Sequence record: OL780484.1
Length of the DNA stretch: 64,000 bases
Source of the DNA: Escherichia phage vB_EcoM-E33
Strand: one strand, 5' to 3'
Part shown: positions 1-64,000 of the stretch, one piece after another
Layout: the number at the start of each line of letters is the position of its first letter
How positions within the stretch are numbered: position 1 is the first letter of the stretch
The notes under the pieces: generated by a model
The model's database searches: none
What the model was told of the DNA's origin: nothing
The model's input: the letters and a program-made list of their open reading frames with translations, nothing else
Position numbers and translations under genes: made by a program

Positions 1-254
1 TTCCAGGCTTTAGTAAATTTGTTCTGAAGGTCTTCGCCAAATAGCTGGTCTGGATTAACGTATTCACGCGGTATATAATAAAGCTCAATACCACGCATTT
101 GAATAGACTCAGCAACTAAAGCATCAGCCAATGTTTGGGTATTCTCATGCTTGTAGAAGTTGACGAACGGATTCATTATTTCAGTTTCGTTCGTGTTAGC
201 ATAGCCAGTATTATTTTCCAGCTTGGCAAATAAACTCGAATCGAAAGTAGCCAT
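1..254 (-). CDS. 14: neck protein gp14, N-terminal portion only (gene runs off the window start)
   Basis: Reverse complement from ATG at 254-252 reads [25 protein letters not shown]..., like the T4 gp14 N-terminus as recalled; lies directly downstream of gp13. Confidence 0.8.
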
Positions 255-256
255 AA

Positions 257-1192
257 TTATCCAATTAAAATAGGTGTTGGTGGGTCGAGTAAATCTAATT
301 CTTCGCGAAGGCGTTCTTTTTCTAAACGAGCTTCTTCAATCAATCGAATACCATCTACAGTGGTTCCACCCGCAAGTTGCATGCCTTGGTGTTTGGCCAA
401 AATATTACCATTGACTTCTTTAACCAATGCCGTCGCATAATCTTTGACCCAACGGTTATTATATGAACCATCTTGCAAACCAAGGTCTTCACCTGCCCTC
501 ATACCTGAAATACGACGAGCCGGGTTATCCCAAATAGCTCCGGGGCTCCATTCATTTTCGTCGCACCCGCCAGAGGCATATCCATATCCTGCGGTATTTC
601 CTACCATAGAATCGACCCCATTAAAAGAGCGAGTATAAACTTCAATTACAATAAAATCGCCTTTAACAAAGTTACCCATTACCTTCAACTGTTCAGTGGC
701 ATCGTTATACCAATAATCAGGCAATGGAACCAAAAGGTCCTGCATCATAGAACGATATTGCATTAATTGTGTAAAATACCCGAGGTCAGCACCAAAGGCA
801 TTAGGCCCAAAGCTGTTACAAGAAGTTCCAAGACCGCCGTTAATACCAGCTAGGCCTAATACAAAATCAGTAAACCATGGATAAGTCGCTTGGCCATCCA
901 TAGATGTTAAAGAACCTACATTAGTTCTTAAAATTTGTGTTACTGCAAATATATTACGGCCTTTAAGGTCAAATACGCCGTTACGGAATTTTTCTTCGTC
1001 ATCATGGCCTATATAAAAAGCCTGATAACCTTTGTTATAGCCGTTATAATGATACTCACCGTAGAGCTCCAGGGCGCGCTGGATGCAATCGTATACTTGG
1101 TCTGTAGTTACTTCAATATTCGTAATCGGTGCACCCAGGCGGCGCAGGATTGCGTCCTTGAGTTGCTTAGGGTTATATGATTCACTTGCCAT
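257..1192 (-). CDS. 13: neck protein gp13
   Basis: 311 aa; [29 protein letters not shown] and C-terminal [16 protein letters not shown] match T4 gp13 as recalled; synteny. Confidence 0.9.
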
Positions 1193-1213
1193 GGTTTATT
1201 CCTCTAATAACCG

Positions 1214-1221
1214 TATTTATA
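1214..1221 (-). promoter_or_regulatory. late promoter (TATAAATA on minus strand) upstream of gene 13
   Basis: Plus-strand tatttata is the reverse complement of the T4 late consensus TATAAATA, about 22 nt upstream of the gp13 ATG. Confidence 0.5.
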
Positions 1222-1223
1222 GC

Positions 1224-1241
1224 AAAAAAGGGCCGAAGCCC
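1224..1241 (-). terminator. rho-independent terminator after wac
   Basis: Minus-strand RNA forms GGGC-UUCG-GCCC hairpin followed by UUUUUU, immediately after the wac stop. Confidence 0.55.
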
Positions 1242-1246
1242 TTTTA

Positions 1247-2836
1247 TTATGGTGCTGGGTTTAAAGTCACAAAATCTGACAATAGCACCCACGCATTATT
1301 AACAAGAACATATGGAAGTCCATCAGCAACTGGAGCCACTGGTGGACGTTTAGCAAGTTCAGTTTCTAATGCAGTGATTTTATCTTCTGCTGTAGTAACT
1401 CTAGAAGTTAAAGCTGCCACATTACCATCGGTAACAACTAAATCAGCTTTAACGGTCCCTATTTCAGTAGAAACGTTAGGAACTTCGGTCCACGTAGCAT
1501 TACGACGAGCATAAAGCTTACCATCGGAAGGGGCATCATTCAACTTACCTAACATCCGGGTTTCTAAAGAAGTAACCGCGTTAATAAGACCACGTTCTTC
1601 TACAGTAGTACCGTTAGGGTTTGTCCCGTCAACCTTATTGGTGAGTTTAAGTAAAGTACCCTTAATACCGGATTGGTTATTTCCAATTTCTACTTGAATA
1701 TCCTGGATAGATGAAGTAGATTGGTTTGCTTGGATAATAACGTCATTTAAACGCTTATTAATGGTCCCAGCTGCCGGAGATACTTCACTACCTAAACGGC
1801 GGTTGATATCAGTAACTTGGAAACGTAAGCCATCACTTGAACTAACACCCACTATGGTTTTAAGGTCATTTACATCAGTACGAAGACCGCTTAAACGTCC
1901 ATTAATAGAAGTAGGAGTTGATTCAGAACCTATTTGGGTTTCAATTGATGTTACACGAGGTTTTAAATCAACGTTGACTGAATTTTCTAGGGTAAGAGTT
2001 TTGCTTTCTAAAGTAGTTACTCGGTCCTTTATAGGCATACCGGAGAAATCAATATTAGTCTTAATTTCGTCGATAGATGTATTGAAATTAATTGCAGCCG
2101 TTTCTAATACAGAAATTCGGGTATAAGCCTGTTGTTTACCTACCGTATCGGAATGGGGCCCGAGTTCAGCACGAATTTCATTTAATTTAATACCTAGTTG
2201 CCCGACGTCAGAATCTTCATAATTCCTTTCAAGGGTATCAATGCGAAGACGATGGTCGACCAATTGAGTGGTATTATCAATGATGCGACGTTTCATACCG
2301 GTGGCTTCGCTGGTTTCACCAGGAGGCAACGGATTACCATTTATATCCTGGTTTTCATAATGACCTATTTCGGTTTTAAGAAGAACAATATTTTCACGTA
2401 CAGTTAAATATGGGCCATCTTGTAAAGGGTCATGGTAACCAACGTCTTCTTTTAGGTGGTCTAAATTTATGGTTAAATTGTTTAGCCCAGTAGTGGTTTC
2501 GCCTTCTACTCTCTTAAGCTCTACGATATCAACACGGTTTTTCTCAATTTGTTGGATGACGGAAATATCCGTAGCCATTTCTAAGGCATCATTGATATTA
2601 TTAACGTTTTCTACCAGTTCGTTAACTTTATCTGCGGTTTTCAAATCATTCGCATCAAGAGCTTCAACGTTTTTCTGAACTCCTAAAGCAGCAGCGTTCA
2701 AATTACCTTCATTGCCGTATTTTGTTTTTGCTGCAGACATACAATCACCCTCGCGTATCCATTGGATACGCTTTTGAGGAGCATCAGGTACGCCGTCAAC
2801 AAATGGTAACTCACTAAGTTCCAATTTGTTAATCAT
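1247..2836 (-). CDS. wac: fibritin (whisker, neck collar fibre)
   Basis: 529 aa; N-terminus LPFVDG.P, long heptad-rich middle, C-terminal foldon-like DGLPYVLVNNAWVLLSDF; position between gp12 and gp13. Confidence 0.88.
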   Translation of the reverse strand: MINKLELSELPFVDGVPDAPQKRIQWIREGDCMSAAKTKYGNEGNLNAAALGVQKNVEALDANDLKTADKVNELVENVNNINDALEMATDISVIQQIEKNRVDIVELKRVEGETTTGLNNLTINLDHLKEDVGYHDPLQDGPYLTVRENIVLLKTEIGHYENQDINGNPLPPGETSEATGMKRRIIDNTTQLVDHRLRIDTLERNYEDSDVGQLGIKLNEIRAELGPHSDTVGKQQAYTRISVLETAAINFNTSIDEIKTNIDFSGMPIKDRVTTLESKTLTLENSVNVDLKPRVTSIETQIGSESTPTSINGRLSGLRTDVNDLKTIVGVSSSDGLRFQVTDINRRLGSEVSPAAGTINKRLNDVIIQANQSTSSIQDIQVEIGNNQSGIKGTLLKLTNKVDGTNPNGTTVEERGLINAVTSLETRMLGKLNDAPSDGKLYARRNATWTEVPNVSTEIGTVKADLVVTDGNVAALTSRVTTAEDKITALETELAKRPPVAPVADGLPYVLVNNAWVLLSDFVTLNPAP

Positions 2837-2845
2837 TTTTTACCC

Positions 2846-4372
2846 TTATTCTACTTTAATAATAAAAAGAACGGACATTGTCCATGGACGTGTTTCGTTG
2901 GCAATAAGACCTTCACTATTCAATGTGGTATGTCCATCACGGTTCCAAGGATCGGTGGTCTCAAAACCTTCGTTGGTATAATAACTACGGTTATCCCAGT
3001 CAAGGCCTTTACGAGTACCAACATATCCGGAGTTAGCGGTGTTACCAAAAGCGCCATAGTTATCATGTTCACCAAAACCACCAGCATGTTTATGATAACG
3101 TAATGCTTGGGCTTGAACGGAAGATTGCGGGAAAGAACCAACACCATTACCTAAACGGGCTTTACCTTTACCGTCTTCTCCTCGGTTACCGGCAATATGC
3201 GGGTTAACTTCGCCTTCAGAATATCCACCGACCATGTTAGCGCCACGAGGATATAATCCACGGAAATCTGGAATAGCACCCCACCATCCCCAACGCCCAC
3301 CAACAGCATTTAAATATGCACCACCAGTGTAAGTCCCACCTACACAAGCACGCCATTTACCAGGTATATTACCTTCATTGCCACCCCACATGCAAATAGT
3401 ACCCACCGGAACGCTATCTGATAATTGGTCATGGGTAACAACATCAACACCATTACGACGTAATGCTCCATTAACGTTTAAAGTACCCCATATTTCGCCG
3501 CCTGAAGTAGAAATAACGTTAGCATTATAAGCCAGCGCCGTATTACCATCGCCTTGGCCTACAGTAGTAGATAAACGAACCAACCCAATACGTCCAGTAT
3601 TACCTGTACGAGCTAACAAAGAAGCCGGTGTAACTGCGGCGGTATGGTCGGTACCATTAGATACCATATCCCAACCTGCGAGTTTAATAATACCGCTTCG
3701 TTCTTCGGTGGAAGTTAATGTGGCTAATCCTGCCGGAGAAATAGCGATACCTACCGAAAGACTTCCATTACCAACCTCTGCATTGGTCGCTAAACGAACT
3801 AAACCTTCATTTGTAGTCGTTGCTGTAGAATAAACCGGTAACGCGGCCGTCGCTGCACCAATTGCCTGAGATACTTTAAGTGGGGTCATTGCTGTGGTAT
3901 CATCGGTACCAGCTAATGCGGCAGGTGTAGTTGAAATCTTGATAACGCCTGTGGCGTTCTCTGTTGATAAACGGTTCTCAAATGTATAATCCATTACCGC
4001 TTTCAAAGAGGTTGCTACGATTGCAGCCTGGGGCTCTGTGCCTGCTATGGCTTCAGCGTTAGTAGCATAACGGGTGATACCTACATAAGTTTCTGTTGCC
4101 TGAGTAGGAATATCTAAACGAGCTTTTAAAGTTGCTGGTGTCACTGCACTATAAGCATCCAGACCATCCATTACTTCTTGTGTGGTTGCAAGACGAATAA
4201 TACCTTGGGATGTTTCTGTGGCTGAAGGAACATTACCTGTGACGCCGATTAATGAAATAGTGGCCAATGCTTCTTGAACATTAGTAATATCAGGCGGGAA
4301 ATTCGACCCAGTAGGGTCGAATGATTTGAATTCCGATTTATCACTAATGTGTTTTAGTGTGTTTGTTGACAT
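2846..4372 (-). CDS. 12: short tail fibre gp12
   Basis: 508 aa; KFDPTG.NFPP.IT.VQ N-terminus and C-terminal HKHAGGFGEHDNYGAFGN...GNETRPW match T4 gp12 as recalled. Confidence 0.9.
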   Translation of the reverse strand: MSTNTLKHISDKSEFKSFDPTGSNFPPDITNVQEALATISLIGVTGNVPSATETSQGIIRLATTQEVMDGLDAYSAVTPATLKARLDIPTQATETYVGITRYATNAEAIAGTEPQAAIVATSLKAVMDYTFENRLSTENATGVIKISTTPAALAGTDDTTAMTPLKVSQAIGAATAALPVYSTATTTNEGLVRLATNAEVGNGSLSVGIAISPAGLATLTSTEERSGIIKLAGWDMVSNGTDHTAAVTPASLLARTGNTGRIGLVRLSTTVGQGDGNTALAYNANVISTSGGEIWGTLNVNGALRRNGVDVVTHDQLSDSVPVGTICMWGGNEGNIPGKWRACVGGTYTGGAYLNAVGGRWGWWGAIPDFRGLYPRGANMVGGYSEGEVNPHIAGNRGEDGKGKARLGNGVGSFPQSSVQAQALRYHKHAGGFGEHDNYGAFGNTANSGYVGTRKGLDWDNRSYYTNEGFETTDPWNRDGHTTLNSEGLIANETRPWTMSVLFIIKVE

Positions 4373-5037
4373 TAATATAATCTCTTATAGTAATATAAAG
4401 GAATCGTGCCGTTAACTGTACCACCTGCTAACGATTGGGTAGAGTTACCTAAGTATTCCCACTTACCGTATCCAGCCCTTGGCTGTTGGACTATAGTATG
4501 GGAAATTGTACAACCCGATTGTTTATATGGTGAAAAAATATGATTCTGATAGTCATTGTATTTAATATTCAAGGTAGATTGGTCTAAGGCATCAATAGCA
4601 GTTTCGGCCAAAATATAGCTATTAGCAATAGCGTCTAAAAACACATCATTTACTTTAGATGCAACCAATACAGATGAATCGCCAACTAAGACCTCTACAG
4701 GAAGTCCGAACACTTTAATAATAACCGGGTCGCCAAGTTCACCGCCTGAAGAAATAGAACCGGTAAATGTAATTTTATCAGATTGCTGGATAAATCCAGG
4801 TGCTCTGTTTTCTGTGGTAATAATAACAGAGTTCACAGGAAGCTCTGTTCTAAATGCAATATCATCTATTGCACTTTGGACCGTAGGAAAATAAACACCC
4901 TTCTGAGTTTGGTTTGCAGAAGGACCACCGATAGGACGTTGGTCAGCGACAGCAGTAGGCTTGTCACTAGTGTAAGATAATTCCAAATAATCGGCTAAGC
5001 GGGATTTTAGCCCGCTTTTCATTTCAGTTAAAGTCAT
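4372..5037 (-). CDS. 11: baseplate wedge/short-fibre attachment protein gp11
   Basis: 221 aa; size and position between gp10 and gp12; SRLADYL and FGLPV motifs resemble T4 gp11. Confidence 0.8.
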   Translation of the reverse strand: MTLTEMKSGLKSRLADYLELSYTSDKPTAVADQRPIGGPSANQTQKGVYFPTVQSAIDDIAFRTELPVNSVIITTENRAPGFIQQSDKITFTGSISSGGELGDPVIIKVFGLPVEVLVGDSSVLVASKVNDVFLDAIANSYILAETAIDALDQSTLNIKYNDYQNHIFSPYKQSGCTISHTIVQQPRAGYGKWEYLGNSTQSLAGGTVNGTIPLYYYKRLY

Positions 5038-6848
5038 TATGCAATCCTCATCCAGCGATGAACAGTTAAGTATGGTGGTAGAGTATTAACCGGGATAGGA
5101 GTGGTTCCTTGAGCCTTATTAATACTGGCTTTATCTTCACGATATTTTGTATAAGCCGGTCCTTGTGAATCAGGGTCAACTAAACACCCACCTACAAAAA
5201 TAGGGCCATCGTTATCAGCAATAAGGACTTTATCATCGGTATTAAGTTCAGGGATATTCTCATATTTCAAATTAGCCACATGAGCGCCACCAGTACCGCC
5301 AGCAGTTGACTGTGGAATACCGGCAGAATCCAGATCGTTGTTATTTGCATTAAACAAAGAACTAGCGTCAGGAGACCAACCTACCAAGAACACATCAGAT
5401 AAACGCTTCCATGAACCAAAGCCCATATAAGTTTTAGGGTTATTAGGGTTCACCGTATTCTCATAGATGGTTCCTATTGGATAAACCAAATCAAAAAACG
5501 TTGCTGCTGTATCTATTGTAATATTGGACGCGGCGACCGGTTCAACGTTAGGTGCAAAAGGATTGTCTACATCAGTGATACGAACTTGACCTGTTATATC
5601 GATAGAAGGCCCTTTAGAAATATAGATGTTGTTGGTATAATCCAAAATCTCATCAATTTCCATGGTGGTACCGATATCATTATTGTACCAAATTACTGTA
5701 AGAATATCGCCGTGTTCAAAGTTACGTCCAAATTCAATAGATTCAATCTTGTCTTCAGGAGTCAAATTAAAAATATAATCTGATTTAGATTGGGTCCATT
5801 GACCACCAGCATTAAAACACTCGGTAGCAGTACGACCATCAGCACCTTCACAATAAAACGAAGGAAGTCCTGCTGTACCGGCTTGATGAAGTAATGTGCT
5901 ATTAAGCATGACTTGACAAGCATTTGGGTTGATAGGACTGTTAACAGAAATATTCAAATCAGCGGCTGATATAACATGCGAAGTATTCAAATCGGCTACG
6001 AAGGAAGAACCAGGAACAGAAACGTTTTTAGTCAATTCTGAACTTTGGATTGTTATATCACGGCGGTTATAAGAACTACGCCATTGGGCAAGTCCGTCAT
6101 TATATGATTTGATAATAACAGTATCACCTGCTTCACAAGGATATTTTAAACGGATGTCCTTACCATTCAAAGCTACCAATTCGCCCGGTTGAGCACCTGG
6201 AGAACCGAACTCTGCGGTAGCGGCATCAAAAATATCATCAACACCGTAGAACAAATTGTTACCACGTTGTGAAACGCTTAAACTCGCTACGTTATAAGAA
6301 AGCCCTGGGAAAATGTCTAGAAAATCTGTTTGGCCTTCAGTGGCAATAAACTGCTTAGTTGCTACAGTAGCGAGGTCGTTATTTGGAATACGGTTTACTT
6401 GCTTGTTCTCGACATATTCCCAACGTCCTGGGGCGCAATAAACTAATTCAAGGTCAGAGAAGTTGCGAGCAATTTCTACTTGAGTAGCTGAACCCTTAAT
6501 GGTATCACCCGTGGCAGGGATTAGGGTTACCGGGTTAGCTTGCCATGAAGAATACACGTCGCGTACACGGATAACAAAGTTATATTCTTCAGGAGAGCCT
6601 TTAGGAAGCTGAACGTTAATACGCCCACCTTGAGTATTAAGGGTATAGCTATGACCCATTACAGCGTTCAACAAAGCACCATCTGCAGTAGAATGCTGTT
6701 TCCAAGCGCCTGCTGCATGAGGGTTGTTGCCATCACCTAATTGGTAATAAAGCTCATTGAAGTTGTTATTAATTTTAAGACCACCTGCACGCAGGTAATC
6801 ACCGGACCCGTCATCAACAGCGGAACCTACTTTTAAGTCTTGTTTCAT
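5037..6848 (-). CDS. 10: baseplate wedge protein gp10
   Basis: 603 aa; MKQDLKVGSAVDDGSGDYLR..., ELVYCAPGRWEYV, YENTVNPNNPKTYMGFGSWK, C-terminal YTKYRE..VHRWMRIA match T4 gp10. Confidence 0.9.
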   Translation of the reverse strand: MKQDLKVGSAVDDGSGDYLRAGGLKINNNFNELYYQLGDGNNPHAAGAWKQHSTADGALLNAVMGHSYTLNTQGGRINVQLPKGSPEEYNFVIRVRDVYSSWQANPVTLIPATGDTIKGSATQVEIARNFSDLELVYCAPGRWEYVENKQVNRIPNNDLATVATKQFIATEGQTDFLDIFPGLSYNVASLSVSQRGNNLFYGVDDIFDAATAEFGSPGAQPGELVALNGKDIRLKYPCEAGDTVIIKSYNDGLAQWRSSYNRRDITIQSSELTKNVSVPGSSFVADLNTSHVISAADLNISVNSPINPNACQVMLNSTLLHQAGTAGLPSFYCEGADGRTATECFNAGGQWTQSKSDYIFNLTPEDKIESIEFGRNFEHGDILTVIWYNNDIGTTMEIDEILDYTNNIYISKGPSIDITGQVRITDVDNPFAPNVEPVAASNITIDTAATFFDLVYPIGTIYENTVNPNNPKTYMGFGSWKRLSDVFLVGWSPDASSLFNANNNDLDSAGIPQSTAGGTGGAHVANLKYENIPELNTDDKVLIADNDGPIFVGGCLVDPDSQGPAYTKYREDKASINKAQGTTPIPVNTLPPYLTVHRWMRIA

Positions 6849-7708
6849 TATACTGGAACTCCAATAGTTTGGGTTTCTACGACCTTAATTGCAAGCCTCA
6901 TAGGATTGACAGAAGAAGCGGTCGCGATAATATAGTTTGATGTATCGAATTTAAAATCTAGGGAATAAATTTCGTCATCATCTGAAGTTTGCCCACGTTT
7001 AATAACAGCGTATTCGGTGGAATAAATCTTTTTAGCTTGGTTGTCGATAAACACAAGATATTCTGAAGCTTTGTAAATGGTTTCGTTGGCATTCACTGCC
7101 GTAACTAAAAGTTTGACCAATGAATACTGGCCGGAATAAACCACCGGAATATCACGAGCGACAGAAGATATATTATATGTCTTATTTAATGGAACTCGTT
7201 TATCACCAAACATACTTTCAATTGAATAATCCCATACTGCAATGCCGTTTGTATCTGATACACACCATAAAAGAACTCGTGTATAAGGTGTTACGATACG
7301 CAAAGTCGAAGTTGAATGGCTTGCAAAAGTATCCAATATACGGATTTCAAGATAATTAGTGGAAGAAATACTCCCGTTAGAGTTGATAATCTCGATTCCT
7401 TCACCGACTGCACCTTTTACAGTGGTTAATACGATAGAACCGGTAGAAGCATCGATATCCACCAAAGAGCCTAAATCTACTGAGCTTGCTTGGTCCATAT
7501 CACCAAATTTTTGATAATAACCTGTAGCGTGTAATTTCTGACCGGTTAATTCACCAGTTAAAGCAGTTTTGCGTTGGTCGCCGAAAGTATTATATATGTT
7601 GTTTAAGTCAGTGTTCAGTTTAACACCGCCATCATAAAGAATGTCGCCGGTGCTGGCATTACCAATTTCACCGACGTCAATTAGTTCTTTACCAGTTTGC
7701 TTAATCAT
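6848..7708 (-). CDS. 9: baseplate wedge/long-fibre socket protein gp9
   Basis: 286 aa; IDVGEIGNASTGDILYDGG, HATGYYQK, WDYSIESMFG match T4 gp9. Confidence 0.85.
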   Translation of the reverse strand: MIKQTGKELIDVGEIGNASTGDILYDGGVKLNTDLNNIYNTFGDQRKTALTGELTGQKLHATGYYQKFGDMDQASSVDLGSLVDIDASTGSIVLTTVKGAVGEGIEIINSNGSISSTNYLEIRILDTFASHSTSTLRIVTPYTRVLLWCVSDTNGIAVWDYSIESMFGDKRVPLNKTYNISSVARDIPVVYSGQYSLVKLLVTAVNANETIYKASEYLVFIDNQAKKIYSTEYAVIKRGQTSDDDEIYSLDFKFDTSNYIIATASSVNPMRLAIKVVETQTIGVPV

Positions 7709-7743
7709 AGGTATGCCTCATTATTGATATACTGTATTTATTA

Positions 7744-7766
7744 AACCCGAAAGGGCCTTGCGGCCC
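7744..7766 (-). terminator. terminator-like GC hairpin between gp8 and gp9
   Basis: gggcc-ttgc-ggccc stem-loop just after the gp8 stop, followed on the minus strand by UUUCGGGUUU and a near-consensus late box TAATAAATA. Confidence 0.4.
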
Positions 7767-7769
7767 TTA

Positions 7770-8774
7770 TTAGAATTCGAAGATAATGTTAATTTCTTCT
7801 GTTTGGTCCATGGAACGAATAACCGGAGGACGGTTTTCCATATAAATCATTTCACCTGAATGGCGGGAGAGGTCTATAACATCATAGTACTCTTTTTCGG
7901 CTTTAATGATCGGATCGGATGGGTGAGCTTTAGCTTCTAATGGATTAGAAATTATCGAAAGCTGTCTAAATCCTTTGTTACCAGGAAGACTAAATTCAGG
8001 GAAGTAAACTGAATCTAAGAATGCTTTAAAACGAATGGTATTGCCTTTAATACGATAAATCAATCCATAATCGTCTTGCTGCCAAGTAAGATTATTCTCG
8101 TATCCCCAACGTTCAGGGTCTTCGGCAATTTCTTCTGGCCATGGTACTACAATATATTCATTAGTGCAACGGTTAATACTTACATCAGGTGGAATCTCAT
8201 ACAAATATTCCCAGAGATACCCATCACCCGTATCAACCATACCTTCCGTATCACCTTGACCTGCTGGAGCTTTAACCGACTGTACATTTGAGGTCCATTT
8301 ACCACCAAGTTTAATACACTCAGTTTTATTATCAAGGGACAAAATAGAACATGTACCTGATTCTGGGATATCTACACAACGATAAACCATCCACCCGGCA
8401 CCGACATCAGTACGGTTTTGCGGCTGGCTGTTCGCCACTACAATTTCACCAATCTGGAAAGTAAACGGATTAGGATAAGAGGTATCGCCCCAGTCTTTGC
8501 GCGGGACAACACAATCCAACATGCTCTTATAAACCTTAACGCATCCCATCATGTTTGTCCAGACGTCTTCTACGCCTTCAGAATCATCTACAGGATATGG
8601 CGGGGCAAAACCTGGGTCGTTTTCGTTATCGGCCCATGGTCGGGCCCTTCCGAAAGATACATACATGGTGTTCTGGTCTTCACCATCACCTATTGTTCTG
8701 TAAAAGTTGTACATTTTTTCCGTTCTAAATTTTGAAGTAACAATAGAACGATAAACTACTGTAGAATTAATCAT
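7770..8774 (-). CDS. 8: baseplate wedge protein gp8
   Basis: 334 aa; YRSIVTSKFRTEKM, NRCTNEYIVVPWPEE, GEMIYMENRPP match T4 gp8 closely. Confidence 0.9.
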   Translation of the reverse strand: MINSTVVYRSIVTSKFRTEKMYNFYRTIGDGEDQNTMYVSFGRARPWADNENDPGFAPPYPVDDSEGVEDVWTNMMGCVKVYKSMLDCVVPRKDWGDTSYPNPFTFQIGEIVVANSQPQNRTDVGAGWMVYRCVDIPESGTCSILSLDNKTECIKLGGKWTSNVQSVKAPAGQGDTEGMVDTGDGYLWEYLYEIPPDVSINRCTNEYIVVPWPEEIAEDPERWGYENNLTWQQDDYGLIYRIKGNTIRFKAFLDSVYFPEFSLPGNKGFRQLSIISNPLEAKAHPSDPIIKAEKEYYDVIDLSRHSGEMIYMENRPPVIRSMDQTEEINIIFEF

Positions 8775-11700
8775 TAATTTTTACCTGAGTTGGAACTTTA
8801 GGGTCTCTAGGATTTCCAATATCGTCTTTAAGACGCTTATCAACCAGTGCACGCCAATTGGCAAAGGTCACAGCACTTTGGTCAAACAATGGACTATGCT
8901 TTTTAATACGTTCGTGTGGTAATTGACCTTGGAATACAGAGAAATCATTTTCCGCATCATAATCTGCAGGGATATCAAACGGTTCTCCTGCTTTAGGTCC
9001 AACGTTATAAACCGGAAGTCCTGTTCTAGGGTCTCGTTCTATATTACCATCAAAACCTATTACAGCAACTCTATCATACCATTCAGATGGCAAACCTGAG
9101 TCCCATTTGTAGTTCTTAAGGATATTAATAATAGTTTCTGTATGTTTTAGCGTTAAACCTACGTTAACGAACATAGAAAGCAAAGTTATACCTACAAAGC
9201 CGAAACCTACTGGATGAACAAATCTCAAAACATCGTTGCGATAACGAGAAGTAGGGAGATTAGACTTAATGGTCATCACATAATAAGAACGGTTACGGTT
9301 GATATAGTCGATATTGTTACTCAAAAGCTCTTTACCACGTACGCCCTGAACAATCATACCCTTGAACGAAGTACGTTCAGATTTAATTTCTTGTCCGACT
9401 ATAAAACGACCTAAAAGATTATGAATGGTTAAACGCCATTGCAGTTTACCATCTTTGTAATTTCGTTCTATATAAGTAACATTACTACGACCTGTAGGAG
9501 TATAAATCGTTTGGCCTACGATATCTTCACTGATATTATCAGATTCTACGATGATATCATATTCGATAGAGTTCTTGGACTCGATATCAATTTCTACATC
9601 TTCATTGTAAAGCAATTTAAACAGGAATTTATATGAAGCTTCGGTACCTTTTGTAGACCAAAAATCGGTTTGGCGCGCCTGGAAAAAACGAACTACTTCG
9701 TCGCGTTTTTCTTTCGACAAATAGATATTACGCTTATAGATTTCCGACCACAAATATTCCCATGAATCTTCTTCACGTGGGTATTGGTTACGAATAAGAT
9801 TCAACAAATTATTATAGTGTGTACCTGAGCCATCACTAATAAATTGGAGATAGTATTCACAGAATTTTTCAAAGTTGCTATCTTGAAGCAAATAACTATC
9901 TGGAATCATTTTAACCAGTAAAGGCTGGAGGTCCGGGTCTTGCTCACCAACTTCCTCTTTAGGTTTCCACGGGATTTCATGTTCTTGGTTTTGCAATTCA
10001 GCCGTAAACATAATTTCTTTAGGCTTCCAAATAACACGGACTTCATCGCGTACACGATAGTCGAATTCAAAATATCCAACCAATTCACCTGTAGATTTGT
10101 GAATCATCATTCCGGAAGAATATTTCTTAAAGCCGTTGAACTCTATATTAGGAGATGTGACTTTACAAAAACCTTTATTCCAAATCTCATGAACAATACG
10201 TTCAGGTGAAGAACCACTGTTCAGGTCGATAATTTTCTGGTATAAAGCATCATTATAAACAACCATCGCATGGTCGCTAGTAGTAATCCACGAACGGGTT
10301 CCATCGCGTCGAGACCAACTAAAGAATGGTTCGGCATAATAAGCCATACGCCCAGGTTTAAATTCTTTGAAATCGGATTTAGAGTTAGACCTAAAACTCA
10401 TCATCAAATAATGTTTATCGTGAATCCATTGTTCATCTTTAACATATTTAACGGCGGAGGTGACAATTTCAGGGTATTCCAAAGGAAGCTCAGAATCAAC
10501 CTCTACTTCATATCTAAAGTTGCTTGAACTGAAAAATAATTCCTCTCCATCAGTAGACATGCTGGTATATCCATGCTCTATACGACGACGTTCTTCTTCA
10601 GTGTTTCCAAATACACGGGTCCATGTATCAGTTGAAGTGTCTAACCAATAAACACCTTTGGATTCAGAATCAACCACATTGGATTCGACCGTAGGGTCCA
10701 TTTTTTCTTCTTTAACTTCACCTGTAATTAAAGCAAATGTATGGCCTTGGATAGAATCTAATTTATAACAAACAGCTTTAGGGTTCCCTGTGATAGTCGA
10801 ATATCCGCTTTCAAATATCTTCTCTCCATAAGTCGGAGAACTAGGGTCGGTGTCTATAGGGGCCTCAGATGTTTTTGCTTTATAAACTCTGTCTCTACCT
10901 GCAACATAAATGAAATCATCAGAAGCGCATATAGCTTCAGCAATAGTGGAAATAGGCAAAGGAAGTTTTGCATATGACCCAAATATCTCGATTTCAAATG
11001 GAAGGTCGATATCACTACCTATTTTAGCAAATGTTATATCTTGGGAGCTAAAACGGACATCATCAGCAGACCAACGAATATCACTTGATTTACGTCCGTA
11101 AAATATTTGGTCATAACCTAGAACATACGTAGTAGTTTCAGTTTGGTAATGTGCCGTACGTGAAACAGGGTTACCTACTCGGTCATTAAACAAACGGATA
11201 TAATGCCAGTTCTGCCCTTTATCATTAGAAACCTTAGCGGTACTTTGGAATCTTTCTAAAAGGTAAAGTACACCACCAAGTTCCATTAAAATAGAACGTT
11301 TAGGGTCTTTACAAACCGCTTGGATGCTTCCTTGGATTTCATGGAAACGGTCGGCTTTTAAAACATAATTTGATATAGATGACAAATGCGAATACGCTGG
11401 CGTAAAGTTAAAATCTTCCGTCATTAAGGAAGCCATAATGGCATCGGTATTAAAGTTCACATAATTCTGATTATTTTTTGTGAATTTTTCTTCAATAAAT
11501 TTATTAGACAAAGTGAATTCGCGCATATGCTCAAATGTATATGCGTTGGTAGAGAAAGTTTCAAATTCTTCAGTGTAAACCCATTCGGACTGCTCAAACC
11601 CCTGGGCGGCCACCGCAACTCGCATTTTATAAAATGAATTAGGAGAAATGAATGCCTCTTCAAACCATTCGTTATTAGGGGTGTAACCTAAATTTCTCCA

Positions 11701-11862
11701 AAATAATCTATCGTCGGGAATTTCTACACCCGCATCCTTCGTTTGGGCCAGTTCTACGAAATAATAGAAGTTGGCGCCTACGTCATCCCAAAGAATGCTC
11801 ACATGGTTAGCCGAGAGTTTATCAATTCTCAGACTAGTAACATAAGGCGCTTGTACAGACAT
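8767..11862 (-). CDS. 7: baseplate wedge initiator gp7
   Basis: 1031 aa ORF overlapping the gp8 start by 8 nt; size and position match T4 gp7. Confidence 0.85.
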   Translation of the reverse strand: MSVQAPYVTSLRIDKLSANHVSILWDDVGANFYYFVELAQTKDAGVEIPDDRLFWRNLGYTPNNEWFEEAFISPNSFYKMRVAVAAQGFEQSEWVYTEEFETFSTNAYTFEHMREFTLSNKFIEEKFTKNNQNYVNFNTDAIMASLMTEDFNFTPAYSHLSSISNYVLKADRFHEIQGSIQAVCKDPKRSILMELGGVLYLLERFQSTAKVSNDKGQNWHYIRLFNDRVGNPVSRTAHYQTETTTYVLGYDQIFYGRKSSDIRWSADDVRFSSQDITFAKIGSDIDLPFEIEIFGSYAKLPLPISTIAEAICASDDFIYVAGRDRVYKAKTSEAPIDTDPSSPTYGEKIFESGYSTITGNPKAVCYKLDSIQGHTFALITGEVKEEKMDPTVESNVVDSESKGVYWLDTSTDTWTRVFGNTEEERRRIEHGYTSMSTDGEELFFSSSNFRYEVEVDSELPLEYPEIVTSAVKYVKDEQWIHDKHYLMMSFRSNSKSDFKEFKPGRMAYYAEPFFSWSRRDGTRSWITTSDHAMVVYNDALYQKIIDLNSGSSPERIVHEIWNKGFCKVTSPNIEFNGFKKYSSGMMIHKSTGELVGYFEFDYRVRDEVRVIWKPKEIMFTAELQNQEHEIPWKPKEEVGEQDPDLQPLLVKMIPDSYLLQDSNFEKFCEYYLQFISDGSGTHYNNLLNLIRNQYPREEDSWEYLWSEIYKRNIYLSKEKRDEVVRFFQARQTDFWSTKGTEASYKFLFKLLYNEDVEIDIESKNSIEYDIIVESDNISEDIVGQTIYTPTGRSNVTYIERNYKDGKLQWRLTIHNLLGRFIVGQEIKSERTSFKGMIVQGVRGKELLSNNIDYINRNRSYYVMTIKSNLPTSRYRNDVLRFVHPVGFGFVGITLLSMFVNVGLTLKHTETIINILKNYKWDSGLPSEWYDRVAVIGFDGNIERDPRTGLPVYNVGPKAGEPFDIPADYDAENDFSVFQGQLPHERIKKHSPLFDQSAVTFANWRALVDKRLKDDIGNPRDPKVPTQVKIND

Positions 11863-11889
11863 TAAATCTCCTTAAACCTCCGAAGAGGC

Positions 11890-13848
11890 TTATATTGTAA
11901 TTGGTTCCAACTCTATAGTTGTGTACTGAGGACGAAGGTCATCTTCAAATACGATTAAAGAACCGTCTTTGGTAAAGATGTTGTCTTGGTCTGGCCCTGC
12001 ATAAAGTTCAATAGACTGGACTTCAAAACGGTCGGAAGTAAGGCCTATTGCGGCGATATCCCAGAAAATAAAGTCCGAGTAATAATCAATTTCGCCAATA
12101 ACATAGTAGACCGATTGGTCTGCAGGCGCTGCCATTTTATCGAAGTCATCTCCGGTGTAAGGTTGGATGTATTGGTTTTCAATTACATCGCCAGGTCGGA
12201 AAGGACCTATAACCATTTTACCATCGCCTCGTTCGTCTTTATCTGTGGCAACAATACGTACGTTGTAAGATTTAACAACATCGGATACGTTTGTTGGGAC
12301 GAACTCAAATTCACTAGAAGTTACAGAACGGTTGGTGTATTGATTATAGTATTTAATACCTGCTTCAGGTGTTTTGAAGAAGTTTAATACCTCGCGAACC
12401 ATTGTTACCGTAGCCGAAGAGCCAAGGATACTGTGGTCTGCATTATCAATATAAGTCAGCATTTTAGACTTGGCAAATCCGTGGTTGAATATTTCAACTT
12501 CGTTAATATAATAACGGTCTATTTGGGAAAGGATTTGAGCCGTTAACCATTGTTCGGATTCCTGTAATTTGTTCAGTGCATATGAAACCTTAATTTTATG
12601 CTTCAAGAACAAGTAGTCAGGAGAAATAACCGAAGGGGTAATAGGTGCCAAGTTAAATTCTGAAAGATAATTTTGGATATCTTCGCGTTGAACCGCAGTC
12701 AAATACAATCCTGATTTAGGTTTAATGGTAACAAAGGCATAACCTGGTTTATTTGGGTCTGTAAAGGTTTGTACTGCTTGTACAATAGAACCAAATCGCT
12801 CCGAAACGAATGTATCATAATCTGTACCGGTTACAGCACGCATCTGGGCTTCACGTTTAACTACAGCAAGTTCACGAATACGTTCAATATCTTCAGGGTC
12901 ACCACCACCGTCAGCACCTACATAATCCGGGTTTTCATCGTAGTTTTCTGTAATTTTTTCAACCGTAATATATGCCAAAGAATCCGCATAACTAAAGTCC
13001 ACCGCCCCGTTAGCAACTTCACCGTCTGTACGAAGGTATTCTATAACAATGGTGGCATCTTTAACAGGTTTTAAACCACCAATATAATTAGCTTCTAATA
13101 CCCCACCTGCAACTGATTTTTCAGCAACACCTTCACCAAAGAAGAATTCAGTATTACCATCTACGGTTTCACGCATATAGTAAATTGTTGATGTACTACC
13201 AGCATGAACCATGGATTTATTAGTCCAGTTAGTCCATTCTGCGCCATCGACATAAAGTTTAACTTCCTGTCTATCAATATCCGGGTCACGAATAAGAATA
13301 GGAGTTTTAGGGTCATACTTAAGTTCAGTACGGATAATACGACCTTGTGCTAAAGATACGATAGGAAGATATTGGTTATTAACATCACGTACGGCAATAA
13401 CGTTTTCCGTGGTAACAAAAGCATACGGGTCTGCTGAAGTATCACGGGCATAGGCCAAGAATTTAGTACCACGTGGGATACGAATATTCTTTTCATTCAG
13501 GGCTTGGGTACAGGTCAACATGATACTTGTTTTGGCTGCTGATTTAGAACTTGGCAAATAGCCGTTATCCTGTGCAGCCTGGACGACGGAGGAACGCAAG
13601 TTAGCAGTACCGATGAAAGATTCATATACCGCGGTATTAGCAAACTGCTGCATATACAGGGTGTTGTAAGCTAACATGTCAATCAGGATATTCATTCGCG
13701 AACCAACGAAATCGTAATCCTTAAATTCGTCCTGGCTAGAAAGCCAATCGATAATATTCTTTTTAATCTCTTCAAACGTAGCTCCCACAAATACTTTTGG
13801 GATAGCGTTAACGGTTCTTGTTAATTGGTAATTCGTAGGAGTAGCCAT
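11890..13848 (-). CDS. 6: baseplate wedge protein gp6
   Basis: 652 aa; position upstream of gp7 and length close to T4 gp6 (660 aa). Confidence 0.85.
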   Translation of the reverse strand: MATPTNYQLTRTVNAIPKVFVGATFEEIKKNIIDWLSSQDEFKDYDFVGSRMNILIDMLAYNTLYMQQFANTAVYESFIGTANLRSSVVQAAQDNGYLPSSKSAAKTSIMLTCTQALNEKNIRIPRGTKFLAYARDTSADPYAFVTTENVIAVRDVNNQYLPIVSLAQGRIIRTELKYDPKTPILIRDPDIDRQEVKLYVDGAEWTNWTNKSMVHAGSTSTIYYMRETVDGNTEFFFGEGVAEKSVAGGVLEANYIGGLKPVKDATIVIEYLRTDGEVANGAVDFSYADSLAYITVEKITENYDENPDYVGADGGGDPEDIERIRELAVVKREAQMRAVTGTDYDTFVSERFGSIVQAVQTFTDPNKPGYAFVTIKPKSGLYLTAVQREDIQNYLSEFNLAPITPSVISPDYLFLKHKIKVSYALNKLQESEQWLTAQILSQIDRYYINEVEIFNHGFAKSKMLTYIDNADHSILGSSATVTMVREVLNFFKTPEAGIKYYNQYTNRSVTSSEFEFVPTNVSDVVKSYNVRIVATDKDERGDGKMVIGPFRPGDVIENQYIQPYTGDDFDKMAAPADQSVYYVIGEIDYYSDFIFWDIAAIGLTSDRFEVQSIELYAGPDQDNIFTKDGSLIVFEDDLRPQYTTIELEPITI

Positions 13849-13849
13849 T

Positions 13850-15913
13850 TTAATTCCTAGTAGGAGATTCTAAACAAGGTATGCAAATGGAAAGGGATGG
13901 AAATGCAATCGTTAAACCGAATATTCCCAGCATCTTATTAATCCATTGTACCACCTTACTTAAGGATAATGTTGATATTTGGTTATACATTGATTTGCAC
14001 AAGTCTTTCATTGACCTGGAACCATCAGTAAATTCGTGATATAAAGATTTTGCTTTAGTTACTGAGTTCTCGTATATAACCATGATATCATCTACAGTAG
14101 CTCCGAGCATACCGAGAAGTTCTTCCATTTGAGCCACAATAGGAAGTTTTTTGAATTCTTCTAAAGCCATATCTAATACATCAGAAACGGAGGTTTGACT
14201 TTCGGTAATAGAGTTCTTAATCTGATTATATTTATTCTTTAAAAGTTCGAGTGCAGCTTCAGCTTGTGCTAATGCGGCTTCCTTCTGAGCAGTTAGCTCG
14301 TCTGTAACTTTTTCGTACATTCCTGAAAGATATTGTTTAAATTCAATAGCTTGTTTTTGTACTTCTTGCTTTTTGAGCTTAATCTCATTCCACAGATTGA
14401 GTGCCTGGGTTTTAAGAGCCTCAATCATTGCATAAGCTTCGTCTATTTTCTGGTCTACCTTTTCCATAACCATTTGATAAACATCTGATGCTGTGAATCC
14501 TGGAAAGTTACCGCTCATTATCATGTCCAGTGGTTTAACTTGCTTCATCATTTCCTTGACCGCAGTAATAACGCTCCAAACTGGGTTCGGAACTATAGGA
14601 GGCATACTCCATATTTGAGCGAGGTCTACACACAGTTTTGATAATGCAACACCAGCCATAAGCAATTGAGACCAGGCCCAGTCATACAAGTCTGTAATTG
14701 CATCAATAAGGTCACGCGAATACATCTTGACGCGTTCAACCGAATAATCGTATGCAGACCCAATGGCAGAATAAATCGATTGGATGGTTTCTTCTAAATT
14801 AAAGTTTTTCCATGCTTCTTTTAATTTCTGTACACCATCACCTGAAGTGCAGAGGTCTTCTAGGTCAATAGTCATGCCCATAATAGTAATCGAGGGTAAA
14901 AAGCTTTTAAGTAAGTCCCACCCACCGCCAACAATATTCAAGACCTGTGATATGGCATCTTTAAATGCAAGAAAAGCCATTTGCTGAACATATTGACACA
15001 TAGCAACAGCTGAGTTGCCTAGCTCTTCCATTGCGACCGATAGCTTACTATAACCAGAATCGAAGAATTTTTCCCAATCGGTTCCACCAGATGATGGCCA
15101 TCCAGGGAGCATATCCCAATATAATTTGAATGAATTCCTAGATGTATTCCATGAAGCCATAATCGCATTGGTCAATCCGTTGTAAGGGAATTCCGCTGTA
15201 AAAGGAACACAGCTTATTGCCCTGGCTCGCCCGGTTATTTCTGGCGGTAAAGACCCGATGGATACCGGTCCCGGAATCGGAGTTCCTGGGATACTCATAT
15301 CAACATCTAGATTTAATACCAGTCCAACATAAGTACAAGGTTTTGTCTCATAGTACTTCAAATAAGCCCTGCGGGAGTCACCAAGGCCGTTAAAGTTGAC
15401 ATACATATGATAATCAGCCGTAACTGCAATCATCGTCCTGGGGTCCATTCTGGGGCCTTGTGATGTCCATACACCGCCACAGTTTTCGATGCGATACATA
15501 TCATATTCAATAGATGTTTTATACAATACAGATTTTGATAAATCAGCGCCGTACCAATCATTACCGGGCAAAAGAGTTGCACCAATCGATTCTACATAAT
15601 TTTCTAAATCCAATTGCGTAATAAAGAATATTCCGAGTTTAGCACACCAGATACCTTGACTTGTTCCATCTTCCGGTGGGGGAGGTGCAGGAAAAGTTTC
15701 GGACTTATTACCAAATGGATTTTGTGTGTATAAATGTGTAGCTAGTGGAATAATCTCGGTATCCCATTCAACGCCATTCCCAGGTTGAATAAAAGCACCT
15801 GTTGGGTTATATAATTCCCATTTAACCCGGCGATATTCACCGGGTCCTACTGCGTCATCACAGGGACTTGTTACAGTCCCTACCACTTCATCAACTTTAT
15901 CGTAGTAATTCAT
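13850..15913 (-). CDS. large hypothetical protein in the gene 5.x slot (coiled-coil-rich C-terminal third, hydrophobic C-terminus)
   Basis: ORF track gives 13850-15937 with a GTG start; the ATG at 15913-15911 sits 1 nt after the gp5 stop (TAA-T-ATG) and gives 687 aa; its stop abuts the gp6 start. Confidence 0.7.
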   Translation of the reverse strand: MNYYDKVDEVVGTVTSPCDDAVGPGEYRRVKWELYNPTGAFIQPGNGVEWDTEIIPLATHLYTQNPFGNKSETFPAPPPPEDGTSQGIWCAKLGIFFITQLDLENYVESIGATLLPGNDWYGADLSKSVLYKTSIEYDMYRIENCGGVWTSQGPRMDPRTMIAVTADYHMYVNFNGLGDSRRAYLKYYETKPCTYVGLVLNLDVDMSIPGTPIPGPVSIGSLPPEITGRARAISCVPFTAEFPYNGLTNAIMASWNTSRNSFKLYWDMLPGWPSSGGTDWEKFFDSGYSKLSVAMEELGNSAVAMCQYVQQMAFLAFKDAISQVLNIVGGGWDLLKSFLPSITIMGMTIDLEDLCTSGDGVQKLKEAWKNFNLEETIQSIYSAIGSAYDYSVERVKMYSRDLIDAITDLYDWAWSQLLMAGVALSKLCVDLAQIWSMPPIVPNPVWSVITAVKEMMKQVKPLDMIMSGNFPGFTASDVYQMVMEKVDQKIDEAYAMIEALKTQALNLWNEIKLKKQEVQKQAIEFKQYLSGMYEKVTDELTAQKEAALAQAEAALELLKNKYNQIKNSITESQTSVSDVLDMALEEFKKLPIVAQMEELLGMLGATVDDIMVIYENSVTKAKSLYHEFTDGSRSMKDLCKSMYNQISTLSLSKVVQWINKMLGIFGLTIAFPSLSICIPCLESPTRN

Positions 15914-15914
15914 A

Positions 15915-17702
15915 TTAACCGACCTGTACGTTGCCACCAGATACTTTAGCTAATGAACCGCCATCCATATGCACAGTATTTGATGCGTTTAAATTAATGT
16001 TCGTCGCTGCAAAATTTAAATCTTGTTCGACATTTACATCCATATTTTGAGCATTGATTGTGGCCTTTTGTTTAACGCTTATATCTGCATTCTGGTTGAC
16101 ATTAACTGTTGTATCTTTTTCAACCGTAATATATGCTTCTTGTTCAACAGTTATATCAGCAGTACCCATAATAACTATTTTAACATTTCCTTTAACAAGC
16201 AGAGTTCCATTACCTTCTACAGTTTTGGTTTCATTCCCTCGAATATGAATGCTTTCAGACCCATCAGTTTGACGGCGCACGTTTGCCATATTATAATAGG
16301 TTTCATCGCCACCAACGTTGACTTTATTATTACCACCAACATAAGTATTTGAATCGCCTTGGGTCATATAATAACCATCGGCTACCGTCTTAGAAGTTTT
16401 ACGTCCATCAGGAGCAACTTCTTCATAACTACCGGTAGGATGGATTAAACGGTATCGTTCTTGCCCTGGGGTATTATCGAATTCTTGGATATGCCCGCCT
16501 TCAGTTTGCATGGTTTGGACATATGGATATTCGCCTTTATAACTAGAATCAGGTTCTTTAAAAAGAATCCTTGTGTCTTCTGGAGTCCACGGGTCGGCAG
16601 GGTCTGAATTTGTAGGGGCCACAAAGGTTTGAATCATTCTATACGAACGGCCATTAAATGACCTTTCTTTAGGGGCCATAATACCATATGATTCCATGTT
16701 ACCTGTGAGGATAATCATTGACACCCTTGATGCGCGACCTTTAGTTTGGTTAAACCATACTGAATTACGAGCTTCCTCAAATGCCTTTTTATAATCGCCT
16801 ATTAGCATTGCACTAAGCATTCCACGGAATTTAGCCAATCCACCTAATCCCATTTGGAAAGCCATGTTTTCAAGAGCCATTTGTCTTGAACGGTTTTCTT
16901 TATTGTAAACAGGACCTACAACACTATGCCGACCTATATCGTTTTGGACTTTTTTAAGGTCTTCTTGGAATAATTTAGAAGCCTCATCCATTGATATTGC
17001 ACCAGGGTTGCCTTTAACTTCTCGTCCTACCTGATTAGATAATATTTTGTTTATTCGATTCATATCTCTAATAGGTTGTGGTGTGATAAGGTGGCCTATA
17101 CCTATAGTAGGATAACCTTCGGTATCCCAATATACCTTCAGTCTAAGCCCTTCATCACGATGAAGCATGTTTTCTATTGTGAAATTAGGATTATCGTCTG
17201 GTTTGACTTGACTTAAATCCAACCCGTCAGGATTAATACCTACATCAGTGTTTGCATCTTGTATTACGTTAGAAGTGGCATCGTATCCAACTTCACCACC
17301 TCGGTTTAAAGCAGCAGCATCGTTACCTAAATAAAGCGGATATTGGCCTGTAGGGTCACTAAACCCTTCATTAGGATTAGCCTTCTGTCTTGAAGCGGAA
17401 CCGTATGTACCAAGGACAAGTCCGTTTAATTTCCACTTATCAAGAAAGTGACCATAAACTTGTGTACCGGGGACCATACCAGTCATAGCGGTTTGGATAC
17501 CTGAAACAGAGGCAGAAGATGTAGGCATTAATACCGACATCCATGGTAAATCTTCTGTACGAAGGCCTTTTACAGGGCCTTGTACTTTTTCATATGGATG
17601 CATACCCCATACGCGCACGCGTACTCGGCCTTGTTGGAGTGGGTCCATACGGTCTTCAACCACCCCTACGAACCAACTGACATTATCAGACATGTTAATC
17701 AT
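15915..17702 (-). CDS. 5: baseplate hub/cell-puncturing spike with lysozyme domain gp5
   Basis: 595 aa; N-terminal WFVGVVEDRMDP; lysozyme motif DEGL..WDTEGYPTIGIGH; C-terminal repetitive VxVxQ beta-helix segment. Confidence 0.92.
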   Translation of the reverse strand: MINMSDNVSWFVGVVEDRMDPLQQGRVRVRVWGMHPYEKVQGPVKGLRTEDLPWMSVLMPTSSASVSGIQTAMTGMVPGTQVYGHFLDKWKLNGLVLGTYGSASRQKANPNEGFSDPTGQYPLYLGNDAAALNRGGEVGYDATSNVIQDANTDVGINPDGLDLSQVKPDDNPNFTIENMLHRDEGLRLKVYWDTEGYPTIGIGHLITPQPIRDMNRINKILSNQVGREVKGNPGAISMDEASKLFQEDLKKVQNDIGRHSVVGPVYNKENRSRQMALENMAFQMGLGGLAKFRGMLSAMLIGDYKKAFEEARNSVWFNQTKGRASRVSMIILTGNMESYGIMAPKERSFNGRSYRMIQTFVAPTNSDPADPWTPEDTRILFKEPDSSYKGEYPYVQTMQTEGGHIQEFDNTPGQERYRLIHPTGSYEEVAPDGRKTSKTVADGYYMTQGDSNTYVGGNNKVNVGGDETYYNMANVRRQTDGSESIHIRGNETKTVEGNGTLLVKGNVKIVIMGTADITVEQEAYITVEKDTTVNVNQNADISVKQKATINAQNMDVNVEQDLNFAATNINLNASNTVHMDGGSLAKVSGGNVQVG

Positions 17703-18301
17703 AGCGCTTTTTCCATTTCTCTAATTAAAGCGGAAACAAAGGACTCGATGTCATTAGGGTCTATAATCTTTATTTCGCGCTTATATTCATTTTTACGAAT
17801 GGCGTCCTCGTAAATATCTACTGCAGCCAAAGGACCTTCATATTGAGGATAACGTTTTTCTGTATCACCTTTATCGTACCAAGTATAAGGATTTTCCGGA
17901 GTATTTACTAGATTCCAGAATTTCTCACCCTTTTCATTGACATGATAAAGGACTTGGTTTCCGCCTGCAGTAGCATAACGTTGAATAGCTGCTTGATACG
18001 CAGATTCTTGGCCTGTAATCCAGCCGTAATAAGGGTCATAGATATTGTTACACATTAAAAGGACCCAATATAATTGCACGTTACCATAAAGTTGATGGGC
18101 TAATTCTTCTGGACGAGGGGCCCCACTGATATAATATGTTTTAAGTGTATAATTTTTAGCCACTTTATCAAAATATTCTTTATAGTTTCTAAATATATCA
18201 GTCATCGGTACGCTCAGTACATCGGCATCAGTTAATGAGCCCGAATCCGGCTTGACTGTTTTTGATTCATAATTGATAGGATCGAAAAATGAGAAGAGCA
18301 T
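17699..18301 (-). CDS. 53: baseplate wedge protein gp53
   Basis: 200 aa; MLFSFFDPI..MTDIFRNYKEYF..YWVLLMCNNIYDPYYGWITGQE match T4 gp53. Confidence 0.9.
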   Translation of the reverse strand: MLFSFFDPINYESKTVKPDSGSLTDADVLSVPMTDIFRNYKEYFDKVAKNYTLKTYYISGAPRPEELAHQLYGNVQLYWVLLMCNNIYDPYYGWITGQESAYQAAIQRYATAGGNQVLYHVNEKGEKFWNLVNTPENPYTWYDKGDTEKRYPQYEGPLAAVDIYEDAIRKNEYKREIKIIDPNDIESFVSALIREMEKAL

Positions 18302-18346
18302 AGTGCCTCCGAGTATAAATAATATTAATATTTATAAGGAGGCACT
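18302..18346. promoter_or_regulatory. divergent late promoters (TATAAATA on both strands) inside a palindrome
   Basis: Plus TATAAATA at 18314-18321; minus TATAAATA (plus tatttata) at 18329-18336; flanked by inverted repeat agtgcctcc / ggaggcact that carries the Shine-Dalgarno (SD) sequence of each divergent gene. Confidence 0.6.
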
Positions 18347-18796
18347 ATGGCCTACTCAGGGAAATTTAAACCTACAAACTTACAAAAATATAAAGGTGAT
18401 TGGAAGAAAATCCAATATCGTTCCTCTTGGGAAGCATGGCTTATGCGTTGGCTTGACAACCATCCTAATGTCGTCCAGTGGAACTCGGAAGAGGTTGTGA
18501 TTCCATATTTTAGTAACGCTGATGGAAAGAAACGTCGGTATTTTATGGACTTCTGGGTGAAGTTCGACAATGGTCAACAATTCTTTTTCGAAGTCAAACC
18601 TTTTAAAGAGACCCATCCTCCAGCGGCGCCTGCTAAAATGACTACAGCTGCTAAAAAGAGATATATCAACGAACATTATACATGGAGTGTAAATAAAGAT
18701 AAATGGAAAGCTGCTAAAGCTACAGCAGATAAAATGGGAATTAATTTCAGATTGATTACCGAAAACTCACTGAAAAAATTAGGATGGAAAGGATGA
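18347..18796 (+). CDS. 4: head completion protein gp4
   Basis: 149 aa; [41 protein letters not shown] match T4 gp4. Confidence 0.88.
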
Positions 18797-19620
18797 GTAT
18801 ATTTTCTTACATCAACGAGGCTACTGAAACTACAAAAGGTTCCAAGCCTACTCGTTCAGAACAACAATGGATAACTTTAGGCGTTGAATATGCCAACGCT
18901 AAGGCTAAAGGTGTTTCGGCTAAGAAATTCGCTGAAGATAAAGGCATCAAGTATTCTAGCTTTACATCTGCGATGTCTCGATACTCGAGTCGAATTAAAA
19001 CTGCTGTACAGGTTGAAAAACTTCAGAAGAAACCTGGCAATAAATTAACCAAAGCAGAACGTCAATTAATTTTGGTGAATAGTTTTAGAAAGAGTATTCG
19101 CGATAAGATTGCTAACGAAGGCGCTGCCGTAAACAATAAATCAGCTAAATGGTTTACAGAAACATTAAAGAAAGGAATTCGTGGACACCAGGTATCTAAA
19201 CCGTCTCCTGGTAAGCTTTATGCTTATATCTATGATGCCAAACATAAGGATACCCTACCATACTGGGACAAATATCCTTTAATAATTTATCTTGGGTTAG
19301 GTAAGCATAATTTAATGTACGGACTGAACTTACACTATATTCCACCTAAAGCACGTCAGCAATTTCTGGAAGAATTGCTGAAGCAATACGCGAGTACGCC
19401 TACCATTACGAACTCGACTAAATTAAAAATCGATTGGAGTAAGGTAAAAGGATTCGCTGGCGCCGACGTGATGATTAAGGCTTATATCCCTGGAAATATT
19501 AAGGGACCTTTAGTAGAGATAAAACCGTCTGATTGGGCTAATGTAATAGGATTACCACTTCAGCAATTTGTATCGAAAGGTAAGCGTTATTCAGCTCAGA
19601 AAGTTTGGAAGAAGGCATAA
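18784..19620 (+). CDS. 2: probable gp2 (DNA end protector), assigned by position
   Basis: 278 aa basic protein between gp4 and gp3, size close to T4 gp2; alternative start ATG 18793 overlaps the gp4 stop (ATGA); no motif recognised. Confidence 0.55.
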
Positions 19621-20270
19621 TGAATTACCAGAAAATATATTCTTCATTAATTACACGTGCTCAAGGACGAGCACTATCCTGTTATACCGAATCTCATCAT
19701 ATTTTACCTAGATGTATGGGTGGAGGTGATGAATCTACAAACTTAGTTGATTTAACTCCTGAAGAACATTATTTAGCACATCAACTATTAGTTAAAATGC
19801 ATCCAGGACATCCTGGTCTAACTTTTGCAGCTATGACAATGACTCAAGGCCCTCGTCGTTCTAATAAGCTTTACGGCTGGCTTAAACGTAAGCACTCTGA
19901 GAATATCACAGCAACCCAAACAGGAAAGGTTTATTATAATAATGGCAAGAAGTGTATTAAGCTGTTTCCGGGTGAACCGATTCCTGAAGGATTTGTAAAG
20001 GGACGAGGATGGAGTCCTACAAAAGGAACCACTCATGATAGGAATAATGGCCGTTTTGCCAATAAAGAACTCCAAGCGGAGCTTTCTAAACGGAGATGGG
20101 ATAAAGCCAGAAAGGAAACTTGTGAACAATTTGGTGTGGATACTATAGAAGAGGCCAAGGATATGGTTCGGGCATTTAAAGCTACATGCCACGAAAGATA
20201 CTGGATAAAACCAACTATAGCCAAATGGCCTTTTATGACACCAGTAAGACTACGTGAATTTATAAAATAA
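19620..20270 (+). CDS. HNH homing endonuclease (free-standing), copy 1
   Basis: YTESHHILPRCMGGGDESTNLVDLTPEEHYLAH is an HNH motif; start taken at ATG 19620 overlapping the gp2 stop (TAATG); ORF track start 19605. Confidence 0.8.
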   Translation: MNYQKIYSSLITRAQGRALSCYTESHHILPRCMGGGDESTNLVDLTPEEHYLAHQLLVKMHPGHPGLTFAAMTMTQGPRRSNKLYGWLKRKHSENITATQTGKVYYNNGKKCIKLFPGEPIPEGFVKGRGWSPTKGTTHDRNNGRFANKELQAELSKRRWDKARKETCEQFGVDTIEEAKDMVRAFKATCHERYWIKPTIAKWPFMTPVRLREFIK

Positions 20271-20352
20271 TCTATTATCCCAGCCAGTTATTGAATGGAA
20301 CAGACCTAGGACCATTATACACTGTCTGGGACTTAAGCAATATAGGAACCCT

Positions 20353-20943
20353 ATGAACGGTTTATTTAACCAAACTAACACTACTAACTTTATCTTAGAG
20401 GTTAGTGACGCAGGAATGACACAGGCATTCAAATTGAACGTACAAGATGTAACACTACCGGGTATCCATATTCCGGTCTCAGACGTCCCAGGATCGACCC
20501 AGGGCATACATCGTGCTAAGCTGCCAGGTTCTACTGTAGAATTCGACCCATTGATTGTGAACTTTCTTGTGGACCGTGAATTGAAATCATGGCTTGATGT
20601 TTATAAGTGGATGTTGTCATTAAACAACTATGTAACCCATGATTCAGAAGCCTGGCACCCTAAAGGACAACCGGAAGCTATCACCCTCCACATCCTTGAT
20701 AACAACAAACAAAAAATCGTAATGAGCATTCATTACTACGGTGGTTGGCCATCCGACCTCTCGGAAATCCAGTACTCTTATAAAGAGGATTCTGACCCGG
20801 CGATAATCGCCACAGCAACATTCAACTTCAAATCGTTTGCTGTAGAAATAGATGGTACAATAGTTACAGGTCGTCCACAAATTGATTCGTATGCCGAACA
20901 ACGAGTGGCTCGTATGTCTATGCATCCATCTATGAGAAAATAA
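20353..20943 (+). CDS. 3: probable gp3 (tail tube terminator), assigned by position
   Basis: 196 aa ORF between gp2 and gp1 as in T4; no motif recognised. Confidence 0.5.
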   Translation: MNGLFNQTNTTNFILEVSDAGMTQAFKLNVQDVTLPGIHIPVSDVPGSTQGIHRAKLPGSTVEFDPLIVNFLVDRELKSWLDVYKWMLSLNNYVTHDSEAWHPKGQPEAITLHILDNNKQKIVMSIHYYGGWPSDLSEIQYSYKEDSDPAIIATATFNFKSFAVEIDGTIVTGRPQIDSYAEQRVARMSMHPSMRK

Positions 20944-21693
20944 TGAAACTAATATCAATTGTAGGAATCAAACGTAGCGGTAAGGATACCGTTGCTAACT
21001 ATGTAATCGAAAATATGGATTCGGTAAAATTTCAGCTCGCAGGTCCTATTAAAAAGTATCTGGCTGAAGCCTATGAATACATCTCTGATGACCCTGTATT
21101 CGACCGTAGTTACATGCCTAAACTAGATTTTAACTGTTTTGAAGGTATCGGTTACGACCGTGAAGAAATCCTTCCTTTAAAACCAGATGATGTGATTGAT
21201 ATCTTTGAACATGCTATTGTCAAACTGAATAATATCCTTCCTATTCCAGGAATTGATACCGTAACTACGTATCATTATGGTCCTACCATTCAATATCTGT
21301 CTGAAGAAACAAAAGACCAACTGTTTGAAGTAATAAATAAAAATAACAATTGGTCAGTACGTCGTCTCATGCAGACCCTTGGGACTGATATTATTGTTAA
21401 CCAATTTGATAAGATGTATTGGGTTAAGTTGTTCGCTTTAGACTATTTTGATAAAATATACTCTGATGCGAAATACTATGTCGTACCTGATGTTCGTCAA
21501 ACACACGAAATTGATTCGCTCAGAGCGATGGGTGCTACGATTATTCATGTAGTTCGCGCTGAAACCGGTCAAGTACAAGACTCGCACATCACTGAAGCGG
21601 GTCTACCAATTTTACCCGGTGACGTTGTTATTGAAAATAACGGCACTCTTTCTGAACTATACACCACTATTGATAAATTATTAGGAAATAAAA

Positions 21694-21701
<8 letters not shown>
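20943..21701 (+). CDS. 1: deoxynucleoside monophosphate kinase gp1
   Basis: 252 aa; VGIKRSGKDT, KFQLAGPIKK, WSVRRLMQTLGTDIIVNQFDKMYWVKLFALDY, HITEAGLP match T4 gp1. Confidence 0.92.
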
Positions 21702-22379
<678 letters not shown>

Positions 22380-22386
22380 GAACAAA

Positions 22387-30163: not shown

Positions 30164-31123
30164 ATGATGTTAGTTATTGGTTCTCGTGCACTGCACCACG
30201 CTGGTCTGATTGAAAGTAAGCATATCGAAAATTCTGATTGGGATTTCATTGCCTACCAAGGCTCATGGAATCACTTTAAAGCACGTATGTTCGGCGCCCA
30301 TGTACACGTTGACAATCCTGATGTCCAGGCTTTCAAATGTATGCATAATGGTAAAGAAACCTATTTTGAAGCATATATCGTTCGTGCTCTGACTAACGTA
30401 CGAGAAATCACCGGTGAGCTCCAAGATGAAGATTTCACCTCAAGTTATCGTCTTCTGAAATATGCTGAAAATCATATTAAAAAGGACCGTCTTACAGGTT
30501 TCTATTGGGCAACCCCTGATATCTGTCTGGCTATCAAAACCTCCCATCGTTTCTTGAAGAATAATCCGTTCTTCTTGAAAACCATGTCCCACATCAAATA
30601 CCTTCGTAATAAAGGTATCACCCTTAACGAAGAACTCCAGGAAATTATGTTGCAACGTCAAAAAGAAACGTTGAGCTATTCCCACCCTAAATTGGATGTA
30701 AACAAATCATCGTTCTTTAATGATACCATTTATACCCTAGACCACGACTCTATCCATGAAGCAGTGGCATTGGCAGGGCGCCCTGCATATACCTTTTATA
30801 TGAAGGAAGGTTCTGAAGTCATGACCTCTCGTGAGAAGTTCGAGGCTTTGCCTGAAGCTATTAAACTGGCTGGTGTATATGAAGAAACTTGTGTCCTGGC
30901 ACTAGAACGTTCACAGGTTCCTAATGACTTCAATATTTCACCATCATTAAGTTTCTATATGGCCCTTGAGAAAGTGTGCACCTCAATCACTTCAGGTTGG
31001 TTCCGCACTTATGCATGGGAAAACTACCAAGCTGTGGTTAATATGTACAAGACTTTAGGTGAAAACGACTACATTGAACGGTTTAAGCGTAACCAACATT
31101 TAATTCGTCCTTTCGAAAAATAA
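30164..31123 (+). CDS. putative nucleotidyltransferase-fold protein
   Basis: ATG 30164 after SD gagga; N-terminal LVIGSRALHHAGLIESKHIENSDWDFIA fits the minimal NTase pattern G[SG]x9-13[DE]h[DE]h. Confidence 0.55.
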   Translation: MMLVIGSRALHHAGLIESKHIENSDWDFIAYQGSWNHFKARMFGAHVHVDNPDVQAFKCMHNGKETYFEAYIVRALTNVREITGELQDEDFTSSYRLLKYAENHIKKDRLTGFYWATPDICLAIKTSHRFLKNNPFFLKTMSHIKYLRNKGITLNEELQEIMLQRQKETLSYSHPKLDVNKSSFFNDTIYTLDHDSIHEAVALAGRPAYTFYMKEGSEVMTSREKFEALPEAIKLAGVYEETCVLALERSQVPNDFNISPSLSFYMALEKVCTSITSGWFRTYAWENYQAVVNMYKTLGENDYIERFKRNQHLIRPFEK

Positions 31124-31135
31124 TTGCACAAAACA

Positions 31136-31164
31136 GTGTACAAGGTCTATAGGTGTGATACTAT
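31136..31164 (+). promoter_or_regulatory. early promoter cassette inside a 10-bp inverted repeat
   Basis: -35 GTGTAC 31136-31141, TACTAT 31159-31164; aggtctatag (31143-31152) pairs with ctatagacct (31161-31170). Confidence 0.5.
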
Positions 31165-31201
31165 AGACCTATCAAAACAACAGAGTGAAATGGAGAATAA
31201 A

Positions 31202-31414
31202 ATGAAACTTTCTAACCAAGCAATCAACATGTTAAACGAAGTTCGTGCAGCTGGTGCTAAATGCCTGATGGTTAACACTCGTGACGGTGACCTTCGTCAA
31301 GCATTTGGTGAATTGAAATCTGCTGACCTGGTTAAATGTTCAGTTGGTATTGGTAACGCACTTCGTGTATCCTTATCCCCTAAAGGTAAAATGTACTTTT
31401 TCAACAAAAAGTAA
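31202..31414 (+). CDS. hypothetical small protein
   Basis: ATG 31202 after conserved leader gagtgaaatggagaataaaATG; ORF-track start 31124 would include the promoter. Confidence 0.55.
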   Translation: MKLSNQAINMLNEVRAAGAKCLMVNTRDGDLRQAFGELKSADLVKCSVGIGNALRVSLSPKGKMYFFNKK

Positions 31415-31428
31415 GTGAGGAAAATATT

Positions 31429-32115
31429 ATGAATAGTTCTAAAGTGTTTAATAGTCAAGCTCGTGCAGTAGGCGGTTTTGCTCATGCAATTAAAAACGAC
31501 CAGATTAAAAACGAGCCTATGTTCTTTAACTGTGATTTGAATTTTGCTTTTGATAATGGCAGCCCAATTACTCGTAGCTTTATCCAAAATCTTCCTGACG
31601 ATTGGAAAGACTCGGATGTAGTATTTGATTCCCGTGTACACATGTTAATGCCTGGCTGGTATCCTGCTATCCCAGGTTATCACCATGATGATGTACCACG
31701 TCCGGATATTCCGGTGGGTCAACACTTTATTACCGCAGGGCAACCTGATTATGATAATCCTCGATACCATTCTGAACATATTCTTGGTCTTGTTAACGCT
31801 GATGTGTGTCCTACTCATTTTGCAACCGGAACTGCACAGTTCAGTCAGATTCCTGAAGGCGAACTTATCTATCGCCAGTGGCATAAAGAAGTTCTGGAAA
31901 AAATTGAGTCCAATGAATTAACCAAGTGGGATGCTCCTGACCGCACGTTACTCCAGTTTGATTGGCAGACATGGCATACAGGTTCTCGTGCAGTAAGTAA
32001 CGGTTGGCGCTGGTTTGGTCGTGTGTCTCGTAATACAGACCGTGTTAAAAAGATTACAAATGAAATCCGCGTTAATGCTCAAGTATATCTGGAATTCCCT
32101 ATGGAGGGCTGGTAA
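31429..32115 (+). CDS. hypothetical protein; spacing of HxD...H...RxS reminiscent of 2OG-Fe(II) oxygenases (speculative)
   Basis: 228 aa; HHD at residues 85-87, H183, RVS 198-200; SD gagga then ATG. Confidence 0.5.
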   Translation: MNSSKVFNSQARAVGGFAHAIKNDQIKNEPMFFNCDLNFAFDNGSPITRSFIQNLPDDWKDSDVVFDSRVHMLMPGWYPAIPGYHHDDVPRPDIPVGQHFITAGQPDYDNPRYHSEHILGLVNADVCPTHFATGTAQFSQIPEGELIYRQWHKEVLEKIESNELTKWDAPDRTLLQFDWQTWHTGSRAVSNGWRWFGRVSRNTDRVKKITNEIRVNAQVYLEFPMEGW

Positions 32116-32708
32116 TGGCCCTTTATGAACCTGGTTGTATGGGTATTGATACAAACTTCATCCGTCGGTCGGAAAATGCTGGAATTATTATCCCAAGTGG
32201 TGAGAATATGATTATTAAAAAGTCCTGGCGAAATATCGATGACTGTGATGAAGGAATTTCAGCCAGTACAATAGATTGGTCAGGTTGTACTGCCGAAATG
32301 AAACAGCTTTTAATTGAGGAATATAAAATGGGCTATATTGTAAACGGCTGGCAACCAGTAAAGAAAATCACTCGCACTGACGATAAGTATATTTGTCTCC
32401 AAGATGGAAAGGCCAGGCTCATTGATACTGAATGGCTTACGTTCGGACGATATGTTGTAGCGTATTTTATTACTTTACTTCCAATGTTAGTGCTGAGTTC
32501 ATTTTTAATCGATGCCAACTGGAATGATGCGCTAGAACGAACTATTATTGGCGCTGGATTAATGAACCTTGCCGCCGCTGGCGCTGCTTTAAGTATTTGG
32601 TGCTTGGCTATTGAAATGCCATGGCGTTTACGTCGTCAACAACGTCTTTACGACGAAGGTAAAATCAAACAGAATTTAAATGAGTTTATTGAGGAATGCC
32701 GTAAATGA
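32115..32708 (+). CDS. membrane protein (two C-terminal transmembrane helices)
   Basis: TAATG overlap with the upstream gene; hydrophobic YVVAYFITLLPMLVLSSFLI and IIGAGLMNLAAAGAALSIWCLAI. Confidence 0.55.
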   Translation: MALYEPGCMGIDTNFIRRSENAGIIIPSGENMIIKKSWRNIDDCDEGISASTIDWSGCTAEMKQLLIEEYKMGYIVNGWQPVKKITRTDDKYICLQDGKARLIDTEWLTFGRYVVAYFITLLPMLVLSSFLIDANWNDALERTIIGAGLMNLAAAGAALSIWCLAIEMPWRLRRQQRLYDEGKIKQNLNEFIEECRK

Positions 32709-32941
32709 GTATTGCAATTTATATTAAATCTGAGTCATGTGATTCTTACCTGTATTCCTATGATACCGGAACATCAGAAGAGAAAATTAAAGAAGACTTA
32801 GAAAGCGATATGGATATGTTCTGTCCTATTGGTGACTATATGCTTCAAGTGTCTGATAGTGAAAGTCCATCATCAGAAAATAGACTTCAAATTATTATGC
32901 AAGATATTTTTAAACAATCATGGGAACGAGACGATGAGTAA
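32705..32941 (+). CDS. small acidic hypothetical protein
   Basis: ATGA overlap with the upstream stop; 78 aa. Confidence 0.5.
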   Translation: MSIAIYIKSESCDSYLYSYDTGTSEEKIKEDLESDMDMFCPIGDYMLQVSDSESPSSENRLQIIMQDIFKQSWERDDE

Positions 32942-33383
32942 GAAAGCTAAGGAATTATCGGCAGGTATTTTGTTCATGACCGTTGATAAAGAACTAGTTA
33001 TGGGTCGTGTAACAGGCTCTCGTAATCCAGAGAATATGCGTCATAAATGGGACATTCCTAAGGGTCATGTCGAACCAGGCGAAGAGCCTATTCAAGCGGC
33101 AATGCGCGAAACCGAAGAAGAGATTGGATTCACAGCATACGATCCTGCGTTCCTGAAAGACCTAGGTGAGTTCAAATATTCAAGCAATAAGAATCTACAT
33201 CTGTTCTTATATACAGTGCCTGTGGAACACGAGCAGTTCAAGGATTGCAAATGTACGGCTTACCATACGTTCCCTGATGGTCGTACTATTCCTGAATTCG
33301 ATGCTTTTGCCTTGATTAAACGGCCACAATGGGAATATGTCATGGGCCCGTCGATGTTTAAGGTTTTGGATTCACTCTTTTGA
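32934..33383 (+). CDS. nudE: Nudix hydrolase (NudE-like)
   Basis: Nudix box GHVEPGEEPIQAAMRETEEEIGF; ATG 32934 overlaps the previous stop (ATGAGTAA); ORF-track start 32829 would be a 35-aa extension. Confidence 0.85.
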   Translation: MSKKAKELSAGILFMTVDKELVMGRVTGSRNPENMRHKWDIPKGHVEPGEEPIQAAMRETEEEIGFTAYDPAFLKDLGEFKYSSNKNLHLFLYTVPVEHEQFKDCKCTAYHTFPDGRTIPEFDAFALIKRPQWEYVMGPSMFKVLDSLF

Positions 33384-33413
33384 TATAAATACCTCCTATA
33401 CTCAGGAGGTATT
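33384..33413 (+). promoter_or_regulatory. late promoter TATAAATA plus SD-sequestering hairpin of gene e
   Basis: TATAAATA 33384-33391; atacctcct (33389-33397) pairs perfectly with aggaggtat (33404-33412), which contains the e gene SD. Confidence 0.7.
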
Positions 33414-33908
33414 ATGGATATTTTTGATATGTTACGTCAAGACGAAGGTCTTGATTTAAATCTTTATAAAGACACTGAAGGTTATTGGACTATTGGCATT
33501 GGCCAATTGATTACTAAGAACCCTTCTAAAGATGTTGCTCGTGCTGAACTTGATAAGCTTATGGGTCGAGTTTGTAATGGTCGTATTACTATGGCTGAAG
33601 CTGAACAACTCTTTAACCGATCGGTTGAAAATGCTCGTAGAGCTATTCTGCGTAATCCTAAATTGAAACCTGTTTATGATGTACTGGACGAAGTTCGTCG
33701 TTGTGCTTTAATTAACATGGTCTTCCAAATGGGTGAAGCAGGCGTAGCAGGGTTCACTAACTCTTTACGTATGCTCCAACAGAAACGTTGGAACGATGCG
33801 GCAGTTAACCTGGCTCAATCCCGTTGGTATAAACAAACTCCTAATCGTGCTAAGCGCGTGATTTCAACATTTAAAACAGGTACTTGGAAAGCATATGAAA
33901 ACTTATAA
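33414..33908 (+). CDS. e: endolysin (T4 lysozyme e)
   Basis: 164 aa; [30 protein letters not shown]...[31 protein letters not shown].. near-identical to T4 lysozyme; catalytic E11, D20, T26 present. Confidence 0.95.
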
Positions 33909-34293
33909 TGAATTTATCGCAGAGAATGTAATTCCTGCATCTAAAGAACTTTTGGCGATGTTTGAATCTGAAGAGTTCACTGAAGAACTGAATGAGAACC
34001 TGACCCAGGCCACTCCTCAGGTTATTCGCGTTCGTAATGCCCTTCAGACAGGCATGCAGGCTCGTGTATCTAAGACTATGAAGCTGGCATTCACCACTTC
34101 TAAAAATGAAGACTATGGTGATGGTATTGCAATGAACACTGGGCAGTATTATGTTGAGTGGAATGGTGAAACCGGTACTGCTAAGATTCGCCAAACGAGA
34201 GCAGCGGGTGGCAAAATGTTGGACCTTAAACTGAACGTTAAAGAGAAAGACGTCGCGGCTTTGTTCAAGAATTGGATGAAGACTTACAAATAA
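33895..34293 (+). CDS. internal-protein-like protein with capsid-targeting leader
   Basis: N-terminus [11 protein letters not shown] (identical EFIAE site to the T4 leader); start overlaps the e stop; 132 aa. Confidence 0.7.
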
Positions 34294-34322
34294 GTTTACA
34301 TCTCCTGTAGTCATGATACTAT
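34294..34322 (+). promoter_or_regulatory. early promoter inside stem-loop
   Basis: GTTTAC 34294-34299, 17 nt, TACTAT 34317-34322; arms atctcctgtag / ctacaggagat, the latter containing the denV SD. Confidence 0.6.
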
Positions 34323-34349
34323 AGACCTATCAACTACAGGAGATTAAAA

Positions 34350-34766
34350 ATGACTCGTATCAACCTTACCTTAGTATCTGAATTGGCTGACCAACACTTA
34401 ATGGCTGAATATCGTGAATTACCACGTGTTTTCGGTGCAGTTCGTAAGCATGTTGCTAATGGTAAACGTGTCCGTGATTTCAAAATCAGTCCTACTTTTA
34501 TCCTTGGCACAGGCCATGTTACATTCTTTTACGATAAGCTTGAATTTTTACGTAAGCGACAAATTGAGCTTATAGCCGAATGTTTAAAACGTGGTTTTAA
34601 TATCAAGGATACTACTGTCCAGGACATTAGTGACATTCCTCAGGAATTCCGTGGTGACTATACTCCACACGAAGCTTCTATTGCTATATCTCAGGCCCGT
34701 TTGGACGAAAAAATTGCACAACGCTCTACCTGGTACAAACATTACGGCAAGGCTATTTACGCTTAA
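34350..34766 (+). CDS. denV: endonuclease V (pyrimidine dimer DNA glycosylase)
   Basis: 138 aa; [34 protein letters not shown]... essentially colinear with T4 DenV as recalled. Confidence 0.93.
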
Positions 34767-34808
34767 TTAAATCCGTGATAGAATACTTCTATCAACTTAA
34801 GGAATAAT

Positions 34809-35168
34809 ATGAAAACTTACCAACAATTTATTACTGAATCTACTCAGCGCATTAACGAAGCTATGTCTCCTGAACAATTGGCTAAGGCCAAAGAAGGGCT
34901 GAACCCATCTGAAGTTTTTAAAGTTACAGGTAAAGACTTTGCTTCCATGGCCACTAACCAGAGCTTGGCTAAAGAACTTAAATCTAAATCTAACTTCATT
35001 CATGCTACATGGAATGGTGATTCTCTTACTTCAATAAGTGTGTACAATAAAAAAGGTCTCCTTAAGAGTTCTTATGGCGCGGATGCCATCCGTGTTTCTA
35101 AATCAGATTGGCATAAAAACACTACTAAAGCAGAAAAACCTCATAACCCGGCACTAGACCATCTTTAA
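34809..35168 (+). CDS. internal-protein-like protein with capsid-targeting leader
   Basis: N-terminus MKTYQQFITEST; 119 aa. Confidence 0.7.
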   Translation: MKTYQQFITESTQRINEAMSPEQLAKAKEGLNPSEVFKVTGKDFASMATNQSLAKELKSKSNFIHATWNGDSLTSISVYNKKGLLKSSYGADAIRVSKSDWHKNTTKAEKPHNPALDHL

Positions 35169-35176
35169 GGCTTAAT

Positions 35177-35434
35177 ATGAAAACTTACCAAGAATTTATT
35201 ACAGAATCCACTTTAGTTTCTAAACGTTGGAATATGATTGTAAACGTTAAACCTTCCGGCACTGAAGTTTCTATGGCCGACCCTAATGATGACGAACTTG
35301 AGCACGCTTTTAGCTCTAAAGAAACTGACGAGAAAGTGGTTAAGCAACTGGTTGCTGATGCAGATCAACTTCGTAAAGTAGCAGATGTTGTTAAGCTGTT
35401 TACTAAGAAAGGTTTTAAACACGAAGAACGTTAA
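35177..35434 (+). CDS. internal-protein-like protein with capsid-targeting leader
   Basis: N-terminus MKTYQEFITEST; 85 aa. Confidence 0.7.
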   Translation: MKTYQEFITESTLVSKRWNMIVNVKPSGTEVSMADPNDDELEHAFSSKETDEKVVKQLVADADQLRKVADVVKLFTKKGFKHEER

Positions 35435-35584
35435 TTAGCATTTTTAAATGGGAGCAACCTGGACCTCACAATTCTGTGAGGGACTCCCGCCAACCTGTAA
35501 TAAGGTCGAGCCCAAGTGCGGTAATGGGTAAATGCAGAAAGGGACGAATTAATGTGCCAAGGAACGGCCCTCAAAGGAAATACT

Positions 35585-36112
35585 ATGAAATTTTTAACTC
35601 CCATTTATCTAACCTTAATGCACGCCTTCGCTGAACGCGCCATTGAACGTTTAGACTCAGACCAATATACCTGGTATGAACCTGCTTCAAGAATGCAAGA
35701 GTTTGGTACTCTTCGACTTGATGGCGGACGCCAAACAGGTAAAACAAGTGCCCTTGCTCAGTTCGCCGCTGATTGGGTTTCCAAGGGTAATGATGTGATT
35801 GTTATGTCGAGTTCTTCGCATCGCTCGCGAGAAATTTGTAATGTAATAAAACAGGTTTCTAAGGCACACCCACATCTCCAAGTCGAAGGTCCTGGTTTTG
35901 TTGTCTATGATACTGTGCGCAGTTTCCTTGATGAAGACAATTTCCATAAGTATCGTGGACTATCTGTTACTCGATTATTGATTATTATCGAAGAGCCAAT
36001 GCGCCTTCCAGCGATGGATAAGTTCTATGAAGCTTACCAGGTAATGATTAATAAATTTATGTGCCAAGGCGACAAGCCTTTGCCTCTGTTCTTTGTGATA
36101 GGAATGCAATGA
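35585..36112 (+). CDS. small P-loop NTPase
   Basis: Walker A GGRQTGKTS and Walker B-like LLIIIEEP; start ATG 35585 (SD aagga); alternative ATG 35552 (ORF track). Confidence 0.55.
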   Translation: MKFLTPIYLTLMHAFAERAIERLDSDQYTWYEPASRMQEFGTLRLDGGRQTGKTSALAQFAADWVSKGNDVIVMSSSSHRSREICNVIKQVSKAHPHLQVEGPGFVVYDTVRSFLDEDNFHKYRGLSVTRLLIIIEEPMRLPAMDKFYEAYQVMINKFMCQGDKPLPLFFVIGMQ

Positions 36113-36405
36113 TGACTGATGAAGAACTTTTTGAGTTCTGTTATTTCTCACGTAAGGTTCGAAGAGAGGACCTTACTGCAAATTTCGAATATGCTTATTT
36201 CTACCCATTGGAATATGTATTCATGTCAGGGCCCTTTAAGGGCTCTCGTTTTAGATGTCATGCTCCTAGTATCCGATTAATGAAACAGGTTCCTTACTTC
36301 ACTCTCGAGTTCATCTCAGGGCCTTGTAAGGGTATTATTACTCGTAGTCTCTTGACTTATGACCAAGAGATTCATATGATTTCTGACTGGAAAAAATATG
36401 TCTAA
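36109..36405 (+). CDS. hypothetical protein
   Basis: ATG 36109 overlaps the upstream stop; internal repeat MSGPFKG / ISGPCKG. Confidence 0.5.
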   Translation: MMTDEELFEFCYFSRKVRREDLTANFEYAYFYPLEYVFMSGPFKGSRFRCHAPSIRLMKQVPYFTLEFISGPCKGIITRSLLTYDQEIHMISDWKKYV

Positions 36406-36616
36406 ATTGACAATTGAAGGTTCTGAAGAAGCTCTGAAAAGATTTGTTGAATGGCTTAATGGACCAGGTGAACAAGACTTTCTGGAAGTCTGGGATGGCG
36501 GTCGGTGGAATGGTAAAGAAATGATTTACCCGACTACCTATATCTCCGTGCAAGGTTGGACTGAAGGCCTTCGTTTGGTAGAATATGATATCGCAACTGG
36601 CGAGGAAGTGAAATGA
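36398..36616 (+). CDS. hypothetical protein
   Basis: ATG overlaps the upstream stop; 72 aa. Confidence 0.5.
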   Translation: MSKLTIEGSEEALKRFVEWLNGPGEQDFLEVWDGGRWNGKEMIYPTTYISVQGWTEGLRLVEYDIATGEEVK

Positions 36617-36891
36617 TTGAAGATATCAAGGGTTATAAGCCGCATACCGACGATAAAATCGGTAAAGTAAACGCTATCAAAGATGCTGAAGTTCGTCTTG
36701 GGTTAATGTTTAAAGCTCTGGAAGAAGAACATGTTACTCATTATATGAACTTAGATACCGAAGAGGTTTCTGAACAAGAACTAGACCAGGCTCATGAACG
36801 CATCACCCAGATTCGTAATGCAATTGACCGTCTGAAAGAAGCAAGCATGTGGGCGTGTCGTTCCGTTTTCCAACCCGAGGAAAAATACTGA
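36613..36891 (+). CDS. hypothetical protein
   Basis: ATGA overlap; 92 aa. Confidence 0.5.
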   Translation: MIEDIKGYKPHTDDKIGKVNAIKDAEVRLGLMFKALEEEHVTHYMNLDTEEVSEQELDQAHERITQIRNAIDRLKEASMWACRSVFQPEEKY

Positions 36892-37100
36892 TGAAAATTG
36901 AAAGTTTACAAGATTTCCAGCGTATCATCGGTGAAGCCTGTACTGGCTACCACAAATACTTGCTTGACGACCAAATGGCTTGTCTCGAAGAAGGTGAAGT
37001 ACAGTATGCAGCCCAACGCCTTGAACAAGTGAAAGAGTTTTACCCTGTACTGGTAGAAATTTGTTCAGCTGCTGGAAAACTTACCCCATTCCAAGAATAA
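36891..37100 (+). CDS. hypothetical protein
   Basis: ATG 36891 overlaps the upstream stop (ATGA); ORF-track start 36849. Confidence 0.5.
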   Translation: MKIESLQDFQRIIGEACTGYHKYLLDDQMACLEEGEVQYAAQRLEQVKEFYPVLVEICSAAGKLTPFQE

Positions 37101-37104
37101 AGCA

Positions 37105-37133
37105 GTTTACATCTCCTGTAGACGTGGTACTAT
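37105..37133 (+). promoter_or_regulatory. early promoter inside stem-loop
   Basis: GTTTAC 37105-37110, 17 nt, TACTAT 37128-37133; same arms atctcctgtag / ctacaggagat as the 34294 cassette. Confidence 0.6.
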
Positions 37134-37161
37134 AGACCTATCAACTACAGGAGATTACAAA

Positions 37162-37620
37162 ATGTCAGAAATTAATTCAGAAGTATTCATCCGCCGCAAT
37201 AAATTACGTCGTCAGTTCGAAACCGAATTCCGTGAACTGAATACGTCCATCAAAAAAGCCGCCATCAAGAGCGGAGTCCCAGCCTTCTTTATTAAGTACT
37301 CTAATCACTTGTTGGACCGTGCTATCCAACGTGAAATCGACGAAAAATACGTTTTTGCTTTATTCAAGCAACTCCATAACCATGTTAAAGAAATTCATGA
37401 ATTTTTAATCCAGGAACCTCTACCTGATGTAGAATCCGAAATTGTCCCTGGTAAAGTGTATCGTCCATTGCGTCTCGAAATTACCGATAAAACCTTATGG
37501 CTAGGTATGACAGTAGACCGTAAACATCCTGATAAAGGATATTCCCTTAAATGTCGTATGGCATTTGTTAACTCTAAACGTTTAGAAGGTAAAACCAGCA
37601 CGAAAGTAATCTATCTTTAA
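37162..37620 (+). CDS. hypothetical protein
   Basis: SD aggag inside the hairpin 3' arm, then ATG; 152 aa. Confidence 0.55.
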   Translation: MSEINSEVFIRRNKLRRQFETEFRELNTSIKKAAIKSGVPAFFIKYSNHLLDRAIQREIDEKYVFALFKQLHNHVKEIHEFLIQEPLPDVESEIVPGKVYRPLRLEITDKTLWLGMTVDRKHPDKGYSLKCRMAFVNSKRLEGKTSTKVIYL

Positions 37621-37632
37621 TAATGAGGTCTC

Positions 37633-38172
37633 ATGAAAAAAGTATTAGCCACTTTACTATTGACAGTTAGTATGTCTGCCCATAGCGTAGAGCCTACTTT
37701 CAGTAATGAACAACTCGATAATTTACATTATGCGTATGCTTTCGGTGAACAATACCAAAAGTCGGGAAAGTTCAAAGAAAACCCTAATCAAAAAGGATTA
37801 GGATATATTATGGCCGGATTACTATGGCAGGAATCATCTGCCGGAATTAATCAGGGTTTAAATAAAGATAAGCACCATGCTTATGGCATGTTCCAAAATT
37901 ACTTGCCTACGTTAAGAAGTCGTGTTCAACAGGTAGGTTGGAAGATGTCTGACAAAGAAATAATTCGTATGGTCCAAAAACGACAGAACAGTGCCTCTTG
38001 GGCCTACATTGAACTGTCTTATTGGATTGATGTTCACAAAGGTGACCTGAGAAAAGCGATTGCTTCTTATAATGCGGGCTGGAACGCCAAAGCAGGCAGT
38101 AAATATGCTTCTGAAGTTCTAGAAAAGGCCAATTACCTAAAATCTAAAAAGATGTTTGAGGCGGTGTATTAA
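37633..38172 (+). CDS. secreted lytic-transglycosylase-like protein
   Basis: Signal peptide MKKVLATLLLTVSMSAHS; SLT-like motifs LLWQESSAG, AYGMFQ, ASYNAG. Confidence 0.6.
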   Translation: MKKVLATLLLTVSMSAHSVEPTFSNEQLDNLHYAYAFGEQYQKSGKFKENPNQKGLGYIMAGLLWQESSAGINQGLNKDKHHAYGMFQNYLPTLRSRVQQVGWKMSDKEIIRMVQKRQNSASWAYIELSYWIDVHKGDLRKAIASYNAGWNAKAGSKYASEVLEKANYLKSKKMFEAVY

Positions 38173-38529
38173 ATGATTAAGCAGATGACTATAGCGCTTA
38201 TGTTGATTGCTCCGGGAGTATTAGCGTCACAAGTTGGTGATAGTAATAATTCAATTGTCGAGTATGCTACCCGTACAGCAAAAGATTATTGTCATCCGAG
38301 TAATACTGAATGCATTATCGAATTCAGTTCAAAAATCACAGCTGCTTTTAAAGATGGGCAGAACGACGTAGAGCATCGTCGAATGAAAGAGAAAACTCTT
38401 TCTAAAAGATACGAGCAACGTCTAAACGTTACTGAATGTATTCCATCTGATAAAAAGTACAAAGAAATGTGCGCGTCTATGGTAGACAGACTCGTTGACT
38501 CTTACAACCGAGGATTAAACTCTAAATGA
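38173..38529 (+). CDS. small secreted Cys-containing protein
   Basis: Signal peptide MIKQMTIALMLIAPGVLAS; four Cys; ATG one nt after the upstream stop. Confidence 0.5.
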   Translation: MIKQMTIALMLIAPGVLASQVGDSNNSIVEYATRTAKDYCHPSNTECIIEFSSKITAAFKDGQNDVEHRRMKEKTLSKRYEQRLNVTECIPSDKKYKEMCASMVDRLVDSYNRGLNSK

Positions 38530-38993
38530 TTATTGATTATATTAAGGGCGATATTGTCGCCCTATTTCTTCAAGGTAATAATGTTGCACACGGGTGCAAC
38601 TGTTTCCACACAATGGGTTCAGGTGTAGCTGGACAATTAGCTAAGGCTTATCCGCCTATTCTCGCTATCGATAAAACTACTTATTTAGGTAATTTGGCAA
38701 AACTTGGCACGTTTACTCAAGCCACAGGTAATAATGGCCAAATTTGCTATAATTTATATACCCAATACGAACCAGGCCCTAATCTTGATTATGGTGCTTT
38801 AGTAAACTGTATGATAGAATTAAATCAACAAGCAAAAGGTCTTTTGTTTAAACCAAGAATTTATATCCCTCGCATTGGTTGTGGTATTGCTGGTGGTGAT
38901 TGGGACAAGGTTTATCAATTGATTAATTTGTTTACTCCTGATATTAATTTAGTGGTGGTAGATTATGAAAGCCCATTACCCGCATCCGTTTGA
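38526..38993 (+). CDS. macro-domain protein (ADP-ribose binding/hydrolase fold)
   Basis: GNNVAHGCNCFHTMGSGVAGQL and IPRIGCGIAGGDWDKV match the two macro-domain signature blocks (N-x6-GxGVA and P-x-IG-x-GI-x-G); ATGA overlap with upstream gene. Confidence 0.65.
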   Translation: MIIDYIKGDIVALFLQGNNVAHGCNCFHTMGSGVAGQLAKAYPPILAIDKTTYLGNLAKLGTFTQATGNNGQICYNLYTQYEPGPNLDYGALVNCMIELNQQAKGLLFKPRIYIPRIGCGIAGGDWDKVYQLINLFTPDINLVVVDYESPLPASV

Positions 38994-39177
38994 CCCTAAA
39001 AACAAAGCGGAAATTATTCGACGCTGGACCGAAACACGAGTAACTAAATGCCCTATAAAAAGTCAACACAACACCGATAAATGGTATATTGGTGAATATG
39101 TTGAGTATACTTTTATAGATAAAAATAAACGTAAACAGCATGTAGAAGAATATTGCTTAAAGGTGCAATGGTTATGA
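38965..39177 (+). CDS. hypothetical protein
   Basis: 70 aa; overlaps the macro-domain gene end by 29 nt; its stop overlaps the next ATG (ATGA). Confidence 0.45.
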   Translation: MKAHYPHPFDPKNKAEIIRRWTETRVTKCPIKSQHNTDKWYIGEYVEYTFIDKNKRKQHVEEYCLKVQWL

Positions 39178-39347
39178 GTCTGAGTAAAGAACAGAAAGAT
39201 AAATTGTTTGAGCTTATCCATGAGCTTATGGAACTCAACATAGAATGTGAATTTGATAACTCTCTGGATTGGGATTGGAGAGGTGGTGAAGAGGATGAGT
39301 TTTCTAAAAAGGAAAATGAATTAATTGCTTATGTAAATAGTCTTTAA
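39174..39347 (+). CDS. small acidic hypothetical protein
   Basis: ATG 39174 (MSLSKEQ...); ORF-track start 39153. Confidence 0.5.
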   Translation: MSLSKEQKDKLFELIHELMELNIECEFDNSLDWDWRGGEEDEFSKKENELIAYVNSL

Positions 39348-39356
39348 GAAGGTAAT

Positions 39357-39929
39357 ATGGCTCAACTTTATTTTCATTATGCGGCGATGAATTCCGGGAA
39401 AACCGCTTCATTGCTAACGGCAGCTCATAACTACAAAGAACGTGGTATGGGCGTACTCCTTTTAAAGCCTGCGATAGACAATAGAGAATCAAGCCATAGC
39501 ATTTCGTCTCGTATAGGGATTAGTCAAGAGGCTAATGCCGTGACTCCGGATATGGACCTATACGAGTTCTATCGTTGGGCTGAATCTCAAAAAGATATCC
39601 ACTGCGTATTTGTGGATGAAGCACAGTTCTTAGAACCTGCACAGATAAAACAACTGGCAAAGATAGTAGACAATTATAATGTTCCGGTTATGTGCTATGG
39701 GCTAAGAACTGATTTTCAGGGTAAACTGTTTCCTGGCTCTGCTGAATTACTCGCTACGGCAGATAAACTCGTTGAGTACAAAGGTGTGTGCCATTGTGGC
39801 CGTAAAGCTACTATGACTGCTAGGGTCCAGGATGGTATCGCAATTAAGGACGGCGCCCAAGTTTCTATAGGTGGCAACGATTCTTACGTGTCATTGTGCA
39901 GGAAGCACTGGATAGAAATAACGAGTTGA
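39357..39929 (+). CDS. tk: thymidine kinase
   Basis: 190 aa; YAAMNSGKTASLLTAAHNYKERGM, DIHCVFVDEAQFL, VSLCRKHW match T4 Tk. Confidence 0.93.
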   Translation: MAQLYFHYAAMNSGKTASLLTAAHNYKERGMGVLLLKPAIDNRESSHSISSRIGISQEANAVTPDMDLYEFYRWAESQKDIHCVFVDEAQFLEPAQIKQLAKIVDNYNVPVMCYGLRTDFQGKLFPGSAELLATADKLVEYKGVCHCGRKATMTARVQDGIAIKDGAQVSIGGNDSYVSLCRKHWIEITS

Positions 39930-39936
39930 GGGTATT

Positions 39937-40215
39937 ATGGACCTAAATTCAAAGATTTTAATTCTAGCGTTCGCTGTGGCTATTTCTTATATTGTTCTTT
40001 CGCCTATCATGGATGATGTGGCTTACAAAAGAGAGATAGAGGTTGTAGCAGCGACGTATAATGCTAATAATAAAGAGTGTCCTAATAAAAACGGGATGGA
40101 TTTAATTAAAGCGCATTATATGCTTTCCATTACCTCGCCTATACAGAGGAATTGGGTTGAATATAATTTTAACGACGTGTTCTATTCTTATTGTCGTAAG
40201 CTTAAAAAGCTATAA
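39937..40215 (+). CDS. membrane-anchored hypothetical protein
   Basis: N-terminal hydrophobic helix ILILAFAVAISYIVLSPI; 92 aa. Confidence 0.5.
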   Translation: MDLNSKILILAFAVAISYIVLSPIMDDVAYKREIEVVAATYNANNKECPNKNGMDLIKAHYMLSITSPIQRNWVEYNFNDVFYSYCRKLKKL

Positions 40216-40218
40216 ATA
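40211..40218 (+). promoter_or_regulatory. possible late promoter TATAAATA
   Basis: Exact TATAAATA overlapping the upstream stop, about 90 nt before the rI-like gene. Confidence 0.35.
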
Positions 40219-40307
40219 ATAATACTAACCGTAGAGCTTTAGCTTTTGGTAATCGCTATCGGTTAAGGCCGAAAGGCAAATAGTATAAAACAACAAAGGA
40301 CTTTTGT

Positions 40308-40601
40308 ATGGATATTTTCCGTACAGCGGCTTGTATCCTTATGGCGGGATGTTTAAGCCCTACAGTTTCACTAGCAAATGGTGCCAATGATAAATTGATG
40401 GATGCATTTGCTAGTAGTGCGATGCCTGTTTATGCGCAAATGAGTAGACCCAGCGTAAAGGCCTCCGAAGACTATTGGGCCTATGTTACGGCTTCCTGGA
40501 AGATTTCAAGTTGTCGGACTATAGAAGCGTGCTCAATTGAAGGTCGGGCCATCGGAGAGCGTTATGTAAAACTAATGAAGGTGGAAGATGAAGTTCAATG
40601 A
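40308..40601 (+). CDS. rI: rI-like lysis-inhibition regulator (periplasmic, signal-anchored)
   Basis: 97 aa, same length as T4 RI; N-terminal hydrophobic segment with LSP; C-terminal Cys pair region C..IEACSIEGRA resembles T4 RI C..FECIERGA as recalled. Confidence 0.5.
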   Translation: MDIFRTAACILMAGCLSPTVSLANGANDKLMDAFASSAMPVYAQMSRPSVKASEDYWAYVTASWKISSCRTIEACSIEGRAIGERYVKLMKVEDEVQ

Positions 40602-40971
40602 TTTCGTACCCAGTCGAGGGTCTGAAGTGGATTCTTATATTGGTTGGCTACTGGTTTCTTTAGCCTATTTTAAGTCAGCCCATTTAGAAACCAAAAGCTA
40701 TGCAAGACACAAAGCGTATGACTTCTATTATGTAGAAGTTCAAGGACCACTGGACCAATTTAGTGAGCAATATCTTGGATTCAGTGGCAAAGAATATAAA
40801 GCATCATTACCGTCTGCTTCAGACTTGCCTAAGGACCCTGTAGATTTCCTTGACGAGCTTCTTAAAGCATCTGATAAAATCTATGATACCCTTCCCAAGG
40901 CCATCCAGTCGACTTTGGACGATATCACTGGCGTCTTTTACCAGACTAAGTATTTGCTGACGTTAGAATAA
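40588..40971 (+). CDS. hypothetical protein
   Basis: 127 aa; overlaps the upstream gene end; followed by a terminator. Confidence 0.5.
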   Translation: MKFNDFVPSRGSEVDSYIGWLLVSLAYFKSAHLETKSYARHKAYDFYYVEVQGPLDQFSEQYLGFSGKEYKASLPSASDLPKDPVDFLDELLKASDKIYDTLPKAIQSTLDDITGVFYQTKYLLTLE

Positions 40972-40976
40972 TCAAA

Positions 40977-41002
40977 GGTCTCACTTCGGTGGGACCTTTT
41001 TT
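40977..41002 (+). terminator. rho-independent terminator
   Basis: ggtctcac-ttcg-gtgggacc hairpin followed by tttttt. Confidence 0.7.
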
Positions 41003-41011
41003 CGTTTAGGT

Positions 41012-41040
41012 GTTTACATCCTCTAGGAACATGATACTAT
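41012..41040 (+). promoter_or_regulatory. early promoter cassette
   Basis: GTTTAC 41012-41017, 17 nt, TACTAT 41035-41040, then agacctatcaa. Confidence 0.6.
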
Positions 41041-41068
41041 AGACCTATCAACTAATGAGGAGAACAGT

Positions 41069-41305
41069 ATGAAACTTACAAGTACTACGGTTTCATTAGA
41101 ATATGAAATCAACGGTCGTATCCTTGAGATTAAGATATTCGACGACCGAAGTATCTTCGCTGATTATCGAGGATACAGAATTCGTCTAGAAAAGGACGAG
41201 CTCAAGGAACCGTGGCTCCTTAAAGACACATTAAAGGGATGTGGATGTAAACTGAATACAGCCCAGGCCCAGGAATTGATTTCTAACATTAACAAATATT
41301 GGTGA
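41069..41305 (+). CDS. hypothetical protein
   Basis: SD gaggag then ATG; 78 aa. Confidence 0.5.
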   Translation: MKLTSTTVSLEYEINGRILEIKIFDDRSIFADYRGYRIRLEKDELKEPWLLKDTLKGCGCKLNTAQAQELISNINKYW

Positions 41306-41309
41306 TATT

Positions 41310-41492
41310 ATGTTAACTACTGAACAGATTGAACAAATCCTTAAACTCGCTACTGCTATTGAACGGGATTCTTATGATATTGCAGTAGAACATTGCGAAG
41401 GCTATTCATATTCCGGAATAGAGCAGTGTAAACGAGATTTGGCTAACTCTAAAGCAGCATTGGTTGAGTATCTTAATGAGTTGAAAGCATAA
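41310..41492 (+). CDS. hypothetical protein
   Basis: 60 aa, tightly packed. Confidence 0.45.
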   Translation: MLTTEQIEQILKLATAIERDSYDIAVEHCEGYSYSGIEQCKRDLANSKAALVEYLNELKA

Positions 41493-41749
41493 TGGCTGTC
41501 GGTTTTGCGAAGGATGGAGCCGAACAGCTCGAAATGGAAGCTGTTGTACAAGCCGCTATCACCCATGCGAGAGCACAAGTGGCTGTTGAACGTGAATCCT
41601 CTGAATTCTGTTTTGACTGCGACGAAAAAATTCCTGAAGCGCGGAGACAAGCGATTAAAGGTGTGATATATTGTGTTGGTTGTCAATCAATGCATGATAA
41701 AATTTTTAAACGTGAGCCACGAAATTGTTGGCACAGGAGCATGAGATGA
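41492..41749 (+). CDS. TraR/DksA-like C4 zinc-finger protein
   Basis: CFDC-x5-IPEARRQAIKGVIY-CVGC: C-x2-C-x17-C-x2-C with the IPEARR motif typical of the TraR/DksA zinc finger. Confidence 0.6.
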   Translation: MAVGFAKDGAEQLEMEAVVQAAITHARAQVAVERESSEFCFDCDEKIPEARRQAIKGVIYCVGCQSMHDKIFKREPRNCWHRSMR

Positions 41750-41840
41750 TTTACTATCTTGAACCTTGGGCTTGGTTAACAATGACCGTAGGGCCTGTTT
41801 TAATTGGTTTATTCTTTTCGTGGTTGGCGAGGAAACTGTA
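41746..41840 (+). CDS. possible 31-aa hydrophobic peptide (not in ORF track)
   Basis: ATG 41746 overlaps the upstream stop (ATGA); MIYYLEPWAWLTMTVGPVLIGLFFSWLARKL; its TAA is followed immediately by the next ATG. Confidence 0.35.
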
Positions 41841-42038
41841 ATGTTATATGACCCGAGTGGTAATTCTGAAGATGGTATTATTGTCCTCTTGGCAGATGTT
41901 GAAGAATCCGACGATGACATCTTTGTTAAAGATTGGGAAGAAAAAGGTGGAATCACGCTCCAACAAGAAAATGATATGATTTGTCTGAATGCAAGCCAAG
42001 TTGAAGAGCTTTATAGTATTTTAAAACATAACCGTTGA
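41841..42038 (+). CDS. small acidic hypothetical protein
   Basis: ATG 41841 after ggcgaggaaactgta (MLYDPSGN...); ORF-track start 41766. Confidence 0.5.
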   Translation: MLYDPSGNSEDGIIVLLADVEESDDDIFVKDWEEKGGITLQQENDMICLNASQVEELYSILKHNR

Positions 42039-42048
42039 GGAATAGAAA

Positions 42049-42609
42049 ATGATTATTGAAACAACTGAATTGTTTGGCGAACTGTCCGCTGAAGTAGTTA
42101 ATAACGCAATTGAGCTTTCACAAGAAGACGATAAAATCGTACTGACTATCGCTGATATTAAACCGCTTTATGATTTAATGGTTTTGGATAGACACGATTA
42201 TCTTAATGGTCGTGCTAGTGCTCCTATTGATATCAATGATGATATGTATGCCTATATCTATAAAAACGAAAACGGGTTTAATCTGGAAAATGGTATTGAA
42301 TGTCTGAGCATCAGCGATTCTGATAAATTCTTTGATTGTATTTTCAAACTGTTCCAGGAAGAATGTAAGCCGGAAGTTGAATGGAAAGTCCCAGGCCAAG
42401 ATGCTGTGATTCGTTCTAGTGAAACGTTTGAAGGCACTGAAGAGGAATTAGATTATAATACTGAACTGACTGTGCTTCAACATAACGGCCGTGATTTGCT
42501 ATCCTTGACCCAAAGACACGACGGTGAAAATGAAGTGGTATTTACTAAGGACGAGCTCAAAGCTTTAGTCTCTTATCTGAACTCTGTTATCCCAACTATG
42601 AACTCTTAA
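42049..42609 (+). CDS. acidic hypothetical protein
   Basis: 186 aa; SD gagga then ATG. Confidence 0.55.
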   Translation: MIIETTELFGELSAEVVNNAIELSQEDDKIVLTIADIKPLYDLMVLDRHDYLNGRASAPIDINDDMYAYIYKNENGFNLENGIECLSISDSDKFFDCIFKLFQEECKPEVEWKVPGQDAVIRSSETFEGTEEELDYNTELTVLQHNGRDLLSLTQRHDGENEVVFTKDELKALVSYLNSVIPTMNS

Positions 42610-42619
42610 GGAAAATATT

Positions 42620-43078
42620 ATGATTATCAATGCAAACTCTTGGCATGTTAAACTACATGACCGTTTTTATGCCAGTTATTCACGTCCGCGCTCATTATGC
42701 GCATACTTCTGGAAAATGGTTTGGGCGTGCTTTATATGTTCTGTGCTTGCAGGTAGTACTATTTTCGGCTTAACTGTTGCAGGTGCCGGTATATTGGAGC
42801 AGTTCTTTGTATTGAGTACTCCTGTTGGTTTAAGTTTAGGTTTTATTTTAGGACTGGTTACACTAGCTCTTATTCTAGCGGTAGCCGTTGGTATTGTGTA
42901 TTGTATAATGAATTTATGGTCCTGGTATGATTTACGTAAAGAAGAAAAGGAATGGCTACTAATTAAAGCTAAACGTGAAGGAAAGGAAATTAAAGAAAAT
43001 ATCGTTATTCAATATATCAAAGCTCGTAAATCTAAGGTCTGCCCTGTAATCCACTTCGAGAACAAAACAAACCCATAA
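42620..43078 (+). CDS. integral membrane protein
   Basis: Several hydrophobic helices (FWKMVWACFICSVLAGSTIFGLTVAG, PVGLSLGFILGLVTLALILAVAVGIVYCI). Confidence 0.55.
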   Translation: MIINANSWHVKLHDRFYASYSRPRSLCAYFWKMVWACFICSVLAGSTIFGLTVAGAGILEQFFVLSTPVGLSLGFILGLVTLALILAVAVGIVYCIMNLWSWYDLRKEEKEWLLIKAKREGKEIKENIVIQYIKARKSKVCPVIHFENKTNP

Positions 43079-43842
43079 TGAATTATACCAAGCTTTATGA
43101 TAGTCTAATCCAAAGAGGTAAACTTAGAGGATTAGACAAATCCAAATTAAATTTTTATACAGAGTCCCATCATATACTCCCATCATGTATTGGTGGGAGT
43201 GATGAACCTAATAATTTAGTTCTGTTGACAGCCAGAGAACATTTTATAGCACACTGGCTTCTAGCTAGAATTCATTCTGATTCTTCTGGACTAATTTATG
43301 CTTGGTGGTCGTTTTATAGCTTCGGTGAGGATTCTCTAGGAAGAAATCTTAAACTAACTTCTAGAGGATACCAATTAGTTAGAGAAAAATTTTCAGAAAT
43401 TCATTCAAATGCGATGAAAGAAATATGGAAGACTGAAGAGTATAGAAATAAACGTTCTATAACTATGAGTCTACCGGAAATAAAAGATAAAATGTCTGCC
43501 GCTCAAATAGAAGCTCAAAACCGTCCTGAAGTTAAAGAGAAAATTTCTAAAGCTATTAAAGAAGCATTTAAACGCCCTGATGTTAGAGAAAGGCATTCTA
43601 ATGCTGTTAAGAAATCTCTAAATAATCCGGAAACTAAAAAGAGGCAATCTGATGCTTCTAAAGCAAAGCAAAGAATAGGAAAACATTGGCAAGATTATGA
43701 TTTGCTTTATTCTTTATGGGTTAAATTAAATAGGCCTAAGCGTGGGGCTTTTGGTACTTATATTAGTAAATTAGGATATCCCAAATCTAACTACCAACGT
43801 TTAATTATGCAATTTATTGAAGACTATGAAAGAGGTGAATAA
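43078..43842 (+). CDS. HNH homing endonuclease (free-standing), copy 2
   Basis: YTESHHILPSCIGGSDEPNNLVLLTAREHFIAH HNH motif; N-terminal ~60 aa paralogous to the 19620 endonuclease; C-terminal repeats NRPEVKEKISKAIK / RPDVRERHSNAVKK / NPETKKRQSDASK. Confidence 0.8.
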   Translation: MNYTKLYDSLIQRGKLRGLDKSKLNFYTESHHILPSCIGGSDEPNNLVLLTAREHFIAHWLLARIHSDSSGLIYAWWSFYSFGEDSLGRNLKLTSRGYQLVREKFSEIHSNAMKEIWKTEEYRNKRSITMSLPEIKDKMSAAQIEAQNRPEVKEKISKAIKEAFKRPDVRERHSNAVKKSLNNPETKKRQSDASKAKQRIGKHWQDYDLLYSLWVKLNRPKRGAFGTYISKLGYPKSNYQRLIMQFIEDYERGE

Positions 43843-44852
43843 TGAGAACAGTTATGAAGGGATATTTTGGCTCCCACCTTTATGGAACAAGTACTCCGGA
43901 ATCTGATGTCGATTTTAAAGAAATCTTTGTTCCACATCCGCGTGATATTCTGTTAGGTACGGCTATGAACCATACCAACCTGAATACGAATAACACTGCT
44001 TCCAAAAACACTAAAGATGATGTTGACCACGAGCTTTACAGTCTGAAATATTTCTTTAAACTAGCGGCTGATGGCGAAACAGTTGCTTTGGATATGCTCC
44101 ACACTCCACCTGAACTGGTGGTTAAATCTGATTTACCTGATGTATGGAAATTTATCCAGGATAACCGTTCTCGGTTCTATACAACCAACATGAAAGCCTA
44201 TTTAGGGTACGTCCGTAAGCAAGCTTCTAAATATGGTGTTAAGGGTTCTCGTCTGGCTGCTCTGCGTGGTGTACTGGCAATCGTTAACCAGATTCCTGAA
44301 CAGTGGGTTGACTATCAAGAAGGAATCCCTGATAGACTTCGTCGTACTAAGGTAGAAGATATCAAACACAGACTCCCTGAAAATGAGTTCTGTGAATGGG
44401 TATTCCATAACCATGAGAAAACAGGCCCTCAAACGTTCTATACTGTTCTAGGACGTAAGTACCAAACTACTTTGTCTTTAATCGAGCTCAAGCAATCTCT
44501 GAATAAGCTCGATGCTGAATATGGTGAACGTGCCCGTAAAGCTGAAGCTAACGAAGGTATTGACTGGAAAGCTCTGAGCCATGCTTATCGGGCTGGGTAT
44601 CAATTGTTGGAAATCTACCAAACAGGCGACCTGGTATTCCCATTGCGCGAAGCCTCTATCATTAAGCTGATTAAGGCCGGTGAACTTCCATTTAAAGAGG
44701 TCCAAGAACTTCTTGAAGACACTGTTGATTTAGTCGAAGTACTGGCTATCCAGGCTCATAAGAACGGTATGCCTGCTAAGGTAGATATGAAGTTCTGGGA
44801 CAAGTTTGTTGAAGAGGTATACCTTGACAACCACAACTCTTATTATCGATAA
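43842..44852 (+). CDS. nucleotidyltransferase-fold protein (RNA-repair-associated family?)
   Basis: N-terminus KGYFGSHLYGTSTPESDVDF fits NTase G[SG]x9-13DhD; 336 aa; ATGA overlap with the HNH gene. Confidence 0.6.
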   Translation: MRTVMKGYFGSHLYGTSTPESDVDFKEIFVPHPRDILLGTAMNHTNLNTNNTASKNTKDDVDHELYSLKYFFKLAADGETVALDMLHTPPELVVKSDLPDVWKFIQDNRSRFYTTNMKAYLGYVRKQASKYGVKGSRLAALRGVLAIVNQIPEQWVDYQEGIPDRLRRTKVEDIKHRLPENEFCEWVFHNHEKTGPQTFYTVLGRKYQTTLSLIELKQSLNKLDAEYGERARKAEANEGIDWKALSHAYRAGYQLLEIYQTGDLVFPLREASIIKLIKAGELPFKEVQELLEDTVDLVEVLAIQAHKNGMPAKVDMKFWDKFVEEVYLDNHNSYYR

Positions 44853-44859
44853 CGAAGAA

Positions 44860-45048
44860 ATGAAGGTCTTTTTATCATATGGAAGACCCCATAAAACCCG
44901 ACGTTGGTATCTTGAAGCTGTCTGTAAAGAAACCGGACGTCGAGTCAATATCAAGTACGCATGCAAACCTACGCCTAAACAGACAAGACGATTTGTTAAC
45001 TGGGCTGTAAATGATATCCGCTTCTATAATTTTTGGAGCGCAATTTAG
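44860..45048 (+). CDS. small basic hypothetical protein
   Basis: ATG 44860 (MKVFLSYGRPHK...) just after the upstream stop; ORF-track start 44806. Confidence 0.45.
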   Translation: MKVFLSYGRPHKTRRWYLEAVCKETGRRVNIKYACKPTPKQTRRFVNWAVNDIRFYNFWSAI

Positions 45049-45069
45049 GAACCTTCGGGTTCCTTTTTT
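45048..45069 (+). terminator. rho-independent terminator
   Basis: ggaacc-ttcg-ggttcc hairpin followed by tttttt. Confidence 0.75.
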
Positions 45070-45088
45070 GGGTTTAGTGCAAAAAGGT

Positions 45089-45117
45089 GTTTACAACCTC
45101 GTAGAGCATGATACTAT
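45089..45117 (+). promoter_or_regulatory. early promoter cassette
   Basis: GTTTAC 45089-45094, 17 nt, TACTAT 45112-45117, then agacctatcaa. Confidence 0.6.
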
Positions 45118-45165
45118 AGACCTATCAAATAAATGAACTGAAACAACTTAAAACGGAGATACAAA

Positions 45166-45420
45166 ATGAATATTAAAGCACCTTTCGCCGGTAATGTTAT
45201 TCGTGAAGATTCAATCGAAATCAACGGTGTGGTAGTTAAAGCGGTTTTAACTGATATCAAAACCTTGGTTAAAGTTGATTACTTAACCTTTAATTTCGAA
45301 AACATTGAAGGTTATATTAATTTCCCACCAAGCATTAAAATGCATGTACGCCATGAAACTTGGTCTAAAGCAGATCAGCAAAAAGCAGTAGATTTTATTA
45401 TTGAGTTCTTCTCAAAATAA
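45166..45420 (+). CDS. hypothetical protein
   Basis: 84 aa downstream of promoter. Confidence 0.5.
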   Translation: MNIKAPFAGNVIREDSIEINGVVVKAVLTDIKTLVKVDYLTFNFENIEGYINFPPSIKMHVRHETWSKADQQKAVDFIIEFFSK

Positions 45421-45422
45421 GT

Positions 45423-45451
45423 GTGTACATATGCTTTAAACGTGTTATTAT
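45423..45451 (+). promoter_or_regulatory. early promoter variant (GTGTAC, 17 nt, TATTAT)
   Basis: Followed by agacctatcaaatctactgagtgaaatggagaatataATG, the same leader module as at 31170-31204. Confidence 0.5.
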
Positions 45452-45488
45452 AGACCTATCAAATCTACTGAGTGAAATGGAGAATATA

Positions 45489-46469
45489 ATGTTAACTATC
45501 AAAATCAACAAAGGTATCTATCGCGGTAATGAAATCTCTGGTACGTTCATGAGTTCAGGTAAAACCTGGTTCCCTAATAAAATTCATGAATCCGAAGCTC
45601 ACCTCGGTGATGGCAAGGTATTCGTACAGATTGATGGTGTTGAACGTGGTGTATGGGTGTTCAAATGTGACGTTGAAATGGAAGGTGCTGAAGCTCCTGC
45701 AGTTGTTACTGAATCCGCTGAAGAAATGAAACATCGCATTAACAAACGTTTTAAAGTAATGAACATGATGACTAATGGAATCATCGATGGTAAAATTCGT
45801 TCCCTTATCATCTCTGGTGCCGCAGGTATTGGTAAAACGTATTCTTTGGATAAAGCATTACAGAATGCCCACGAAAATGAAACTATCGAATATAAATCAA
45901 TCAACGGAAAGATTAGTGGAATCGGTCTTTACGAGCAGCTTTGGAATAACCGCGGCCCTAATAGTGTTCTTCTTATTGATGATGTTGATGTATTCTCTGA
46001 TATGGATATCCTGAACCTGTTAAAAGCAGCATTGGATACTGGTGAAAAACGTAAGGTGTGCTGGAGCACTTCAAGTTCTTATCTTGATGATAAAAATATC
46101 GATAAAGAATTTGAGTATGAAGGCACCATCGTGTTCATCACCAACGTTGATATTGACCGTGAATTAGAGCGTGGAACTAAACTTGCTCCACACCTCCAGG
46201 CTTTAGTATCGCGTTCAGTTTACTTAGACCTCGGAGTTCACTCGAACGAAGAGATTATGGTTCGTGTTGAAGACGTTATCCTGTCCACTGATATGATGCA
46301 AAACCGTGGTCTGACTGATGCCGAGACTTACCAAGCTTTAGCATGGATGAAGGCTAATGTATCTCGTCTTCGTAACGTATCATTACGTACAGCTCTTTAT
46401 CTGGCGGACTTCATTGCCACCGATAAAAATGACTGGAGCGAAATCGCTGAAGTTACACTTCTGAAATAA
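45489..46469 (+). CDS. AAA+-type ATPase with extra N-terminal domain
   Basis: Walker A ISGAAGIGKTY and Walker B VLLIDDVDVF; start ATG 45489 after SD ggaga; ORF-track start 45423 lies inside the promoter. Confidence 0.6.
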   Translation: MLTIKINKGIYRGNEISGTFMSSGKTWFPNKIHESEAHLGDGKVFVQIDGVERGVWVFKCDVEMEGAEAPAVVTESAEEMKHRINKRFKVMNMMTNGIIDGKIRSLIISGAAGIGKTYSLDKALQNAHENETIEYKSINGKISGIGLYEQLWNNRGPNSVLLIDDVDVFSDMDILNLLKAALDTGEKRKVCWSTSSSYLDDKNIDKEFEYEGTIVFITNVDIDRELERGTKLAPHLQALVSRSVYLDLGVHSNEEIMVRVEDVILSTDMMQNRGLTDAETYQALAWMKANVSRLRNVSLRTALYLADFIATDKNDWSEIAEVTLLK

Positions 46470-46478
46470 GGGTGAATT

Positions 46479-46820
46479 ATGTTTGAACAATTTATTTACA
46501 ATCTTTATAACGCAGGTCAGACTTTTTCCAAAGCTATGAAACAGTCCGTCGAGGACTATGATAAAGAACTTATCGATGGATATACTAATAGAGTTTATAA
46601 AACTGATTGTGAAGAAGGAGACTACAAGAGACTGCTCTTGGCCGCGAAGACCCAGGCCTTAATAAATCTAGACCATAAGCAGGTAAAGTTGGCAGGCGAC
46701 TTCCGAGATGAACTCTGCGCCATCAGGAATGAATATCGCATTCGTATTGAACACCAACGGAAAGAGAACACCCAATCCGCCTGGTTTAGTGGTCAAGCCG
46801 GTGAAAAAAGTTTCTATTAG
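46479..46820 (+). CDS. hypothetical protein
   Basis: 113 aa. Confidence 0.5.
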   Translation: MFEQFIYNLYNAGQTFSKAMKQSVEDYDKELIDGYTNRVYKTDCEEGDYKRLLLAAKTQALINLDHKQVKLAGDFRDELCAIRNEYRIRIEHQRKENTQSAWFSGQAGEKSFY

Positions 46821-46822
46821 TT

Positions 46823-46851
46823 GTTTACATCTCCAGTAGAAATGATACTAT
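46823..46851 (+). promoter_or_regulatory. early promoter inside stem-loop
   Basis: GTTTAC 46823-46828, 17 nt, TACTAT 46846-46851; arms ctccagtag / ctactggag, the latter containing the SD. Confidence 0.6.
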
Positions 46852-46877
46852 AGACCTATCAACTACTGGAGGTTAAC

Positions 46878-47402
46878 ATGAACGCTAAAGATATTTTTTC
46901 ACTCATCAATTATAACAATGGTAATTTCAAATCCGAAAAACAAAGCAAGTTCTTTAACGACGTTGCTTGTGGTAATGAGATTACTGTATCTGGAGGAGAG
47001 ATTTACAAAAGCCGTTGGAACTGGATTGTTGTCATCGATTCAGTTGGTATTGTAGAGCTCTATAAAAACACTAACAAAAAACGTACTCTTCACTGGAGTC
47101 GTGAAACCAATCAAGCTTATCAAGCTGAACGTAACAAACGTTTAATGCCTACCGAATCTGACCTGGCAAACGTTAAATCTGATATCGCTTATTTCGATAA
47201 TCTGATTGCTGAACAACAAGCTGTTATTGATAAGTTTGACGAAATCAAAGCTTGTAAAGAGATTCCTGAATTCATGCGGGAATCAGTAAACGAACAGTAC
47301 GCCCTCACTTCAGGTCGTATCGAGCAGTACAAATCACAACGAGCTGAACGCCAAGCTCTGCTTCAGAAATTTGAAGAGCGTTTAAAGACGGTTCTCGCAT
47401 AA
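46878..47402 (+). CDS. hypothetical protein
   Basis: 174 aa. Confidence 0.5.
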   Translation: MNAKDIFSLINYNNGNFKSEKQSKFFNDVACGNEITVSGGEIYKSRWNWIVVIDSVGIVELYKNTNKKRTLHWSRETNQAYQAERNKRLMPTESDLANVKSDIAYFDNLIAEQQAVIDKFDEIKACKEIPEFMRESVNEQYALTSGRIEQYKSQRAERQALLQKFEERLKTVLA

Positions 47403-47403
47403 A

Positions 47404-47428
47404 CGCTTTATACCAAGGATGGTATAAT
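47404..47428 (+). promoter_or_regulatory. promoter with MotA-box-like element (middle-promoter-like)
   Basis: aaaCGCTTTA about 12 nt upstream of an extended -10 tgGTATAAT; no GTTTAC at -35. Confidence 0.4.
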
Positions 47429-47465
47429 GGTTCTAGGTTCTTAATTACTTACTGAGGAAATTATT

Positions 47466-48308
47466 ATGTCACAGGCAATTAATCAAATTCGTTCTGAAGT
47501 TAAAAAAGTTGTTAAATTTGGTCGTATTCCGAGTTCTAAAGAAGTGGTTGAAAAGGTTCTATATATGATGTGGGACAAGTTCAATGTTTGTACTGTTAAA
47601 GATGACTTCACTAAAATCTTTGATAAGACCAGGTCGTTTACCTTAGAAGACCGGGTCATGAAAACTCTTCGTAAAACAGGTATGTTGTCTCGTGCTAATG
47701 CCAAAATTATTCTTAAAAATTATAACAAAGGCTACGACCTCTATGGTCGTTTAATCCCGGCGATGTCATTTGACGAAGTGGTTCAAGACCTTCATGCCAA
47801 CCAACGACGTCTACTAGCACTAGGTGCTCGCCTTGCAAAAGGTCAAGATAAACAAATGACCTTTAAGACTAATGGTTCAGGTGATTGGATTATCTTTAGT
47901 ATTGTTAACCACCCCAGAAATGAAAATGAGTATACCATTTCAACTTTTAGTGGTTGTCAATATGACAACTGGAAGTTCCATCTCCGATTAGCCTTGTCCG
48001 AATTAGAACAGCACGGTGTTCTTAGTTTTGGTGATGCCGAAACTGGGGTGGGTCAGCGTATTAAACTTTATAAAATTAAAGACCTGGCTGAAGAGCATTC
48101 AGAACAAGCTCCTAAACCGGAACCTGTGCCAGTGCGCAGCAATGAGAAGCACCAAGCTCAAATCGAGTATTTTAGCAATTTGCTTACTTGTCTTAATGTT
48201 ACAATTCAACAACAAGATGATGAGATTTTCCGACTCTCTGGTCTGAATGCTAAAGCCAAGGCTGAACGTCAAAAATATATCGATATCCTAAATCTTCTTA
48301 AGGATTAA
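47466..48308 (+). CDS. hypothetical protein
   Basis: 280 aa; SD gagga then ATG. Confidence 0.55.
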   Translation: MSQAINQIRSEVKKVVKFGRIPSSKEVVEKVLYMMWDKFNVCTVKDDFTKIFDKTRSFTLEDRVMKTLRKTGMLSRANAKIILKNYNKGYDLYGRLIPAMSFDEVVQDLHANQRRLLALGARLAKGQDKQMTFKTNGSGDWIIFSIVNHPRNENEYTISTFSGCQYDNWKFHLRLALSELEQHGVLSFGDAETGVGQRIKLYKIKDLAEEHSEQAPKPEPVPVRSNEKHQAQIEYFSNLLTCLNVTIQQQDDEIFRLSGLNAKAKAERQKYIDILNLLKD

Positions 48309-48310
48309 TT

Positions 48311-48526
48311 ATGGAAATTATTGGTTTTATTCTTGCTTATCTTGTGATAGGATTTATTACTGCTTTGATTGCGCATAAAACAGGCGCGTGGAACCCGGTT
48401 AAAATTGAATCAAGCTATGATGCGGTATTCATTACATTTGTATGGCCAGTATTTTGCTTTGCCTGGTTATGTATGCTAATTCTGTGGCCTATCGCTAAAC
48501 TCTATGAAAAATTATTTGGACTCTGA
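48311..48526 (+). CDS. small membrane protein
   Basis: 71 aa, two hydrophobic helices. Confidence 0.5.
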   Translation: MEIIGFILAYLVIGFITALIAHKTGAWNPVKIESSYDAVFITFVWPVFCFAWLCMLILWPIAKLYEKLFGL

Positions 48527-48527
48527 T

Positions 48528-49397
48528 ATGAACATTAAAACACGTAAAGAATATTCCATCTATGACCATGACACGACTCGTCGTATCGCTATCGATCGGC
48601 TGGCAGACTTTGGCCATATTTGTAATGGTAATTATACTTATGGTGTAGGTCGTAAAGGGACTTATATTAGTTCTTTGAACGATTATTGCCGTTGCCCTGC
48701 TCATTTATTTGGTGCAACACTGCGAGCTAATATCAAAGACCTCTTGGCTACCGCAGGACGTATTTCTACGGTTCCTGTCAATATCAAGAATATTAATTTT
48801 ACGGCTCGTAACCTAGTCATTAATATTCTGCCTGACGGTATTCAAGTTCGTTTCCGTCCTACCTCAAAAGGTAATAAGGCCCTTCGTGAAGCATTCGAAA
48901 CCTTATTCAGAGAGGCAATGACCCGTATTAAGGCAGTAGAATCATATAAAGTTACAACCGATGAATATGCTGATTGTTTTGAGCGGGCTGATGCAGTGTA
49001 TTTTAATGTTAAACTAACTCGTGAATATCTTTTGTCTTATGCCCCTTATCAATCCCAACAAAAGGACCCACAAATGGAACGTCGTATCTCTGCAGTATCA
49101 TGTGACAGTGTAGGCCAGTATGCGGCCTATGACAAATTCAAAACCACTGCTGTACCAAGCCCATTCAATTCCGAACCGTATCATTGGAAAATTAAACCCG
49201 AGAATTCTTTGGTGGTTACTAACCCTACGATGAAACCTATCGAGAAGTATCATGAGGACCACCTCCAGGAATCAATCCACCGTTTAAACGGCCAGATCGA
49301 AGATGAGAAAAAGAGTATCCAAGACGTATTGATTCGCATCAAGAACATGGAACTCCAGCGTGACAAGCTCCGCGCGGCAGTATTAGCTCTAAAATAA
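48528..49397 (+). CDS. hypothetical protein
   Basis: ATG 48528 two nt after the upstream stop; ORF-track start 48504. Confidence 0.5.
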   Translation: MNIKTRKEYSIYDHDTTRRIAIDRLADFGHICNGNYTYGVGRKGTYISSLNDYCRCPAHLFGATLRANIKDLLATAGRISTVPVNIKNINFTARNLVINILPDGIQVRFRPTSKGNKALREAFETLFREAMTRIKAVESYKVTTDEYADCFERADAVYFNVKLTREYLLSYAPYQSQQKDPQMERRISAVSCDSVGQYAAYDKFKTTAVPSPFNSEPYHWKIKPENSLVVTNPTMKPIEKYHEDHLQESIHRLNGQIEDEKKSIQDVLIRIKNMELQRDKLRAAVLALK

Positions 49398-49398
49398 T

Positions 49399-49428
49399 GT
49401 TTACATCCAAGGATGGATGGAGTATAAT
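49399..49428 (+). promoter_or_regulatory. early promoter
   Basis: GTTTAC 49399-49404, 18 nt, TATAAT 49423-49428; short catcc/ggatg repeat in spacer. Confidence 0.6.
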
Positions 49429-49454
49429 CTTTTAAATCTACTGAGGAGAATATC

Positions 49455-50465
49455 ATGACTCGTACTGAATACATCAATGCCTTTACTACGTATATCACTA
49501 CCAACACCCCTCCGTTAACCCCATACGAGGTAATAGTTTCTAATATCAATAAATGGGTCGACCAAATTGATGATGCATTATCGCGCTGTTTCAAAGCTGA
49601 AATCGAAAAGATTGCAGGCCGTTTGTGCATTCATGATATCATTAAAACATTTAAAGGTTCTCGACTGCTTTCGCGCCTGGTCAATAAGGACATCCTTTCT
49701 GAGTTCGGTAAAGAGAAATATCCAGGTTCCAACCGTGTTGTTAGCTACAAATGGTTTGGTGATACCATAAAAGGTTATATCAAAATTAAAGGTATGGACC
49801 CTAATAGTTTATTTCCGCAACGTTGGGTTAGCGAATTCAAGGCTAACTCTGCATTAATTCTCAAAGCGGCCTCTAAAACTATAGTTTCCGGTGATTGTCG
49901 TACTATTCACCCGATGGCTAATTGCATGATTAAAACAAATAGTTATAAAGGAAAAGCTATTATTTCTGTTATTTGGTCACCTAATAGGAAACCTAAAGAT
50001 GATGCGGAAGTTGTAAAGTATCAAGATATTGCTTACGATACCTTGAATACTATCGAACAAGCTTTAGCTCTGATGGATACCGTAGAGAAATATGAGACCC
50101 AAGAAGTTAAACACCACTTAGGCTGGAAAGGATATGAGGTCTTAGTAACAGTCCGTGAAATCAAATGTACCGTTCCAAAAACTGATGCTGAAATTTACAA
50201 AGAAAAATGTGAGGAAATTGTGAACACTGATAAAGAGCCTGCTACATTAGAAGATTTGATTAACGACTTGAACAGCCCTATCATGGCCCCTACACCAATT
50301 ACTAAATCCAAGTTACCGGAAGTCGTTGCCTTGGAAAAAGCGTATAAAGACGCCCTTGCTATCAACAAAAAACTGACTGGCCAATATACTGCTGCCAAGA
50401 AACTTTGGGAAGAGTCTACCAATCGTTTAGACCGTCTTGAACAGGCTCTGGAGCTGCTGAAATGA
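49455..50465 (+). CDS. hypothetical protein
   Basis: 336 aa; SD gaggag then ATG. Confidence 0.55.
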   Translation: MTRTEYINAFTTYITTNTPPLTPYEVIVSNINKWVDQIDDALSRCFKAEIEKIAGRLCIHDIIKTFKGSRLLSRLVNKDILSEFGKEKYPGSNRVVSYKWFGDTIKGYIKIKGMDPNSLFPQRWVSEFKANSALILKAASKTIVSGDCRTIHPMANCMIKTNSYKGKAIISVIWSPNRKPKDDAEVVKYQDIAYDTLNTIEQALALMDTVEKYETQEVKHHLGWKGYEVLVTVREIKCTVPKTDAEIYKEKCEEIVNTDKEPATLEDLINDLNSPIMAPTPITKSKLPEVVALEKAYKDALAINKKLTGQYTAAKKLWEESTNRLDRLEQALELLK

Positions 50466-50773
50466 AACAACGTTTAGCTGAAGATATTGCTTCAGCATCT
50501 AATACTGGTTTATTGAAATTTATTAAAGCCGCGGATGTTGAAGTTGAATTGGTTGGTAAAATTCATGGTTGTGATGATTATGATGATGCCGTTAATTGGG
50601 ATGCTGTAATGGCTATGGTCGCACGACGAGAACAAGCTTCTAAGAATGTTCCTAACTGTCCTAAGTGCGGCACAGAACAGGTTCAATTGGTCCATTGGCA
50701 GACTAGTAATCTTCGTTACAAATGCCGCCATTGTAAACATAAATTTGAGCGAGAAGAAAATGGCAAAGCGTAA
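50462..50773 (+). CDS. small C4 zinc-ribbon protein
   Basis: CPKC-x16-CRHC near the C-terminus; ATGA overlap with upstream gene. Confidence 0.5.
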
Positions 50774-50996
50774 AGAATATGTAGAGGCTGCCGATAAGGC
50801 AGTCCGCGAACTTACTTTAGCTTATTATAAAGAGCATGGTAAATTTCCGGACAGTTATTCAGTATTGAAATCTGCTTTAACTCGCTCGTATAATAATATA
50901 CTATCTGATGTGTATAATTTAAAATATGAGCACATGGAAAAATATGGAACAGAACTTGACCGTTCTGAAGCATTCAAACAAATATTAGGAATTTAA
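50760..50996 (+). CDS. hypothetical protein
   Basis: ATG 50760 overlapping the upstream gene end; ORF-track start 50646. Confidence 0.45.
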
Positions 50997-50997
50997 A

Positions 50998-51261
50998 ATG
51001 TTTAAAGTTTATGGTTATGATTCAAATATTCACCGTTGTGTTTTCTGTGATAATGCCAAACGTCTGCTTGATGTTAAGAAACAACCTTACGAATTCATTA
51101 ACGTGATGCCGGAAAAAGGCGTATTTGATGATGAGAAGATTGCTCAACTCCTGGCTGCGCTTGGTCGCGAATCTCAAATCGGTTTGACCATGCCGCAAGT
51201 ATTTGCCCCTGATGGAAGTCATATTGGTGGCTTTGACCAACTGCGAGCGTATTTCAAATGA
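50998..51261 (+). CDS. nrdC: glutaredoxin/thioredoxin (NrdC)
   Basis: 87 aa; MFKVYGYDSNIH.CV.CDNAKRLL..KKQP.EFIN.MPEKGVFDDEKIA.LL..LGR..QIGLTMPQVFAPDGSHIGGFDQLR.YFK nearly identical to T4 NrdC. Confidence 0.93.
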   Translation: MFKVYGYDSNIHRCVFCDNAKRLLDVKKQPYEFINVMPEKGVFDDEKIAQLLAALGRESQIGLTMPQVFAPDGSHIGGFDQLRAYFK

Positions 51262-51419
51262 TTGAATTAATGTTGGTTGTTTTGTATCTTATCATCGGTA
51301 TTGGTTATGCTAAGACCCTAGCTAAATTAGATGATTCAGGTGACTTTTGTTGGTGGTTGACGTCTATGATTTGTTGGCCTTTATTTCTGGTTGGTGCTTC
51401 ATTCTGGAACTTCAAATGA
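51258..51419 (+). CDS. possible 53-aa membrane peptide (not in ORF track)
   Basis: ATG overlaps the nrdC stop (ATGA); MIELMLVVLYLIIGIGYAKTLAKLDDSGDFCWWLTSMICWPLFLVGASFWNFK; its stop overlaps the next ATG. Confidence 0.4.
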   Translation: MIELMLVVLYLIIGIGYAKTLAKLDDSGDFCWWLTSMICWPLFLVGASFWNFK

Positions 51420-51724
51420 TTGAATTAAACGAACAAACCATTTTTCTAGGTGATGGTACCGAAGATGACCTGGAATATAAACTATACGAATATATGGTTT
51501 GGTTGGCTAAAGCAGAAGGTATAGACTTTGCTGTAGCCCATCCATATGGCGAGAACACTGTTGTAATCGGCGGCACCGCTTACGAAGTCCAATGGCAATA
51601 CGTTGGCCTTGAATCTGAAGAATTTGAAGAAGATGAACACGGTGATTGGCATCCAGTCGGTCCTTGGTACTGGGAACACGGTGAACCTGATTTTGAAGTA
51701 AGTAGTTGGTGGTGTGACCGTTAA
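51416..51724 (+). CDS. acidic hypothetical protein
   Basis: ATG 51416 (MIELNEQTIF...); ORF-track start 51347. Confidence 0.5.
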   Translation: MIELNEQTIFLGDGTEDDLEYKLYEYMVWLAKAEGIDFAVAHPYGENTVVIGGTAYEVQWQYVGLESEEFEEDEHGDWHPVGPWYWEHGEPDFEVSSWWCDR

Positions 51725-51779
51725 GCCATGGTATGTCGCTCGGTGGGATACGATAGAACCTACCGAGCCAGAGGAACCC

Positions 51780-51809
51780 GTTTACAACGATTCCGAAATA
51801 GAGTATAAT
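51780..51809 (+). promoter_or_regulatory. early promoter
   Basis: GTTTAC 51780-51785, 18 nt, TATAAT 51804-51809; preceded by a 10-bp stem hairpin at 51738-51768. Confidence 0.55.
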
Positions 51810-51855
51810 GAACCTTCAAACAATGATTTAATTGATATGGAATATGGGTTTTACT

Positions 51856-52032
51856 ATGAAAACTGAACTGATTTATACTGAAAAGTTAAATGGCGGTAAA
51901 GTCTGGAAACTTCTTATTAAAGGAAGTCCTACTGATCAGTTTATGGCCACTTGTGTAGGGTTATACACCCGTCCTACCAAAAAGATGATTCGTCAATTTA
52001 AACGGTTGCATCGCTCATTTTATAATGTTTAA
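51856..52032 (+). CDS. small basic hypothetical protein
   Basis: ATG 51856 (MKTELIY...); ORF-track start 51832. Confidence 0.45.
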   Translation: MKTELIYTEKLNGGKVWKLLIKGSPTDQFMATCVGLYTRPTKKMIRQFKRLHRSFYNV

Positions 52033-52070
52033 TAAATACCTATATCTAATTATTATTAAAGGTATAGGTC

Positions 52071-53144
52071 ATGCAAGATTTCGGACATTGGGCGGTATTT
52101 GAAGAAACCGATATTAAAAACCATATTGGATTTGTATACGTAATCACTTTTGAAGATGGCAAAAAATATGTGGGTGCTAAAAAGATTTGGAAACGAATTA
52201 AAGCTGCACCTTGCACATTTAAACGCGGCCCTAAAAAAGGATTTGAAGAATCTGATTGGAAAACCTATACCTCATCATCTAATGAACTAAACGCAATGAT
52301 AGAAAAGGGTATAAGTCCTAAAGAGTACCTTATTGTAGGATGGTATCCTACTTGGGGTAAAACTCTTATGGCAGAAATGGAAATGCAATTAGCCAATGAT
52401 GTTTTACGAGACCCTATGTGGCTTAACAAGCAAATTGGCGGACATTTCAACCCTAACTGCTTTGACGATTTAACCGAAGATGATATTGCAAGATGGATGG
52501 AATTTGATAAAGGGAACGAACATGTTTCCTGGCCTATGATGTACAAAATCGGTCAGAAAACCAAATATGTTAAACCTGACGAAGTTGGCAAGTATATTAA
52601 ATCTGGGTGGCAATTTGGTCGTTCTAAAACAGAAAAACATTCTGTTACCTATAATTGCTCTAAATTTACTATATGGGACTATCAAGAAAATAAAGCAGTG
52701 GAAGTTCTAAATCAAAATGAGTTTGCTCGTAATAATGATTTAAGTAGCAACCATCTAACTAGACTACTTCAAGGAACTCTCGACCTTATTAAAGATCGCT
52801 GGGGACTTCCACCAGATATTGCTCGTCAGCGTTATAAATTTCAGGACGTTTCTTCAGGAACAAAATTTTTATCTAATTCTGAGTTAGAAGAATTTTACGG
52901 TATGACTCGCGGTCAGGCTAACAAAGCCGTTAAAGATGGAAGAGCCGTTAAATTGGTAGTCGAAAGCAAAGAAGACCACATTAAAAAACTTGGCTCTATC
53001 GAATTGGTAAAAACCGAAAAGACAAAAGTTACGTCTCAAGTAATGCTTAACAGTTTTAAAGATATAGTTAATCCTATGACCACTGCCGAAAAATCAGAAA
53101 TGATTGAATGGTTGGAAAGTTATATAACTTATTTGAAATCTTAA
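52071..53144 (+). CDS. GIY-YIG homing endonuclease (Seg-like)
   Basis: N-terminal GFVYVITFEDGKKYVGAKK GIY-YIG motif; 357 aa with long C-terminal putative DNA-binding region. Confidence 0.75.
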   Translation: MQDFGHWAVFEETDIKNHIGFVYVITFEDGKKYVGAKKIWKRIKAAPCTFKRGPKKGFEESDWKTYTSSSNELNAMIEKGISPKEYLIVGWYPTWGKTLMAEMEMQLANDVLRDPMWLNKQIGGHFNPNCFDDLTEDDIARWMEFDKGNEHVSWPMMYKIGQKTKYVKPDEVGKYIKSGWQFGRSKTEKHSVTYNCSKFTIWDYQENKAVEVLNQNEFARNNDLSSNHLTRLLQGTLDLIKDRWGLPPDIARQRYKFQDVSSGTKFLSNSELEEFYGMTRGQANKAVKDGRAVKLVVESKEDHIKKLGSIELVKTEKTKVTSQVMLNSFKDIVNPMTTAEKSEMIEWLESYITYLKS

Positions 53145-53285
53145 TGAGGAAATCGCTTAAATGATTAATTTTTATGGCTACACATTTTATGCTTTAGCCG
53201 AATCTCTGAATGATGCGGTGCGTATTATGGGTGTTGAGTATCCTGCTCAATGGTTATTTGTTGTAACTAACATGTGGGTTCTTTA

Positions 53286-53501
53286 ATGAATAAATTTCGT
53301 AATGCTGTTTCTGATATCCTGGCTAATATAACATTGGTTCTGTTTATCGTATGCCTTTTAATCCTGGCTATTCCGTTTGGATTGCTGTTCATGATTATTG
53401 GTGCTCTGAGTACTGAAAAAGGTCTTGAAGGGTCCGAGTTCGACAAACGAATCCAGGCTGTTCATAGTGTTATTGCAAAAATGATGAAGGTGAAAGAATG
53501 A
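53286..53501 (+). CDS. small membrane protein
   Basis: ATG 53286 (MNKFRNAVSDILANITLVLFIVCLLILAIPFGLLFMIIGAL...); ORF-track GTG start 53274. Confidence 0.5.
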   Translation: MNKFRNAVSDILANITLVLFIVCLLILAIPFGLLFMIIGALSTEKGLEGSEFDKRIQAVHSVIAKMMKVKE

Positions 53502-53794
53502 AACGTTTTGAAGAATATGTAGCTTTGAATTGGACCGCTTGGGACAAGTTTGGTGATGATTGGTACTTCCATGACTGTGACCTGAACCCTGAATTCTTTA
53601 AAGGTAAGGAAGACGACCTCAAGGACATCTATGCTCTGTCAGAGATTCATGGTATTAAACCTACTGTCTATTTCTCTTTTGATGATACCGGGTTCCTTAT
53701 CCAGATTTACGTCCCATACGGAACTAATGAAGACGAAGTTCTAAAAACTTGGGACTACCAAGGAGTTATTTCCTGTGGACCAAAAGTTAACTAA
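53498..53794 (+). CDS. hypothetical protein
   Basis: ATGA overlap; 98 aa. Confidence 0.5.
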   Translation: MKRFEEYVALNWTAWDKFGDDWYFHDCDLNPEFFKGKEDDLKDIYALSEIHGIKPTVYFSFDDTGFLIQIYVPYGTNEDEVLKTWDYQGVISCGPKVN

Positions 53795-54092
53795 AATTGA
53801 GATTTACGGTATCCCTGAGACAGTCATGCGCTGTCCAGGGTGCATTGCTGTTCTATCGCTCCTAAATTCCCTTTCTATCCCACATACTTTCTATCCTGTG
53901 ATTAACCAGACGCCGTCAGGCGCAGTATACGACAAGCCTCTTATAGTATCATTGGCCAAACGTGCAGGCTTCAAGAGCTTAGCGATACGCTATCCTGTCA
54001 TATTTGTCGATAATAAGAAAATAGAAAATATTCCTGCCTTCAAATCGCTTTTGATTGAACTTGGTTATGACCAAGATTTAATTGAAGATTAG
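53775..54092 (+). CDS. thioredoxin-fold CxxC protein (glutaredoxin-like)
   Basis: KIEIYGIPETVMRCPGCIAV: beta-strand then CPGC as in glutaredoxins; apparent GTG start at 53775, since the first ATG would delete the strand preceding CPGC. Confidence 0.45.
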   Translation: MDQKLTKIEIYGIPETVMRCPGCIAVLSLLNSLSIPHTFYPVINQTPSGAVYDKPLIVSLAKRAGFKSLAIRYPVIFVDNKKIENIPAFKSLLIELGYDQDLIED

Positions 54093-54093
54093 T

Positions 54094-54122
54094 ATTTACT
54101 TCCTCTCCTCACGTGTTATAGT
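54094..54122 (+). promoter_or_regulatory. early promoter variant inside stem-loop
   Basis: -35 ATTTAC 54094-54099, -10 TATAGT 54117-54122; arms cctcacgtgtt / aacacatgagg, the latter overlapping SD gaggag. Confidence 0.5.
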
Positions 54123-54151
54123 CTATCCTATCAACACATGAGGAGAACATT

Positions 54152-54334
54152 ATGACTATCCAAGATAAAGAAATTAAAGCCGACCAGTATTATTTGGTAA
54201 ATGGCTACCCTGTTCAAGTAACAAAGGTAACAAATCTCGATGTATGGTATCAACCTTTGACTCACCCTGATGCTCCATTGATGGTGTGCGACCGTTCTTT
54301 ATTTTGTTCAGTAGCTAAGGAAATTAAATCATGA
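54152..54334 (+). CDS. hypothetical protein
   Basis: 60 aa. Confidence 0.45.
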   Translation: MTIQDKEIKADQYYLVNGYPVQVTKVTNLDVWYQPLTHPDAPLMVCDRSLFCSVAKEIKS

Positions 54335-54585
54335 GTCTGAAATTACATTCAATGAAAAATATCATTACCCTTAATCTGGATGATGAGCGCCTGATTTTTC
54401 TCACCGTCACTGATAAGAATATTGAAATTGCAAATGGTCCTAAGACTTATTGTTGCCCAGTGAAGAATTGGAAACATGTAACCTTTTTGACCCTGTGCGA
54501 CCGTCTGAAAGATATTAAGTTAGATTTGGATGTCAAAGATGTCCAATACATTAAAAATCTTATTGGATACAAACTGCTGAGGTAA
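54331..54585 (+). CDS. hypothetical protein
   Basis: ATGA overlap; 84 aa. Confidence 0.45.
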   Translation: MSLKLHSMKNIITLNLDDERLIFLTVTDKNIEIANGPKTYCCPVKNWKHVTFLTLCDRLKDIKLDLDVKDVQYIKNLIGYKLLR

Positions 54586-54587
54586 CT

Positions 54588-54881
54588 ATGGGTAAAACTA
54601 TTCGTCGTAAAGAATTGTCTGTAAAAGATTTTTATTATTCCGGACGTCGTAAAGCACCTGACGGCGTAAGTCAGGAACTGGTTGAAGAAAATATATTCCG
54701 TTCCGACAAGTGGAAACGTATGCGCGGTGTTGATTCTGAAGTTAAGAATGAAATGAATCGCCAACTTCGTAAAGAAGTGAGAAAGCTGAAAAAAGATGTT
54801 TACAACGACGATGAACCTGATTACAATACTTCTCATCGAGTTGCAAAACGTAAATCAAACGAATGTTATCGTTATAGCTGA
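54588..54881 (+). CDS. basic hypothetical protein
   Basis: 97 aa, Arg/Lys-rich. Confidence 0.45.
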   Translation: MGKTIRRKELSVKDFYYSGRRKAPDGVSQELVEENIFRSDKWKRMRGVDSEVKNEMNRQLRKEVRKLKKDVYNDDEPDYNTSHRVAKRKSNECYRYS

Positions 54882-54888
54882 GGAAAAT

Positions 54889-55020
54889 ATGAATATCAAA
54901 CGAATGCTTTTTAAGCAAGGACTATACACTTTAAATGTTAGTCCAAAGGGCGATACAACCACGTGGTCAGTAAATGACTGGATTAAATTCATTGATAAAC
55001 ACGGAAACTGGAAAATTTAA
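54889..55020 (+). CDS. small hypothetical protein
   Basis: ATG 54889 after SD gaggaa; 43 aa; ORF-track start 54796. Confidence 0.4.
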   Translation: MNIKRMLFKQGLYTLNVSPKGDTTTWSVNDWIKFIDKHGNWKI

Positions 55021-55221
55021 ATGAATCCTGAATCTAAATTATCACAGCGAATTGCTGAAGCTCGTCGTCAGTTCTTTGAAAATATGATAGCCCAAGGTAT
55101 TGATGACGAAGTTTTTCTGAACTGGTTTTGGAACCACAAATATTCAAGTTGTTCAGGCGCTTTATTAATTTCAGCTGCATCTATGTACGAAGGCTGGAAA
55201 GGTGCAATGAGTCAAAAATAG
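55021..55221 (+). CDS. hypothetical protein
   Basis: 66 aa. Confidence 0.45.
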   Translation: MNPESKLSQRIAEARRQFFENMIAQGIDDEVFLNWFWNHKYSSCSGALLISAASMYEGWKGAMSQK

Positions 55222-55250
55222 TTTACAAACTCTTGGGACCAGAGTATAAT
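55221..55250 (+). promoter_or_regulatory. early promoter inside stem-loop
   Basis: GTTTAC 55221-55226 (overlaps the upstream stop), 18 nt, TATAAT 55245-55250; gggacca / tggtcc repeat flanks the -10. Confidence 0.6.
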
Positions 55251-55289
55251 GGTCCTACGGATTATAACTTTAAAACTGAGGAAATTATT

Positions 55290-55619
55290 ATGTCACAAGC
55301 TATTAAAAACGTACTGAACTCTTTCGCTTTCGATAAAGTAAACGAACTGATGAAAACAGGTTTTGTAACTCCTCAGGTTCTTGACCAATGGGTTGCTGAA
55401 CTGTTACCAATCATGCACTCTAAAGACCAGAAAATTGGTAAGAACGGTATTCGTGAAATCCTGGTTCAATATATCCTTGATGAATTCGATGTCGCTGCCT
55501 TTGGTGTTGAATCCAAAGCTTGGTGCCCTGGCGAAATCACGGATAAAACTATCCGTCGTATGAAAAACCAACGTAAGAAAAAATTCGTTGACCTGAAAAT
55601 TGTTAAGGCAGCGAAATGA
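55290..55619 (+). CDS. hypothetical protein
   Basis: ATG 55290 after SD gagga; ORF-track start 55128 would include the promoter. Confidence 0.5.
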   Translation: MSQAIKNVLNSFAFDKVNELMKTGFVTPQVLDQWVAELLPIMHSKDQKIGKNGIREILVQYILDEFDVAAFGVESKAWCPGEITDKTIRRMKNQRKKKFVDLKIVKAAK

Positions 55620-55882
55620 TTAAAATAAAACTCTCTAATTACGATAAAAACTTGGAAATGATTGCTATGAAAGAAGAACTCTTGAATGATGTCCGCTTTA
55701 CCGGTTATGCAGTTCAATTTAATGGTGATGGGGCTCTCCAGATTGAGGGTGACCACTTCATCATCGAATACGAATTTAAACAGTACTGGCTTTATGCGAA
55801 GGACGAAGTTGGTGGTGTTGATTACGTCGACGAGTTCGATAACCTGGATGATGCCTTAGAAGGAGCTCGATTCCTACAATGA
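55616..55882 (+). CDS. hypothetical protein
   Basis: ATGA overlap; 88 aa. Confidence 0.45.
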   Translation: MIKIKLSNYDKNLEMIAMKEELLNDVRFTGYAVQFNGDGALQIEGDHFIIEYEFKQYWLYAKDEVGGVDYVDEFDNLDDALEGARFLQ

Positions 55883-56142
55883 AACCCATATCCACCACCC
55901 TCGCCTACGAAGGTCTCGGATTTTTCTTAATAGATAACTGTATGGATGTTGAGTTTGTTTGTGGTGAGACTTCTTTAGTATGGAAGTCTCATATTTCCAA
56001 ATACAACCATCGCGAATATCCAAGTCTTTTTAAAGAATTTTGTGGATATATGTCTGAACACGGGTGTACTGATACAATTTCTTATTCCGAGTTCACACAA
56101 ATCCTTGAAACAGTATTTCAGGCTTATTGCTTACTCCGTTGA
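55879..56142 (+). CDS. hypothetical protein
   Basis: ATGA overlap; 87 aa. Confidence 0.45.
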   Translation: MKPISTTLAYEGLGFFLIDNCMDVEFVCGETSLVWKSHISKYNHREYPSLFKEFCGYMSEHGCTDTISYSEFTQILETVFQAYCLLR

Positions 56143-56177
56143 TGCTTTAAAAGGGTCTTCAAATACTATGATATAAT
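56143..56177 (+). promoter_or_regulatory. promoter-like cassette (MotA-box-like TGCTTTA and TATAAT)
   Basis: gaTGCTTTA 56141-56149; TATAAT 56172-56177 followed by agacctatga (degenerate copy of the conserved block); no GTTTAC. Confidence 0.4.
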
Positions 56178-56208
56178 AGACCTATGATTTGAGTTATCTG
56201 AGGTAACA

Positions 56209-56766
56209 ATGACCGAAATTAAACTGACTAAAAATAACTATGTAAATAATAAGGAGCTTCTGAAAGCTATCACCCAATGGAAAACAGAACTCAGAGAAAA
56301 TACCGATCCTAATAAAATAGTTCGCCAGAACGACGTTATCGGCTTGGCTATTATGCTCATTGCTGAAGGACTAAGTAAACGTTTCAACTTCTCAGGATAT
56401 ACCCAATCTTGGAAGCAAGAAATGATTGCTGATGGAATCGAAGCTTCGATTAAAGGTCTTCACAACTTCGACGAAACAAAATACGACAACCCACATGCAT
56501 ATATCACTATGGCTTGTTTTAATGCCTTCGTTCAGCGTATCAAAAAAGAACGTAAAGAAATGGCAAAGAAATATAGCTACTTCGTCCATAATGTCTATGA
56601 CAGTAATGATGACGACATGGTAGGTATTGCAGATGAAACCTTTATCCAAGATATCTACGACAAAATGACTCAGTATGAAACCTCTTTAACTAAAGCACCA
56701 GGGTCTGATAAGAGTGCCGAACCTAAAGTTGGTGAACTGGATTTTTTATATGGAACATCAGATTAA
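56209..56766 (+). CDS. 55: late-transcription sigma factor gp55
   Basis: 185 aa; [71 protein letters not shown] match T4 gp55. Confidence 0.9.
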
Positions 56767-56980
56767 TATCACTCCACTTTTAGATGGAATGGAAGACTTC
56801 GAAGCACTCCCTTATTTTATTAAATTGATATTACGGGATGTTAAAGGTCTTCCTATTGATATTGACCCACTTAACGTCAGGAATATTGAATTCACTTCTC
56901 CTGACAATAACGTAGATTACCGTTATCATGTTGAGAACGCTAATTTCTACTTCACTATTGAATTGACTCCAAAGGATTAA
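56750..56980 (+). CDS. hypothetical protein
   Basis: ATG 56750 overlapping the gp55 end; ORF-track start 56714. Confidence 0.4.
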
Positions 56981-56981
56981 T

Positions 56982-57293
56982 ATGCAAAGCCATGACATTT
57001 CTCAATTGACTGATGAGCAAATTGAAGAAGCCCAGCAACGTTTAGAAGAGCACAATATTAAAGAAGCTAATTCTCAAGCGGCTAAGATTCTTAAGAAGAA
57101 TGCTCGTGAAATCCGTCGTTTAAATCTCCATGCCCAAGGCGCTGTACTTGAAAACAACTTTGAAGCATATAAGTACGCTTTAATTAAATTACGTGGTATT
57201 TACCGTCAACCTGTTACTGATGAACTTGTTCAATTGATGTGGGAATCTACCCGCAAACAAATTTGGGAAATCGTCAATGGCCCTAGTAAATAA
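56982..57293 (+). CDS. hypothetical protein
   Basis: 103 aa. Confidence 0.45.
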   Translation: MQSHDISQLTDEQIEEAQQRLEEHNIKEANSQAAKILKKNAREIRRLNLHAQGAVLENNFEAYKYALIKLRGIYRQPVTDELVQLMWESTRKQIWEIVNGPSK

Positions 57294-57477
57294 ACCCTTT
57301 AAACGGCTTCTTATTGGAGCCGCCTTTAGACTTCGCTCATACGGTAATATCTGTATTAAGCAGTCCGAAACCGAATATAAAATGGTCGGCCAGTATTCCG
57401 ATGGAATTTTTCGGATTGAGCCTGTAGCCAAGGTTTGGGTAGATTCTCATCAACTTAAGAAATGGTGGCAACGATGA
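57277..57477 (+). CDS. hypothetical protein
   Basis: 66 aa. Confidence 0.4.
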   Translation: MALVNKPFKRLLIGAAFRLRSYGNICIKQSETEYKMVGQYSDGIFRIEPVAKVWVDSHQLKKWWQR

Positions 57478-57536
57478 TAACGTGGACAGGCGGCTAATGA
57501 AAGACGAATACGAAAAAGTTTAAGAGGTTGTATGAA

Positions 57537-57710
57537 TGACGAATTCGATGGATTTTGATAAGATTAAATCTGACAAAAATGAGATGATACTTCAATTTGA
57601 AGCCGCTCGTATTAAAGCAGAAAATGAAGGTACTATTACCTATAAGCCTATCAAGTTCAGGTCTAATCACGAACCTCTGTACGGTGTATTAGTTGGTAAA
57701 GGAGCTTAGG
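57537..57710 (+). CDS. possible 57-aa protein (not in ORF track)
   Basis: SD aagagg then ATG 57537 (MTNSMDFDKIKSDKNEMILQFEAARIK...); stop codon tag lies inside the terminator stem. Confidence 0.35.
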
Positions 57711-57720
57711 CTCCTTTTTT
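57701..57720 (+). terminator. rho-independent terminator
   Basis: ggagc-ttag-gctcc hairpin followed by tttttt. Confidence 0.7.
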
Positions 57721-57774
57721 GCTTTCTGAATGGATGATAAAATAAATCTATGAAATACATTATAAAGGTAGATT

Positions 57775-58797
57775 ATGAAAATTTTGAATATAGGTGATTT
57801 GCATATCGGAGTAAAAGCCGATGACCCTTGGATTCAGGAAATCCAGCTTAACGGTATTAAACAGGCTGTAGAATATTCTAAAGCAAACAATATTGATACA
57901 TGGATTCAATATGGTGATTGGTTCGATGTACGCAAGGCTATCACCCATAAATGTATGGAATTTAATCGTGGTCTGGTGGAAATTATCAGCGATGCAGGTA
58001 TTAAAGTCCATGTTATAATTGGTAACCATGATGCAACGTTTAAAAATAGCATAACTCCTAATGCGGTTTCTGAACTTCTTACTCAGTATGAAAATTTTAC
58101 TGTTTACGAGAAACCTACTACGGTTAATTTTGATGGCACCGAAATTGATTTGATTCCATGGATGTGTGAAGAAAACACGACCGATATCATGGACCATATC
58201 AAAAATACTACAGCAGATTTCTGCATTGGCCACTGGGAATTAAATGGTTTCTATTTCTATAAAGGAATGAAATCACATGGTTTAGAACCTGATTTCCTTA
58301 AGAAGTATAAGCAAGTATGGTCTGGTCACTTCCACACCATTTCTGATGCAGCAAACGTCAAGTATATTGGTACGCCATGGACCCTGACTGCAGGTGATGA
58401 GAACGACCCTCGTGGCTTCTGGATTTTCGATACAGAAACCCATAAAATGGATTTCATCATCAATGAAACTTGTTGGCACCGTAAGATTCATTATCCAAAC
58501 GCGACTATCGATTACAAAGATTTTACAAATATCGCAGTTCGTGTTATAGTCGATAAAATTGATGACGGTCTTACTAAGTTCGAATCAGAGCTTGAAAAGG
58601 TTGTCCACTCTTTACGTATCGTGTCTAAGGTAGATAACAGTGTTGATATCGATGATTCTGAAGAGGAAGATGAAGTTAAGTCCCTCTTGGATATAATGTA
58701 TGATTATATCGATGCCCTTCCTGATGGCCACACTGAAGACGATGTTAAAGCCCTTAAGACTATGGCCGCACAACTTTATAATGAGGTTACACGATGA
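57775..58797 (+). CDS. 47: recombination endonuclease subunit gp47 (Mre11/SbcD-like)
   Basis: 340 aa; LNIGDLHIG, GDWFD, IIGNHD, GHWE, SGHFH phosphoesterase motifs; T4 gp47 size. Confidence 0.9.
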   Translation: MKILNIGDLHIGVKADDPWIQEIQLNGIKQAVEYSKANNIDTWIQYGDWFDVRKAITHKCMEFNRGLVEIISDAGIKVHVIIGNHDATFKNSITPNAVSELLTQYENFTVYEKPTTVNFDGTEIDLIPWMCEENTTDIMDHIKNTTADFCIGHWELNGFYFYKGMKSHGLEPDFLKKYKQVWSGHFHTISDAANVKYIGTPWTLTAGDENDPRGFWIFDTETHKMDFIINETCWHRKIHYPNATIDYKDFTNIAVRVIVDKIDDGLTKFESELEKVVHSLRIVSKVDNSVDIDDSEEEDEVKSLLDIMYDYIDALPDGHTEDDVKALKTMAAQLYNEVTR

Positions 58798-59057
58798 CTT
58801 TAGATGAATTCAAAAAATCAGGCCTTGAACTAGAACACGACTGCATCGTTATTGATGACGATAACCAAACGAATATCATTAAGTTCTGGTTTGAAGCCGT
58901 GAGCACTCGCGATACCAACGAGCTTATTAAAGTTTATGTTGCTACTGATTGGGCTGTAGAATTTAGCTTTAATGTAATGGTAGATGATACTCCAGAAACA
59001 TTAATTCATATGGCTGAATCATGCATCAAGGATGCTTATAATGACGAAAATGTATAA
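58794..59057 (+). CDS. hypothetical protein
   Basis: ATGA overlap with gp47; 87 aa. Confidence 0.45.
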   Translation: MTLDEFKKSGLELEHDCIVIDDDNQTNIIKFWFEAVSTRDTNELIKVYVATDWAVEFSFNVMVDDTPETLIHMAESCIKDAYNDENV

Positions 59058-59256
59058 ACATGATTTTCATATTGGCGATGGCTGGTTCGGTAATGTAGAA
59101 TGGGACGTGGATGGTTCTTGGTATACCGGAACTATGTATGTCACTTCTGGATATTCTGAAGGTGTTTCATGGGCCATGGAACTTGACGACGTGTTTGCTT
59201 CTTCCGAAGAAATGCTAGAATATGCCGAACAAACAATTCGTGAGAACAATACATGA
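59041..59256 (+). CDS. hypothetical protein
   Basis: ATG 59041 (alternatives 59032, 59050); its stop overlaps the gp46 ATG. Confidence 0.45.
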   Translation: MTKMYKHDFHIGDGWFGNVEWDVDGSWYTGTMYVTSGYSEGVSWAMELDDVFASSEEMLEYAEQTIRENNT

Positions 59257-60935
59257 AGACTTTTAAGTTAAAGAAAGTAACGTATAAAAATATCATGTCA
59301 GTAGGCCAGCAACCTATTACAATCCAACTTGATAAGGTCCAAAAGACCTTAGTCACCGGTAAAAACGGCGCTGGTAAATCTACGTTCCTTGAAGCCGTTA
59401 CATTTGCTCTGTTCGGTAAGCCTTTTCGTGATGTTAAGAAAGGGCAGTTGATTAACTCAAGTAATAAGAAAGACCTTTTGGTCGAACTGTGGATGGAATA
59501 TGATGGCAAAGAATACTATATCAAGCGCGGGCAAAAACCCAATATTTTTGAAATCTCTTGTGGCGGTGAACGTCTTGATGAATCTGCCAGCAGTAAAGAC
59601 TTCCAAGCAGAATTTGAACAGCTTATCGGAATGTCATATACCAGTTTCAAACAGATTGTCGTACTTGGTACAGCAGGGTATACCCCTTTCATGGGTTTGT
59701 CGACCCCTGCGCGCCGAAAGCTTGTGGAAGACCTCTTAGAGGTTTCTGTATTAGCGGATATGGATAAGTTGAACAAATCTTTGATTCGTGAGACTAATAG
59801 CCAAATCCAAGTAATCGACGTTAAGCAGGATTCTATTACCCAACAGATTAAAATTTATAATGACAACGAAGAACGTCAGCGTAAATTATCCGGCGAGAAC
59901 GCAGCACGTCTACAAGTAATGTATGACGAGCTAGTTAAAGAAGCCAGGACTGCGAAGGGCAATATAGAAAAACTAACTGATGAATTACTCAATGTCATCG
60001 TCGATGATGACCCTAGCAACTCTATGAGTGACCTGAGCAATAAAGGATTTGCAATCAAGAATGATATGGCAACCTTTACTAAGGTCGTGAAATTATACGA
60101 AACTGGCGGTAGCTGTCCTACGTGTATGCAAGGGTTAGAAGAGCATGGGAACATCCTTACTAAAATTAAGGACAAGAACTTTGAACTTCAAAAATCTTTG
60201 GATAAGATTAATGAGCAGTACCAAGAACTCAAGCTCATTAAGGACCAAGTAACCGAACAACGTAATAAAGCGCTGGCTATTAAATCTCAGATAGCTACTC
60301 ATAAGCAACAAGCCATTACTGCCGTAGAGAAAGCTAAAAAAGTTAAAGTATTAATAGACCAAGCCGCTGCTGAGTTCGTAAGTAATGCCGAAGAGATTGC
60401 CACGCTTCAAGCAGAGCTTGATAAAATCGTCTCTACCAAATCGTCCTTAGTAATGGAAAAATATCATCGTGGAATTCTGACAGAAATGTTGAAGGATACC
60501 GGTATTAAAGGTTCCATTATTAAGAAATACATTCCTATCTTTAATAAGCAGATAAATTCTTATTTGAAGATTATGGAAGCCGACTACGTCTTTACCCTAG
60601 ACGAAGAATTCAATGAGACGATTAAATCACGTGGACGTGAAGACTTTAGTTATGCTTCATTTTCACAGGGTGAGAAAGCACGTATTGATATCGCACTACT
60701 TTTTACCTGGCGTGATATTGCTTCAAAGGTATCCGGTGTTAATATCAGCACATTAATTCTTGATGAAGTTTTTGACAGTGCTACTGACGCCGAGGGTGTT
60801 AAGAGCATTGCAACCATCTTGAATAGCCTTGAAGATACGAACGTGTTCATTATCTCTCACCGAGACCATGACCCACAAGCTTATGGCCAACATCTTCAAA
60901 TGAAGAAAGTTGGACGATTCACGGTGATGGAATGA
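59253..60935 (+). CDS. 46: recombination endonuclease subunit gp46 (Rad50/SbcC-like)
   Basis: 560 aa; Walker A GKNGAGKST, central coiled coil with CPTC zinc hook, signature FSQGEKARIDIALL, Walker B LILDEVFD. Confidence 0.92.
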   Translation: MKTFKLKKVTYKNIMSVGQQPITIQLDKVQKTLVTGKNGAGKSTFLEAVTFALFGKPFRDVKKGQLINSSNKKDLLVELWMEYDGKEYYIKRGQKPNIFEISCGGERLDESASSKDFQAEFEQLIGMSYTSFKQIVVLGTAGYTPFMGLSTPARRKLVEDLLEVSVLADMDKLNKSLIRETNSQIQVIDVKQDSITQQIKIYNDNEERQRKLSGENAARLQVMYDELVKEARTAKGNIEKLTDELLNVIVDDDPSNSMSDLSNKGFAIKNDMATFTKVVKLYETGGSCPTCMQGLEEHGNILTKIKDKNFELQKSLDKINEQYQELKLIKDQVTEQRNKALAIKSQIATHKQQAITAVEKAKKVKVLIDQAAAEFVSNAEEIATLQAELDKIVSTKSSLVMEKYHRGILTEMLKDTGIKGSIIKKYIPIFNKQINSYLKIMEADYVFTLDEEFNETIKSRGREDFSYASFSQGEKARIDIALLFTWRDIASKVSGVNISTLILDEVFDSATDAEGVKSIATILNSLEDTNVFIISHRDHDPQAYGQHLQMKKVGRFTVME

Positions 60936-61123
60936 GTGATTTTATAACAGGCCAGCATTTGTTGGCCGTTCCTGAACTAAAGCGGTATGTTTTAGTTAAC
61001 AACTTCTCTGGAGACGAACATCTTGTTACTGAAGATTATCTCCGAAATGCTTTTAAGTCAGAGTATGATAGAATCATGTCGAACAGGAACCCTGCCTGGT
61101 TCGTTTATGAATACTTTGATTAA
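60932..61123 (+). CDS. hypothetical protein
   Basis: ATGA overlap with gp46; 63 aa. Confidence 0.45.
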   Translation: MSDFITGQHLLAVPELKRYVLVNNFSGDEHLVTEDYLRNAFKSEYDRIMSNRNPAWFVYEYFD

Positions 61124-61185
61124 ACGTTAAGTGCTTTAAAATATTGATTTATAATACATCTACCAACCAAATGAGAGAAAATATT

Positions 61186-61599
61186 ATGTTTGCTAACGCT
61201 ATTACTGTTAAAGATATCCAAGTTAAAACCATTCGTACTGACTCCAACCCACACAATCAAAACCGTATCCGTAAATCATGGGTACTGAATATTGATACCG
61301 ACTCTGCACGTCGTCTGCAGTCTCTTCCACAAGAAACTAAGTTCATGCTCTACGGTATCATTGATAACGACGTATCTGATAAGTGGGTAGAAATTATGCG
61401 TCGCCATTATAATGATTCATTGGCCGCAGGTGCTAAACTGGTTATCGACCGTGATGGTTCTGAACGTCTCGAAGATGATTATTGCGTAGATTTTGACGAA
61501 CAACTGCTTGAAGCCGGTGCTATTGTTGCTTCCCAGATTCCAGAGTATATTGAATCTCTGCCTGAATCCATTCGTAAACAAATGATCGTTATTGCTTAA
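61186..61599 (+). CDS. hypothetical protein in the position of T4 rpbA, upstream of gene 45
   Basis: ATG 61186 after SD gagag; 137 aa; assignment by position only. Confidence 0.4.
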   Translation: MFANAITVKDIQVKTIRTDSNPHNQNRIRKSWVLNIDTDSARRLQSLPQETKFMLYGIIDNDVSDKWVEIMRRHYNDSLAAGAKLVIDRDGSERLEDDYCVDFDEQLLEAGAIVASQIPEYIESLPESIRKQMIVIA

Positions 61600-61623
61600 T
61601 TTTTGACTTGATAAGGAAACATT

Positions 61624-62322
61624 ATGAAATTCTCTAAAGAAACTCTGAACATTCTGAAAAACTTCTCCAGTATTAACCCAGGTATCATGCTTAAGCCTGG
61701 TAACACTATTCTAACTCGTTCAGTAACGGGTGCAAGTTATGGTGAAGCTACTGTAAGTGATACCTTTGATATCGAAGCCGCAATCTATGATTTGAACGGC
61801 TTCTTAAGTATTCTGTCATTGGTATCTGATAGTGCTGAAGTTTCGGTAAGTGAAGACCAAACCACTCTAATTATTAAAGACCAACGTTCAACTATTAAGT
61901 GGCCTATTGCCGACCCAAGTACAATTGCATTCCCAAGCAAAGCTATTCCGTTCCCGGTGGCTGAAGTTATTTTTGACCTTAAAGCCGAAGATTACCAACA
62001 GTTGATGCGTGTGTCCTCTGGACTGAGTATTGACACATTTGCTATTACTGTAGACAATGGTAAAATTGTAATCAATGGCTACAAACAAGTTGATGATAAG
62101 GACCTGGCACGTCCATTGTATTCCTTAGTGGTTGCAGACCATGATGGCCCTGAATTCAAATTCATTATCAACAAAACTAATATGAAAATGATGCCTGCCG
62201 ATTACCATGTACTGTTATGGGCTCGTGGTGAAGGTCAGGACGCTCGTTTCGCAGCCAAGTTTGAAGGTTCACAAGCTTCTTATGTATTGGCTATGGAAGC
62301 AGGCTCAAGCCACTCGTTCTAA
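61624..62322 (+). CDS. 45: sliding clamp gp45
   Basis: 232 aa; LKNF..IN.GIMLK, AIYDLNGFL.ILSLV.D.AE, GKIVINGY, FIINKTNMKM match T4 gp45. Confidence 0.92.
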   Translation: MKFSKETLNILKNFSSINPGIMLKPGNTILTRSVTGASYGEATVSDTFDIEAAIYDLNGFLSILSLVSDSAEVSVSEDQTTLIIKDQRSTIKWPIADPSTIAFPSKAIPFPVAEVIFDLKAEDYQQLMRVSSGLSIDTFAITVDNGKIVINGYKQVDDKDLARPLYSLVVADHDGPEFKFIINKTNMKMMPADYHVLLWARGEGQDARFAAKFEGSQASYVLAMEAGSSHSF

Positions 62323-62328
62323 AGCATA

Positions 62329-62358
62329 GGGAGGAATATTCCTCCCTTGGAGTATAAT
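62329..62358 (+). promoter_or_regulatory. palindromic hairpin followed by a -10-like TATAAT between genes 45 and 44
   Basis: gggaggaatattcctccc perfect 18-nt palindrome 62329-62346, then ttggagTATAATg. Confidence 0.4.
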
Positions 62359-62384
62359 GTAAAAACAAACCTGAGGAAATTAAT

Positions 62385-63344
62385 ATGCTTACAGTAAACA
62401 ATAATGAATTCATGTTCGAACAGAAATATCGTCCAGGTACTTTATCTGAGTGTATTCTGCCTGCGCATGATAAAGAAACCCTCCAAGCCATTGTTAATAA
62501 GGGCCTAATCCCTAACATTATCCTAGTCTCTGCTTCACCAGGCACAGGTAAAACTACCGTAGCTAAAGCATTGTGTGCTGATACAAATTCAGACATGTTG
62601 TTTGTTAACGGTTCTGACTGCCGTATTGATTTCGTTCGTAATGAACTTACTCGTTTTGCATCTTCCAAATCTATCGAAGGTAAACGTAAGGTAATTGTTA
62701 TCGACGAATTCGACCGCGCCGGTGTTGCTGAAGCTCAACGTCACCTTCGTTCGTTCTTAGAAGCCTATTCCTCAAACTGTTCTGTAATTATTACAGCAAA
62801 CAATATTGATGGTATTATCGGTCCACTTCAATCCCGTTGTCGTGTTATTAAATTTGGTGAAGCCACTCCGGCCGACCAAACATCCATGATGAAAGAAATG
62901 ATTCATCGTGCTGTAGCAATCTGTAAAAACGAAAATATCGAAGTCGAAGACCTTAAAGTTATTGCTGCCTTAGTTAAACAAAACTTTCCTGACTTCCGTA
63001 AAACAGTTAACCAACTAGACCGTTACTCATCCAGTGGTAAAATCGATACAGGCATTTTGAGTATTGTAATGAATACCAATTCGCCTATTGATGAAGTAGT
63101 GGCTGCACTTAAAGATAAAAACTTTAAAGAACTCCGTGCATTAGCTCCACGCCATGTCAATGACTATTCCAACTTTATTATGTCACTGGCTAACGAACTC
63201 TATGGTAAATTGCCTGGGCCAAGCATTGTTAGAATGTATGAAATTGTCGGTGAAAATAACCAATACCACGGTATTGCGGCTAACCCAGAAATTCACATGA
63301 CTTATCTGTTCATCCAACTTGCTCTGGAGCTCCAATGGCTATAA
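62385..63344 (+). CDS. 44: clamp loader large subunit gp44
   Basis: 319 aa; EQKYRP, SPGTGKTTVAKALC, VIVIDEFDR, ITANNIDGIIGPLQSRCRVIKFG, MYEIVGENNQYHGIAANPE match T4 gp44. Confidence 0.93.
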   Translation: MLTVNNNEFMFEQKYRPGTLSECILPAHDKETLQAIVNKGLIPNIILVSASPGTGKTTVAKALCADTNSDMLFVNGSDCRIDFVRNELTRFASSKSIEGKRKVIVIDEFDRAGVAEAQRHLRSFLEAYSSNCSVIITANNIDGIIGPLQSRCRVIKFGEATPADQTSMMKEMIHRAVAICKNENIEVEDLKVIAALVKQNFPDFRKTVNQLDRYSSSGKIDTGILSIVMNTNSPIDEVVAALKDKNFKELRALAPRHVNDYSNFIMSLANELYGKLPGPSIVRMYEIVGENNQYHGIAANPEIHMTYLFIQLALELQWL

Positions 63345-63907
63345 GTCTTTTTGATGATGACGTTGAACTGAACGAACATGAAGTTGCTTGGAAATCACGT
63401 AACGACGCTGCAATTCAAGCCTTGGCCGATTCATTTAAAGAAAAGGCTGAAAACGAACTGTTCGCCATTATGAATGATATCACATATGGTAAGAACCAAC
63501 GTAACTTGGCTCAGTCGGAAAACTACAATCAATTTTGGCTCGATAATAGTTTGAGCCAACATGTGGATTGTATTATGCAGGCTGCAATGGTTAACTGTCT
63601 GAAACTTGATGACCAAAGTCATTTCAACTATCTTTTACACGCTGTTCCTAAGGGTAAGAGGTTTGGTAAATGGGCTAAGGCCCATGATGATGAAGTTAGT
63701 GTAGTTTTTATTACTCGTTTATTGATGAAATACCATTCAATTAATAATGATGACGCTTATCGTTATCTCGAGACTTATAAAATTAAAGGCCATCTTCCTG
63801 CAGTGCTTAAGAAGATGAAAGGGTTGGTTACGGACGAATTCCTGAAATCCGTAACTAAAAATGTTAAAGAACAAAAAGACTTGAAAAAGAAAGCATTGGA
63901 ATGGTAA
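63335..63907 (+). CDS. 62: clamp loader small subunit gp62
   Basis: 190 aa; LNEHEVAW, DSFKEKAENE, GKRFGKWAK, GLVTDEFLKSVTKNVKEQK..KKKALEW match T4 gp62. Confidence 0.9.
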   Translation: MAISLFDDDVELNEHEVAWKSRNDAAIQALADSFKEKAENELFAIMNDITYGKNQRNLAQSENYNQFWLDNSLSQHVDCIMQAAMVNCLKLDDQSHFNYLLHAVPKGKRFGKWAKAHDDEVSVVFITRLLMKYHSINNDDAYRYLETYKIKGHLPAVLKKMKGLVTDEFLKSVTKNVKEQKDLKKKALEW

Positions 63908-63913
63908 ATTAAA

Positions 63914-64000
63914 ATGATTGAAATTACTCTGAAACAACCTGAAGACTTCTTGAAAGTGAAAGAGACCCTAACTCGTATGGGTATCGCTAATAATAAAGAA
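63914..64000 (+). CDS. regA: translational repressor RegA, N-terminal portion (runs off window end)
   Basis: MIEITLKQPEDFLKVKETLTRMGIANNK matches the T4 RegA N-terminus; ORF runs past the window end. Confidence 0.85.
   Translation, partial: MIEITLKQPEDFLKVKETLTRMGIANNKE

Follow-up and report, generated by a model that had tools for sequence, protein, structure and literature searches.

The leader of the lysozyme gene e in Escherichia phage vB_EcoM-E33 (E33 phage) is very probably the translational timing device of T4 gene e, here in a WG01-like Dhakavirus. In the window that we analyzed, the whole 64,000-nucleotide stretch from sequence record OL780484.1, a gp55-type late promoter runs into a hairpin whose 3′ arm contains the SD of e (Table 1). 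This assignment draws on the anatomy of the leader, its fold and energetics, its orthology and synteny with T4, the lack of an intervening terminator-like site upstream and its conservation in the Tevenvirinae. The element itself is already known. The T4 mechanism was published in 1986 and its conservation in related phages was reported in 2010, and it is therefore not novel; a first-pass annotation of the window had correctly recognized a published and already compared element.

The region around e (33200-33950 of the window) shares 99.9% identity with Escherichia phage WG01 (Dhakavirus, Tevenvirinae). The first-pass annotation had taken the gene for lysozyme e, and this identification is borne out: the product is 74% identical to T4 lysozyme over all 164 aa, matches Pfam Phage_lysozyme with the catalytic residues E11, D20 and T26 all there, and is encoded directly after nudE as in T4. 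The T4 gene order continues beyond this pair, from nudE and e through internal protein genes to denV. Upstream of e, genes on the + strand are densely packed from ~25.9 kb, with two strong promoters of the sigma70 type (26191 and 26648) and a site resembling a MotA box (28157). A terminator scan found no terminator-like site between 31000 and 33413, its single weak match lying further upstream at 28901. The tight gene packing, the early-type promoters and the lack of an intervening terminator-like site lead us to expect that early and middle transcripts read through into e. At the e promoter site itself, no −35/−10 pair was found on the + strand. A sigma70-like match on the minus strand (33440-33411, TTGACG-18-CATAAT, 10/12), which would run antisense from the e start into the leader, is probably a chance occurrence because such matches are as common in the window as in shuffles (27 versus 26).

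Around the e start, the + strand reads ttttga, TATAAATAcctcct, atactc, aggaggtatt and ATG, in that order, followed by gat. The nudE stop codon (TGA, 33381-33383) adjoins the late promoter directly, and at the other end of the leader AGGAGG ends 4 nt before the e start codon (ATG, 33414-33416). The TATAAATA that the first-pass annotation had placed at 33384-33391 is present exactly there, and AGGAGG (33404-33409) lies inside the 3′ arm, which had indeed been described as the e SD. Two details of that description need adjustment. The stem had been given as a perfect 9-bp pairing, and its arms ATACCTCCT (33389-33397) and AGGAGGTAT (33404-33412) are in place, but an extra A-T pair (33388/33413) makes it a perfect stem of 10 bp (33388-33397 with 33404-33413). 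Likewise, the promoter does overlap the 5′ arm, but by 4 nt and not 3.

Table 1. Features of the nudE–e junction and the e leader, in window coordinates
Feature	Coordinates	Strand	Basis
nudE (e.1), Nudix hydrolase gene	32934..33383	+	Pfam NUDIX E = 7.6e-15; WG01 annotation = nudix hydrolase; T4 nudE position
gp55-type late promoter, exact TATAAATA (−13 to −6)	33384..33391	+	sequence; position convention of PMC1524935
Hairpin 5′ arm AATACCTCCT, containing anti-SD CCTCC at −5 to −1 (promoter-to-start interval)	33388..33397	+	sequence, fold, conservation
Predicted late transcription start (+1 = 33397; A at 33398 or 33400 possible)	33397..33400	+	−13 to −6 rule
Hairpin loop ATACTC, 6 nt	33398..33403	+	sequence, fold
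Hairpin 3′ arm AGGAGGTATT, SD AGGAGG (33404-33409) plus 4-nt spacer	33404..33413	+	sequence, fold
Gene e, soluble T4-type lysozyme (endolysin), 164 aa	33414..33908	+	identity to T4 e, Pfam Phage_lysozyme, ORF

The minimum free energy structure returned by ViennaRNA is exactly this 10-bp hairpin, at −14.1 kcal/mol. Its energy, taken alone, is only modestly unusual, since in a 61-nt context (z = −2.1) 6 of 200 shuffles fold equally well. In the read-through RNA, the SD bases of e have a probability of being unpaired of at most 0.08. We used a partition function to compute the free energy required to open the stretch from SD to AUG (33404-33416), which we call the opening cost. For RNAs that begin 60-120 nt upstream or at the first base of the promoter this cost is 11.5-14.8 kcal/mol, and for RNAs that begin at 33397-33400 it is 4.0-4.7 kcal/mol; the median over the 108 gene starts of the window is 5.1 kcal/mol, and read-through e ranks 9th of the 108. 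By this model the late form of the leader is ordinary and the read-through form strongly closed. The late RNA is predicted to retain a weak alternative pairing of the SD (opening cost ~4-5 kcal/mol).

None of the pieces of this element is remarkable by itself. The window has 6 sites of TATAAATA versus 7.8 expected, so that this motif is not enriched. Perfect hairpins with a stem of 9 bp or more and a loop of 3-12 nt, the e hairpin among them, are rare but number 7 in the 64 kb versus 2.5 ± 1.4 in dinucleotide shuffles. Rfam covariance models gave no match at E ≤ 1 on either strand of 33200-33600. What lifts the element above chance is that promoter, anti-SD, SD and AUG are exactly positioned relative to each other ahead of an e orthologue, and that this arrangement is conserved. 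A CCTCC behind the promoter is no general trait of late promoters, being absent after all five of the other TATAAATA sites in the window.

In T4 late promoters TATAAATA spans −13 to −6 (Nolan et al. 2006, PMC1524935), and by this rule late transcription of e would start at about 33397, where the 5′ arm ends. Late RNA would thus keep 0-1 nt of this arm and carry a 17-nt leader without the anti-SD; it is this loss of the 5′ arm that lowers the computed opening cost by 7-10 kcal/mol. We envision a scenario in which, in the early and middle periods, RNA polymerase from promoters several kb upstream transcribes the packed genes through nudE into e. On this read-through RNA, AAUACCUCCU would pair with AGGAGGUAUU and bury the SD and the spacer up to the AUG, so that 30S subunits would seldom bind and little lysozyme would be made early. 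After the onset of replication, RNA polymerase acting with gp55, gp33 and gp45 would use TATAAATA and start at about 33397. The anti-SD, lying between the −10-type element and +1, would remain untranscribed in the late RNA, and the 17-nt late leader, incapable of forming the hairpin, would allow e to be translated. Where late transcription really begins in E33 phage, whether and how much RNA reads through, and how strongly translation is affected are points that we infer. Some leakage is conceivable: with only 4 nt between the nudE stop and the stem, a ribosome terminating at nudE may partly open the hairpin by melting its outer pairs and thereby allow some coupled initiation of e on early RNA. 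The first-pass annotation had proposed the T4-style logic, in which early read-through RNA is untranslatable and RNA that starts late, inside the stem, is translatable; the geometry and the modelled opening costs fit this logic, for which the T4 precedent is documented (PMC3014915).

According to the review of Uzan and Miller (2010, PMC3014915), which cites McPheeters et al. 1986 (NAR 14:5813), the longer early transcripts of T4 e form an inhibitory structure that cuts lysozyme synthesis ~100-fold, and the RNAs made at its two late promoters, both without the 5′ portion of this structure, are well translated. The same review predicts similar e leaders, with the late promoter in the region of the 5′ strand, in close T4-type relatives (Figure 5A), and reports no such e structure in Aeh1, 44RR, 25, 31 and FelixO1; JS98 is not named in its text, and in the literature searched we found nothing specific on the regulation of e in JS98 or Dhakavirus. 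A comparison with the T4 e upstream region (TTTTATAAATACCTTCTATAAATACTTAGGAGGTATTATG), which the first-pass annotation had suggested, is favorable to its reading. The two leaders are near-identical: they share TATAAATACC, AGGAGGTATTATG and AGGAGGTATT-ATG, and their 10-nt 5′ arms are equal but for one base. In both phages the gene is orthologous (74%), nudE lies upstream and late transcription is predicted to begin where the 5′ arm ends. The differing base is a T in the 5′ arm of T4 (CCTTCT), which gives its stem a G·U pair, whereas E33 phage has a C (CCTCCT), a G-C pair and a perfect stem. Further, T4 has two late promoters, the second TATAAATA lying in the loop, whereas E33 phage has one, at 33384, and none in the loop; the loop is 8-10 nt long in T4 and 6 nt in E33 phage, a difference of 4 nt in the direct comparison of the leaders; and the nudE stop of T4 is a TAA with 3 nt before the promoter, in contrast to the TGA that adjoins it here.

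Related arrangements are known from other genes. A late promoter within a hairpin that sequesters the ribosome-binding site has been described for I-TevI, I-TevII, I-TevIII, segB and mobE, and sequestration of the ribosome-binding site is given for soc, e, 39, 25 and 26 (Edgell et al. 2010, PMC2988022). The leaders of soc, 49, I-TevI/II/III, segB and Aeh1 mobE (PMC2988022, PMC3014915) resemble that of e in that the gene belongs to an early or middle unit, the long RNA is closed and a proximal late promoter yields an open RNA. However, the genes and sequences are unrelated and the stems mostly longer, and these systems are analogues and not homologues of the e leader. PeSL cassettes (Arbiol 2010, PMC2839356; Comeau 2014, PMC4122927) are likewise short composites of a promoter, a stem-loop, an SD and a start codon. 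In these cassettes, however, the promoter is an early one of the sigma70 type and a terminator stem-loop lies upstream of it, whereas the e element has a gp55-type late promoter inside the SD-containing stem. With TATAAATA inside the stem and no −35/−10 pair on the + strand, we rejected membership of the e element among PeSLs as defined in PMC4122927.

An e homologue is present in some 1,900 phage records. To place the leader in a wider context, we gathered e leaders from IMG/VR contigs and GenBank phages, which gave 19 distinct leaders from at least nine genera of Tevenvirinae (Tequatro-, Mosig-, Dhaka-, Karam-, Kanagawa-, Moon-, Jiaoda- and Marfavirus and other T4-like phages). All 19 have NATAAATA followed directly by an anti-SD, C(C)YYCCT, and then a hairpin closed by the SD in its 3′ arm. 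Hairpin energies range from −9.9 to −16.3 kcal/mol, and opening the stretch from SD to AUG costs 5-12 kcal/mol more in the read-through RNA than in the RNA from the predicted +1. By the same position rule, every Tevenvirinae e leader sampled has its anti-SD in what should be the untranscribed −5 to −1 interval of the late promoter. The arrangement is absent from the more distant e homologues of Vequintavirinae, Stephanstirmvirinae and the Aeromonas phages AS-gz and AsFcp_1, in line with its published absence from Aeh1, 44RR, 25, 31 and FelixO1. ATAAATAC (including ATAAATA) and the SD/ATG block are invariant in 16 aligned leaders, and promoter position −13 is T, A or G, a variation also reported for T4-like late promoters (PMC1524935). 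The regions upstream of the promoter are unrelated between genera, and the loops vary in sequence and length. The stem is extended in one of two ways: outward into the promoter (AAUA:UAUU) in the T4, Dhakavirus and Mosigvirus types, or inward to the loop (UAUC:GAUA and variants) in the CC31, PEi20, Moon, JD18, CBH8 and PM2 types.

Because a plain MAFFT alignment shifted the 5′ arm of one leader type by a column against that of the other, pairs were counted in an N-padded structural alignment made by hand, and these counts lean towards the structure. In this manual alignment the anti-SD:SD core helix is 98.8% paired, with one compensatory change from U-A to C-G and several wobble changes. Overall pairing in the structure-fitted alignment is 80% versus 35-53% in slid controls, and the covariation score exceeds those of all 500 shuffles, although the covariation is modest, given that the structure guided the alignment and that the function of the SD itself limits changes in its arm. 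A second promoter in the loop was seen, among the leaders sampled, only in those of the Tequatrovirus type. From this distribution the double promoter of T4 looks like a peculiarity of Tequatrovirus and a single late promoter appears to be the ancestral state. In the Mosigvirus mar005P1 (locus L089, 240-300), a second copy of CCTCCTATAA, located right ahead of the promoter where nudE ends, could be a spare anti-SD able to pair with the SD in read-through RNA.

The hairpin might instead act mainly on the fate of the RNA, as a stabilizer of the nudE 3′ end or as a shield of the SD GGAG against RegB, with translational silencing a secondary effect. It does start 4 nt past the nudE stop, and the e SD contains the GGAG at which RegB cuts the SDs of early mRNAs (PMC2988021, PMC3014915). 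We nevertheless consider this account improbable. A stabilizer need not pair with the SD, yet the anti-SD:SD core is conserved in every lineage; the account leaves unexplained why the promoter is always placed such that the 5′ arm is stripped from the late RNA; and the T4 structure, according to PMC3014915, reduces ribosome binding and translation. Effects on RNA stability or RegB shielding are possible as an addition to translational control. It is also conceivable that the sequence was simply inherited and has no current regulatory role, or that it is a chance palindrome. The lack of enrichment of TATAAATA, the moderately unusual energy of the single hairpin and the sharing of the sequence by descent among close relatives would all be compatible with this. 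Between genera, however, flanks and loops have fully diverged and the pairing of promoter, anti-SD and SD has been kept, with two different routes to a longer stem, and chance would yield only ~2.5 perfect hairpins with stems of 9 bp or more in 64 kb; we give such an inert origin very little credence.

Still less credible to us is the idea that early transcription stops behind nudE because the hairpin works as an intrinsic terminator or attenuator, so that e is silent early for want of transcription. A stable 10-bp stem right after a stop codon invites this reading, as does a T-rich stretch (ATATTTTT) 8 nt beyond the stem. No U tract adjoins the stem, however, which is followed by AUGGAUAUUUUU, and the terminator scan makes no call here. 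There is also no need to build a terminator from the SD of the next gene, and PMC3014915 describes T4 e as transcribed early into an RNA that is untranslated. Altogether, translational control by a hairpin that late transcripts escape is the reading that we favor.

For discovery this finding matters little: it fits a textbook switch of endolysin timing that seems intact in a Dhakavirus. The gain is one of annotation, namely a putative late promoter, a predicted 17-nt late leader and e as a probable late-translated gene within an early transcription unit, with small comparative refinements: the constant position of the anti-SD at −5 to −1, a stem length held by extensions that differ per genus, and the double promoter of Tequatrovirus. 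The more interesting lead is the nesting of anti-SDs in early promoters elsewhere in the window. The first-pass annotation had extended the logic of e to the other promoter-embedded hairpins of the window, and computationally this extension stands for gp4, gp53, a segE-like gene and three early-promoter cassettes; it fails for others, for example 26196-26227, that have no SD. The generalization is thus only partly justified, because some promoter hairpins (26196-26227, 26648 and 55222) involve no SD. A wider reading is possible but doubtful: the e leader would be one case of a genome-wide rule in this group of phages by which an anti-SD inside the promoter lets a gene be translated only from its own promoter and insulates it from read-through, the anti-SD lying at −5 to −1 in late promoters and in the −35/−10 spacer in sigma70 promoters, with the early cassette serving also as an apparent recombination site.

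One of these other leaders lies between the genes for gp53 and gp4, where positions 18303-18346 form a near-perfect palindrome (ATAGTGCCTCC-GAG-TATAAATA-ATATTAA-TATTTATA-AGGAGGCACTAT) flanked by genes at 17699-18301 (−) and 18347-18796 (+). It holds divergent late promoters, with TATAAATA on the + strand at 18314 and on the − strand at 18329, and is predicted to sequester the SDs of both genes, one gp4-like (with a TnsA-like N domain) and the other gp53 (Pfam Phage_gp53). Among the 108 gene starts, none is costlier to open than these two (26.5 and 23.1 kcal/mol), and their cost drops to ~6 from the predicted +1. The interval between T4 genes 4 and 53 contains a weaker version of the same palindrome. 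At 52031-52073, CCTATA comes immediately after AATAAATA and pairs with a TATAGG close ahead of the ATG of a + strand gene (52071-53144) for a SegE-like GIY-YIG homing endonuclease. The opening cost at this start is 11.9 kcal/mol in read-through RNA versus 3.3 from +1, and the leader matches the published control of segB, I-TevI and mobE by a late promoter in a hairpin.

The early-promoter cassette has the form GTTTACA-TCTCCTGTAG-n6-TACTAT-AGACCTATCAAC-TACAGGAGA-n6-ATG on the + strand, and there are at least five copies in the window (34295-34352, 37106-37164, 41013-41080, 46824-46880 and 54095-54154, all +). Its anti-SD, located in the −35/−10 spacer of a sigma70-type promoter, is predicted to pair with the SD of the adjacent downstream gene (denV and others). 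The predicted RNAs are closed on read-through (10.5-18.9 kcal/mol) and open when promoter-proximal (2.8-4.5 kcal/mol), costs taken from gene starts with a verified ATG and leaving out those at 24730, 41055, 22811 and 25923. The cassette thus resembles the logic of e transposed to early promoters, and differs from the published PeSLs, whose stem-loop lies upstream of the promoter; as a systematic device, an anti-SD within early promoters was not found in the literature searched. Three further + strand elements (26196-26227, 26648-26690 and 55222-55262) are early promoters of the sigma70 type with the −10 in a hairpin loop, for example ATGGGCTCAT-gattaagatatt-ATGAGCCCAT. The 5′ arm of these hairpins falls within the spacer and the 3′ arm coincides with the start site, but neither contains an SD; not every promoter-embedded hairpin in the window is an SD trap.

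Several small + strand ORFs (33895-34293, 24730 onward, 34809-35168 and 35177-35434) begin with MKTY(N/Q)EFI(A/T)E, an N-terminal motif that we take to be the leader that targets internal proteins of T4 to the capsid. An exact TATAAATA (24704), with no hairpin, accompanies the ORF at ~24730. Compared with WG01 (locus L097, 2596-3298), the window is without a 703-bp segment, at ~34290-34310, that contains ORF117 (internal head protein). In WG01 the cassette start AAGTTTACATCTCCT stands on both sides of this segment, and at the junction in the window it occurs once. From these sequences, recombination between promoter cassettes seems to have deleted or inserted the segment, which resembles the modular shuffling proposed to be mediated by PeSLs.

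Follow-up and report, generated by a model that had tools for sequence, protein, structure and literature searches.

Why do two early genes of a T4-type phage, denV and regB, sit behind promoter cassettes with the same inverted repeat, and does that repeat act in the RNA, in the DNA or in recombination? We addressed this in a 64,000-nt stretch of Escherichia phage vB_EcoM-E33 (OL780484.1; hereafter the window), which is from a JS98/IME08-like (Dhakavirus) T4-type phage. An original prediction, made from the letters alone, had noticed identical hairpin arms upstream of both genes and proposed that they could serve as regulatory hairpins and as recombination sites bracketing the intervening block.

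The two cassettes and the genes around them

The cassettes form a direct repeat that runs from the -35 element GTTTAC (34294-34299 and 37105-37110) to GGAGATTA (ending at 34346 and 37157), 53 bp with three mismatches, so that the copies are ~94% identical. All three mismatches lie in the loop (34311 T/A, 34313 A/G, 34316 A/G), and an A/C difference follows just past the repeat end (34347/37158). The predicted identity of the 11-bp arms is exact, within a repeat longer than had been described, and the downstream arm does contain the Shine-Dalgarno (SD) sequence AGGAG in both copies. Arm 1 falls within the promoter spacer, and arm 2 coincides with the SD, with AGGAG 5-6 nt upstream of each ATG. 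In the window, ATCTCCTGTAG occurs exactly four times, on the + strand as the two copies of arm 1 and in reverse complement as the two copies of arm 2 (Table 1); allowing up to one mismatch gives 8 sites where 0.93 are expected, a number that none of 100 shuffles reached. Both cassettes are of the T4 early promoter type, with a 17-nt spacer and an extended -10 TGnTACTAT (34314-34322 and 37125-37133), and a promoter scan called both copies promoter-like with the TG. The transcription start of both was assumed from the position of the -10. T4 denV carries the same cassette; the window denV has 91% DNA identity to it, and the homology spans exactly the interval from the cassette start to the stop codon.

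Table 1. Coordinates of the cassettes, hairpins and neighboring genes in the window
Feature	Position	Strand	Details
Lysozyme gene e hairpin	33385..33413	+	10-bp stem; late promoter TATAAATA (33385-92) overlaps 5' arm; 3' arm AGGAGGUAU masks SD; ATG 33414
Internal-protein-like gene, third CTS leader	33895..34293	+	Directly upstream of cassette 1; variable among relatives
Cassette 1, upstream of denV	34294..34349	+	-35 GTTTAC 34294-99; arm 1 ATCTCCTGTAG 34300-10; 12th pair at 34311; TG 34314-15; -10 TACTAT 34317-22; predicted +1 ~34324-34329; arm 2 CTACAGGAGAT 34334-44 with SD AGGAG; ATG 34350
denV (endonuclease V, pyrimidine-dimer glycosylase)	34350..34766	+	Pfam Pyr_excise PF03013 1.2e-14
Weaker early-type promoter and two internal-protein-like genes	34755..35434	+	ATTTAC-N18-TAGAAT at 34755; SD ungated
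Internal-protein-like gene, capsid-targeting leader	34809-35168	+	MKTYQQFITE
Internal-protein-like gene, capsid-targeting leader	35177-35434	+	MKTYQEFITE
vs-type small genes	35552..37100	+	
Vs.8-like ORF	35552-36112	+	186 aa; Walker A motif
Small ORF	36398-36616	+	
Acb2/Vs.4-like small ORF	36613-36891	+	
Small ORF	36891-37100	+	Indel among relatives
Cassette 2, upstream of regB	37105..37161	+	-35 GTTTAC 37105-10; arm 1 ATCTCCTGTAG 37111-21; TG 37125-26; -10 TACTAT 37128-33; predicted +1 37135-40, downstream of arm 1; arm 2 CTACAGGAGAT 37145-55 including SD; ATG 37162
regB (endoribonuclease, cuts GGAG in early-mRNA SD sites)	37162..37620	+	Pfam REGB_T4 PF10715 6e-69; PSD9 annotation
Third cassette, same register	46823..46877	+	Compensatory arms ATCTCCAGTAG (46829-39) and CTACTGGAGGT (46863-73, one G.U); precedes 174-aa ORF
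Fourth strongly gated cassette	54094..54151	+	Unrelated arms TCTCCTCACGTGT (54104-16) and ACACATGAGGAGA (54134-46); precedes 60-aa ORF

The driven genes had been called unrelated, which is wrong in the regulatory sense: both are early, and the RegB RNase cuts GGAG SD sites. The listed contents of the block (two capsid-targeting-leader genes, a P-loop NTPase and four small ORFs) were roughly right, to which we add denV itself and a count of four to five small ORFs, one of them Acb2/Vs.4-like. The segment 34839-35489 is absent in several relatives. The genes upstream of the cassettes are co-directional and a scan found no terminator-like site at either cassette, which together make read-through RNA plausible. 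The internal-protein-like gene ahead of cassette 1 has no promoter of its own, and transcripts through it therefore read into that cassette.

Predicted folding of the transcripts and probable selection on the stem

For read-through RNA of cassettes 1 and 2, the predicted folding energies are -20.7 and -19.2 kcal/mol (z -4.7 and -3.4, respectively; none of 200 shuffles did as well); the SD then lies within a stem of 11-12 bp and the -10 within a loop of 21-23 nt. RNA beginning at the cassettes' own starts folds at -1.6 and -1.4 kcal/mol (z +0.6). The probability that the SD is unpaired is 0.00 for read-through RNA versus 0.53 and 0.74 for own-start RNA (cassettes 1 and 2, respectively).

The stem looks selected at the RNA level, and across T4-like phages different arms preserve the pairing at further genes as well as at denV and regB. 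Eighty-four unique cassette copies were collected from relatives. Five different stems, each complementary throughout, share one register (TG:CA, AG:CT, AT:AT, TTCTCCTCATG and TTCTCCTCTGG), and arm combinations are bimodal, with 9 of 48 pairing at 10 or more of the 11 positions, the remainder at 7 or fewer, and none in slid registers. A formal pair count gave 53.4% paired versus 48.3 +/- 1.4, and covariation was 0.247 versus 0.173, neither value being reached in any of 500 shuffles. Internal G.U pairs outnumber A.C mismatches 17 to 2 in the stems, versus 13 to 8 at flanking control positions, as counted with symmetric scoring. Among denV orthologues, SD-masking stems are kept in at least eight arm variants and two layouts, the 5' arm always lying upstream of the predicted start, while in at least five lineages the regB orthologues keep a hairpin across the -10, formed by different arms. 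In 11 denV and regB cassettes, T4 included, the arms are invariant and the loops variable. Moreover, of 32 distinct stems, 22 have precisely the SD as their 3' arm, sometimes with the AUG added. The suggestion that the arms act as a regulatory hairpin thus gains computational support from an SD buried in read-through RNA only, from compensatory pairing and from strand-asymmetric non-Watson-Crick pairs.

The hairpin of one regB lineage (L081-83) spans the -10 and ends before the SD, a hint that such hairpins may have a further or a different role. Elsewhere in the window, three promoters (at 26190, 26647 and 55221) have hairpins that likewise span the -10 and stay clear of the SD.

Known cassettes and hairpins

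The two cassettes match the published promoter-early stem-loop (PeSL) cassettes of T4-type phages (Arbiol, Comeau and Krisch, 2010; Comeau, Arbiol and Krisch, 2014; PMC2839356, PMC4122927), the analogous early-promoter elements of the T-even internal-protein locus (Repoila et al., 1994, as cited in the PeSL papers), and the hairpins that mask the SD in T4 e, soc, 49 and I-TevI. They are real and largely ordinary, being of a type of phage regulatory cassette already known to be prone to shuffling; what sets them apart from the known systems is the early promoter together with the SD as 3' arm. As in PeSLs, the promoter (GTTTACA-N16/17-TGnTACTAT at 34294 and 37105) meets the T4/PST consensus TTTACW-N17-TAYWAT, a stem-loop lies within the promoter (here with an 11-12 bp stem and the -10 in the loop), and an SD and start codon stand at the 3' end, the SD here also forming the 3' arm. 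Also as in PeSLs, copies are many and concentrated in hyperplastic regions beside small variable genes, and they coincide with indel or replacement breakpoints of close relatives, the cassette filling the whole intergenic space. The denV/regB locus is, furthermore, the internal-protein region where the shuffling of the T-even elements was first noted. Unlike in PeSLs, the SD itself serves as the 3' arm, and the -10 and the predicted start both fall in the loop, so that the predicted action is on translation of read-through RNA and not on termination. Stems of G-runs and C-runs are also absent here, and the two flagged copies show neither recent exchange nor deletion or circle products (0 of 50,697 phage records, see below).

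PeSL stem-loops were originally interpreted as terminators or attenuators, those overlapping the -10 being a described subclass; the five published subclasses include "between -35 and -10" and "overlapping -10," and one PeSL stem-loop lowered lacZ expression as much as the rrnB T1 terminator (PMC2839356). The stem-loops at denV and regB could likewise be terminators or attenuators that insulate each gene from upstream transcription, with no part in translational control. The hairpins of the L081-83 regB lineage and of the three window promoters named above, which leave the SD untouched, would fit such a role, and jumbo-phage denV loci have true terminator-promoter composites. However, at the two cassettes a U-run after arm 2 is absent (the sequence there is AUUAAAAAUG), the scan makes no call at either, a loop of 21-23 nt is longer than is usual in intrinsic terminators, and termination does not need the SD to be exactly the 3' arm, as it is in most of the distinct stems. 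We regard termination as an unlikely explanation.

Masking of the SD on read-through RNA has precedents. In T4 e, soc, 49 and I-TevI, long transcripts sequester the SD and/or AUG in a helix, whereas the proximal promoter lies in the DNA of the 5' arm or loop and its transcripts, which lack the 5' arm, are translated (Uzan and Miller, 2010, PMC3014915). As a positive control, the analysis recovered the hairpin of gene e, embedded late promoter included, 900 bp upstream of cassette 1. As in these genes, the denV and regB SDs are predicted to lie in a helix on transcripts from upstream promoters, and own-promoter transcripts are predicted to lack the 5' arm. Unlike in these genes, where the proximal promoter is late (gp55, TATAAATA) and the late protein is kept silent early (PMC3014915), the denV/regB promoter is an early sigma-70 one, which would reverse the logic and confine translation to the immediate-early burst. 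denV and regB are not among the SD-sequestering genes listed by Uzan and Miller (2010, PMC3014915), and the early-promoter version of SD gating is undescribed in the T4 post-transcriptional review or the PeSL papers; other T4 literature may mention denV/regB hairpins.

RegB cuts single-stranded GGAG, including that of its own SD, and structure protects against it (PMC3014915, PMC1702504), the target consensus being GGAGRAYARAA (Durand et al., 2006). Arm 2 resembles such targets in having GGAG followed by an A-rich tract (denV GGAGATTAAAA; regB GGAGATTACAA), and both are putative sites. The window regB site has a C at position 9, a base not observed there in any efficiently cleaved T4 site.

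Possible recombination at the cassettes and a proposed mechanism

Homology breakpoints among relatives fall at 34293/4, 34306, 34323, 34347 and 37099, and more than half of the 60 matches listed for positions 33793-34793 of the window have an end within the cassette, whose ~57 bp make up 5.7% of that query. Such breakpoints are to some extent trivial: the cassette takes up the entire intergenic space, and modules would join there anyway. An ipIII-like gene is present in some relatives and absent in others, between two cassettes; in QL01, where it is present, the junction lies in a shared 13-mer, GTTTACATCTCCT. Hybrid cassettes with broken stems also occur. T4 itself readily deletes 0.7-6 kb between short homologies, ipIII included (PMC9391042). 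The idea of the arms as recombination sites is hence supported in a general sense only, through the breakpoints, the ipIII-like indel, the hybrid cassettes and a Dhakavirus regB cassette of denV type. Support is lacking for deletion of the specific block, whose predicted presence or absence among relatives, with ends at the two repeats, was not found by megablast in 50,697 phage records: no place covered both halves of the denV-to-regB deletion junction (33793-34323 joined to 37135-37620) and none contained the reciprocal circle or tandem junction (36604-37134 joined to 34324-34793). With neither junction in any of these records, block-excision polymorphism was not seen.

Concerted evolution within genomes was considered and rejected, as regB cassettes agree at 51-52 of 52 positions across phages versus 49 of 52 with the denV cassette of the same genome. 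Orthologous cassettes being more alike than the same-genome pair, there is no sign of recent exchange between the two copies. In Dhakavirus, regB carries a denV-type cassette that differs from those of other regB genes.

The inverted repeat might instead act as DNA, either as an operator for a dimeric phage protein (e.g., in early-promoter shut-off) or as a cruciform or hairpin that triggers site-directed recombination, the block being excised as a mini-circle. The arms are symmetric around the -10, the mechanism of T4 early-promoter shut-off has been stated to be unknown (PMC2988021), and the PeSL authors detected mini-circles in RB49 and phi1 and speculated on a stem-binding recombination protein (PMC2839356). 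A palindrome or operator read as DNA is nonetheless disfavored by arms that differ by gene and lineage yet stay complementary, a poor fit to one sequence-specific binding protein, and by the strand-asymmetric excess of G.U over A.C, which points to the sense RNA. A cruciform does not extrude readily from an 11-bp stem whose spacer is 23 nt, and the deletion and circle junctions are absent from the phage records searched; action as DNA seems quite improbable to us. Common descent through recent duplication or conversion of a cassette, with an inverted repeat of no selected function, would account for the near-identity of the copies and for a Dhakavirus regB cassette that looks replaced by the denV type, but is highly improbable given arms that stay invariant while loop positions drift, compensatory double changes in one register, orthologous loci whose pairing is kept by unrelated sequences, and the 17-to-2 excess of G.U over A.C.

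We consider it probable that the two copies are T4-type early-promoter and translation-initiation cassettes whose SD is masked on read-through RNA, with recombination as a by-product. Both repeats would be PeSL-like copies within the hyperplastic e/internal-protein/denV/regB region. Host sigma-70 polymerase would start a few bases past the -10, inside the hairpin loop, and the resulting mRNA, lacking arm 1 and hence with its SD free, would be translatable and also exposed to RegB. RNA from upstream promoters would carry both arms and form the 11-12 bp stem (~-20 kcal/mol) that buries AGGAG, and on such transcripts denV and regB would be silent and probably RegB-resistant. We infer that the phage makes DenV and RegB in step with the brief firing of their own early promoters. 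Crossover within cassettes is possible because the ~55-bp copies are repeated and phage homologous recombination is efficient; over evolutionary time such crossovers would have given rise to gene indels, module swaps and cassette replacement, as a by-product of the repeats that would involve no dedicated site-specific system. Excision of the whole denV-to-regB interval between the two copies would be possible in principle, and no natural example turned up in the 50,697 phage records.

Should the gating prove real, it would explain how genes in a dense region with overlapping read-through RNAs keep individual time windows, which matters for genes such as those of a potentially toxic RNase and of a DNA glycosylase, and the T-even PeSL-like stem-loop would gain a role in translation beside that in termination. 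Some 55 bp would hold a promoter, translational insulation and a ribosome site, so that cassettes could be swapped safely, and safe swapping would favor the shuffling of anti-defense cargo, for example internal proteins or an Acb2-like sponge. The cassette could also offer phage engineering a compact, predictable insulating expression module. Current understanding is not overturned, the same denV cassette being present already in T4.

A wider reading, which we hold only tentatively, is that T4-like early promoters commonly embed a 5' arm masking the downstream SD, as a portable "promoter-gated translation" module moved between genes by recombination and kept family-wide at denV/regB by extensive covariation. 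The start site would then decide the translation of selected early genes, and on read-through RNA a masked GGAG would be both untranslatable and uncleavable by RegB.

The window contains 17 early-type cassettes, of which seven to eight copies share TGATACTATAGACCTATCAA. The stem as a generic cassette feature was rejected: it is present in the 9 of 48 arm combinations noted above and in 4 (up to 6 weakly) of the 17 window cassettes, so that about a fifth to a third of same-core cassettes have one. Its restriction to a minority of same-core cassettes indicates that a cassette can function without gating, which is a gene-specific feature. Neither Pfam nor PHROGs assigned a function to the remaining gated genes. 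These include the ORFs behind the third cassette, which pairs through compensatory arms, and the fourth, which pairs through unrelated ones (Table 1).

Cassette anatomy and genomic setting

The cassettes preceding denV and regB each consist of a T4-type early promoter (-35 GTTTAC, 17-nt spacer, extended -10 TGnTACTAT) with AGGAG 5-6 nt upstream of ATG. The 5' stem strand, ATCTCCTGTAG (arm 1), lies in the promoter spacer, and its reverse complement, CTACAGGAGAT (arm 2), contains the SD; a scan of the 64-kb window found exact copies at four sites only (see table), confirming the sequences and coordinates originally noted. The direct repeat is longer than the arms, covering 53 bp from GTTTAC (34294 and 37105) to GGAGATTA, with three mismatches that are all loop positions. 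Seven to eight cassette copies in the window share TGATACTATAGACCTATCAA. Among 17 early-type cassettes in the window, strong stems were present in four (34294, 37105, 46823, and 54094) and weak stems in two; given stems in so few cassettes, hairpin gating, the masking of the SD in read-through RNA, is gene-specific.

The phage is a JS98/IME08/Bp7-like (Dhakavirus) T4-type phage in which T4 gene order is kept: e, internal-protein genes, denV, vs-type small genes, regB, vs.1, vs, and tk.4. Three capsid-targeting-leader genes are distributed over the two sides of denV. Between the cassettes is an Acb2/Vs.4-like ORF that we take to be the counterpart of T4 Vs.4, an anti-CBASS cyclic-nucleotide sponge, so the block carries anti-defence cargo beside internal-protein genes.

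Features of the denV-regB region and related promoter repeats
Feature	Position	Strand	Remark
Arm 1, cassettes 1 and 2	34300-34310; 37111-37121	+	ATCTCCTGTAG
Arm 2, cassettes 1 and 2	34334-34344; 37145-37155	+	CTACAGGAGAT
denV	starts 34350	+	directly after cassette 1
regB	starts 37162	+	directly after cassette 2
Capsid-targeting-leader ORFs (three)	33895-34293; 34809-35168; 35177-35434	+	leader motif MKTY..FI.E
Acb2/Vs.4-like ORF, 92 aa	36613-36891	+	Pfam Acb2/Tad1 hairpin domain, 1.3e-15; within block
69-aa ORF	36891-37100	+	immediately left of cassette 2
Inverted repeats straddling -10, SD not included	26190-26235; 26647-26690; 55221-55265	+	early-type promoters

Folding and conservation of the stem

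Folding, covariation, orthologous loci, strand asymmetry, and conservation pattern all indicate that the hairpin is under selection at the RNA level. Read-through RNA folded with -20.7 (z -4.7) and -19.2 (z -3.4) kcal/mol at cassettes 1 and 2, with the SD within the stem, while RNA from each cassette's own predicted +1 was unstructured (-1.6 and -1.4 kcal/mol, z +0.6). The probability of an unpaired SD was 0.00 in read-through RNA vs. 0.53 and 0.74 in own-start RNA. The gene e (lysozyme) hairpin, known from experiment and carrying an embedded late promoter, was recovered at 33385-33413 (+) and served as a positive control; there the 5' arm AUACCUCCU coincides in part with the promoter TATAAATA, and the AUG directly adjoins the 3' arm AGGAGGUAU.

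Alternative stems occur in the same register: ATCTCCAGTAG/CTACTGGAGGT (window 46823), ATCTCCATTAG/CTAATGGAGAT, TTCTCCTCATG/CATGAGGAGAA, and TTCTCCTCTGG/CCAGAGGAGAA. The family sample comprised 84 distinct copies collected from relatives. Over 48 distinct arm combinations pairing was bimodal, with 10 or all 11 of the 11 positions paired in nine and at most seven in the remainder (shuffling the 3' arms gave a mean of 2.2); none of the 48 had nine or more paired in a slid register. Formally, 53.4% were paired vs. 48.3 ± 1.4, and the covariation score was 0.247 vs. 0.173; none of 500 shuffles attained either value. T4 denV carries the window's cassette, and T4 regB has different arms (TCCTCTTGAC/GTTAAGAGGA) in an identical layout. 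SD-masking stems at denV are kept in at least eight arm versions and two layouts, the 5' arm lying upstream of the predicted start in every version, and in IMG/VR T4-like contigs a regB hairpin straddling the -10 is kept in at least five. Arms are invariant in 11 denV and regB cassettes, while loops drift. Within 34 distinct stems, symmetric scoring of non-Watson-Crick pairs gave 17 G.U vs. 2 A.C (13 vs. 8 at flanking control positions), an asymmetry that points to sense RNA rather than a DNA palindrome. The folding contrast, covariation, orthologous loci, and G.U excess thus lend computational support to the regulatory hairpin that had been proposed.

Probable start-site-dependent SD masking

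The most likely mechanism is SD exposure or masking according to transcription start site. An mRNA begun at the cassette's early promoter would not include arm 1, leaving the SD exposed, while one from an upstream promoter would contain both arms and mask it; DenV and RegB would then be produced solely from their own immediate-early mRNAs. Read-through into the cassettes is expected, since a terminator scan found nothing terminator-like at either one and the gene immediately preceding cassette 1 lacks its own promoter. The strongest of four terminator-like + strand hairpins between the cassettes (36228-36246; AGGGCCCTTTAAGGGCTCT, eight pairs, five of them G-C, then a weak T-run) might reduce the read-through that reaches the regB cassette. 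Single-stranded GGAG in early SDs, RegB's own included, is the RegB cleavage target, and structure protects it (PMC3014915, PMC1702504); masked copies would therefore be expected to resist RegB as well. The target consensus is GGAGRAYARAA, and C at position 9 was never observed in efficiently cleaved T4 sites (Durand 2006, PMC1702504). The window regB SD (37150-37160) is GGAGATTACAA, with C at position 9, and the denV SD (34340-34350) is GGAGATTAAAA; T4 is reversed, its denV having C9 and being a poor RegB substrate. Judging from this C, RegB autoregulation may be weakened in the window's lineage.

The cassettes fit known kinds of element. Their anatomy matches the published definition of promoter-early stem-loop (PeSL) cassettes, whose subclasses include "between -35 and -10" and "overlapping -10" (PMC2839356), and their promoters fit the T4/PST consensus of the 2014 PeSL paper (PMC4122927). 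The PeSL authors noted analogous elements in T-even internal-protein loci (PMC2839356). The translational logic is that of the T4 e, soc, 49, and I-TevI hairpins (PMC3014915), whose promoters are late rather than early. The less familiar aspect is a widely covarying SD mask embedded in the early promoters of denV and regB.

Mosaic junctions and related promoter hairpins

The original prediction, partly supported overall, was also that the repeats could serve as recombination sites. Cassettes are indeed mosaic junctions among relatives, but a denV-to-regB deletion junction or its reciprocal was found in 0 of 50,697 records, and concerted evolution of the two copies was not seen. Matches to the window span only cassette start to denV stop in T4, VR5, dhaeg, CLB_P2, and others, end at 34306, within arm 1, in AnYang, MX01, C6, and NC-G, begin at 34347, directly after arm 2, in vB_EcoM_005, fDHCT2, and LHE83, and begin at 37099 on the regB side in JS10, CLB_P2, and UP19; because the cassette fills the entire intergenic space, some such clustering is expected regardless. 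QL01, WG01, and FB have an additional ipIII-like gene flanked by two cassettes, and the window's junction for this indel falls in shared GTTTACATCTCCT. Two hybrid cassettes with broken stems (among collected loci L003-L075), combining arms 1 and 2 as ATCTCCATTAG with CTACTGGAGG and ATCTCCTGTAG with CTTGGAGAA, look like crossovers inside the conserved TACTATAGACCTATCAA core. The regB cassette is of denV type in Dhakavirus and TTTCTCCTCTT-type in T4 and other lineages, which suggests an old replacement. The genes preceding denV are arranged in at least four ways among relatives, several of which lack segment 34839-35489. The 69-aa ORF is missing in IME281, JS98, MX01, PSD2002, LHE83, and others; the right edge of this indel is 5 nt before cassette 2, and its left side has no cassette remnant. 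T4 deletes 0.7-6 kb between short homologies, with ipIII lost repeatedly (PMC9391042).

Among the window's -10-straddling repeats, one example, ATGGGCTCAT..ATGAGCCCAT, has a GGGC/GCCC motif, a type linked to T4 deletions (Mosig 1998, as cited in Arbiol 2010, PMC2839356). Likewise, at regB loci L081-L083 the repeat straddles the -10 without the SD. In jumbo phages (345-378 kb; L122-L124, L129), a true terminator-promoter composite lies upstream of denV (at 601), in which a GC-rich hairpin containing -35 TTGAC precedes a T-run and then TATAAT, a different solution from the window's cassette at the same locus.

Follow-up and report, generated by a model that had tools for sequence, protein, structure and literature searches.

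In our study, the window (the whole stretch of 64,000 nucleotides of Escherichia phage vB_EcoM-E33, sequence record OL780484.1, that was analysed) was found to contain two adjacent genes that are, practically beyond doubt, the orthologues of the known phage T4 genes vs.1 and vs. The products of both genes are very likely exported, as judged from their sequences. Vs.1 is likely to be a lytic transglycosylase of the GH23/SLT type according to its motifs, its Pfam relationship, and its predicted fold, whereas Vs is a small protein with four conserved cysteines that carries the label of a valyl-tRNA synthetase modifier. The presence of export signals throughout both families, the tightly conserved pairing of vs.1 with vs, and the restriction of the invariant positions of Vs to cysteine and glycine residues are new results of this analysis; its added value lies in the first two of these and in the clash between the export signals of Vs and the long-standing annotation. 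We lean, by a small measure, towards a reading in which the two genes form an early periplasmic module, made of the lytic transglycosylase Vs.1 and a disulfide-stapled partner, Vs.

The preliminary description, made from the letters of the window, had placed a reading frame of 179 residues and a second small gene side by side. Both were found exactly at the positions it had given, and they are real genes, with homologues and with annotated counterparts in T4 and IME08 (Table 1). The window belonged to a Dhakavirus-type T4 relative; its positions 37000–39950, containing both genes, were 99.4% identical to Escherichia phage QL01 and were matched by 671 phage records in a megablast search. The gene order annotated in IME08 and T4 (regB - vs.1 - vs - tk.4 - tk.3 - ... 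- tk) was the same as that of the window. Vs.1 shared 67% identity with T4 Vs.1 over the full length, and Vs shared 45–46% identity with T4 Vs. PHROG 600 ("unknown function") contained Vs.1 (E 4e-67), and PHROG 1256 ("valyl tRNA synthetase modifier") contained Vs (E 2.7e-34), the gene of which was located between vs.1 and tk.4 as in T4. More than 100 homologues of Vs.1 and 28 of Vs were present in the protein collection; in NCBIfam, neither protein was matched. From the T4 and IME08 annotation, the synteny, the identities, and the PHROG families, these are known genes and not new ones. The preliminary description had recognised neither the T4 identity of the two genes nor the published SLT similarity nor the synthetase-modifier label.

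The ATG of vs was found directly after the TAA stop codon of vs.1, and the stop codon of vs and the start codon of tk.4 overlapped by 4 nucleotides. The scan for promoters and terminators gave matches at chance level, the sole trace being a weak promoter-like site 5' of regB. The T4 protein Tk.4 has been named AdfM, an anti-DarTG2 factor (preprint 10.1101/2025.11.20.689424).

Table 1. Features of the window discussed in the text (positions are those of the window)
Feature	Position	Strand	Basis or remark
gp5	15915-17702	-	separate gene
e lysozyme	33414-33908	+	separate gene
regB (site-specific endoribonuclease), upstream neighbour, same direction	37162..37620	+	Pfam REGB_T4, E 6e-69
Shine-Dalgarno-like GAGG, 4 nt 5' of the vs.1 start codon	37625..37628	+	probable, from sequence reading
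vs.1 orthologue, 179 aa	37633..38172	+	PHROG 600, Pfam SLT, predicted fold
Predicted Sec signal peptide of Vs.1, residues 1-18, MKKVLATLLLTVSMSAHS	37633..37686	+	AHS/VE cleavage site, heuristic
Glu67 codon, predicted catalytic acid (W-Q-E-S-S)	37831..37833	+	invariant in 38/38 aligned relatives
Purine-rich GAGGCGGTG within the 3' end of vs.1	38158..38166	+	likely vs ribosome-binding site, sequence reading
vs orthologue, 118 aa	38173..38529	+	PHROG 1256; PF26829 on homologues
Predicted Sec signal peptide of Vs, residues 1-19	38173..38229	+	cleavage after VLA or LAS, heuristic
First Cys pair of Vs (C40, C47), flanking the helix 1-helix 2 turn	38290..38313	+	invariant family-wide
Second Cys pair of Vs (C89, C100), helix 3-helix 4 turn	38437..38472	+	in 23/23 aligned members
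tk.4 macrodomain gene, downstream neighbour	38526..38993	+	Pfam Macro, E 4.9e-8
RI antiholin	40308-40601		Pfam

Vs.1 contained the SLT-family motifs QESSAG, AYGMFQ, and ASYNAG, to which the preliminary description had drawn attention, at residues 66–71, 83–88, and 144–149, respectively. Among 38 relatives, the most distant of which shared 42% identity, the motif residues W65, E67, S69, G85, Q88, and N89 were invariant, followed by E127, W131, Y146, N147, G149, and Y158. Four more invariant positions (Q27, A34, L169, and K170) were located outside the motifs in the same 38 relatives. The E67-S68-S69, G85-M-F-Q88, and S145-Y146-N147-A-G149 segments, together with Y158, corresponded to the family-1 lytic transglycosylase signatures E-S, G-x-x-Q, and Y-N-x-G. 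The E67 residue was located at the end of the helix 57–68 of the structural model. The Vs.1 family contained no conserved Asp after the catalytic Glu, which would favour transglycosylase over hydrolase chemistry.

Vs.1 of the window scored 16.2 bits against Pfam SLT (PF01464), below the gathering cut-off of 21.3. The same family was matched at E ≤ 0.01 by 32 of 37 Vs.1 relatives, with a best E of 1.3e-7, and a precomputed PF01464 match was present on many homologues. When the profile of the Vs.1 family was compared with solved structures, the g-type lysozyme was the best match, with an E-value of only 0.2; the alignment spanned the catalytic ES(R/S)AG motif, with E67 aligned to ESRAG. The AlphaFold2 model of Vs.1 (pLDDT 88.8, pTM 0.82) showed a lysozyme-like, all-helical fold. 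The top 18 matches of this model in the PDB (Foldseek) were a Ralstonia GH23 chitinase, MltD, the cod g-type lysozyme (3gxk), Pseudomonas Slt, Neisseria LtgA, E. coli SLT70, and the phi6 P5 lysin. Their probability ranged from 0.57 to 1.0 (at least 0.89 in 16 of the 18) and their TM score from 0.37 to 0.52, with E-values of only 0.02–1.3. The lytic-transglycosylase-like character proposed in the preliminary description therefore agrees with the predicted fold, in which GH23 chitinase, lytic transglycosylases, and g-type lysozyme were the best matches.

The similarity of Vs.1 to SLT is not new. Nolan et al. (2006; PMC1524935) had reported it from six T4-type genomes, terming it "marginally significant" and referring to earlier PSI-BLAST results. 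A catalytically dead protein, binding peptidoglycan or anchored in the membrane instead of acting as a soluble enzyme, is very improbable; the sub-threshold Pfam score of the window protein and the modest structural E-values would agree with it, whereas the invariance of E67 and of all the SLT signature motifs among the relatives argues against lost catalysis, and the hydrophobic core, with about 12 residues, lacks the length needed to anchor a protein in the membrane. As the window has separate genes, e and gp5, for the endolysin and the tail lysozyme, Vs.1 was ruled out as either of them; the distinction from both had been drawn already in the preliminary description.

T4 Vs.1 (NP_049725, UniProt P13311) resembled Vs.1 of the window in its position between regB and vs, its signal-like N-terminus, and its SLT motifs, and no difference of substance was found. 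Small Sec-exported "specialised" family-1 transglycosylases, such as VirB1, P19, EtgA, and IpgF, occur in secretion and conjugation systems. They share with Vs.1 a signal peptide and a single SLT domain of about 150 residues, with the motifs and the lysozyme-like fold. However, Vs.1 comes from the early region of a lytic phage with no linked trans-envelope machine, and it has features of its own, namely a conserved N-terminal helical extension (residues 23–55) and a marginal SLT sequence similarity. The goose-type lysozyme (GH23), which gave the best profile match among solved structures and the structural match 3gxk, differs in the Asp after the catalytic Glu, which is not conserved in the Vs.1 family.

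Export was examined with a home-made heuristic, based on a positive n-region, a hydrophobic core of 7–15 residues, and small residues at positions -3/-1. The N-terminus of Vs.1 contained two K residues in the n-region, followed by the hydrophobic core and by small residues at -3/-1; the N-terminus of Vs was MIKQMTIALMLIAPGVLAS. All of the 38 Vs.1 and 27 Vs orthologues contained 1–2 Lys/Arg residues, an uncharged hydrophobic core of 10–15 residues, and AXA-type sites, and in these signal segments the layout was conserved while the sequence varied freely. In a wider set of 70 phage loci, the heuristic was passed by all 54 distinct Vs-like proteins and by 52 of the 54 Vs.1-like proteins, and the two failures look like mis-called starts. 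As a background, 79 of 571 (14%) other open reading frames with 90 aa or more passed in these 70 loci. The signal-peptide-like N-termini that the preliminary description had assigned to both proteins are thus shared by their families. One Vs lineage (loci L033-35, L039, and L053) contained a canonical lipobox ([LVI][ASTVI][GAS]C) where the signal peptide ends, VVALSGC/K, which makes sense only if the protein is exported; Vs of the window itself was without a lipobox. The N-terminal 20 or so residues were of low confidence and detached from the fold in both AlphaFold models, and residues 1–22 of the Vs model had a pLDDT below 50. We infer from these signals that both Vs.1 and Vs are exported and that their signal peptides are cleaved. 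For the T4 proteins, the predicted cleavage would be after AHS18 in Vs.1 and, in Vs, at a site with small residues that lies between S17 and A20.

The open reading frames of 70 viral loci encoding Vs.1 relatives were searched with a Vs HMM, with one iteration. A Vs-like frame was found on the same strand just downstream of vs.1 in 64 of the 70 loci. The six loci without an adjacent vs were four of the Aeromonas 44RR type and two jumbo contigs of about 300 kb. Between the stop codon of vs.1 and the start of vs there were -8 to +7 nucleotides in 56 of 58 measurable loci, and RB43-type loci contained one or two unrelated genes between vs.1 and vs. The regB and/or tk.4 genes were absent within 3 kb in 21 of the 64 paired loci, and both were absent in 8. 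Acinetobacter phage AB-Navy97 lacked regB and tk.4, and its vs.1 was followed by a vs-like gene, a gene for a signal-peptide protein, a gene for a membrane protein, and rI. When Vs was the query, vs.1 was found on the same contig in all 27 strong Vs loci, which were close relatives.

The tblastn search of phage records found 2075 for Vs.1 and 797 for Vs; in large lytic phages of Gram-negative bacteria, few non-structural genes are kept as widely as vs.1. Felixounavirus (after rIIA-rIIB) and Kuttervirus genomes contained Vs.1 with a signal peptide and no adjacent Vs. Together with the Aeromonas 44RR-type and jumbo phages, they indicate that Vs is not obligatory for Vs.1. A distance-matrix (mirror-tree) test found no excess co-variation between Vs.1 and Vs (partial r 0.16, not above control gene pairs), and in the distance-matrix comparison Vs evolved about two times as fast as Vs.1. 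In the early genes of T4, overlaps of start and stop codons are common (vs/tk.4 is one case) and are therefore weak evidence for specific coupling.

The four cysteines counted in the preliminary description were C40, C47, C89, and C100. The AlphaFold2 model of Vs (pLDDT 79) contained helices at residues 22–39, 45–67, 73–89, and 94–115. Besides the start Met, the four Cys and two Gly residues were the only invariant positions of the family, with distant members at 17–25% identity included. Conservation limited to Cys and Gly is typical for small disulfide-stabilised extracytoplasmic proteins. In an up-down bundle, both Cys pairs would lie at the same end, where intra- or cross-hairpin disulfides would be possible. 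The signal peptide and the unusual C-x5-10-C spacings make it less likely that the four Cys form a Zn site.

No significant match to Vs was found in a sequence search of the PDB. The Vs profile, when searched against 1.84 billion representative proteins (a library without names or sources), gave 8 matches and no evident relative outside phage Vs. Among viral models, Foldseek found Vs orthologues and one weak match to a phage "lipoprotein" (E 0.087), and nothing else. T4 Spackle (Sp) resembles Vs in being a small protein with a signal peptide and Cys residues that is made early. Sp is helical and periplasmic, and it inhibits a phage muralytic enzyme, the gp5 lysozyme. However, the homology of Sp to Vs was undetectable (hhalign found no relationship, with a probability of 0.9%), and the sp gene is not located beside the gene of its target. 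T4 Vs (NP_049724, UniProt P13310) resembled Vs of the window in its length, its four Cys, its C-terminal SMVDRLVDSYNRGL, and its position; what sets the T4 protein apart is its assigned cytoplasmic function, against the export signal, the lipobox variants, and the Cys-only conservation found here.

The early region in which the preliminary description had placed both genes is in agreement with T4 data, as time-resolved omics (PMC9697503 supplement) put both vs and vs.1 into the class "early RNA, middle protein". Of all genes in the HIDEN-SEQ study of T4 (bioRxiv 10.1101/2025.11.20.689424), vs showed the strongest depletion in M9-glucose compared with LB, and a phage with vs deleted formed plaques poorly on M9-glucose; the authors read vs as the modifier of valyl-tRNA synthetase (ValRS), of unknown role. 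Among the T4 genes that this 2025 screen found to be required in minimal medium, vs was the strongest hit. In the LB liquid competition, the mean insertion reads were 26.6 for vs and 22.6 for vs.1, whereas those of the neighbours were 179 for regB, 290 for tk.4, 767 for tk.3, 652 for vs.3, and 265 for vs.4 (10.1101/2025.11.20.689424, table S8). In M9, the reads were 5.0 for vs (log2FC -2.19, padj 0) and 11.9 for vs.1 (log2FC -0.87, p 0.0055, padj 0.155; same table). From this published table, vs and vs.1 insertions in LB were about 10-fold under-represented relative to the neighbours. Their common and unusual under-representation amounts to a shared fitness cost, which fits a common pathway. 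The vs.1 insertions may just be polar on vs.

Vs was labelled a valyl-tRNA synthetase modifier consistently across phage records. In the work of Marchin and Neidhardt, the vs product reportedly binds the cytoplasmic ValRS. The ValRS-binding factor tau is said to have a size of about 10 kDa, and T4 vs reportedly interacts genetically with the host valS(ts). The mature T4 Vs was predicted to contain about 96 residues, or about 11 kDa, near the size said to be that of tau, which would fit the cleaved protein. A passage of PMC8076793 credits the binding of the vs product to the host ValRS to Muller and Marchin (1975/1977). Vs with an N-terminal His tag was insoluble on expression in E. coli (PMC8076793). 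Among the papers covered by our literature search, none was found that ties the synthetase modifier to the periplasm, and the route by which the open reading frame was assigned to the genetic vs locus was not found in these papers.

On the evidence of its sequence, a Sec-exported, lipobox-capable protein with Cys-only conservation is unlikely to be a cytoplasmic synthetase ligand. The conserved export signal, the lipobox variants, and the Cys-only conservation put the ValRS-modifier label in doubt, and do not disprove it. A stronger statement, that the "ValRS modifier" is really a Sec-exported, disulfide-bonded periplasmic protein working with Vs.1, is possible and, in our opinion, rather doubtful; tau would then have been misassigned, or the ValRS association would belong to a minor, unexported fraction or arise by mixing after lysis. 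If it were true, the minimal-medium defect of vs would be an envelope phenotype and not a translation phenotype. If both proteins are periplasmic, phage control of the host cell wall would start early in infection and not just at lysis, and a functional label that is roughly 50 years old would need re-examination. The export signals, the pairing, the annotation clash, and the 2025 phenotype together make this a directly testable question.

In the early, conserved, and co-expressed periplasmic module that we slightly favour, Vs.1 would lose a cleavable Sec signal peptide and leave a mature GH23 domain of about 160 residues, which would cut glycan strands of the host sacculus by Glu67 catalysis, independently of e and gp5. 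Vs would be translated right after Vs.1, exported by Sec, and, in one lineage, anchored by a lipid. The mature Vs would be a four-helix bundle of about 100 residues with two disulfides, and it would modulate or direct the Vs.1 reaction or share an envelope target with it. Jointly, Vs.1 and Vs would raise the fitness of the phage, and more so in minimal medium. Identity, motifs, fold, and the conservation of the export signals and of the adjacency are shown here, as are, for T4, early expression and a fitness cost common to both mutants; the enzymatic activity of Vs.1, the disulfides of Vs, any contact between the two proteins, and their physiological role are what we infer, and a direct modulation of Vs.1 by Vs falls a little short of an even chance.

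Two other readings of Vs were weighed against this module, and we consider each of them unlikely. The annotation might be right and sufficient, Vs being the cytoplasmic tau acting on the host ValRS, with an N-terminus that is not a working export signal or that gives partial export, and with a position beside vs.1 that is merely inherited gene order. The consistent annotation over phage records, the function cited from Muller and Marchin in the passage mentioned above, and the lack of excess Vs.1-Vs co-variation agree with this, as does the interaction said to exist between vs and valS(ts); the defect that the T4 vs mutant shows on M9-glucose would fit an aminoacylation role under amino-acid scarcity. 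It has to be set against signal-like N-termini that persisted in 54 of 54 Vs relatives despite free sequence drift, and against the true lipobox of one lineage. A protein in which, the start Met aside, four Cys and two Gly are the sole family-wide invariants, and the gene of which still adjoins that of an exported enzyme where the other neighbours were lost, also argues against a synthetase ligand. The insolubility of the His-tagged protein in E. coli and the link of the frame to the genetic locus, for which no route was found, count on the same side.

Alternatively, both proteins might be periplasmic and independent, with Vs neither binding nor regulating Vs.1 and having its own target in the host envelope, such as a periplasmic lysozyme inhibitor, a receptor, or a component of lysis or lysis inhibition. 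The faster evolution of Vs without specific co-variation would suit such independence, and so would the several phage families that have Vs.1 and no Vs, the AB-Navy97 pair lying within a run of signal-peptide and membrane proteins beside rI, and an M9 effect that was stronger for vs than for vs.1. However, the adjacency in 64 of 70 loci outlasted regB and tk.4, vs was never seen without vs.1 in the 27 strong, closely related Vs loci, and the insertions in the two genes were equally unusual in their under-representation.

A pure toxin-antidote model, where Vs just neutralises Vs.1, is disfavoured, as vs.1 insertions were costly, although polarity could mimic this cost. Superinfection exclusion, peptidoglycan remodelling, and the modulation of lysis had been named as candidate roles in the preliminary description. 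For the module of Vs.1 and Vs, we place first the remodelling or priming of peptidoglycan for the growth or lysis of slow-growing cells; such remodelling would matter more in small, slow-growing cells, and it agrees better than the other roles with the phenotype in minimal medium. As the next alternative, we see resistance to lysis from without or to superinfection, and an accessory role of Vs.1 and Vs in lysis is a further alternative.

Beside vs.1, the gene for the predicted exported lytic transglycosylase, vs itself was found to be damaged at two loci. An in-frame deletion has removed the first Cys hairpin from the Vs protein of phage vB_EcoM_005 (L008), and a frameshift splits the gene in L039; vs.1 was intact in both. 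Read from their sequences, the shortened and the frameshifted copies are natural decay of the gene. The Vs-like proteins of one lineage (L033-L035, L039 and L053, about 3549-3875) contained a lipoprotein lipobox, ALSGC|K, in place of the signal peptidase I site.

Among the loci compared, no Vs-like gene was found in the Aeromonas T4-type phages. The N-terminus of the ORF105c product of phage 44RR2.8t was lipoprotein-like (MKKSIATLIAIGMYGC), and this protein may be a non-homologous replacement for Vs in these phages. Vs.1 relatives with a signal peptide were also present beyond the T4 family, in Felixounavirus and Kuttervirus, and the Vs-like neighbour was absent at both the 'allfine' and Se-B loci.

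In Acinetobacter phage AB-Navy97, the predicted envelope-protein run consisted of vs.1 and a vs-like gene, followed by genes for a signal-peptide protein of 141 aa and a membrane protein of 99 aa, with rI in last place. In the window, vs is followed by tk.4, a macrodomain gene whose T4 orthologue was recently named AdfM, anti-DarTG2 factor (10.1101/2025.11.20.689424). The 92-aa protein encoded further downstream contained a hydrophobic segment at its N-terminus and is likely a further envelope protein of the vs.1-vs region; its position is occupied by rI.1 in T4.

Features of the window and of the compared viral loci (L, locus-internal coordinates)
Feature	Location	Strand	Phage	Remark
Shortened vs	L008 3541-3798		vB_EcoM_005	85-aa Vs
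Split vs	L039 3549-3876			frameshift
ORF105c	L003 3356-3796		Aeromonas 44RR2.8t	146 aa; two genes 3' of vs.1
Vs.1 relative	L005 2501-3049		Felixounavirus 'allfine'	directly 3' of rIIA-rIIB; annotated 'putative lysin'
Vs.1 relative	L006 76-693		Kuttervirus Se-B	gp001; genome start
Predicted envelope-protein run	L004 2459-4305		Acinetobacter AB-Navy97	five genes, uninterrupted
tk.4	window 38526-38993	+		4-nt overlap with vs stop
92-aa protein gene	window 39937-40215	+		between tk and rI; PHROG 6298
rI antiholin	window 40308-40601			
695-aa ORF	window 13850-15937	-		between gp5 and gp6-like baseplate gene; PHROG 5296

Elsewhere in the window, the 695-aa ORF takes up an interval that in T4 is filled by no more than three small genes, 5.1, 5.3 and 5.4; a weak tape-measure-like stretch was found in it.

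Follow-up and report, generated by a model that had tools for sequence, protein, structure and literature searches.

A stand-alone macro domain of Escherichia phage vB_EcoM-E33 is the Dhakavirus ortholog of T4 tk.4 (adfM) and a probable anti-DarTG2 enzyme

The gene at 38526-38993 (plus strand, including the stop codon) in Escherichia phage vB_EcoM-E33 encodes a stand-alone macro domain of 155 amino acids, and is the Dhakavirus ortholog of T4 tk.4, now also called adfM. Its product is probably a hydrolase that removes ADP-ribose from thymidine in DNA and so acts against DarTG2. All positions are given within the window, by which we mean the whole stretch of DNA that was analysed (64,000 nucleotides of record OL780484.1). 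The assignment draws on the open reading frame, a Pfam Macro match, similarity to T4 Tk.4 and an AlphaFold2 model. An earlier reading of the sequence alone had placed the open reading frame exactly here, on the plus strand with an ATG start and 155 codons, and had proposed a phage macro domain with a possible link to DarT. The macro fold and the DarT suggestion are both supported, although the identity of the gene as T4 tk.4 was missed.

Locus and orthology

The product is 53% identical to T4 Tk.4 (73% positives, E 8e-63, residues 1-151 of 155). It is 100% identical to a protein of Escherichia phage QL01, which carries the RefSeq label 'phosphatase', and in Bp7 the gene is annotated as tk.4, 'similar to bacteriophage T4 Tk.4'. 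The 2.9 kb around the gene share 99.4% identity with QL01 and 96-98% with Bp7, IME08 and further Dhakavirus members (Tevenvirinae). Several elements of this description are therefore already known, namely a named and genetically characterized T4 ortholog, an identical deposited sequence, and the macro nature of the protein, which the T4 RefSeq record notes for tk.4 as 'A1pp phosphatase motif'.

The gene sits in a same-strand run with the order regB, vs.1, vs, tk.4, tk.3, tk.2, tk, which is common to the window, Bp7, QL01 and T4; T4 alone of these has an additional tk.1. The run begins with regB (37162-37620, plus strand; Pfam REGB_T4, E 6e-69, and synteny), followed by the vs.1 ortholog (37633-38172, plus strand; PHROG 600, E 4e-67, and the Bp7 annotation), whose product also has a weak SLT-like match that is below threshold (Pfam SLT, E 0.0077). 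Directly upstream of tk.4 is the ortholog of vs, 'valyl-tRNA synthetase modifier' (38173-38529, plus strand; PHROG 1256, E 3e-34, and the annotations of Bp7, QL01 and T4). On the other side, the tk.3 ortholog (38965-39177, plus strand) was identified as an open reading frame matching Pfam DUF7202 (E 2.5e-37 over 1-70 of 70), and the conserved run ends with the thymidine kinase gene tk (39357-39929, plus strand; open reading frame, QL01 and Bp7 annotation).

The start codon of tk.4 overlaps the stop codon of vs in an ATGA (38526-38529, plus strand), and the same 4-nt overlap is found in T4 (vs 5387-5734 and tk.4 4923-5390 in our T4 record, L002). It had been suggested that tk.4 is coupled in this way to two upstream genes. 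This holds for vs/tk.4 but not for vs.1/vs, where the junction is TAAATG and there is no overlap. The signal-peptide-like starts attributed to these two upstream products, of which that of the vs.1 ortholog is one, were agreed on when the translations were judged by eye. A GAGGA 11 nt before the tk.4 ATG, inside the end of vs (38510-38514, plus strand), may serve as its Shine-Dalgarno-like signal; sequence comparison indicates that CGAGGATT around this site is kept in T4 and Bp7.

T4 Tk.4 is also 155 residues long, is encoded in the same place between vs and tk.3, and shares H22, N25, Q80, G118 and G120 as well as a 20-nt hairpin in codons 7-13. The two differ in the diphosphate loop, where T4 has GAGIGKGNW and the present protein has the family consensus GCGIAGGDW, and in the overlap between tk.3 and tk.4, which is 4 nt in T4 and 29 nt here. 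T4 belongs to Tequatrovirus, whereas the present phage is a Dhakavirus.

The Nudix gene nudE, noted previously as about 5 kb away, indeed lies 5.1 kb upstream, its end being at 33383. We considered and rejected the idea that the two form a functional cluster: denV, ipIII, e and further genes separate them, and a 5-kb spacing is what the conserved gene order of T4-type phages normally gives. We disregarded open reading frames on the minus strand that overlap tk.4, such as one of 65 aa at 38944-39141, since the plus-strand genes explain the region.

The tk.4 family is very common in phages: tblastn with the product matched 2733 of the 50,697 phage records searched, with E<1e-40 in 1018 cases. 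A published survey found macro domains in 41% of myoviruses, and Tk.4 protein has been detected in the proteome of T2-infected cells.

Genetic evidence for a role against DarTG2

The T4 gene was the subject of the HIDEN-SEQ preprint of November 2025, in which tk.4 is the sole significant gene when a T4 transposon library is grown on E. coli expressing DarTG2 (10.1101/2025.11.20.689424). The preprint also reports that a clean knockout of tk.4 sensitized T4 specifically to DarTG2, renames the gene adfM, for anti-DarT factor Macrodomain, and gives removal of ADP-ribose from DNA by Tk.4 as the authors' own inference (10.1101/2025.11.20.689424). The guess that the gene reverses DarT-like ADP-ribosylation is thus supported by genetics of the T4 ortholog, in the form of both a screen and a clean knockout. 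The need for tk.4 on a DarTG2 host is established only in T4 and only by genetics, in one preprint. The main uncertainty in our reading lies here, because the evidence is genetic, comes from that one preprint and concerns an ortholog with 53% identity.

A literature search on AdfM and Tk.4 returned no enzymatic study of a Tk.4-type protein. A second phage protein, PhiKZ gp104, was also named AdfM in a 2026 Cell Reports paper; it removes DarT2-made ADP-ribose from a TNTC oligonucleotide in vitro, and the activity is reduced in N23A (PMC13309987). T4 AdfN (gene 30.3) follows a comparable strategy, in which the phage brings its own enzyme for erasing ADP-ribose from DNA and thereby imitates the enzymatic half of a toxin-antitoxin defence; it differs in having the NADAR fold, in acting on guanosine-ADPr and against DarTG1, and in being encoded at another locus, and it is absent from the window (PMC11825919).

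The macro fold

By sequence, profile and predicted fold, the tk.4 product is a macro domain. Pfam Macro (PF01661) matches it with 33.4 bits against a gathering score of 22 (E 4.9e-8, model positions 2-117 of 118), and both macro motif strings quoted in the sequence-only reading are present in the translation. A profile built from 57 homologs was compared with solved macro domains, and gave the best matches with BT1257 (1e-19), TARG1 (3e-18) and SCO6735 (1e-16), and weaker ones with Poa1p (2e-14) and the DarG proteins of M. tuberculosis (1e-11) and T. aquaticus (3e-10). The AlphaFold2 model (mean pLDDT 94.7, pTM 0.89) has the three-layer α/β/α macro fold, and its best Foldseek match is human TARG1/OARD1 (TM 0.77/0.85). 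Pfam, homolog profile and structure prediction, the checks that had been proposed along with the macro-domain claim, therefore all agree with it. The structures closest to it are hydrolases of the ALC1-like class that remove ADP-ribose, and on the basis of these profile and fold matches we place the tk.4 product in that class, whose name is taken from the SCO6735 paper.

The nature of these neighbours bears on a further idea of the earlier reading, that the protein destroys or sequesters ADP-ribose-derived immune signals such as the gcADPR or His-ADPR of Thoeris. This is very unlikely. The nearest structures are hydrolases of the ALC1-like class and not signal binders, the strict conservation of residues at the catalytic position (described below) suggests an enzyme rather than a sponge, and we found no experimental link to such signals. 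The T4 screen connected the gene to DarTG2, and the accessible part of the preprint does not mention a Thoeris condition (10.1101/2025.11.20.689424).

A second alternative is that the protein is a metabolite enzyme that does not act on DNA, either an ADP-ribose-1''-phosphate phosphatase like Poa1p or an O-acetyl-ADP-ribose deacetylase, which would tidy up small ADP-ribose derivatives or feed NAD salvage. Poa1p is indeed the best-aligning protein for the first 42 residues. Among the Poa1p residues H23, S30 and F152, chosen solely from the titles of the PDB entries for H23A, S30A and F152A, H23 corresponds to H22 and is kept, S30 corresponds to T29 (a conservative change; Thr in 36 of 56 relatives), and F152 corresponds to A122 and is not kept, the last of which may count against a Poa1p-like activity. 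The 'phosphatase' annotations rest on similarity to Poa1p-type ADP-ribose-1''-phosphatases; they are domain-transfer labels and not assays, and the RefSeq label is probably misleading. To our knowledge, RNA repair of the T4 type, by PNK and ligase, yields no Appr>p, which is a further argument against a metabolite enzyme. The sole known phenotype of the T4 ortholog is specific to DarTG2. We consider a purely metabolic role unlikely, although a phosphatase or deacetylase activity could coexist with DNA de-ADP-ribosylation.

The active site

The tk.4 product has a glutamine, Gln80 (codon 38763-38765, plus strand), at the position of the catalytic lysine in TARG1, DarG and PhiKZ gp104. It aligns with TARG1 Lys84 and the BT1257 Gln in the profile alignment, with PhiKZ gp104 Lys78 in hhalign (probability 96.5%), and, when DarG macro domains were aligned jointly by MAFFT, with the FPTK lysine of the M. 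tuberculosis and T. aquaticus proteins; the position is that of DarG K80 and SCO6735 Gln85. All 103 relatives (56 from phages or metagenomes and 47 bacterial) have Gln here. The same alignments show further conservation: H22, G23 and N25, in the AHGCNC motif (residues 21-26, 38586-38603, plus strand), and G118 and G120, in the diphosphate-binding loop PRIGCGIAGGDW (residues 115-126, 38868-38903, plus strand), are invariant in the 56 and the 47, as is W126. The motif of the Gln-type family is HGCNC...NxYTQ...G[CA]G[IL]AGGDW. N25 is equivalent to SCO6735 N27 and PhiKZ gp104 N23 (the numbering of the SCO6735 chain is offset by 20), and G118 and G120 are equivalent to SCO6735 G126 and G128.

Judged by these alignments, Gln80 and Asn25 reproduce the arrangement of SCO6735. 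In that enzyme Gln85 replaces the lysine, Q85A is inactive and N27S nearly so, and the authors propose that the glutamine orients the distal ribose so that an activated water can attack it (PMC9411070). SCO6735 cleaves thymidine-ADPr but not guanosine-ADPr, and it rescues cells from DarT (PMC9411070). The following mechanism is suggested for the phage protein. In a DarTG2 host, DarT2 would ADP-ribosylate thymidine in TNTC motifs of single-stranded phage DNA and so block replication. The Gly-rich loops G31-G33 and G118-G124 of the macro domain would hold the ADP-ribose, and the enzyme would hydrolyse the thymine-ribose bond, restoring DNA that can be replicated. Catalysis would probably be of the SCO6735 type, with Gln80, held by Asn25, positioning the distal ribose for attack by water and standing in for the lysine used by DarG and TARG1. 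The hydrolase activity, the Gln-based mechanism and the transfer of function from the T4 ortholog are all proposed here by analogy.

In terms of sequence, the tk.4 product is not a plain member of the SCO6735/Bt_1257 subclass. It resembles these proteins in the glutamine at the catalytic position, which aligns to the MIGQ motif of BT1257, and in the positioning asparagine (N27 in SCO6735), but it is only about 25-29% identical to them. The hallmark of the subclass is a 'mobile loop' that exceeds its DarG and TARG1 counterparts by about 5 residues (PMC9411070). BT1257 has 6 more residues after the Gln than the tk.4 product, which has the loop length of TARG1 and no mobile loop; bacterial relatives of the Tk.4 family are intermediate (+3). 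The DNA-positioning Lys34 of SCO6735 is replaced by Ser32, and by Ala in most relatives, while SCO6735 K89 lies in the length-variable loop and has no alignable counterpart. The SCO6735 mechanism may not transfer fully, because Lys34 is replaced by Ser32 and the mobile loop is absent.

The likeness to SCO6735 and TARG1 raises the question of substrate, since both of these enzymes also hydrolyse Glu/Asp-linked protein ADP-ribose (PMC9411070). The tk.4 product could accordingly be an eraser of ADP-ribose on protein or RNA, removing either the marks of the phage's own Alt, ModA and ModB or those of host defences and toxins that ADP-ribosylate RNA or protein. In its favour, macro domains in DNA-virus genomes tend to co-occur with further domains that process ADP-ribose, such as NADAR, SLOG and Nudix, and the AdfN paper speculates that such erasers may counter other defences that ADP-ribosylate DNA or RNA (PMC11825919). 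Nevertheless SCO6735 strongly prefers DNA to protein (PMC9411070), and a phenotype supporting a protein or RNA substrate is absent. Overall we regard this alternative as distinctly unlikely. T4 Alt, ModA and ModB modify arginine, and such marks are removed by ARH-type enzymes and are not known to be removed by ALC1-like macro domains, which is a further point against it.

TARG1/OARD1 has the same loop length after the catalytic position as the tk.4 product and an identical PRIGCG motif. Its catalytic dyad K84/D125 is replaced here by Q80/A122, and it has Ser at the position of N25. The DarG2 proteins compared (M. tuberculosis 5M3I, T. aquaticus 5M31/5M3E and T. africanus DarTG 7OMU) differ from the tk.4 product in three respects: their catalytic Lys80 is Gln here, the 155-residue phage protein has no C-terminal DarT-binding domain, and no darT gene is adjacent to tk.4, the neighbours being vs and tk.3. 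The PADLOC DarG model gives 25 bits for the tk.4 product, 36 bits for T4 Tk.4 and 133 bits for PhiKZ gp104, and its match to the tk.4 product covers positions 3-142 of 329, that is, the macro part only.

This last point is relevant to the proposal that DarT2 is neutralized mainly by binding and inhibition of the toxin, with hydrolysis unimportant. The catalytically dead mutants SCO6735 Q85A, DarG K80A and TARG1 K84A all inhibit DarT in vitro, SCO6735 most strongly (PMC9411070). We nevertheless consider inhibition most improbable as the main mode of action here: the DarT-binding domain of DarG is missing, strict conservation of the active site argues for catalysis, and binding would be toxin-specific, yet the family occurs across very different hosts. 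Hydrolysis of thymidine-linked ADP-ribose remains our preferred reading.

PhiKZ gp104 is a functional parallel in being a free-standing phage macro domain that counters DarTG2, with N23 in the place of N25. It is only 20% identical to the tk.4 product, has a DarG-like FPTK motif including the lysine, and is imported into the phage nucleus. Searched against the M. tuberculosis DarG chain, gp104 gives E 9e-25 and the tk.4 product E 3e-4. The DarG-like character of gp104, together with the low identity, indicates that the two AdfM proteins, Tk.4-type and PhiKZ, belong to separate lineages within one class and differ in their catalytic residues.

A conserved hairpin inside tk.4

Codons 7-13 of tk.4 (KGDIVAL) contain a hairpin, AGGGCGAT-ATT-GTCGCCCT (38545-38563, plus strand), which was terminator-like in a scan. 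It has a GC-rich stem of 8 bp and a loop of 3 nt, followed by a T-rich stretch, and a local minimum free energy of about -13 kcal/mol. The scan as a whole was not above shuffled sequence around tk.4, with 15 promoter-like matches where 12.4 were expected and 5 terminator-like matches where 3.3 were expected.

T4 carries the same 20 nt at the hairpin, AAGGGCGATATTGTCGCCCT, even though synonymous sites on either side differ and the two proteins share only 53% identity. Codons were compared across 13 different sequences; the phages concerned have a Tk.4 with 52-100% identity to the tk.4 product. The five stem codons with their third base in the stem (AAG, GGC, GAT, GTC and GCC) are all codon-invariant, compared with 5 of 24 other degenerate codons with an invariant amino acid in the first 50 codons (Fisher one-sided p = 0.002). 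Codon choice is free at the loop codon (ATT/ATC) and at the Leu codon that directly follows the stem (CTA/CTT/CTG/CTC). A more distant homolog (L116; 45% identical, EGDLISL) has AGGGAGAT-TTA-ATCTCCCT at the same codons, where a compensatory double change from C:G to A:T keeps the stem. Lineages with KGDIVK have no hairpin at this position.

An Rfam search of 37000-40000 gave two sub-threshold chance matches to eukaryotic families and nothing else, so the hairpin does not belong to a described RNA family. We also considered whether it preserves the DarT2 target TNTC, and rejected this, since the TGTC found in the window is lost in the QL01-type sequence (ATCGTC) and is not conserved. As guesses, the hairpin might weakly terminate or attenuate transcription between vs and tk.4, stabilize the 3' end of the upstream transcript, or act in translation.

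Bacterial relatives and origin

When one genome per bacterial species was scanned, at least 498 bacterial relatives of the tk.4 product were recovered. The best 80 of these are 32-43% identical to it, come from very diverse phyla, and are mostly free-standing proteins of about 150 aa. Using a single P. aeruginosa DarT2 query, whose sequence was taken from PMC13309987, tblastn found no DarT within 4 kb of these best 80 of at least 498 relatives, and none in the window at E<=1. DarT was likewise not among the 25 commonest neighbour families, by Pfam or PADLOC, when two flanking ORFs were taken per relative. Capture of a DarG antitoxin by the phage was therefore rejected as an origin, given that the relatives are free-standing and that DarT was not found nearby with this one query and these two flanking ORFs. 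Within the limits of these tests, the closest relatives in cells are free-standing enzymes, sometimes encoded beside genes of ADP-ribose or NAD metabolism, and not DarG antitoxins. Being free-standing does not contradict a role against DarT2, because the free-standing SCO6735 still removes DarT marks.

Among the 137 products flanking the bacterial relatives, the commonest Pfam families were ADP-ribosylglycohydrolase (5), NADAR (4), NAPRTase (3), NAMPT (2) and NAD synthase (2), with a few unrelated families about as frequent. The neighbours of distant phage homologs (82 scanned) included DnaB-type helicase (4), thymidine kinase (3), Nudix (3), NAMPT (2), NMNAT-like cytidylyltransferase (2) and a Prs-like enzyme (1). 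Neighbours of the NAD-salvage, ARH and NADAR kinds fit a broader or different ADP-ribose substrate equally well. In six alphaproteobacterial loci a class I tRNA synthetase lies upstream of the macro homolog. A connection between this synthetase and phage vs was rejected; it is IleRS and not ValRS, and the arrangement is therefore lineage-specific housekeeping synteny.

It is conceivable, though less likely than not, that Tk.4-type AdfM is no captured DarG but represents, in phages, a large family of Gln-type macro enzymes that stand alone. If so, it may be a generalist eraser of ADP-ribose with a reach beyond DarTG2, and may use a lysine-free mechanism distinct from that of DarG, TARG1 and PhiKZ AdfM, with expression that is perhaps tuned by the hairpin.

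Implications

T4-like phages outside Tequatrovirus keep the tk.4/adfM macro domain, and resistance to DNA ADP-ribosylation of the DarTG2 type is therefore probably widespread in the subfamily. The point matters when the host range of therapeutic T4-like phages is to be predicted for E. coli that carry DarTG.

A conserved hairpin in the 5′ coding region of tk.4

A GC-rich hairpin lies in the 5′ coding region of the macro domain gene tk.4 (38545–38563, + strand, codons 7–13), and consists of an 8-bp stem and a 3-nt loop, with a T-rich tail. The T4 copy of the 20-nt hairpin sequence is identical, even though the two Tk.4 proteins share only 53% identity, and counterparts occur at the same site in the other sequences carrying relatives designated L084–L088, L091, L102, L104, L107, L109, L110 and L116, as well as in T4 itself (L002). 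Codons were compared across 13 distinct phage sequences, setting the stem against the other amino-acid-invariant degenerate codons within the first 50. Frozen synonymous sites are confined to the stem (5/5 codons, versus 5/24 of the others; one-sided Fisher p = 0.002). In one distant homolog (L116) there is a compensatory change from C:G to A:T. An Rfam search of 37000–40000 matched no family to the hairpin.

Neighboring phage genes

The 5′ end of tk.3 shares 29 nt with the 3′ end of tk.4, read in a different frame (38965–38993, +), compared to a 4-nt overlap in T4. The tk.3 product matches the Pfam family DUF7202 over its full length. In the AlphaFold2 model of the macro protein, confidence is low only at ESPLPASV, the C-terminal tail encoded within the tk.3 overlap.

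Upstream are vs (38173–38529, +; T4 counterpart L002 5387–5734, − strand) and vs.1 (37633–38172, +; T4 counterpart L002 5727–6272, − strand). Vs is annotated as a valyl-tRNA synthetase modifier, implying a cytoplasmic role. By eye, the N-terminus of Vs is signal-peptide-like in both the window phage and T4, and both proteins contain four cysteines. An exported Vs, with its signal peptide judged by eye, would sit oddly with this textbook function. Vs.1 also has a signal-peptide-like N-terminus by eye, and a sub-threshold match to SLT transglycosylase.

The Tk.4 protein and its relatives

In the diphosphate loop (38868–38903, +), compared with T4 tk.4, L109 and L110, the window phage keeps the family consensus GCGIAGGDW, while the Tequatrovirus alleles have the derived GAGIGKGNW; in some of them the conserved G31 is replaced by Lys (TMKAG). 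Thus, on sequence comparison, the T4 protein, which is the one studied experimentally, is the atypical member at these positions.

The name AdfM has been given to two different phage macro proteins, T4 Tk.4 (10.1101/2025.11.20.689424) and PhiKZ gp104 (PMC13309987), which are 20% identical and belong to different subgroups: Tk.4 is Gln-type, whereas gp104 is Lys-type and DarG-like. In the literature searched, a biochemical assay is described for gp104 only.

A class I tRNA synthetase is encoded directly upstream of the macro homolog in L018, L020, L023, L054 and L074 (Hyphomicrobiaceae) and L071 (Jannaschia). With vs, the "ValRS modifier" gene, next to the phage macro gene, this arrangement invited a link. 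The enzyme is IleRS, and the tie to Vs was therefore rejected in favor of lineage-specific synteny.

Among the best 80 of at least 498 bacterial relatives (L004–L083), some adjoin ARH, NADAR, NAPRTase/NAMPT or NAD synthase genes, and some phage homologs (among the distant relatives L114–L162 and the search matches H59, H69 and H73) adjoin NAMPT, NMNAT-like, Nudix or Prs-like pyrophosphokinase genes. These neighbors hint that, in certain lineages, the macro homologs are linked to NAD salvage or to the recycling of ADP-ribose.

Follow-up and report, generated by a model that had tools for sequence, protein, structure and literature searches.

Organization of the locus

The window analyzed here is a stretch of 64,000 nt of Escherichia phage vB_EcoM-E33 (OL780484.1; one strand, 5' to 3'), a T4-like Dhakavirus near JS10, JS98, and WG01. 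The locus of interest comprises a compact array of small genes together with their predicted signals:

40974..40999, + strand: intrinsic terminator with an 11-bp stem and a T run, closing the upstream rI/rI.-1 transcription unit
41012..41040, + strand: T4 early-type sigma-70 promoter GTTTAC-N14-TGATACTAT (consensus match only), the putative start of the operon with both the zinc-finger and the peptide gene
41069..41305, + strand: 78-aa gene, first in the operon (PHROG match, phrog_10363)
41310..41492, + strand: mobD.3 homolog (DUF7438, 60 aa), the TAA of which overlaps the zinc-finger ATG as TAATG
41492..41749, + strand: 85-aa YbiI-subfamily DksA/TraR C4 zinc-finger protein (PF01258, phrog_54, and 2kgo matches)
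41735..41739, + strand: Shine-Dalgarno sequence AGGAG of the peptide gene, inside the codons of the zinc-finger tail and 6 nt 5' of the peptide ATG (from the sequence)
41746..41841, + strand: gene for a 31-codon, single-helix hydrophobic peptide, MIYYLEPWAWLTMTVGPVLIGLFFSWLARKL (phrog_12165; PHROG match, conservation, pN/pS, and AF2 model)
41829..41833, + strand: Shine-Dalgarno sequence GAGGA of the DUF7189 gene, in peptide codons A28-R29-K30 (from the sequence)
41841..42038, + strand: DUF7189 gene, 65 aa (domain and PHROG matches)

In the promoter scan, the element at 41012..41040 reads as TTTACA-16-TACTAT with an extended -10 TG, and promoter and terminator scanning found no internal terminator between it and the zinc-finger and peptide genes. 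The annotation of phage SA35RD includes a terminator homologous to that at 40974..40999 and, at the place equivalent to 41012..41040, a T4 early promoter. As judged from the succession of an upstream terminator and a T4 early-type promoter, and from the homologous SA35RD annotation, the zinc-finger and peptide genes are predicted to be expressed early. An internal promoter-like sequence, TTGGCA-18-TACTAT at 41728-41757, agrees with the consensus at 9 of 12 positions and was treated as a chance match, because the scan returned 18 sites against a chance expectation of 11.2. Rfam searches revealed no known RNA family in the region, yielding a sub-threshold match to the upstream terminator hairpin and a chance snoRNA match, and no paralogs of either gene were found within the 64,000-nt window.

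The peptide ATG (41746-41748) overlaps the zinc-finger TGA (41747-41749) as ATGA, and the final A of the peptide TAA (41839-41841) is also the first base of the DUF7189 start codon (41841), giving TAATG. Both junctions agree with an earlier note on this DNA, which had described a 31-codon ORF starting in an ATGA overlap and ending where the next gene starts. ATGA or one-base overlaps are found at many junctions of this gene array; because such overlaps are routine in this genome, the ATGA geometry is not distinctive. In Kanagawaviruses, the DUF7189 gene directly adjoins the zinc-finger gene.

Family and subfamily of the zinc-finger protein

The ORF at 41492-41749 (+ strand) encodes an 85-aa protein, MAVGFAKDGAEQLEMEAVVQAAITHARAQVAVERESSEFCFDCDEKIPEARRQAIKGVIYCVGCQSMHDKIFKREPRNCWHRSMR, containing the motif IPEARRQAIKGVIY. 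Its zinc ligands, C40 (41609-41611), C43 (41618-41620), C61 (41672-41674), and C64 (41681-41683), form the pattern CFDC-x17-CVGC, with exactly 17 residues between the two pairs, and all four cysteines are unvarying in 42 aligned homologs. The protein matches Pfam family PF01258 with a score of 37 bits (E = 3.4e-9), which exceeds the gathering cut-off of 24.9 bits and makes the match more than chance. It also matches phrog_54, 'DksA-like zinc-finger protein' (2.3e-20), and, among PDB sequences, YbiI (2kgo) is the best match (1.4e-9), followed by TraR (9e-5). The C4 signature of the DksA/TraR family recognized in the earlier note from the cysteine spacing is thus borne out.

Comparison with DksA/TraR, proposed in the same note as a check on the zinc-finger fold, gave a concordant result. 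Alignment to the TraR profile with hhalign yielded a homology probability of 98.9%. An AF2 model of moderate confidence (pLDDT 73, pTM 0.49) consists of a helix at residues 6-28, a zinc ribbon, and a helix at residues 62-71, with the tip and the tail poorly predicted, and Foldseek searches with this model retrieved YbiI (2kgo) and RNA polymerase (RNAP)-bound TraR (6n57_M) with a probability of 1.0, with 5w1s_M and DksA (7khi_M) also among the top matches. The long N-terminal helix, zinc ribbon, and C-terminal helix expected of the PF01258 family are all present in the model, at the same moderate confidence. Collectively, sequence and modeled fold identify the 85-aa protein as a C4 zinc-finger protein of the DksA/TraR family.

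Within this family, sequence comparison assigns the protein to the YbiI subfamily rather than to the TraR or DksA type. Escherichia coli YbiI (2kgo; NCBIfam PRK11019/NF008243) and Pseudomonas aeruginosa PA4870 are its closest relatives by both sequence and fold, sharing the same length class, the same zinc ribbon with IPEARR, and the N-terminal motif MA-x-G-[FW]-A-x-D-x-A (MAVGFAKDGA in the phage protein and MASGWANDDA in YbiI). M1, A2, and G4 are unvarying in the 42 sequences, and F5 to A10 are conserved in at least 90% of them. The N-terminal tip, MAVGFAKDGAEQ, is of the YbiI type and unvarying; the C-terminal tail, FKREPRNCWHRSMR, is likewise unvarying and phage-specific, with (E/D)PRNCWHRSMR occurring in all phage-type members and remaining invariant from Dhakavirus to the jumbo Asteriusvirus. 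By contrast, the YbiI tail, GYNRRGSKDSQLR, has only the final R in common with the phage tail. Further differences are position 11, which is E in phages and V in the bacterial proteins, the score of the phage protein against the YbiI equivalog (76.6 bits, with a cut-off of 96), and the location of the gene, which is chromosomal for YbiI and carried here by a lytic phage. Genomic-context comparison showed no conserved neighbors of bacterial YbiI-type genes. Where present, the zinc-finger gene evolves under strong purifying selection, with pN/pS of 0.09 overall and 0.02 in the tail, at a synonymous diversity (pS) of 0.43.

TraR and its phage homologs (lambda Orf73, P2 Orf82, VP882 Orf61, and VHML Orf8) are homologous to the protein, similarly small and borne by mobile elements, and TraR has the same three-element architecture of N-helix, zinc globule, and C-helix. 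In the register supported by phmmer, NF010268, and hhalign, in which phage residue i pairs with TraR residue i-3, the Si3-contacting residues E46 and R49 of TraR are conserved as E49 and R52 in the phage protein, and TraR K50, which like them belongs to the residues that touch beta-prime Si3 and the rim helices, is Q53; this degree of conservation would be compatible with RNAP binding. Binding to RNAP and reprogramming of transcription have been reported for TraR and five phage homologs, and the DxxDxA motif (D3, D6, A8) is needed for the activity of TraR and lambda Orf73 (PMC9239242). In the i-3 register, these three positions are therefore A6, G9, and E11 in the phage protein, from which DxxDxA is absent, with D8-x-x-E11-x-L13 lying two residues out of register; the N-terminal 17 residues cannot be aligned with TraR. 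The phage protein also extends three residues further at its N-terminus in this register, carries an additional conserved tail of 14 residues, and scores below the cut-offs of both the TraR equivalog PRK13715 (30.7 versus 108 bits) and the TraR subfamily TIGR02419 (52.4 versus 59.7 bits). Moreover, the TraR-type homologs tested so far belong to plasmids or temperate phages, and none to a virulent T4-like phage. DksA is likewise a PF01258 member, but it is larger (approximately 150 aa), has a long coiled coil that carries a DxxDxA tip, and works with ppGpp, whereas the phage protein has 85 aa and a single helix; it scores 14.1 bits against NF033459 (cut-off 105), and the Foldseek match to DksA is weak (E = 0.4). 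The protein thus lies below the NCBIfam cut-offs of all three equivalogs, TraR, YbiI, and DksA. The label TraR/DksA-type given in the earlier note is accurate at the level of the family, whereas the subfamily is that of YbiI, and the phage protein lacks the DxxDxA tip.

The 31-codon hydrophobic peptide

Conservation and modeling make it very likely that the 31-codon ORF represents a real, conserved gene for a hydrophobic peptide. Residues 1-31 align with positions 1-31 of the 31-position phrog_12165 profile (E = 4.7e-25), and tblastn detected the peptide at full length in 103 phage records, without a stop or frameshift and at constant length, which also holds for 11 distinct DNA versions. Its pN/pS is 0.22, compared with 0.39 and 0.67 in the other frames, the variable sites at codon positions 1, 2, and 3 number 8, 4, and 12, and replacements swap one hydrophobic residue for another. 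Each of the 18 loci examined has kept the AGGAG sequence, the zinc-finger deletion stubs without exception, and the ATG and Shine-Dalgarno sequence persist through three different rearrangements of the upstream gene. The AF2 model of the peptide is a 24-residue helix (residues 7-30; pLDDT 88.5), with E6 toward the N-terminus and R29-K30 toward the C-terminus; the maximal Kyte-Doolittle value over 19 residues, 1.63, is just above the usual transmembrane threshold of 1.6, and a Gly-Pro pair lies in the middle of the helix. The ORF, which the earlier note had called unannotated, is indeed unannotated in JS10, JS98, UP19, dhabil, and WG01, whereas it is annotated in VR7, VR5, UPEC07, SA35RD, and PhAPEC2 (as "hypothetical protein" in several relatives) and has its own PHROG; identical or near-identical GenBank proteins exist.

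That the frame is incidental and the stretch conserved as a spacer or regulatory sequence, serving as the Shine-Dalgarno sequence of DUF7189 or as an internal promoter, appears quite improbable, despite several observations that fit it. A frame of 31 codons is very short, and such frames are not rare per se in AT-rich DNA; many annotators passed over this one, one phage has deleted most of it, and the weak promoter-like match covers 41728-41757. Furthermore, the 3' end of the ORF bears the Shine-Dalgarno sequence of the next gene, the GAGGAAA stretch of which is unvarying in a sequence alignment, and the pS of the peptide gene (0.26) is below that of the zinc-finger gene, so nucleotide-level conservation may account for part of the signal. 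However, an incidental frame would not be expected to show variation favoring the third codon position, a pN/pS below that of both alternative frames, freedom from stops and frameshifts at constant length across the 103 records and 11 DNA versions, preserved hydrophobicity, or an ATG and Shine-Dalgarno sequence outlasting three upstream rearrangements; and the promoter-like match comes from a scan that gave 18 sites where chance alone predicts 11.2.

An exhaustive HMMER search for relatives of the peptide recovered only its own cluster. The second match of that search, P0069 (1026 aa), is spurious, being a tandem-repeat protein that sums weak matches of 16-18 residues. The idea that the 96-nt ORF arose as a copy of adjacent sequence was rejected, because its local alignment scores with DUF7189, mobD.3, the zinc-finger gene, the remainder of the operon, and the Kanagawavirus junctions all lie within the shuffle distributions. 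In T4, the zinc-finger gene, the peptide, and DUF7189 are all missing. At the equivalent position, between mobD.3 and mobD.1, T4 carries the tiny ORFs mobD.2 (34 aa) and mobD.2a (38 aa), the former of which is also hydrophobic; they were rejected as homologs because their sequences are unrelated to that of the peptide.

Distribution of the two genes

The two genes are distributed differently among related phages. In WG01-type phages, the peptide is kept and the zinc-finger gene is cut to a 7-codon stub, MAVGIGA*, whereas Mosigviruses have a 54-aa half-finger chimera followed by an intact peptide; about half of the peptide-bearing phages have lost the zinc finger in one of these two ways. Conversely, Kanagawavirus, Marfavirus, and Asteriusvirus carry the zinc-finger gene without the peptide. 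DNA-level searches returned 53 records for the zinc-finger gene and 100 for the peptide region. Since either gene can be present in a related phage that has no copy of the other, the two are independent, and the peptide is not the zinc-finger protein's partner.

The earlier note had seen in the overlap the pattern of a translationally coupled small membrane peptide. The gene for a hydrophobic peptide is very probably genuine, and it is conserved, but coupling is allowed by the ATGA overlap rather than necessary, because the peptide has a strong Shine-Dalgarno sequence of its own and no mRNA structure masks its start beyond shuffled controls (z = -0.98 and 0.04). A functional, translationally coupled pair, in which peptide synthesis depends on translation of the zinc-finger gene, would account for the overlap at 41746-41749 and for the fact that in every architecture seen the upstream ORF ends at the peptide ATG or at most 2 nt from it. 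We nonetheless regard such a pair as very unlikely: this reading is largely refuted by the occurrence of either gene without the other, the peptide ORF persists behind the 7-codon stub, the Shine-Dalgarno sequence lies at the optimal spacing with no significant masking structure, and stop/start overlaps are routine in this genome.

Proposed roles of the two products

The explanation that we consider best overall, and somewhat better than even in likelihood, is that two distinct accessory genes share a single early operon, adjacent by history and not by function, encoding an RNAP-directed zinc-finger protein and a single-pass inner-membrane peptide, neither of them essential. Under this explanation, host sigma-70 RNAP, still unmodified, would transcribe the zinc-finger gene, and the protein would appear within the first minutes of infection. 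The protein would dock on that RNAP in the fashion of TraR: its zinc-ribbon domain, with the conserved IPEARR residues, would sit on Si3 and the rim helices of beta-prime, and its N-terminal helix would enter the secondary channel, shifting host promoter use to the benefit of the phage. By analogy, TraR-type secondary-channel binding offers the best working model for the phage protein. The earlier note, which had cited secondary-channel binding by members of the family and a possible redirection of host transcription by a phage copy, was overstated in this respect given the YbiI subfamily and the absent DxxDxA tip: action on host RNAP is at most plausible from sequence, because the protein has the YbiI-type tip and the phage tail instead of DxxDxA. 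Any effect that it has on RNAP is probably unlike that of TraR, since the tip is not DxxDxA and an extra conserved basic tail is present.

A rather less likely possibility, which still deserves weight, is that the protein is not an RNAP effector and that the YbiI-subfamily fold acts, via its own invariant tip and tail, on another protein or nucleic acid. The missing DxxDxA and an N-terminus that cannot be aligned with TraR point in this direction, as do the MAxGFAKDGAxQ motif and the conserved tail, which are subfamily-specific and common to, or parallel in, the bacterial YbiI and phage proteins. Over-expression of YbiI is reported to rescue dksA auxotrophy (data not shown), which favors RNAP as the target, whereas the same authors, in naming YbiI, thought a role in iron metabolism likelier (PMC2613031). 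Apart from that one sentence on YbiI, literature searches yielded no function for YbiI or PA4870 and nothing on DksA-like proteins of T4-like phages. Set against a non-RNAP target are a conserved globular domain, with the IPEARR residues through which TraR contacts RNAP, the superposition of the predicted fold on RNAP-bound TraR, and the bacterial YbiI-type genes, which have no conserved neighbors indicating another pathway.

For the peptide, the favored explanation envisages translation from its own AGGAG, possibly aided by ribosomes terminating on the upstream ORF, and a single-pass inner-membrane topology with a periplasmic N-terminus and a cytoplasmic C-terminus that bears RK. Its most likely mode of action would be to bind, inside the bilayer, a membrane protein of the host or the phage. 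AcrZ, MgrB, MgtS, and Gp11 of phage PhiNM1 are small single-pass membrane peptides that modulate larger membrane proteins. They resemble the peptide in size (approximately 30-50 aa), the single hydrophobic helix, the charged cytoplasmic end, and the compact operon, but share no sequence similarity with it. Alternatively, the peptide could damage membranes or affect the timing of lysis, as a pore former akin to type I toxins or to holins and antiholins, rather than modulate a specific target. A single hydrophobic helix with a charged C-terminus is also found in small toxins, and the rI antiholin gene lies approximately 1.1 kb upstream; however, rI belongs to another transcription unit, with a terminator and the early promoter intervening, early expression of such a factor would be counter-productive to the phage, Pfam, PHROG, NCBIfam, and HMMER searches gave no similarity to holin, antiholin, or toxin families, and T4, the model of lysis inhibition, lacks the peptide. 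We therefore consider this alternative unlikely.

Significance and prospects

Both genes are already catalogued in related phages and are ordinary early accessory genes; because they are catalogued and frequently lost, their immediate significance is modest. The phage YbiI subfamily is nevertheless widespread, with 770 records among virulent T4-like and jumbo phages whose hosts are Enterobacteria, Aeromonas, and Acinetobacter, and it is sister to the TraR homologs by which temperate phages and plasmids reprogram host RNAP without ppGpp. To our knowledge, the subfamily has no characterized member, bacterial or phage. Learning how the tip and the tail act on RNAP would extend the picture of T4-type takeover of host transcription and give E. 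coli YbiI a function. A bolder interpretation, which we hold to be improbable, is that the YbiI-type proteins of T4-like and jumbo phages in these 770 records form a distinct class of secondary-channel factors and, separately, that the 31-aa peptide is a new host-membrane effector. If so, the longer tip with its D-x-x-E pair and the basic Cys/Trp/His tail could reach or plug the RNAP active site, with an outcome unlike the DksA/TraR program, for instance host shut-off or a change in elongation or cleavage.

The 31-aa peptide is a clean case of a conserved orphan micro-gene that is inconsistently handled by annotation pipelines. Natural variants, among them the WG01-type phages with no zinc finger and IMGVR_UViG_2974741249 with a truncated peptide, provide ready genetic controls for both genes, namely, the phages without the zinc-finger gene and the one phage without the peptide.

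Genomic context of the zinc-finger and peptide genes

The 1.8 kb surrounding the zinc-finger gene and the 31-codon open reading frame (ORF) has matches in 117 phage records (80-95% identity), nearly all of them T4-like Escherichia phages, e.g., JS10, JS98, WG01, and QL01 (genus Dhakavirus). The genes are arranged in the order tk, a hypothetical gene, rI (antiholin), rI.-1, a 78-aa ORF, mobD.3 (DUF7438), and the zinc-finger gene, followed by the 31-codon ORF, DUF7189, mobD.1 (y05I), a membrane protein gene, a homing endonuclease gene, and nrdC.11. The central features are as follows:

40974-40999: strong terminator, upstream of the early-type promoter
41012-41040: T4 early-type promoter, GTTTAC-N14-TGATACTAT, consensus match
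41492-41749, + strand: zinc-finger ORF, 85 codons, MAVGFAKDGAEQLEMEAVVQAAITHARAQVAVERESSEFCFDCDEKIPEARRQAIKGVIYCVGCQSMHDKIFKREPRNCWHRSMR, TGA at 41747-41749
41746-41841, + strand: hydrophobic 31-codon ORF, MIYYLEPWAWLTMTVGPVLIGLFFSWLARKL, ATG at 41746-41748, TAA at 41839-41841

Re-read at these coordinates, the description of the sequence in the earlier note (the cysteine motif, the 31-codon ORF, and its overlaps) proved accurate, and its interpretation is supported in part. The scan revealed no terminator-like sites between the early-type promoter and both genes, and the equivalent terminator and early promoter are marked at the corresponding position in the authors' annotation of phage SA35RD. 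Given this layout, both genes are probably early genes, transcribed by the unmodified host RNA polymerase (RNAP). The terminator hairpin after rI.-1 (40941-41007, + strand) gives a sub-threshold Rfam match to the sRNA STnc100 (32 bits versus a gathering score of 47), which most likely reflects the terminator stem-loop only; no known RNA families were found in the region of both genes.

A YbiI-like zinc-finger protein without the TraR activity motif

Assignment of the zinc-finger protein to the DksA/TraR family is secure, being supported by profile, structure, and fold comparisons. The protein contains C40-x2-C43 and C61-x2-C64, separated by 17 residues; it scores 37 bits against Pfam zf-dskA_traR (gathering cut-off 24.9) and matches phrog_54, "DksA-like zinc-finger protein" (2.3e-20). 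The best NCBIfam model is the YbiI equivalog PRK11019 (76.6 bits, under the cut-off of 96), followed by the TraR subfamily TIGR02419 (52.4 versus 59.7) and TraR PRK13715 (30.7 versus 108), with the DksA model scoring 14 versus 105. By sequence, the closest solved structure is Escherichia coli YbiI (2kgo, 1.4e-9), followed by TraR (5w1s and 6n57, approximately 1e-4). The zinc-finger fold anticipated in the earlier note is indeed predicted: the AlphaFold model, computed from an alignment of 42 homologs (mean pLDDT 73), consists of two helices (6-28 and 62-71) and a zinc ribbon. The top Foldseek match is YbiI, ahead of RNAP-bound TraR (6n57_M, probability 1.0, TM 0.55) and then DksA.

In the 42-homolog alignment, the N-terminus M-A-x-G-F-A-K-D-G-A-x-Q is invariant or nearly so and is common to the 85-aa phage proteins and the 88-aa bacterial YbiI-type proteins. 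The C-terminal tail, by contrast, separates the two groups, reading FKR(E/D)PRNCWHRSMR in the phage proteins and GYNRRGSKDSQLR in the bacterial ones. In its phage form the tail is the same across Dhakavirus, Kanagawavirus, Marfavirus, and the jumbo Asteriusvirus, although the rest of the proteins is only approximately 65% identical, and among close relatives its pN/pS is 0.02 (0.09 for the whole gene), which argues that the tail is a functional part of the protein and not a mere carrier of the downstream Shine-Dalgarno (SD) sequence.

An action on RNAP, as suggested in the earlier note, is plausible. The IPEARR segment is conserved, which is compatible with binding: TraR E46 and R49, which contact beta-prime Si3, correspond to phage E49 and R52, and TraR K50 to Q53. 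What does not carry over is the activity motif. In TraR and lambda Orf73, activity depends on an N-terminal DxxDxA (D3, D6, A8) extending to the RNAP active site; the D3N and D6N substitutions abolish activity, and homologs with an imperfect motif are weaker (PMC9239242). Residue S2 of TraR is 4.3 Å away from the catalytic Mg (PMC6970531). A TraR profile, built after checking the TraR sequence against the database, was compared with the phage/YbiI profile, yielding a homology probability of 98.9% and a register, with which phmmer and NF010268 agree, where phage residue i corresponds to TraR residue i-3. The alignment begins only at phage V18/TraR L15, so that the N-terminal tips are not alignable. 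Extended in this register, TraR D3/D6/A8 correspond to phage A6/G9/E11, by which the defining functional motif of TraR is absent from the phage protein; a D8-x-x-E11 is present two residues out of register, with position 11 being V in bacterial YbiI-type proteins. Our leading reading, to which we give an even chance, is that the phage protein would dock on RNAP like TraR, with a probably different effect on the enzyme.

The only functional statement on YbiI found in the literature is that over-expressing it rescues a dksA mutant from amino-acid auxotrophy, mentioned as "data not shown" by authors who favoured a role related to iron (PMC2613031). The literature yielded no paper on the T4-like zinc-finger proteins, and bacterial YbiI-type genes stand alone, with no conserved neighbours.

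The 31-codon ORF as a very probable gene

Family, distribution, selection, SD, and predicted helix make it very likely that the 31-codon ORF is a real gene. Its match to phrog_12165 (4.7e-25) extends over the full 31 positions, and tblastn identified it in 103 phage records of Dhakavirus, Gaprivervirus, and Mosigvirus, each match having 100% coverage and 80-100% identity. Among 17 loci, the ORF occurs in 11 different DNA versions. Of the 24 sites that vary, 8, 4, and 12 are at the first, second, and third codon positions, and the peptide frame has a pN/pS of 0.22, compared with 0.39 and 0.67 in the other two. The amino-acid changes are hydrophobic swaps confined to residues 11-18 and 28, and AGGAG stands 6 nt upstream of the ATG at every locus examined. 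Synonymous diversity (pS) is lower than in the zinc-finger gene (0.26 versus 0.43); since the last codons double as the GAGGA SD of DUF7189, some of the conservation would be at the nucleotide level.

The product is a conserved orphan of 31 aa and a predicted membrane peptide, modelled as a single helix (residues 7-30, pLDDT 88.5), with a Kyte-Doolittle mean of 1.63 for the most hydrophobic 19-mer, slightly above the usual threshold. With E6 on the N-terminal side and R29-K30 on the C-terminal side, the positive-inside rule would place the N-terminus outside and the C-terminus inside. In an exhaustive HMMER search, covering 1.84 billion representatives, the only matches were the peptide's own cluster and a repeat protein, rejected as spurious; no Pfam or NCBIfam families matched, and no paralogs were found within the window. 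The peptide has been deposited as a "hypothetical protein" in VR5, VR7, PhAPEC2, RPN187, SA35RD/SA79RD, UPEC01, and others, and skipped by annotation in JS10, JS98, UP19, dhabil, and WG01. A metagenome contig in ENA encodes a 44-aa read-through variant (P0067), extended by 13 residues through loss of the stop codon.

The ATGA formed by the peptide ATG and the zinc-finger TGA, from which translational coupling had been proposed, is real, yet it is the house style of this genome, with overlaps of the same kind at 32115, 32705, 36613, 38526, 41492, 43078, 43842, and 50462, among others; the peptide TAA likewise has one A in common with the next ATG (at 41841). Folding energies around the peptide start do not differ from those of shuffled sequence (z -0.98 and 0.04), revealing no start-masking structure, and with a strong, ideally spaced SD, translation of the peptide can probably start independently. 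Coupling may thus occur but is not required. The start of the zinc-finger gene (41492) has no good SD (GAGTTGAAAGCATAATG) and a TAATG overlap with mobD.3, which makes this gene the better candidate for true coupling; in phage dhabil its start codon is GTG.

Independent distribution of the two genes

Related loci fall into 4 architectures:

A: zinc finger, peptide, DUF7189 (the window, JS10, UP19, dhabil, VR7, UPEC07)
B: 7-codon zinc-finger stub (MAVGIGA* and variants), SD and peptide intact (WG01, QL01, IME281, IME341, others)
C: 54-aa chimera and intact peptide (Mosigviruses)
D: zinc finger without peptide, followed directly by DUF7189 (Kanagawavirus) or by unrelated genes (Marfavirus, Asteriusvirus, Karamvirus, Aeromonas phage 31)

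The two genes had been presented as a unit, which their distribution does not bear out: each occurs without the other (B, C, and D), and DNA-level searches found 53 records with the zinc-finger gene and 100 with the peptide region. The chimera (phrog_25948) fuses the DUF7189 N-terminus to zinc-finger residues 57-85, leaving half a zinc finger. In one related locus (L023:791-835, IMGVR_UViG_2974741249_000001), a deletion cuts the peptide ORF to 14 codons, removing most of it, together with the first approximately 34 residues of DUF7189, including its start. The 2 genes are not a functional pair but independent, often lost early accessory genes. Unlike these phages, T4 lacks the zinc-finger gene, the peptide, and DUF7189; its mobD.2 and mobD.2a were rejected as peptide relatives, being unrelated tiny ORFs. 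Compared with the Kanagawavirus junction, the peptide ORF accounts for approximately 95 extra nt separating the zinc-finger stop from the start of DUF7189 and looks like a clean insertion; no evidence of origin by local duplication was found.

Both genes are already catalogued in PHROGs and GenBank. What remains of interest is the uncharacterised YbiI subfamily, which is widely spread among virulent phages (770 phage records), along with the natural knock-out variants, which would make both genes easy to test.

Stubs occur in WG01-type Dhakaviruses (L003:2094-2118, L016, L017, and L018), where the deletion endpoints are short similar sequences at the start (GCTGTCGG) and end (TTGTTGGCA) of the zinc-finger gene. 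The mini-ORF still overlaps mobD.3 through TAATG at its start, and its stop lies 1-2 nt upstream of the peptide ATG; its codon 3 drifts between GTC, GGT, and GAT. In the Mosigviruses SA35RD and ZQ3 (L004:540-704 and L005:540-704), the first approximately 25 chimera residues are DUF7189-like and only the second CxxC pair is kept; the tail FKREPRNCWHRSMR is retained as protein despite synonymous DNA changes, which hints that it, or translation through it, may still be under selection. L023 is the sole locus seen with a shortened 31-codon ORF, a natural peptide knock-out.

Other genes in the window

The 78-aa first gene of the operon (41069-41305, + strand; phrog_10363, 1e-52) is annotated in UP19 and WG01 and unannotated in JS10. 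Its homolog in UPEC07 is labelled "valyl-tRNA synthetase modifier" and mobD.3 "molybdopterin-guanine dinucleotide biosynthesis protein", both evidently propagated mis-annotations. A 254-aa HNH-type homing endonuclease (43078-43842, + strand; phrog_655, 6e-56, no Pfam match) lies between the membrane-protein gene and nrdC.11, the place of mobD in T4; its absence from that place in JS10, UP19, and WG01 suggests a mobile insertion that sets this phage apart from its closest relatives. A second C4 zinc-ribbon ORF (50462-50773, + strand; 103 aa, CPKC-x18-CRHC), with weak, sub-threshold Pfam zinc-ribbon matches, is unrelated to the 85-aa protein.
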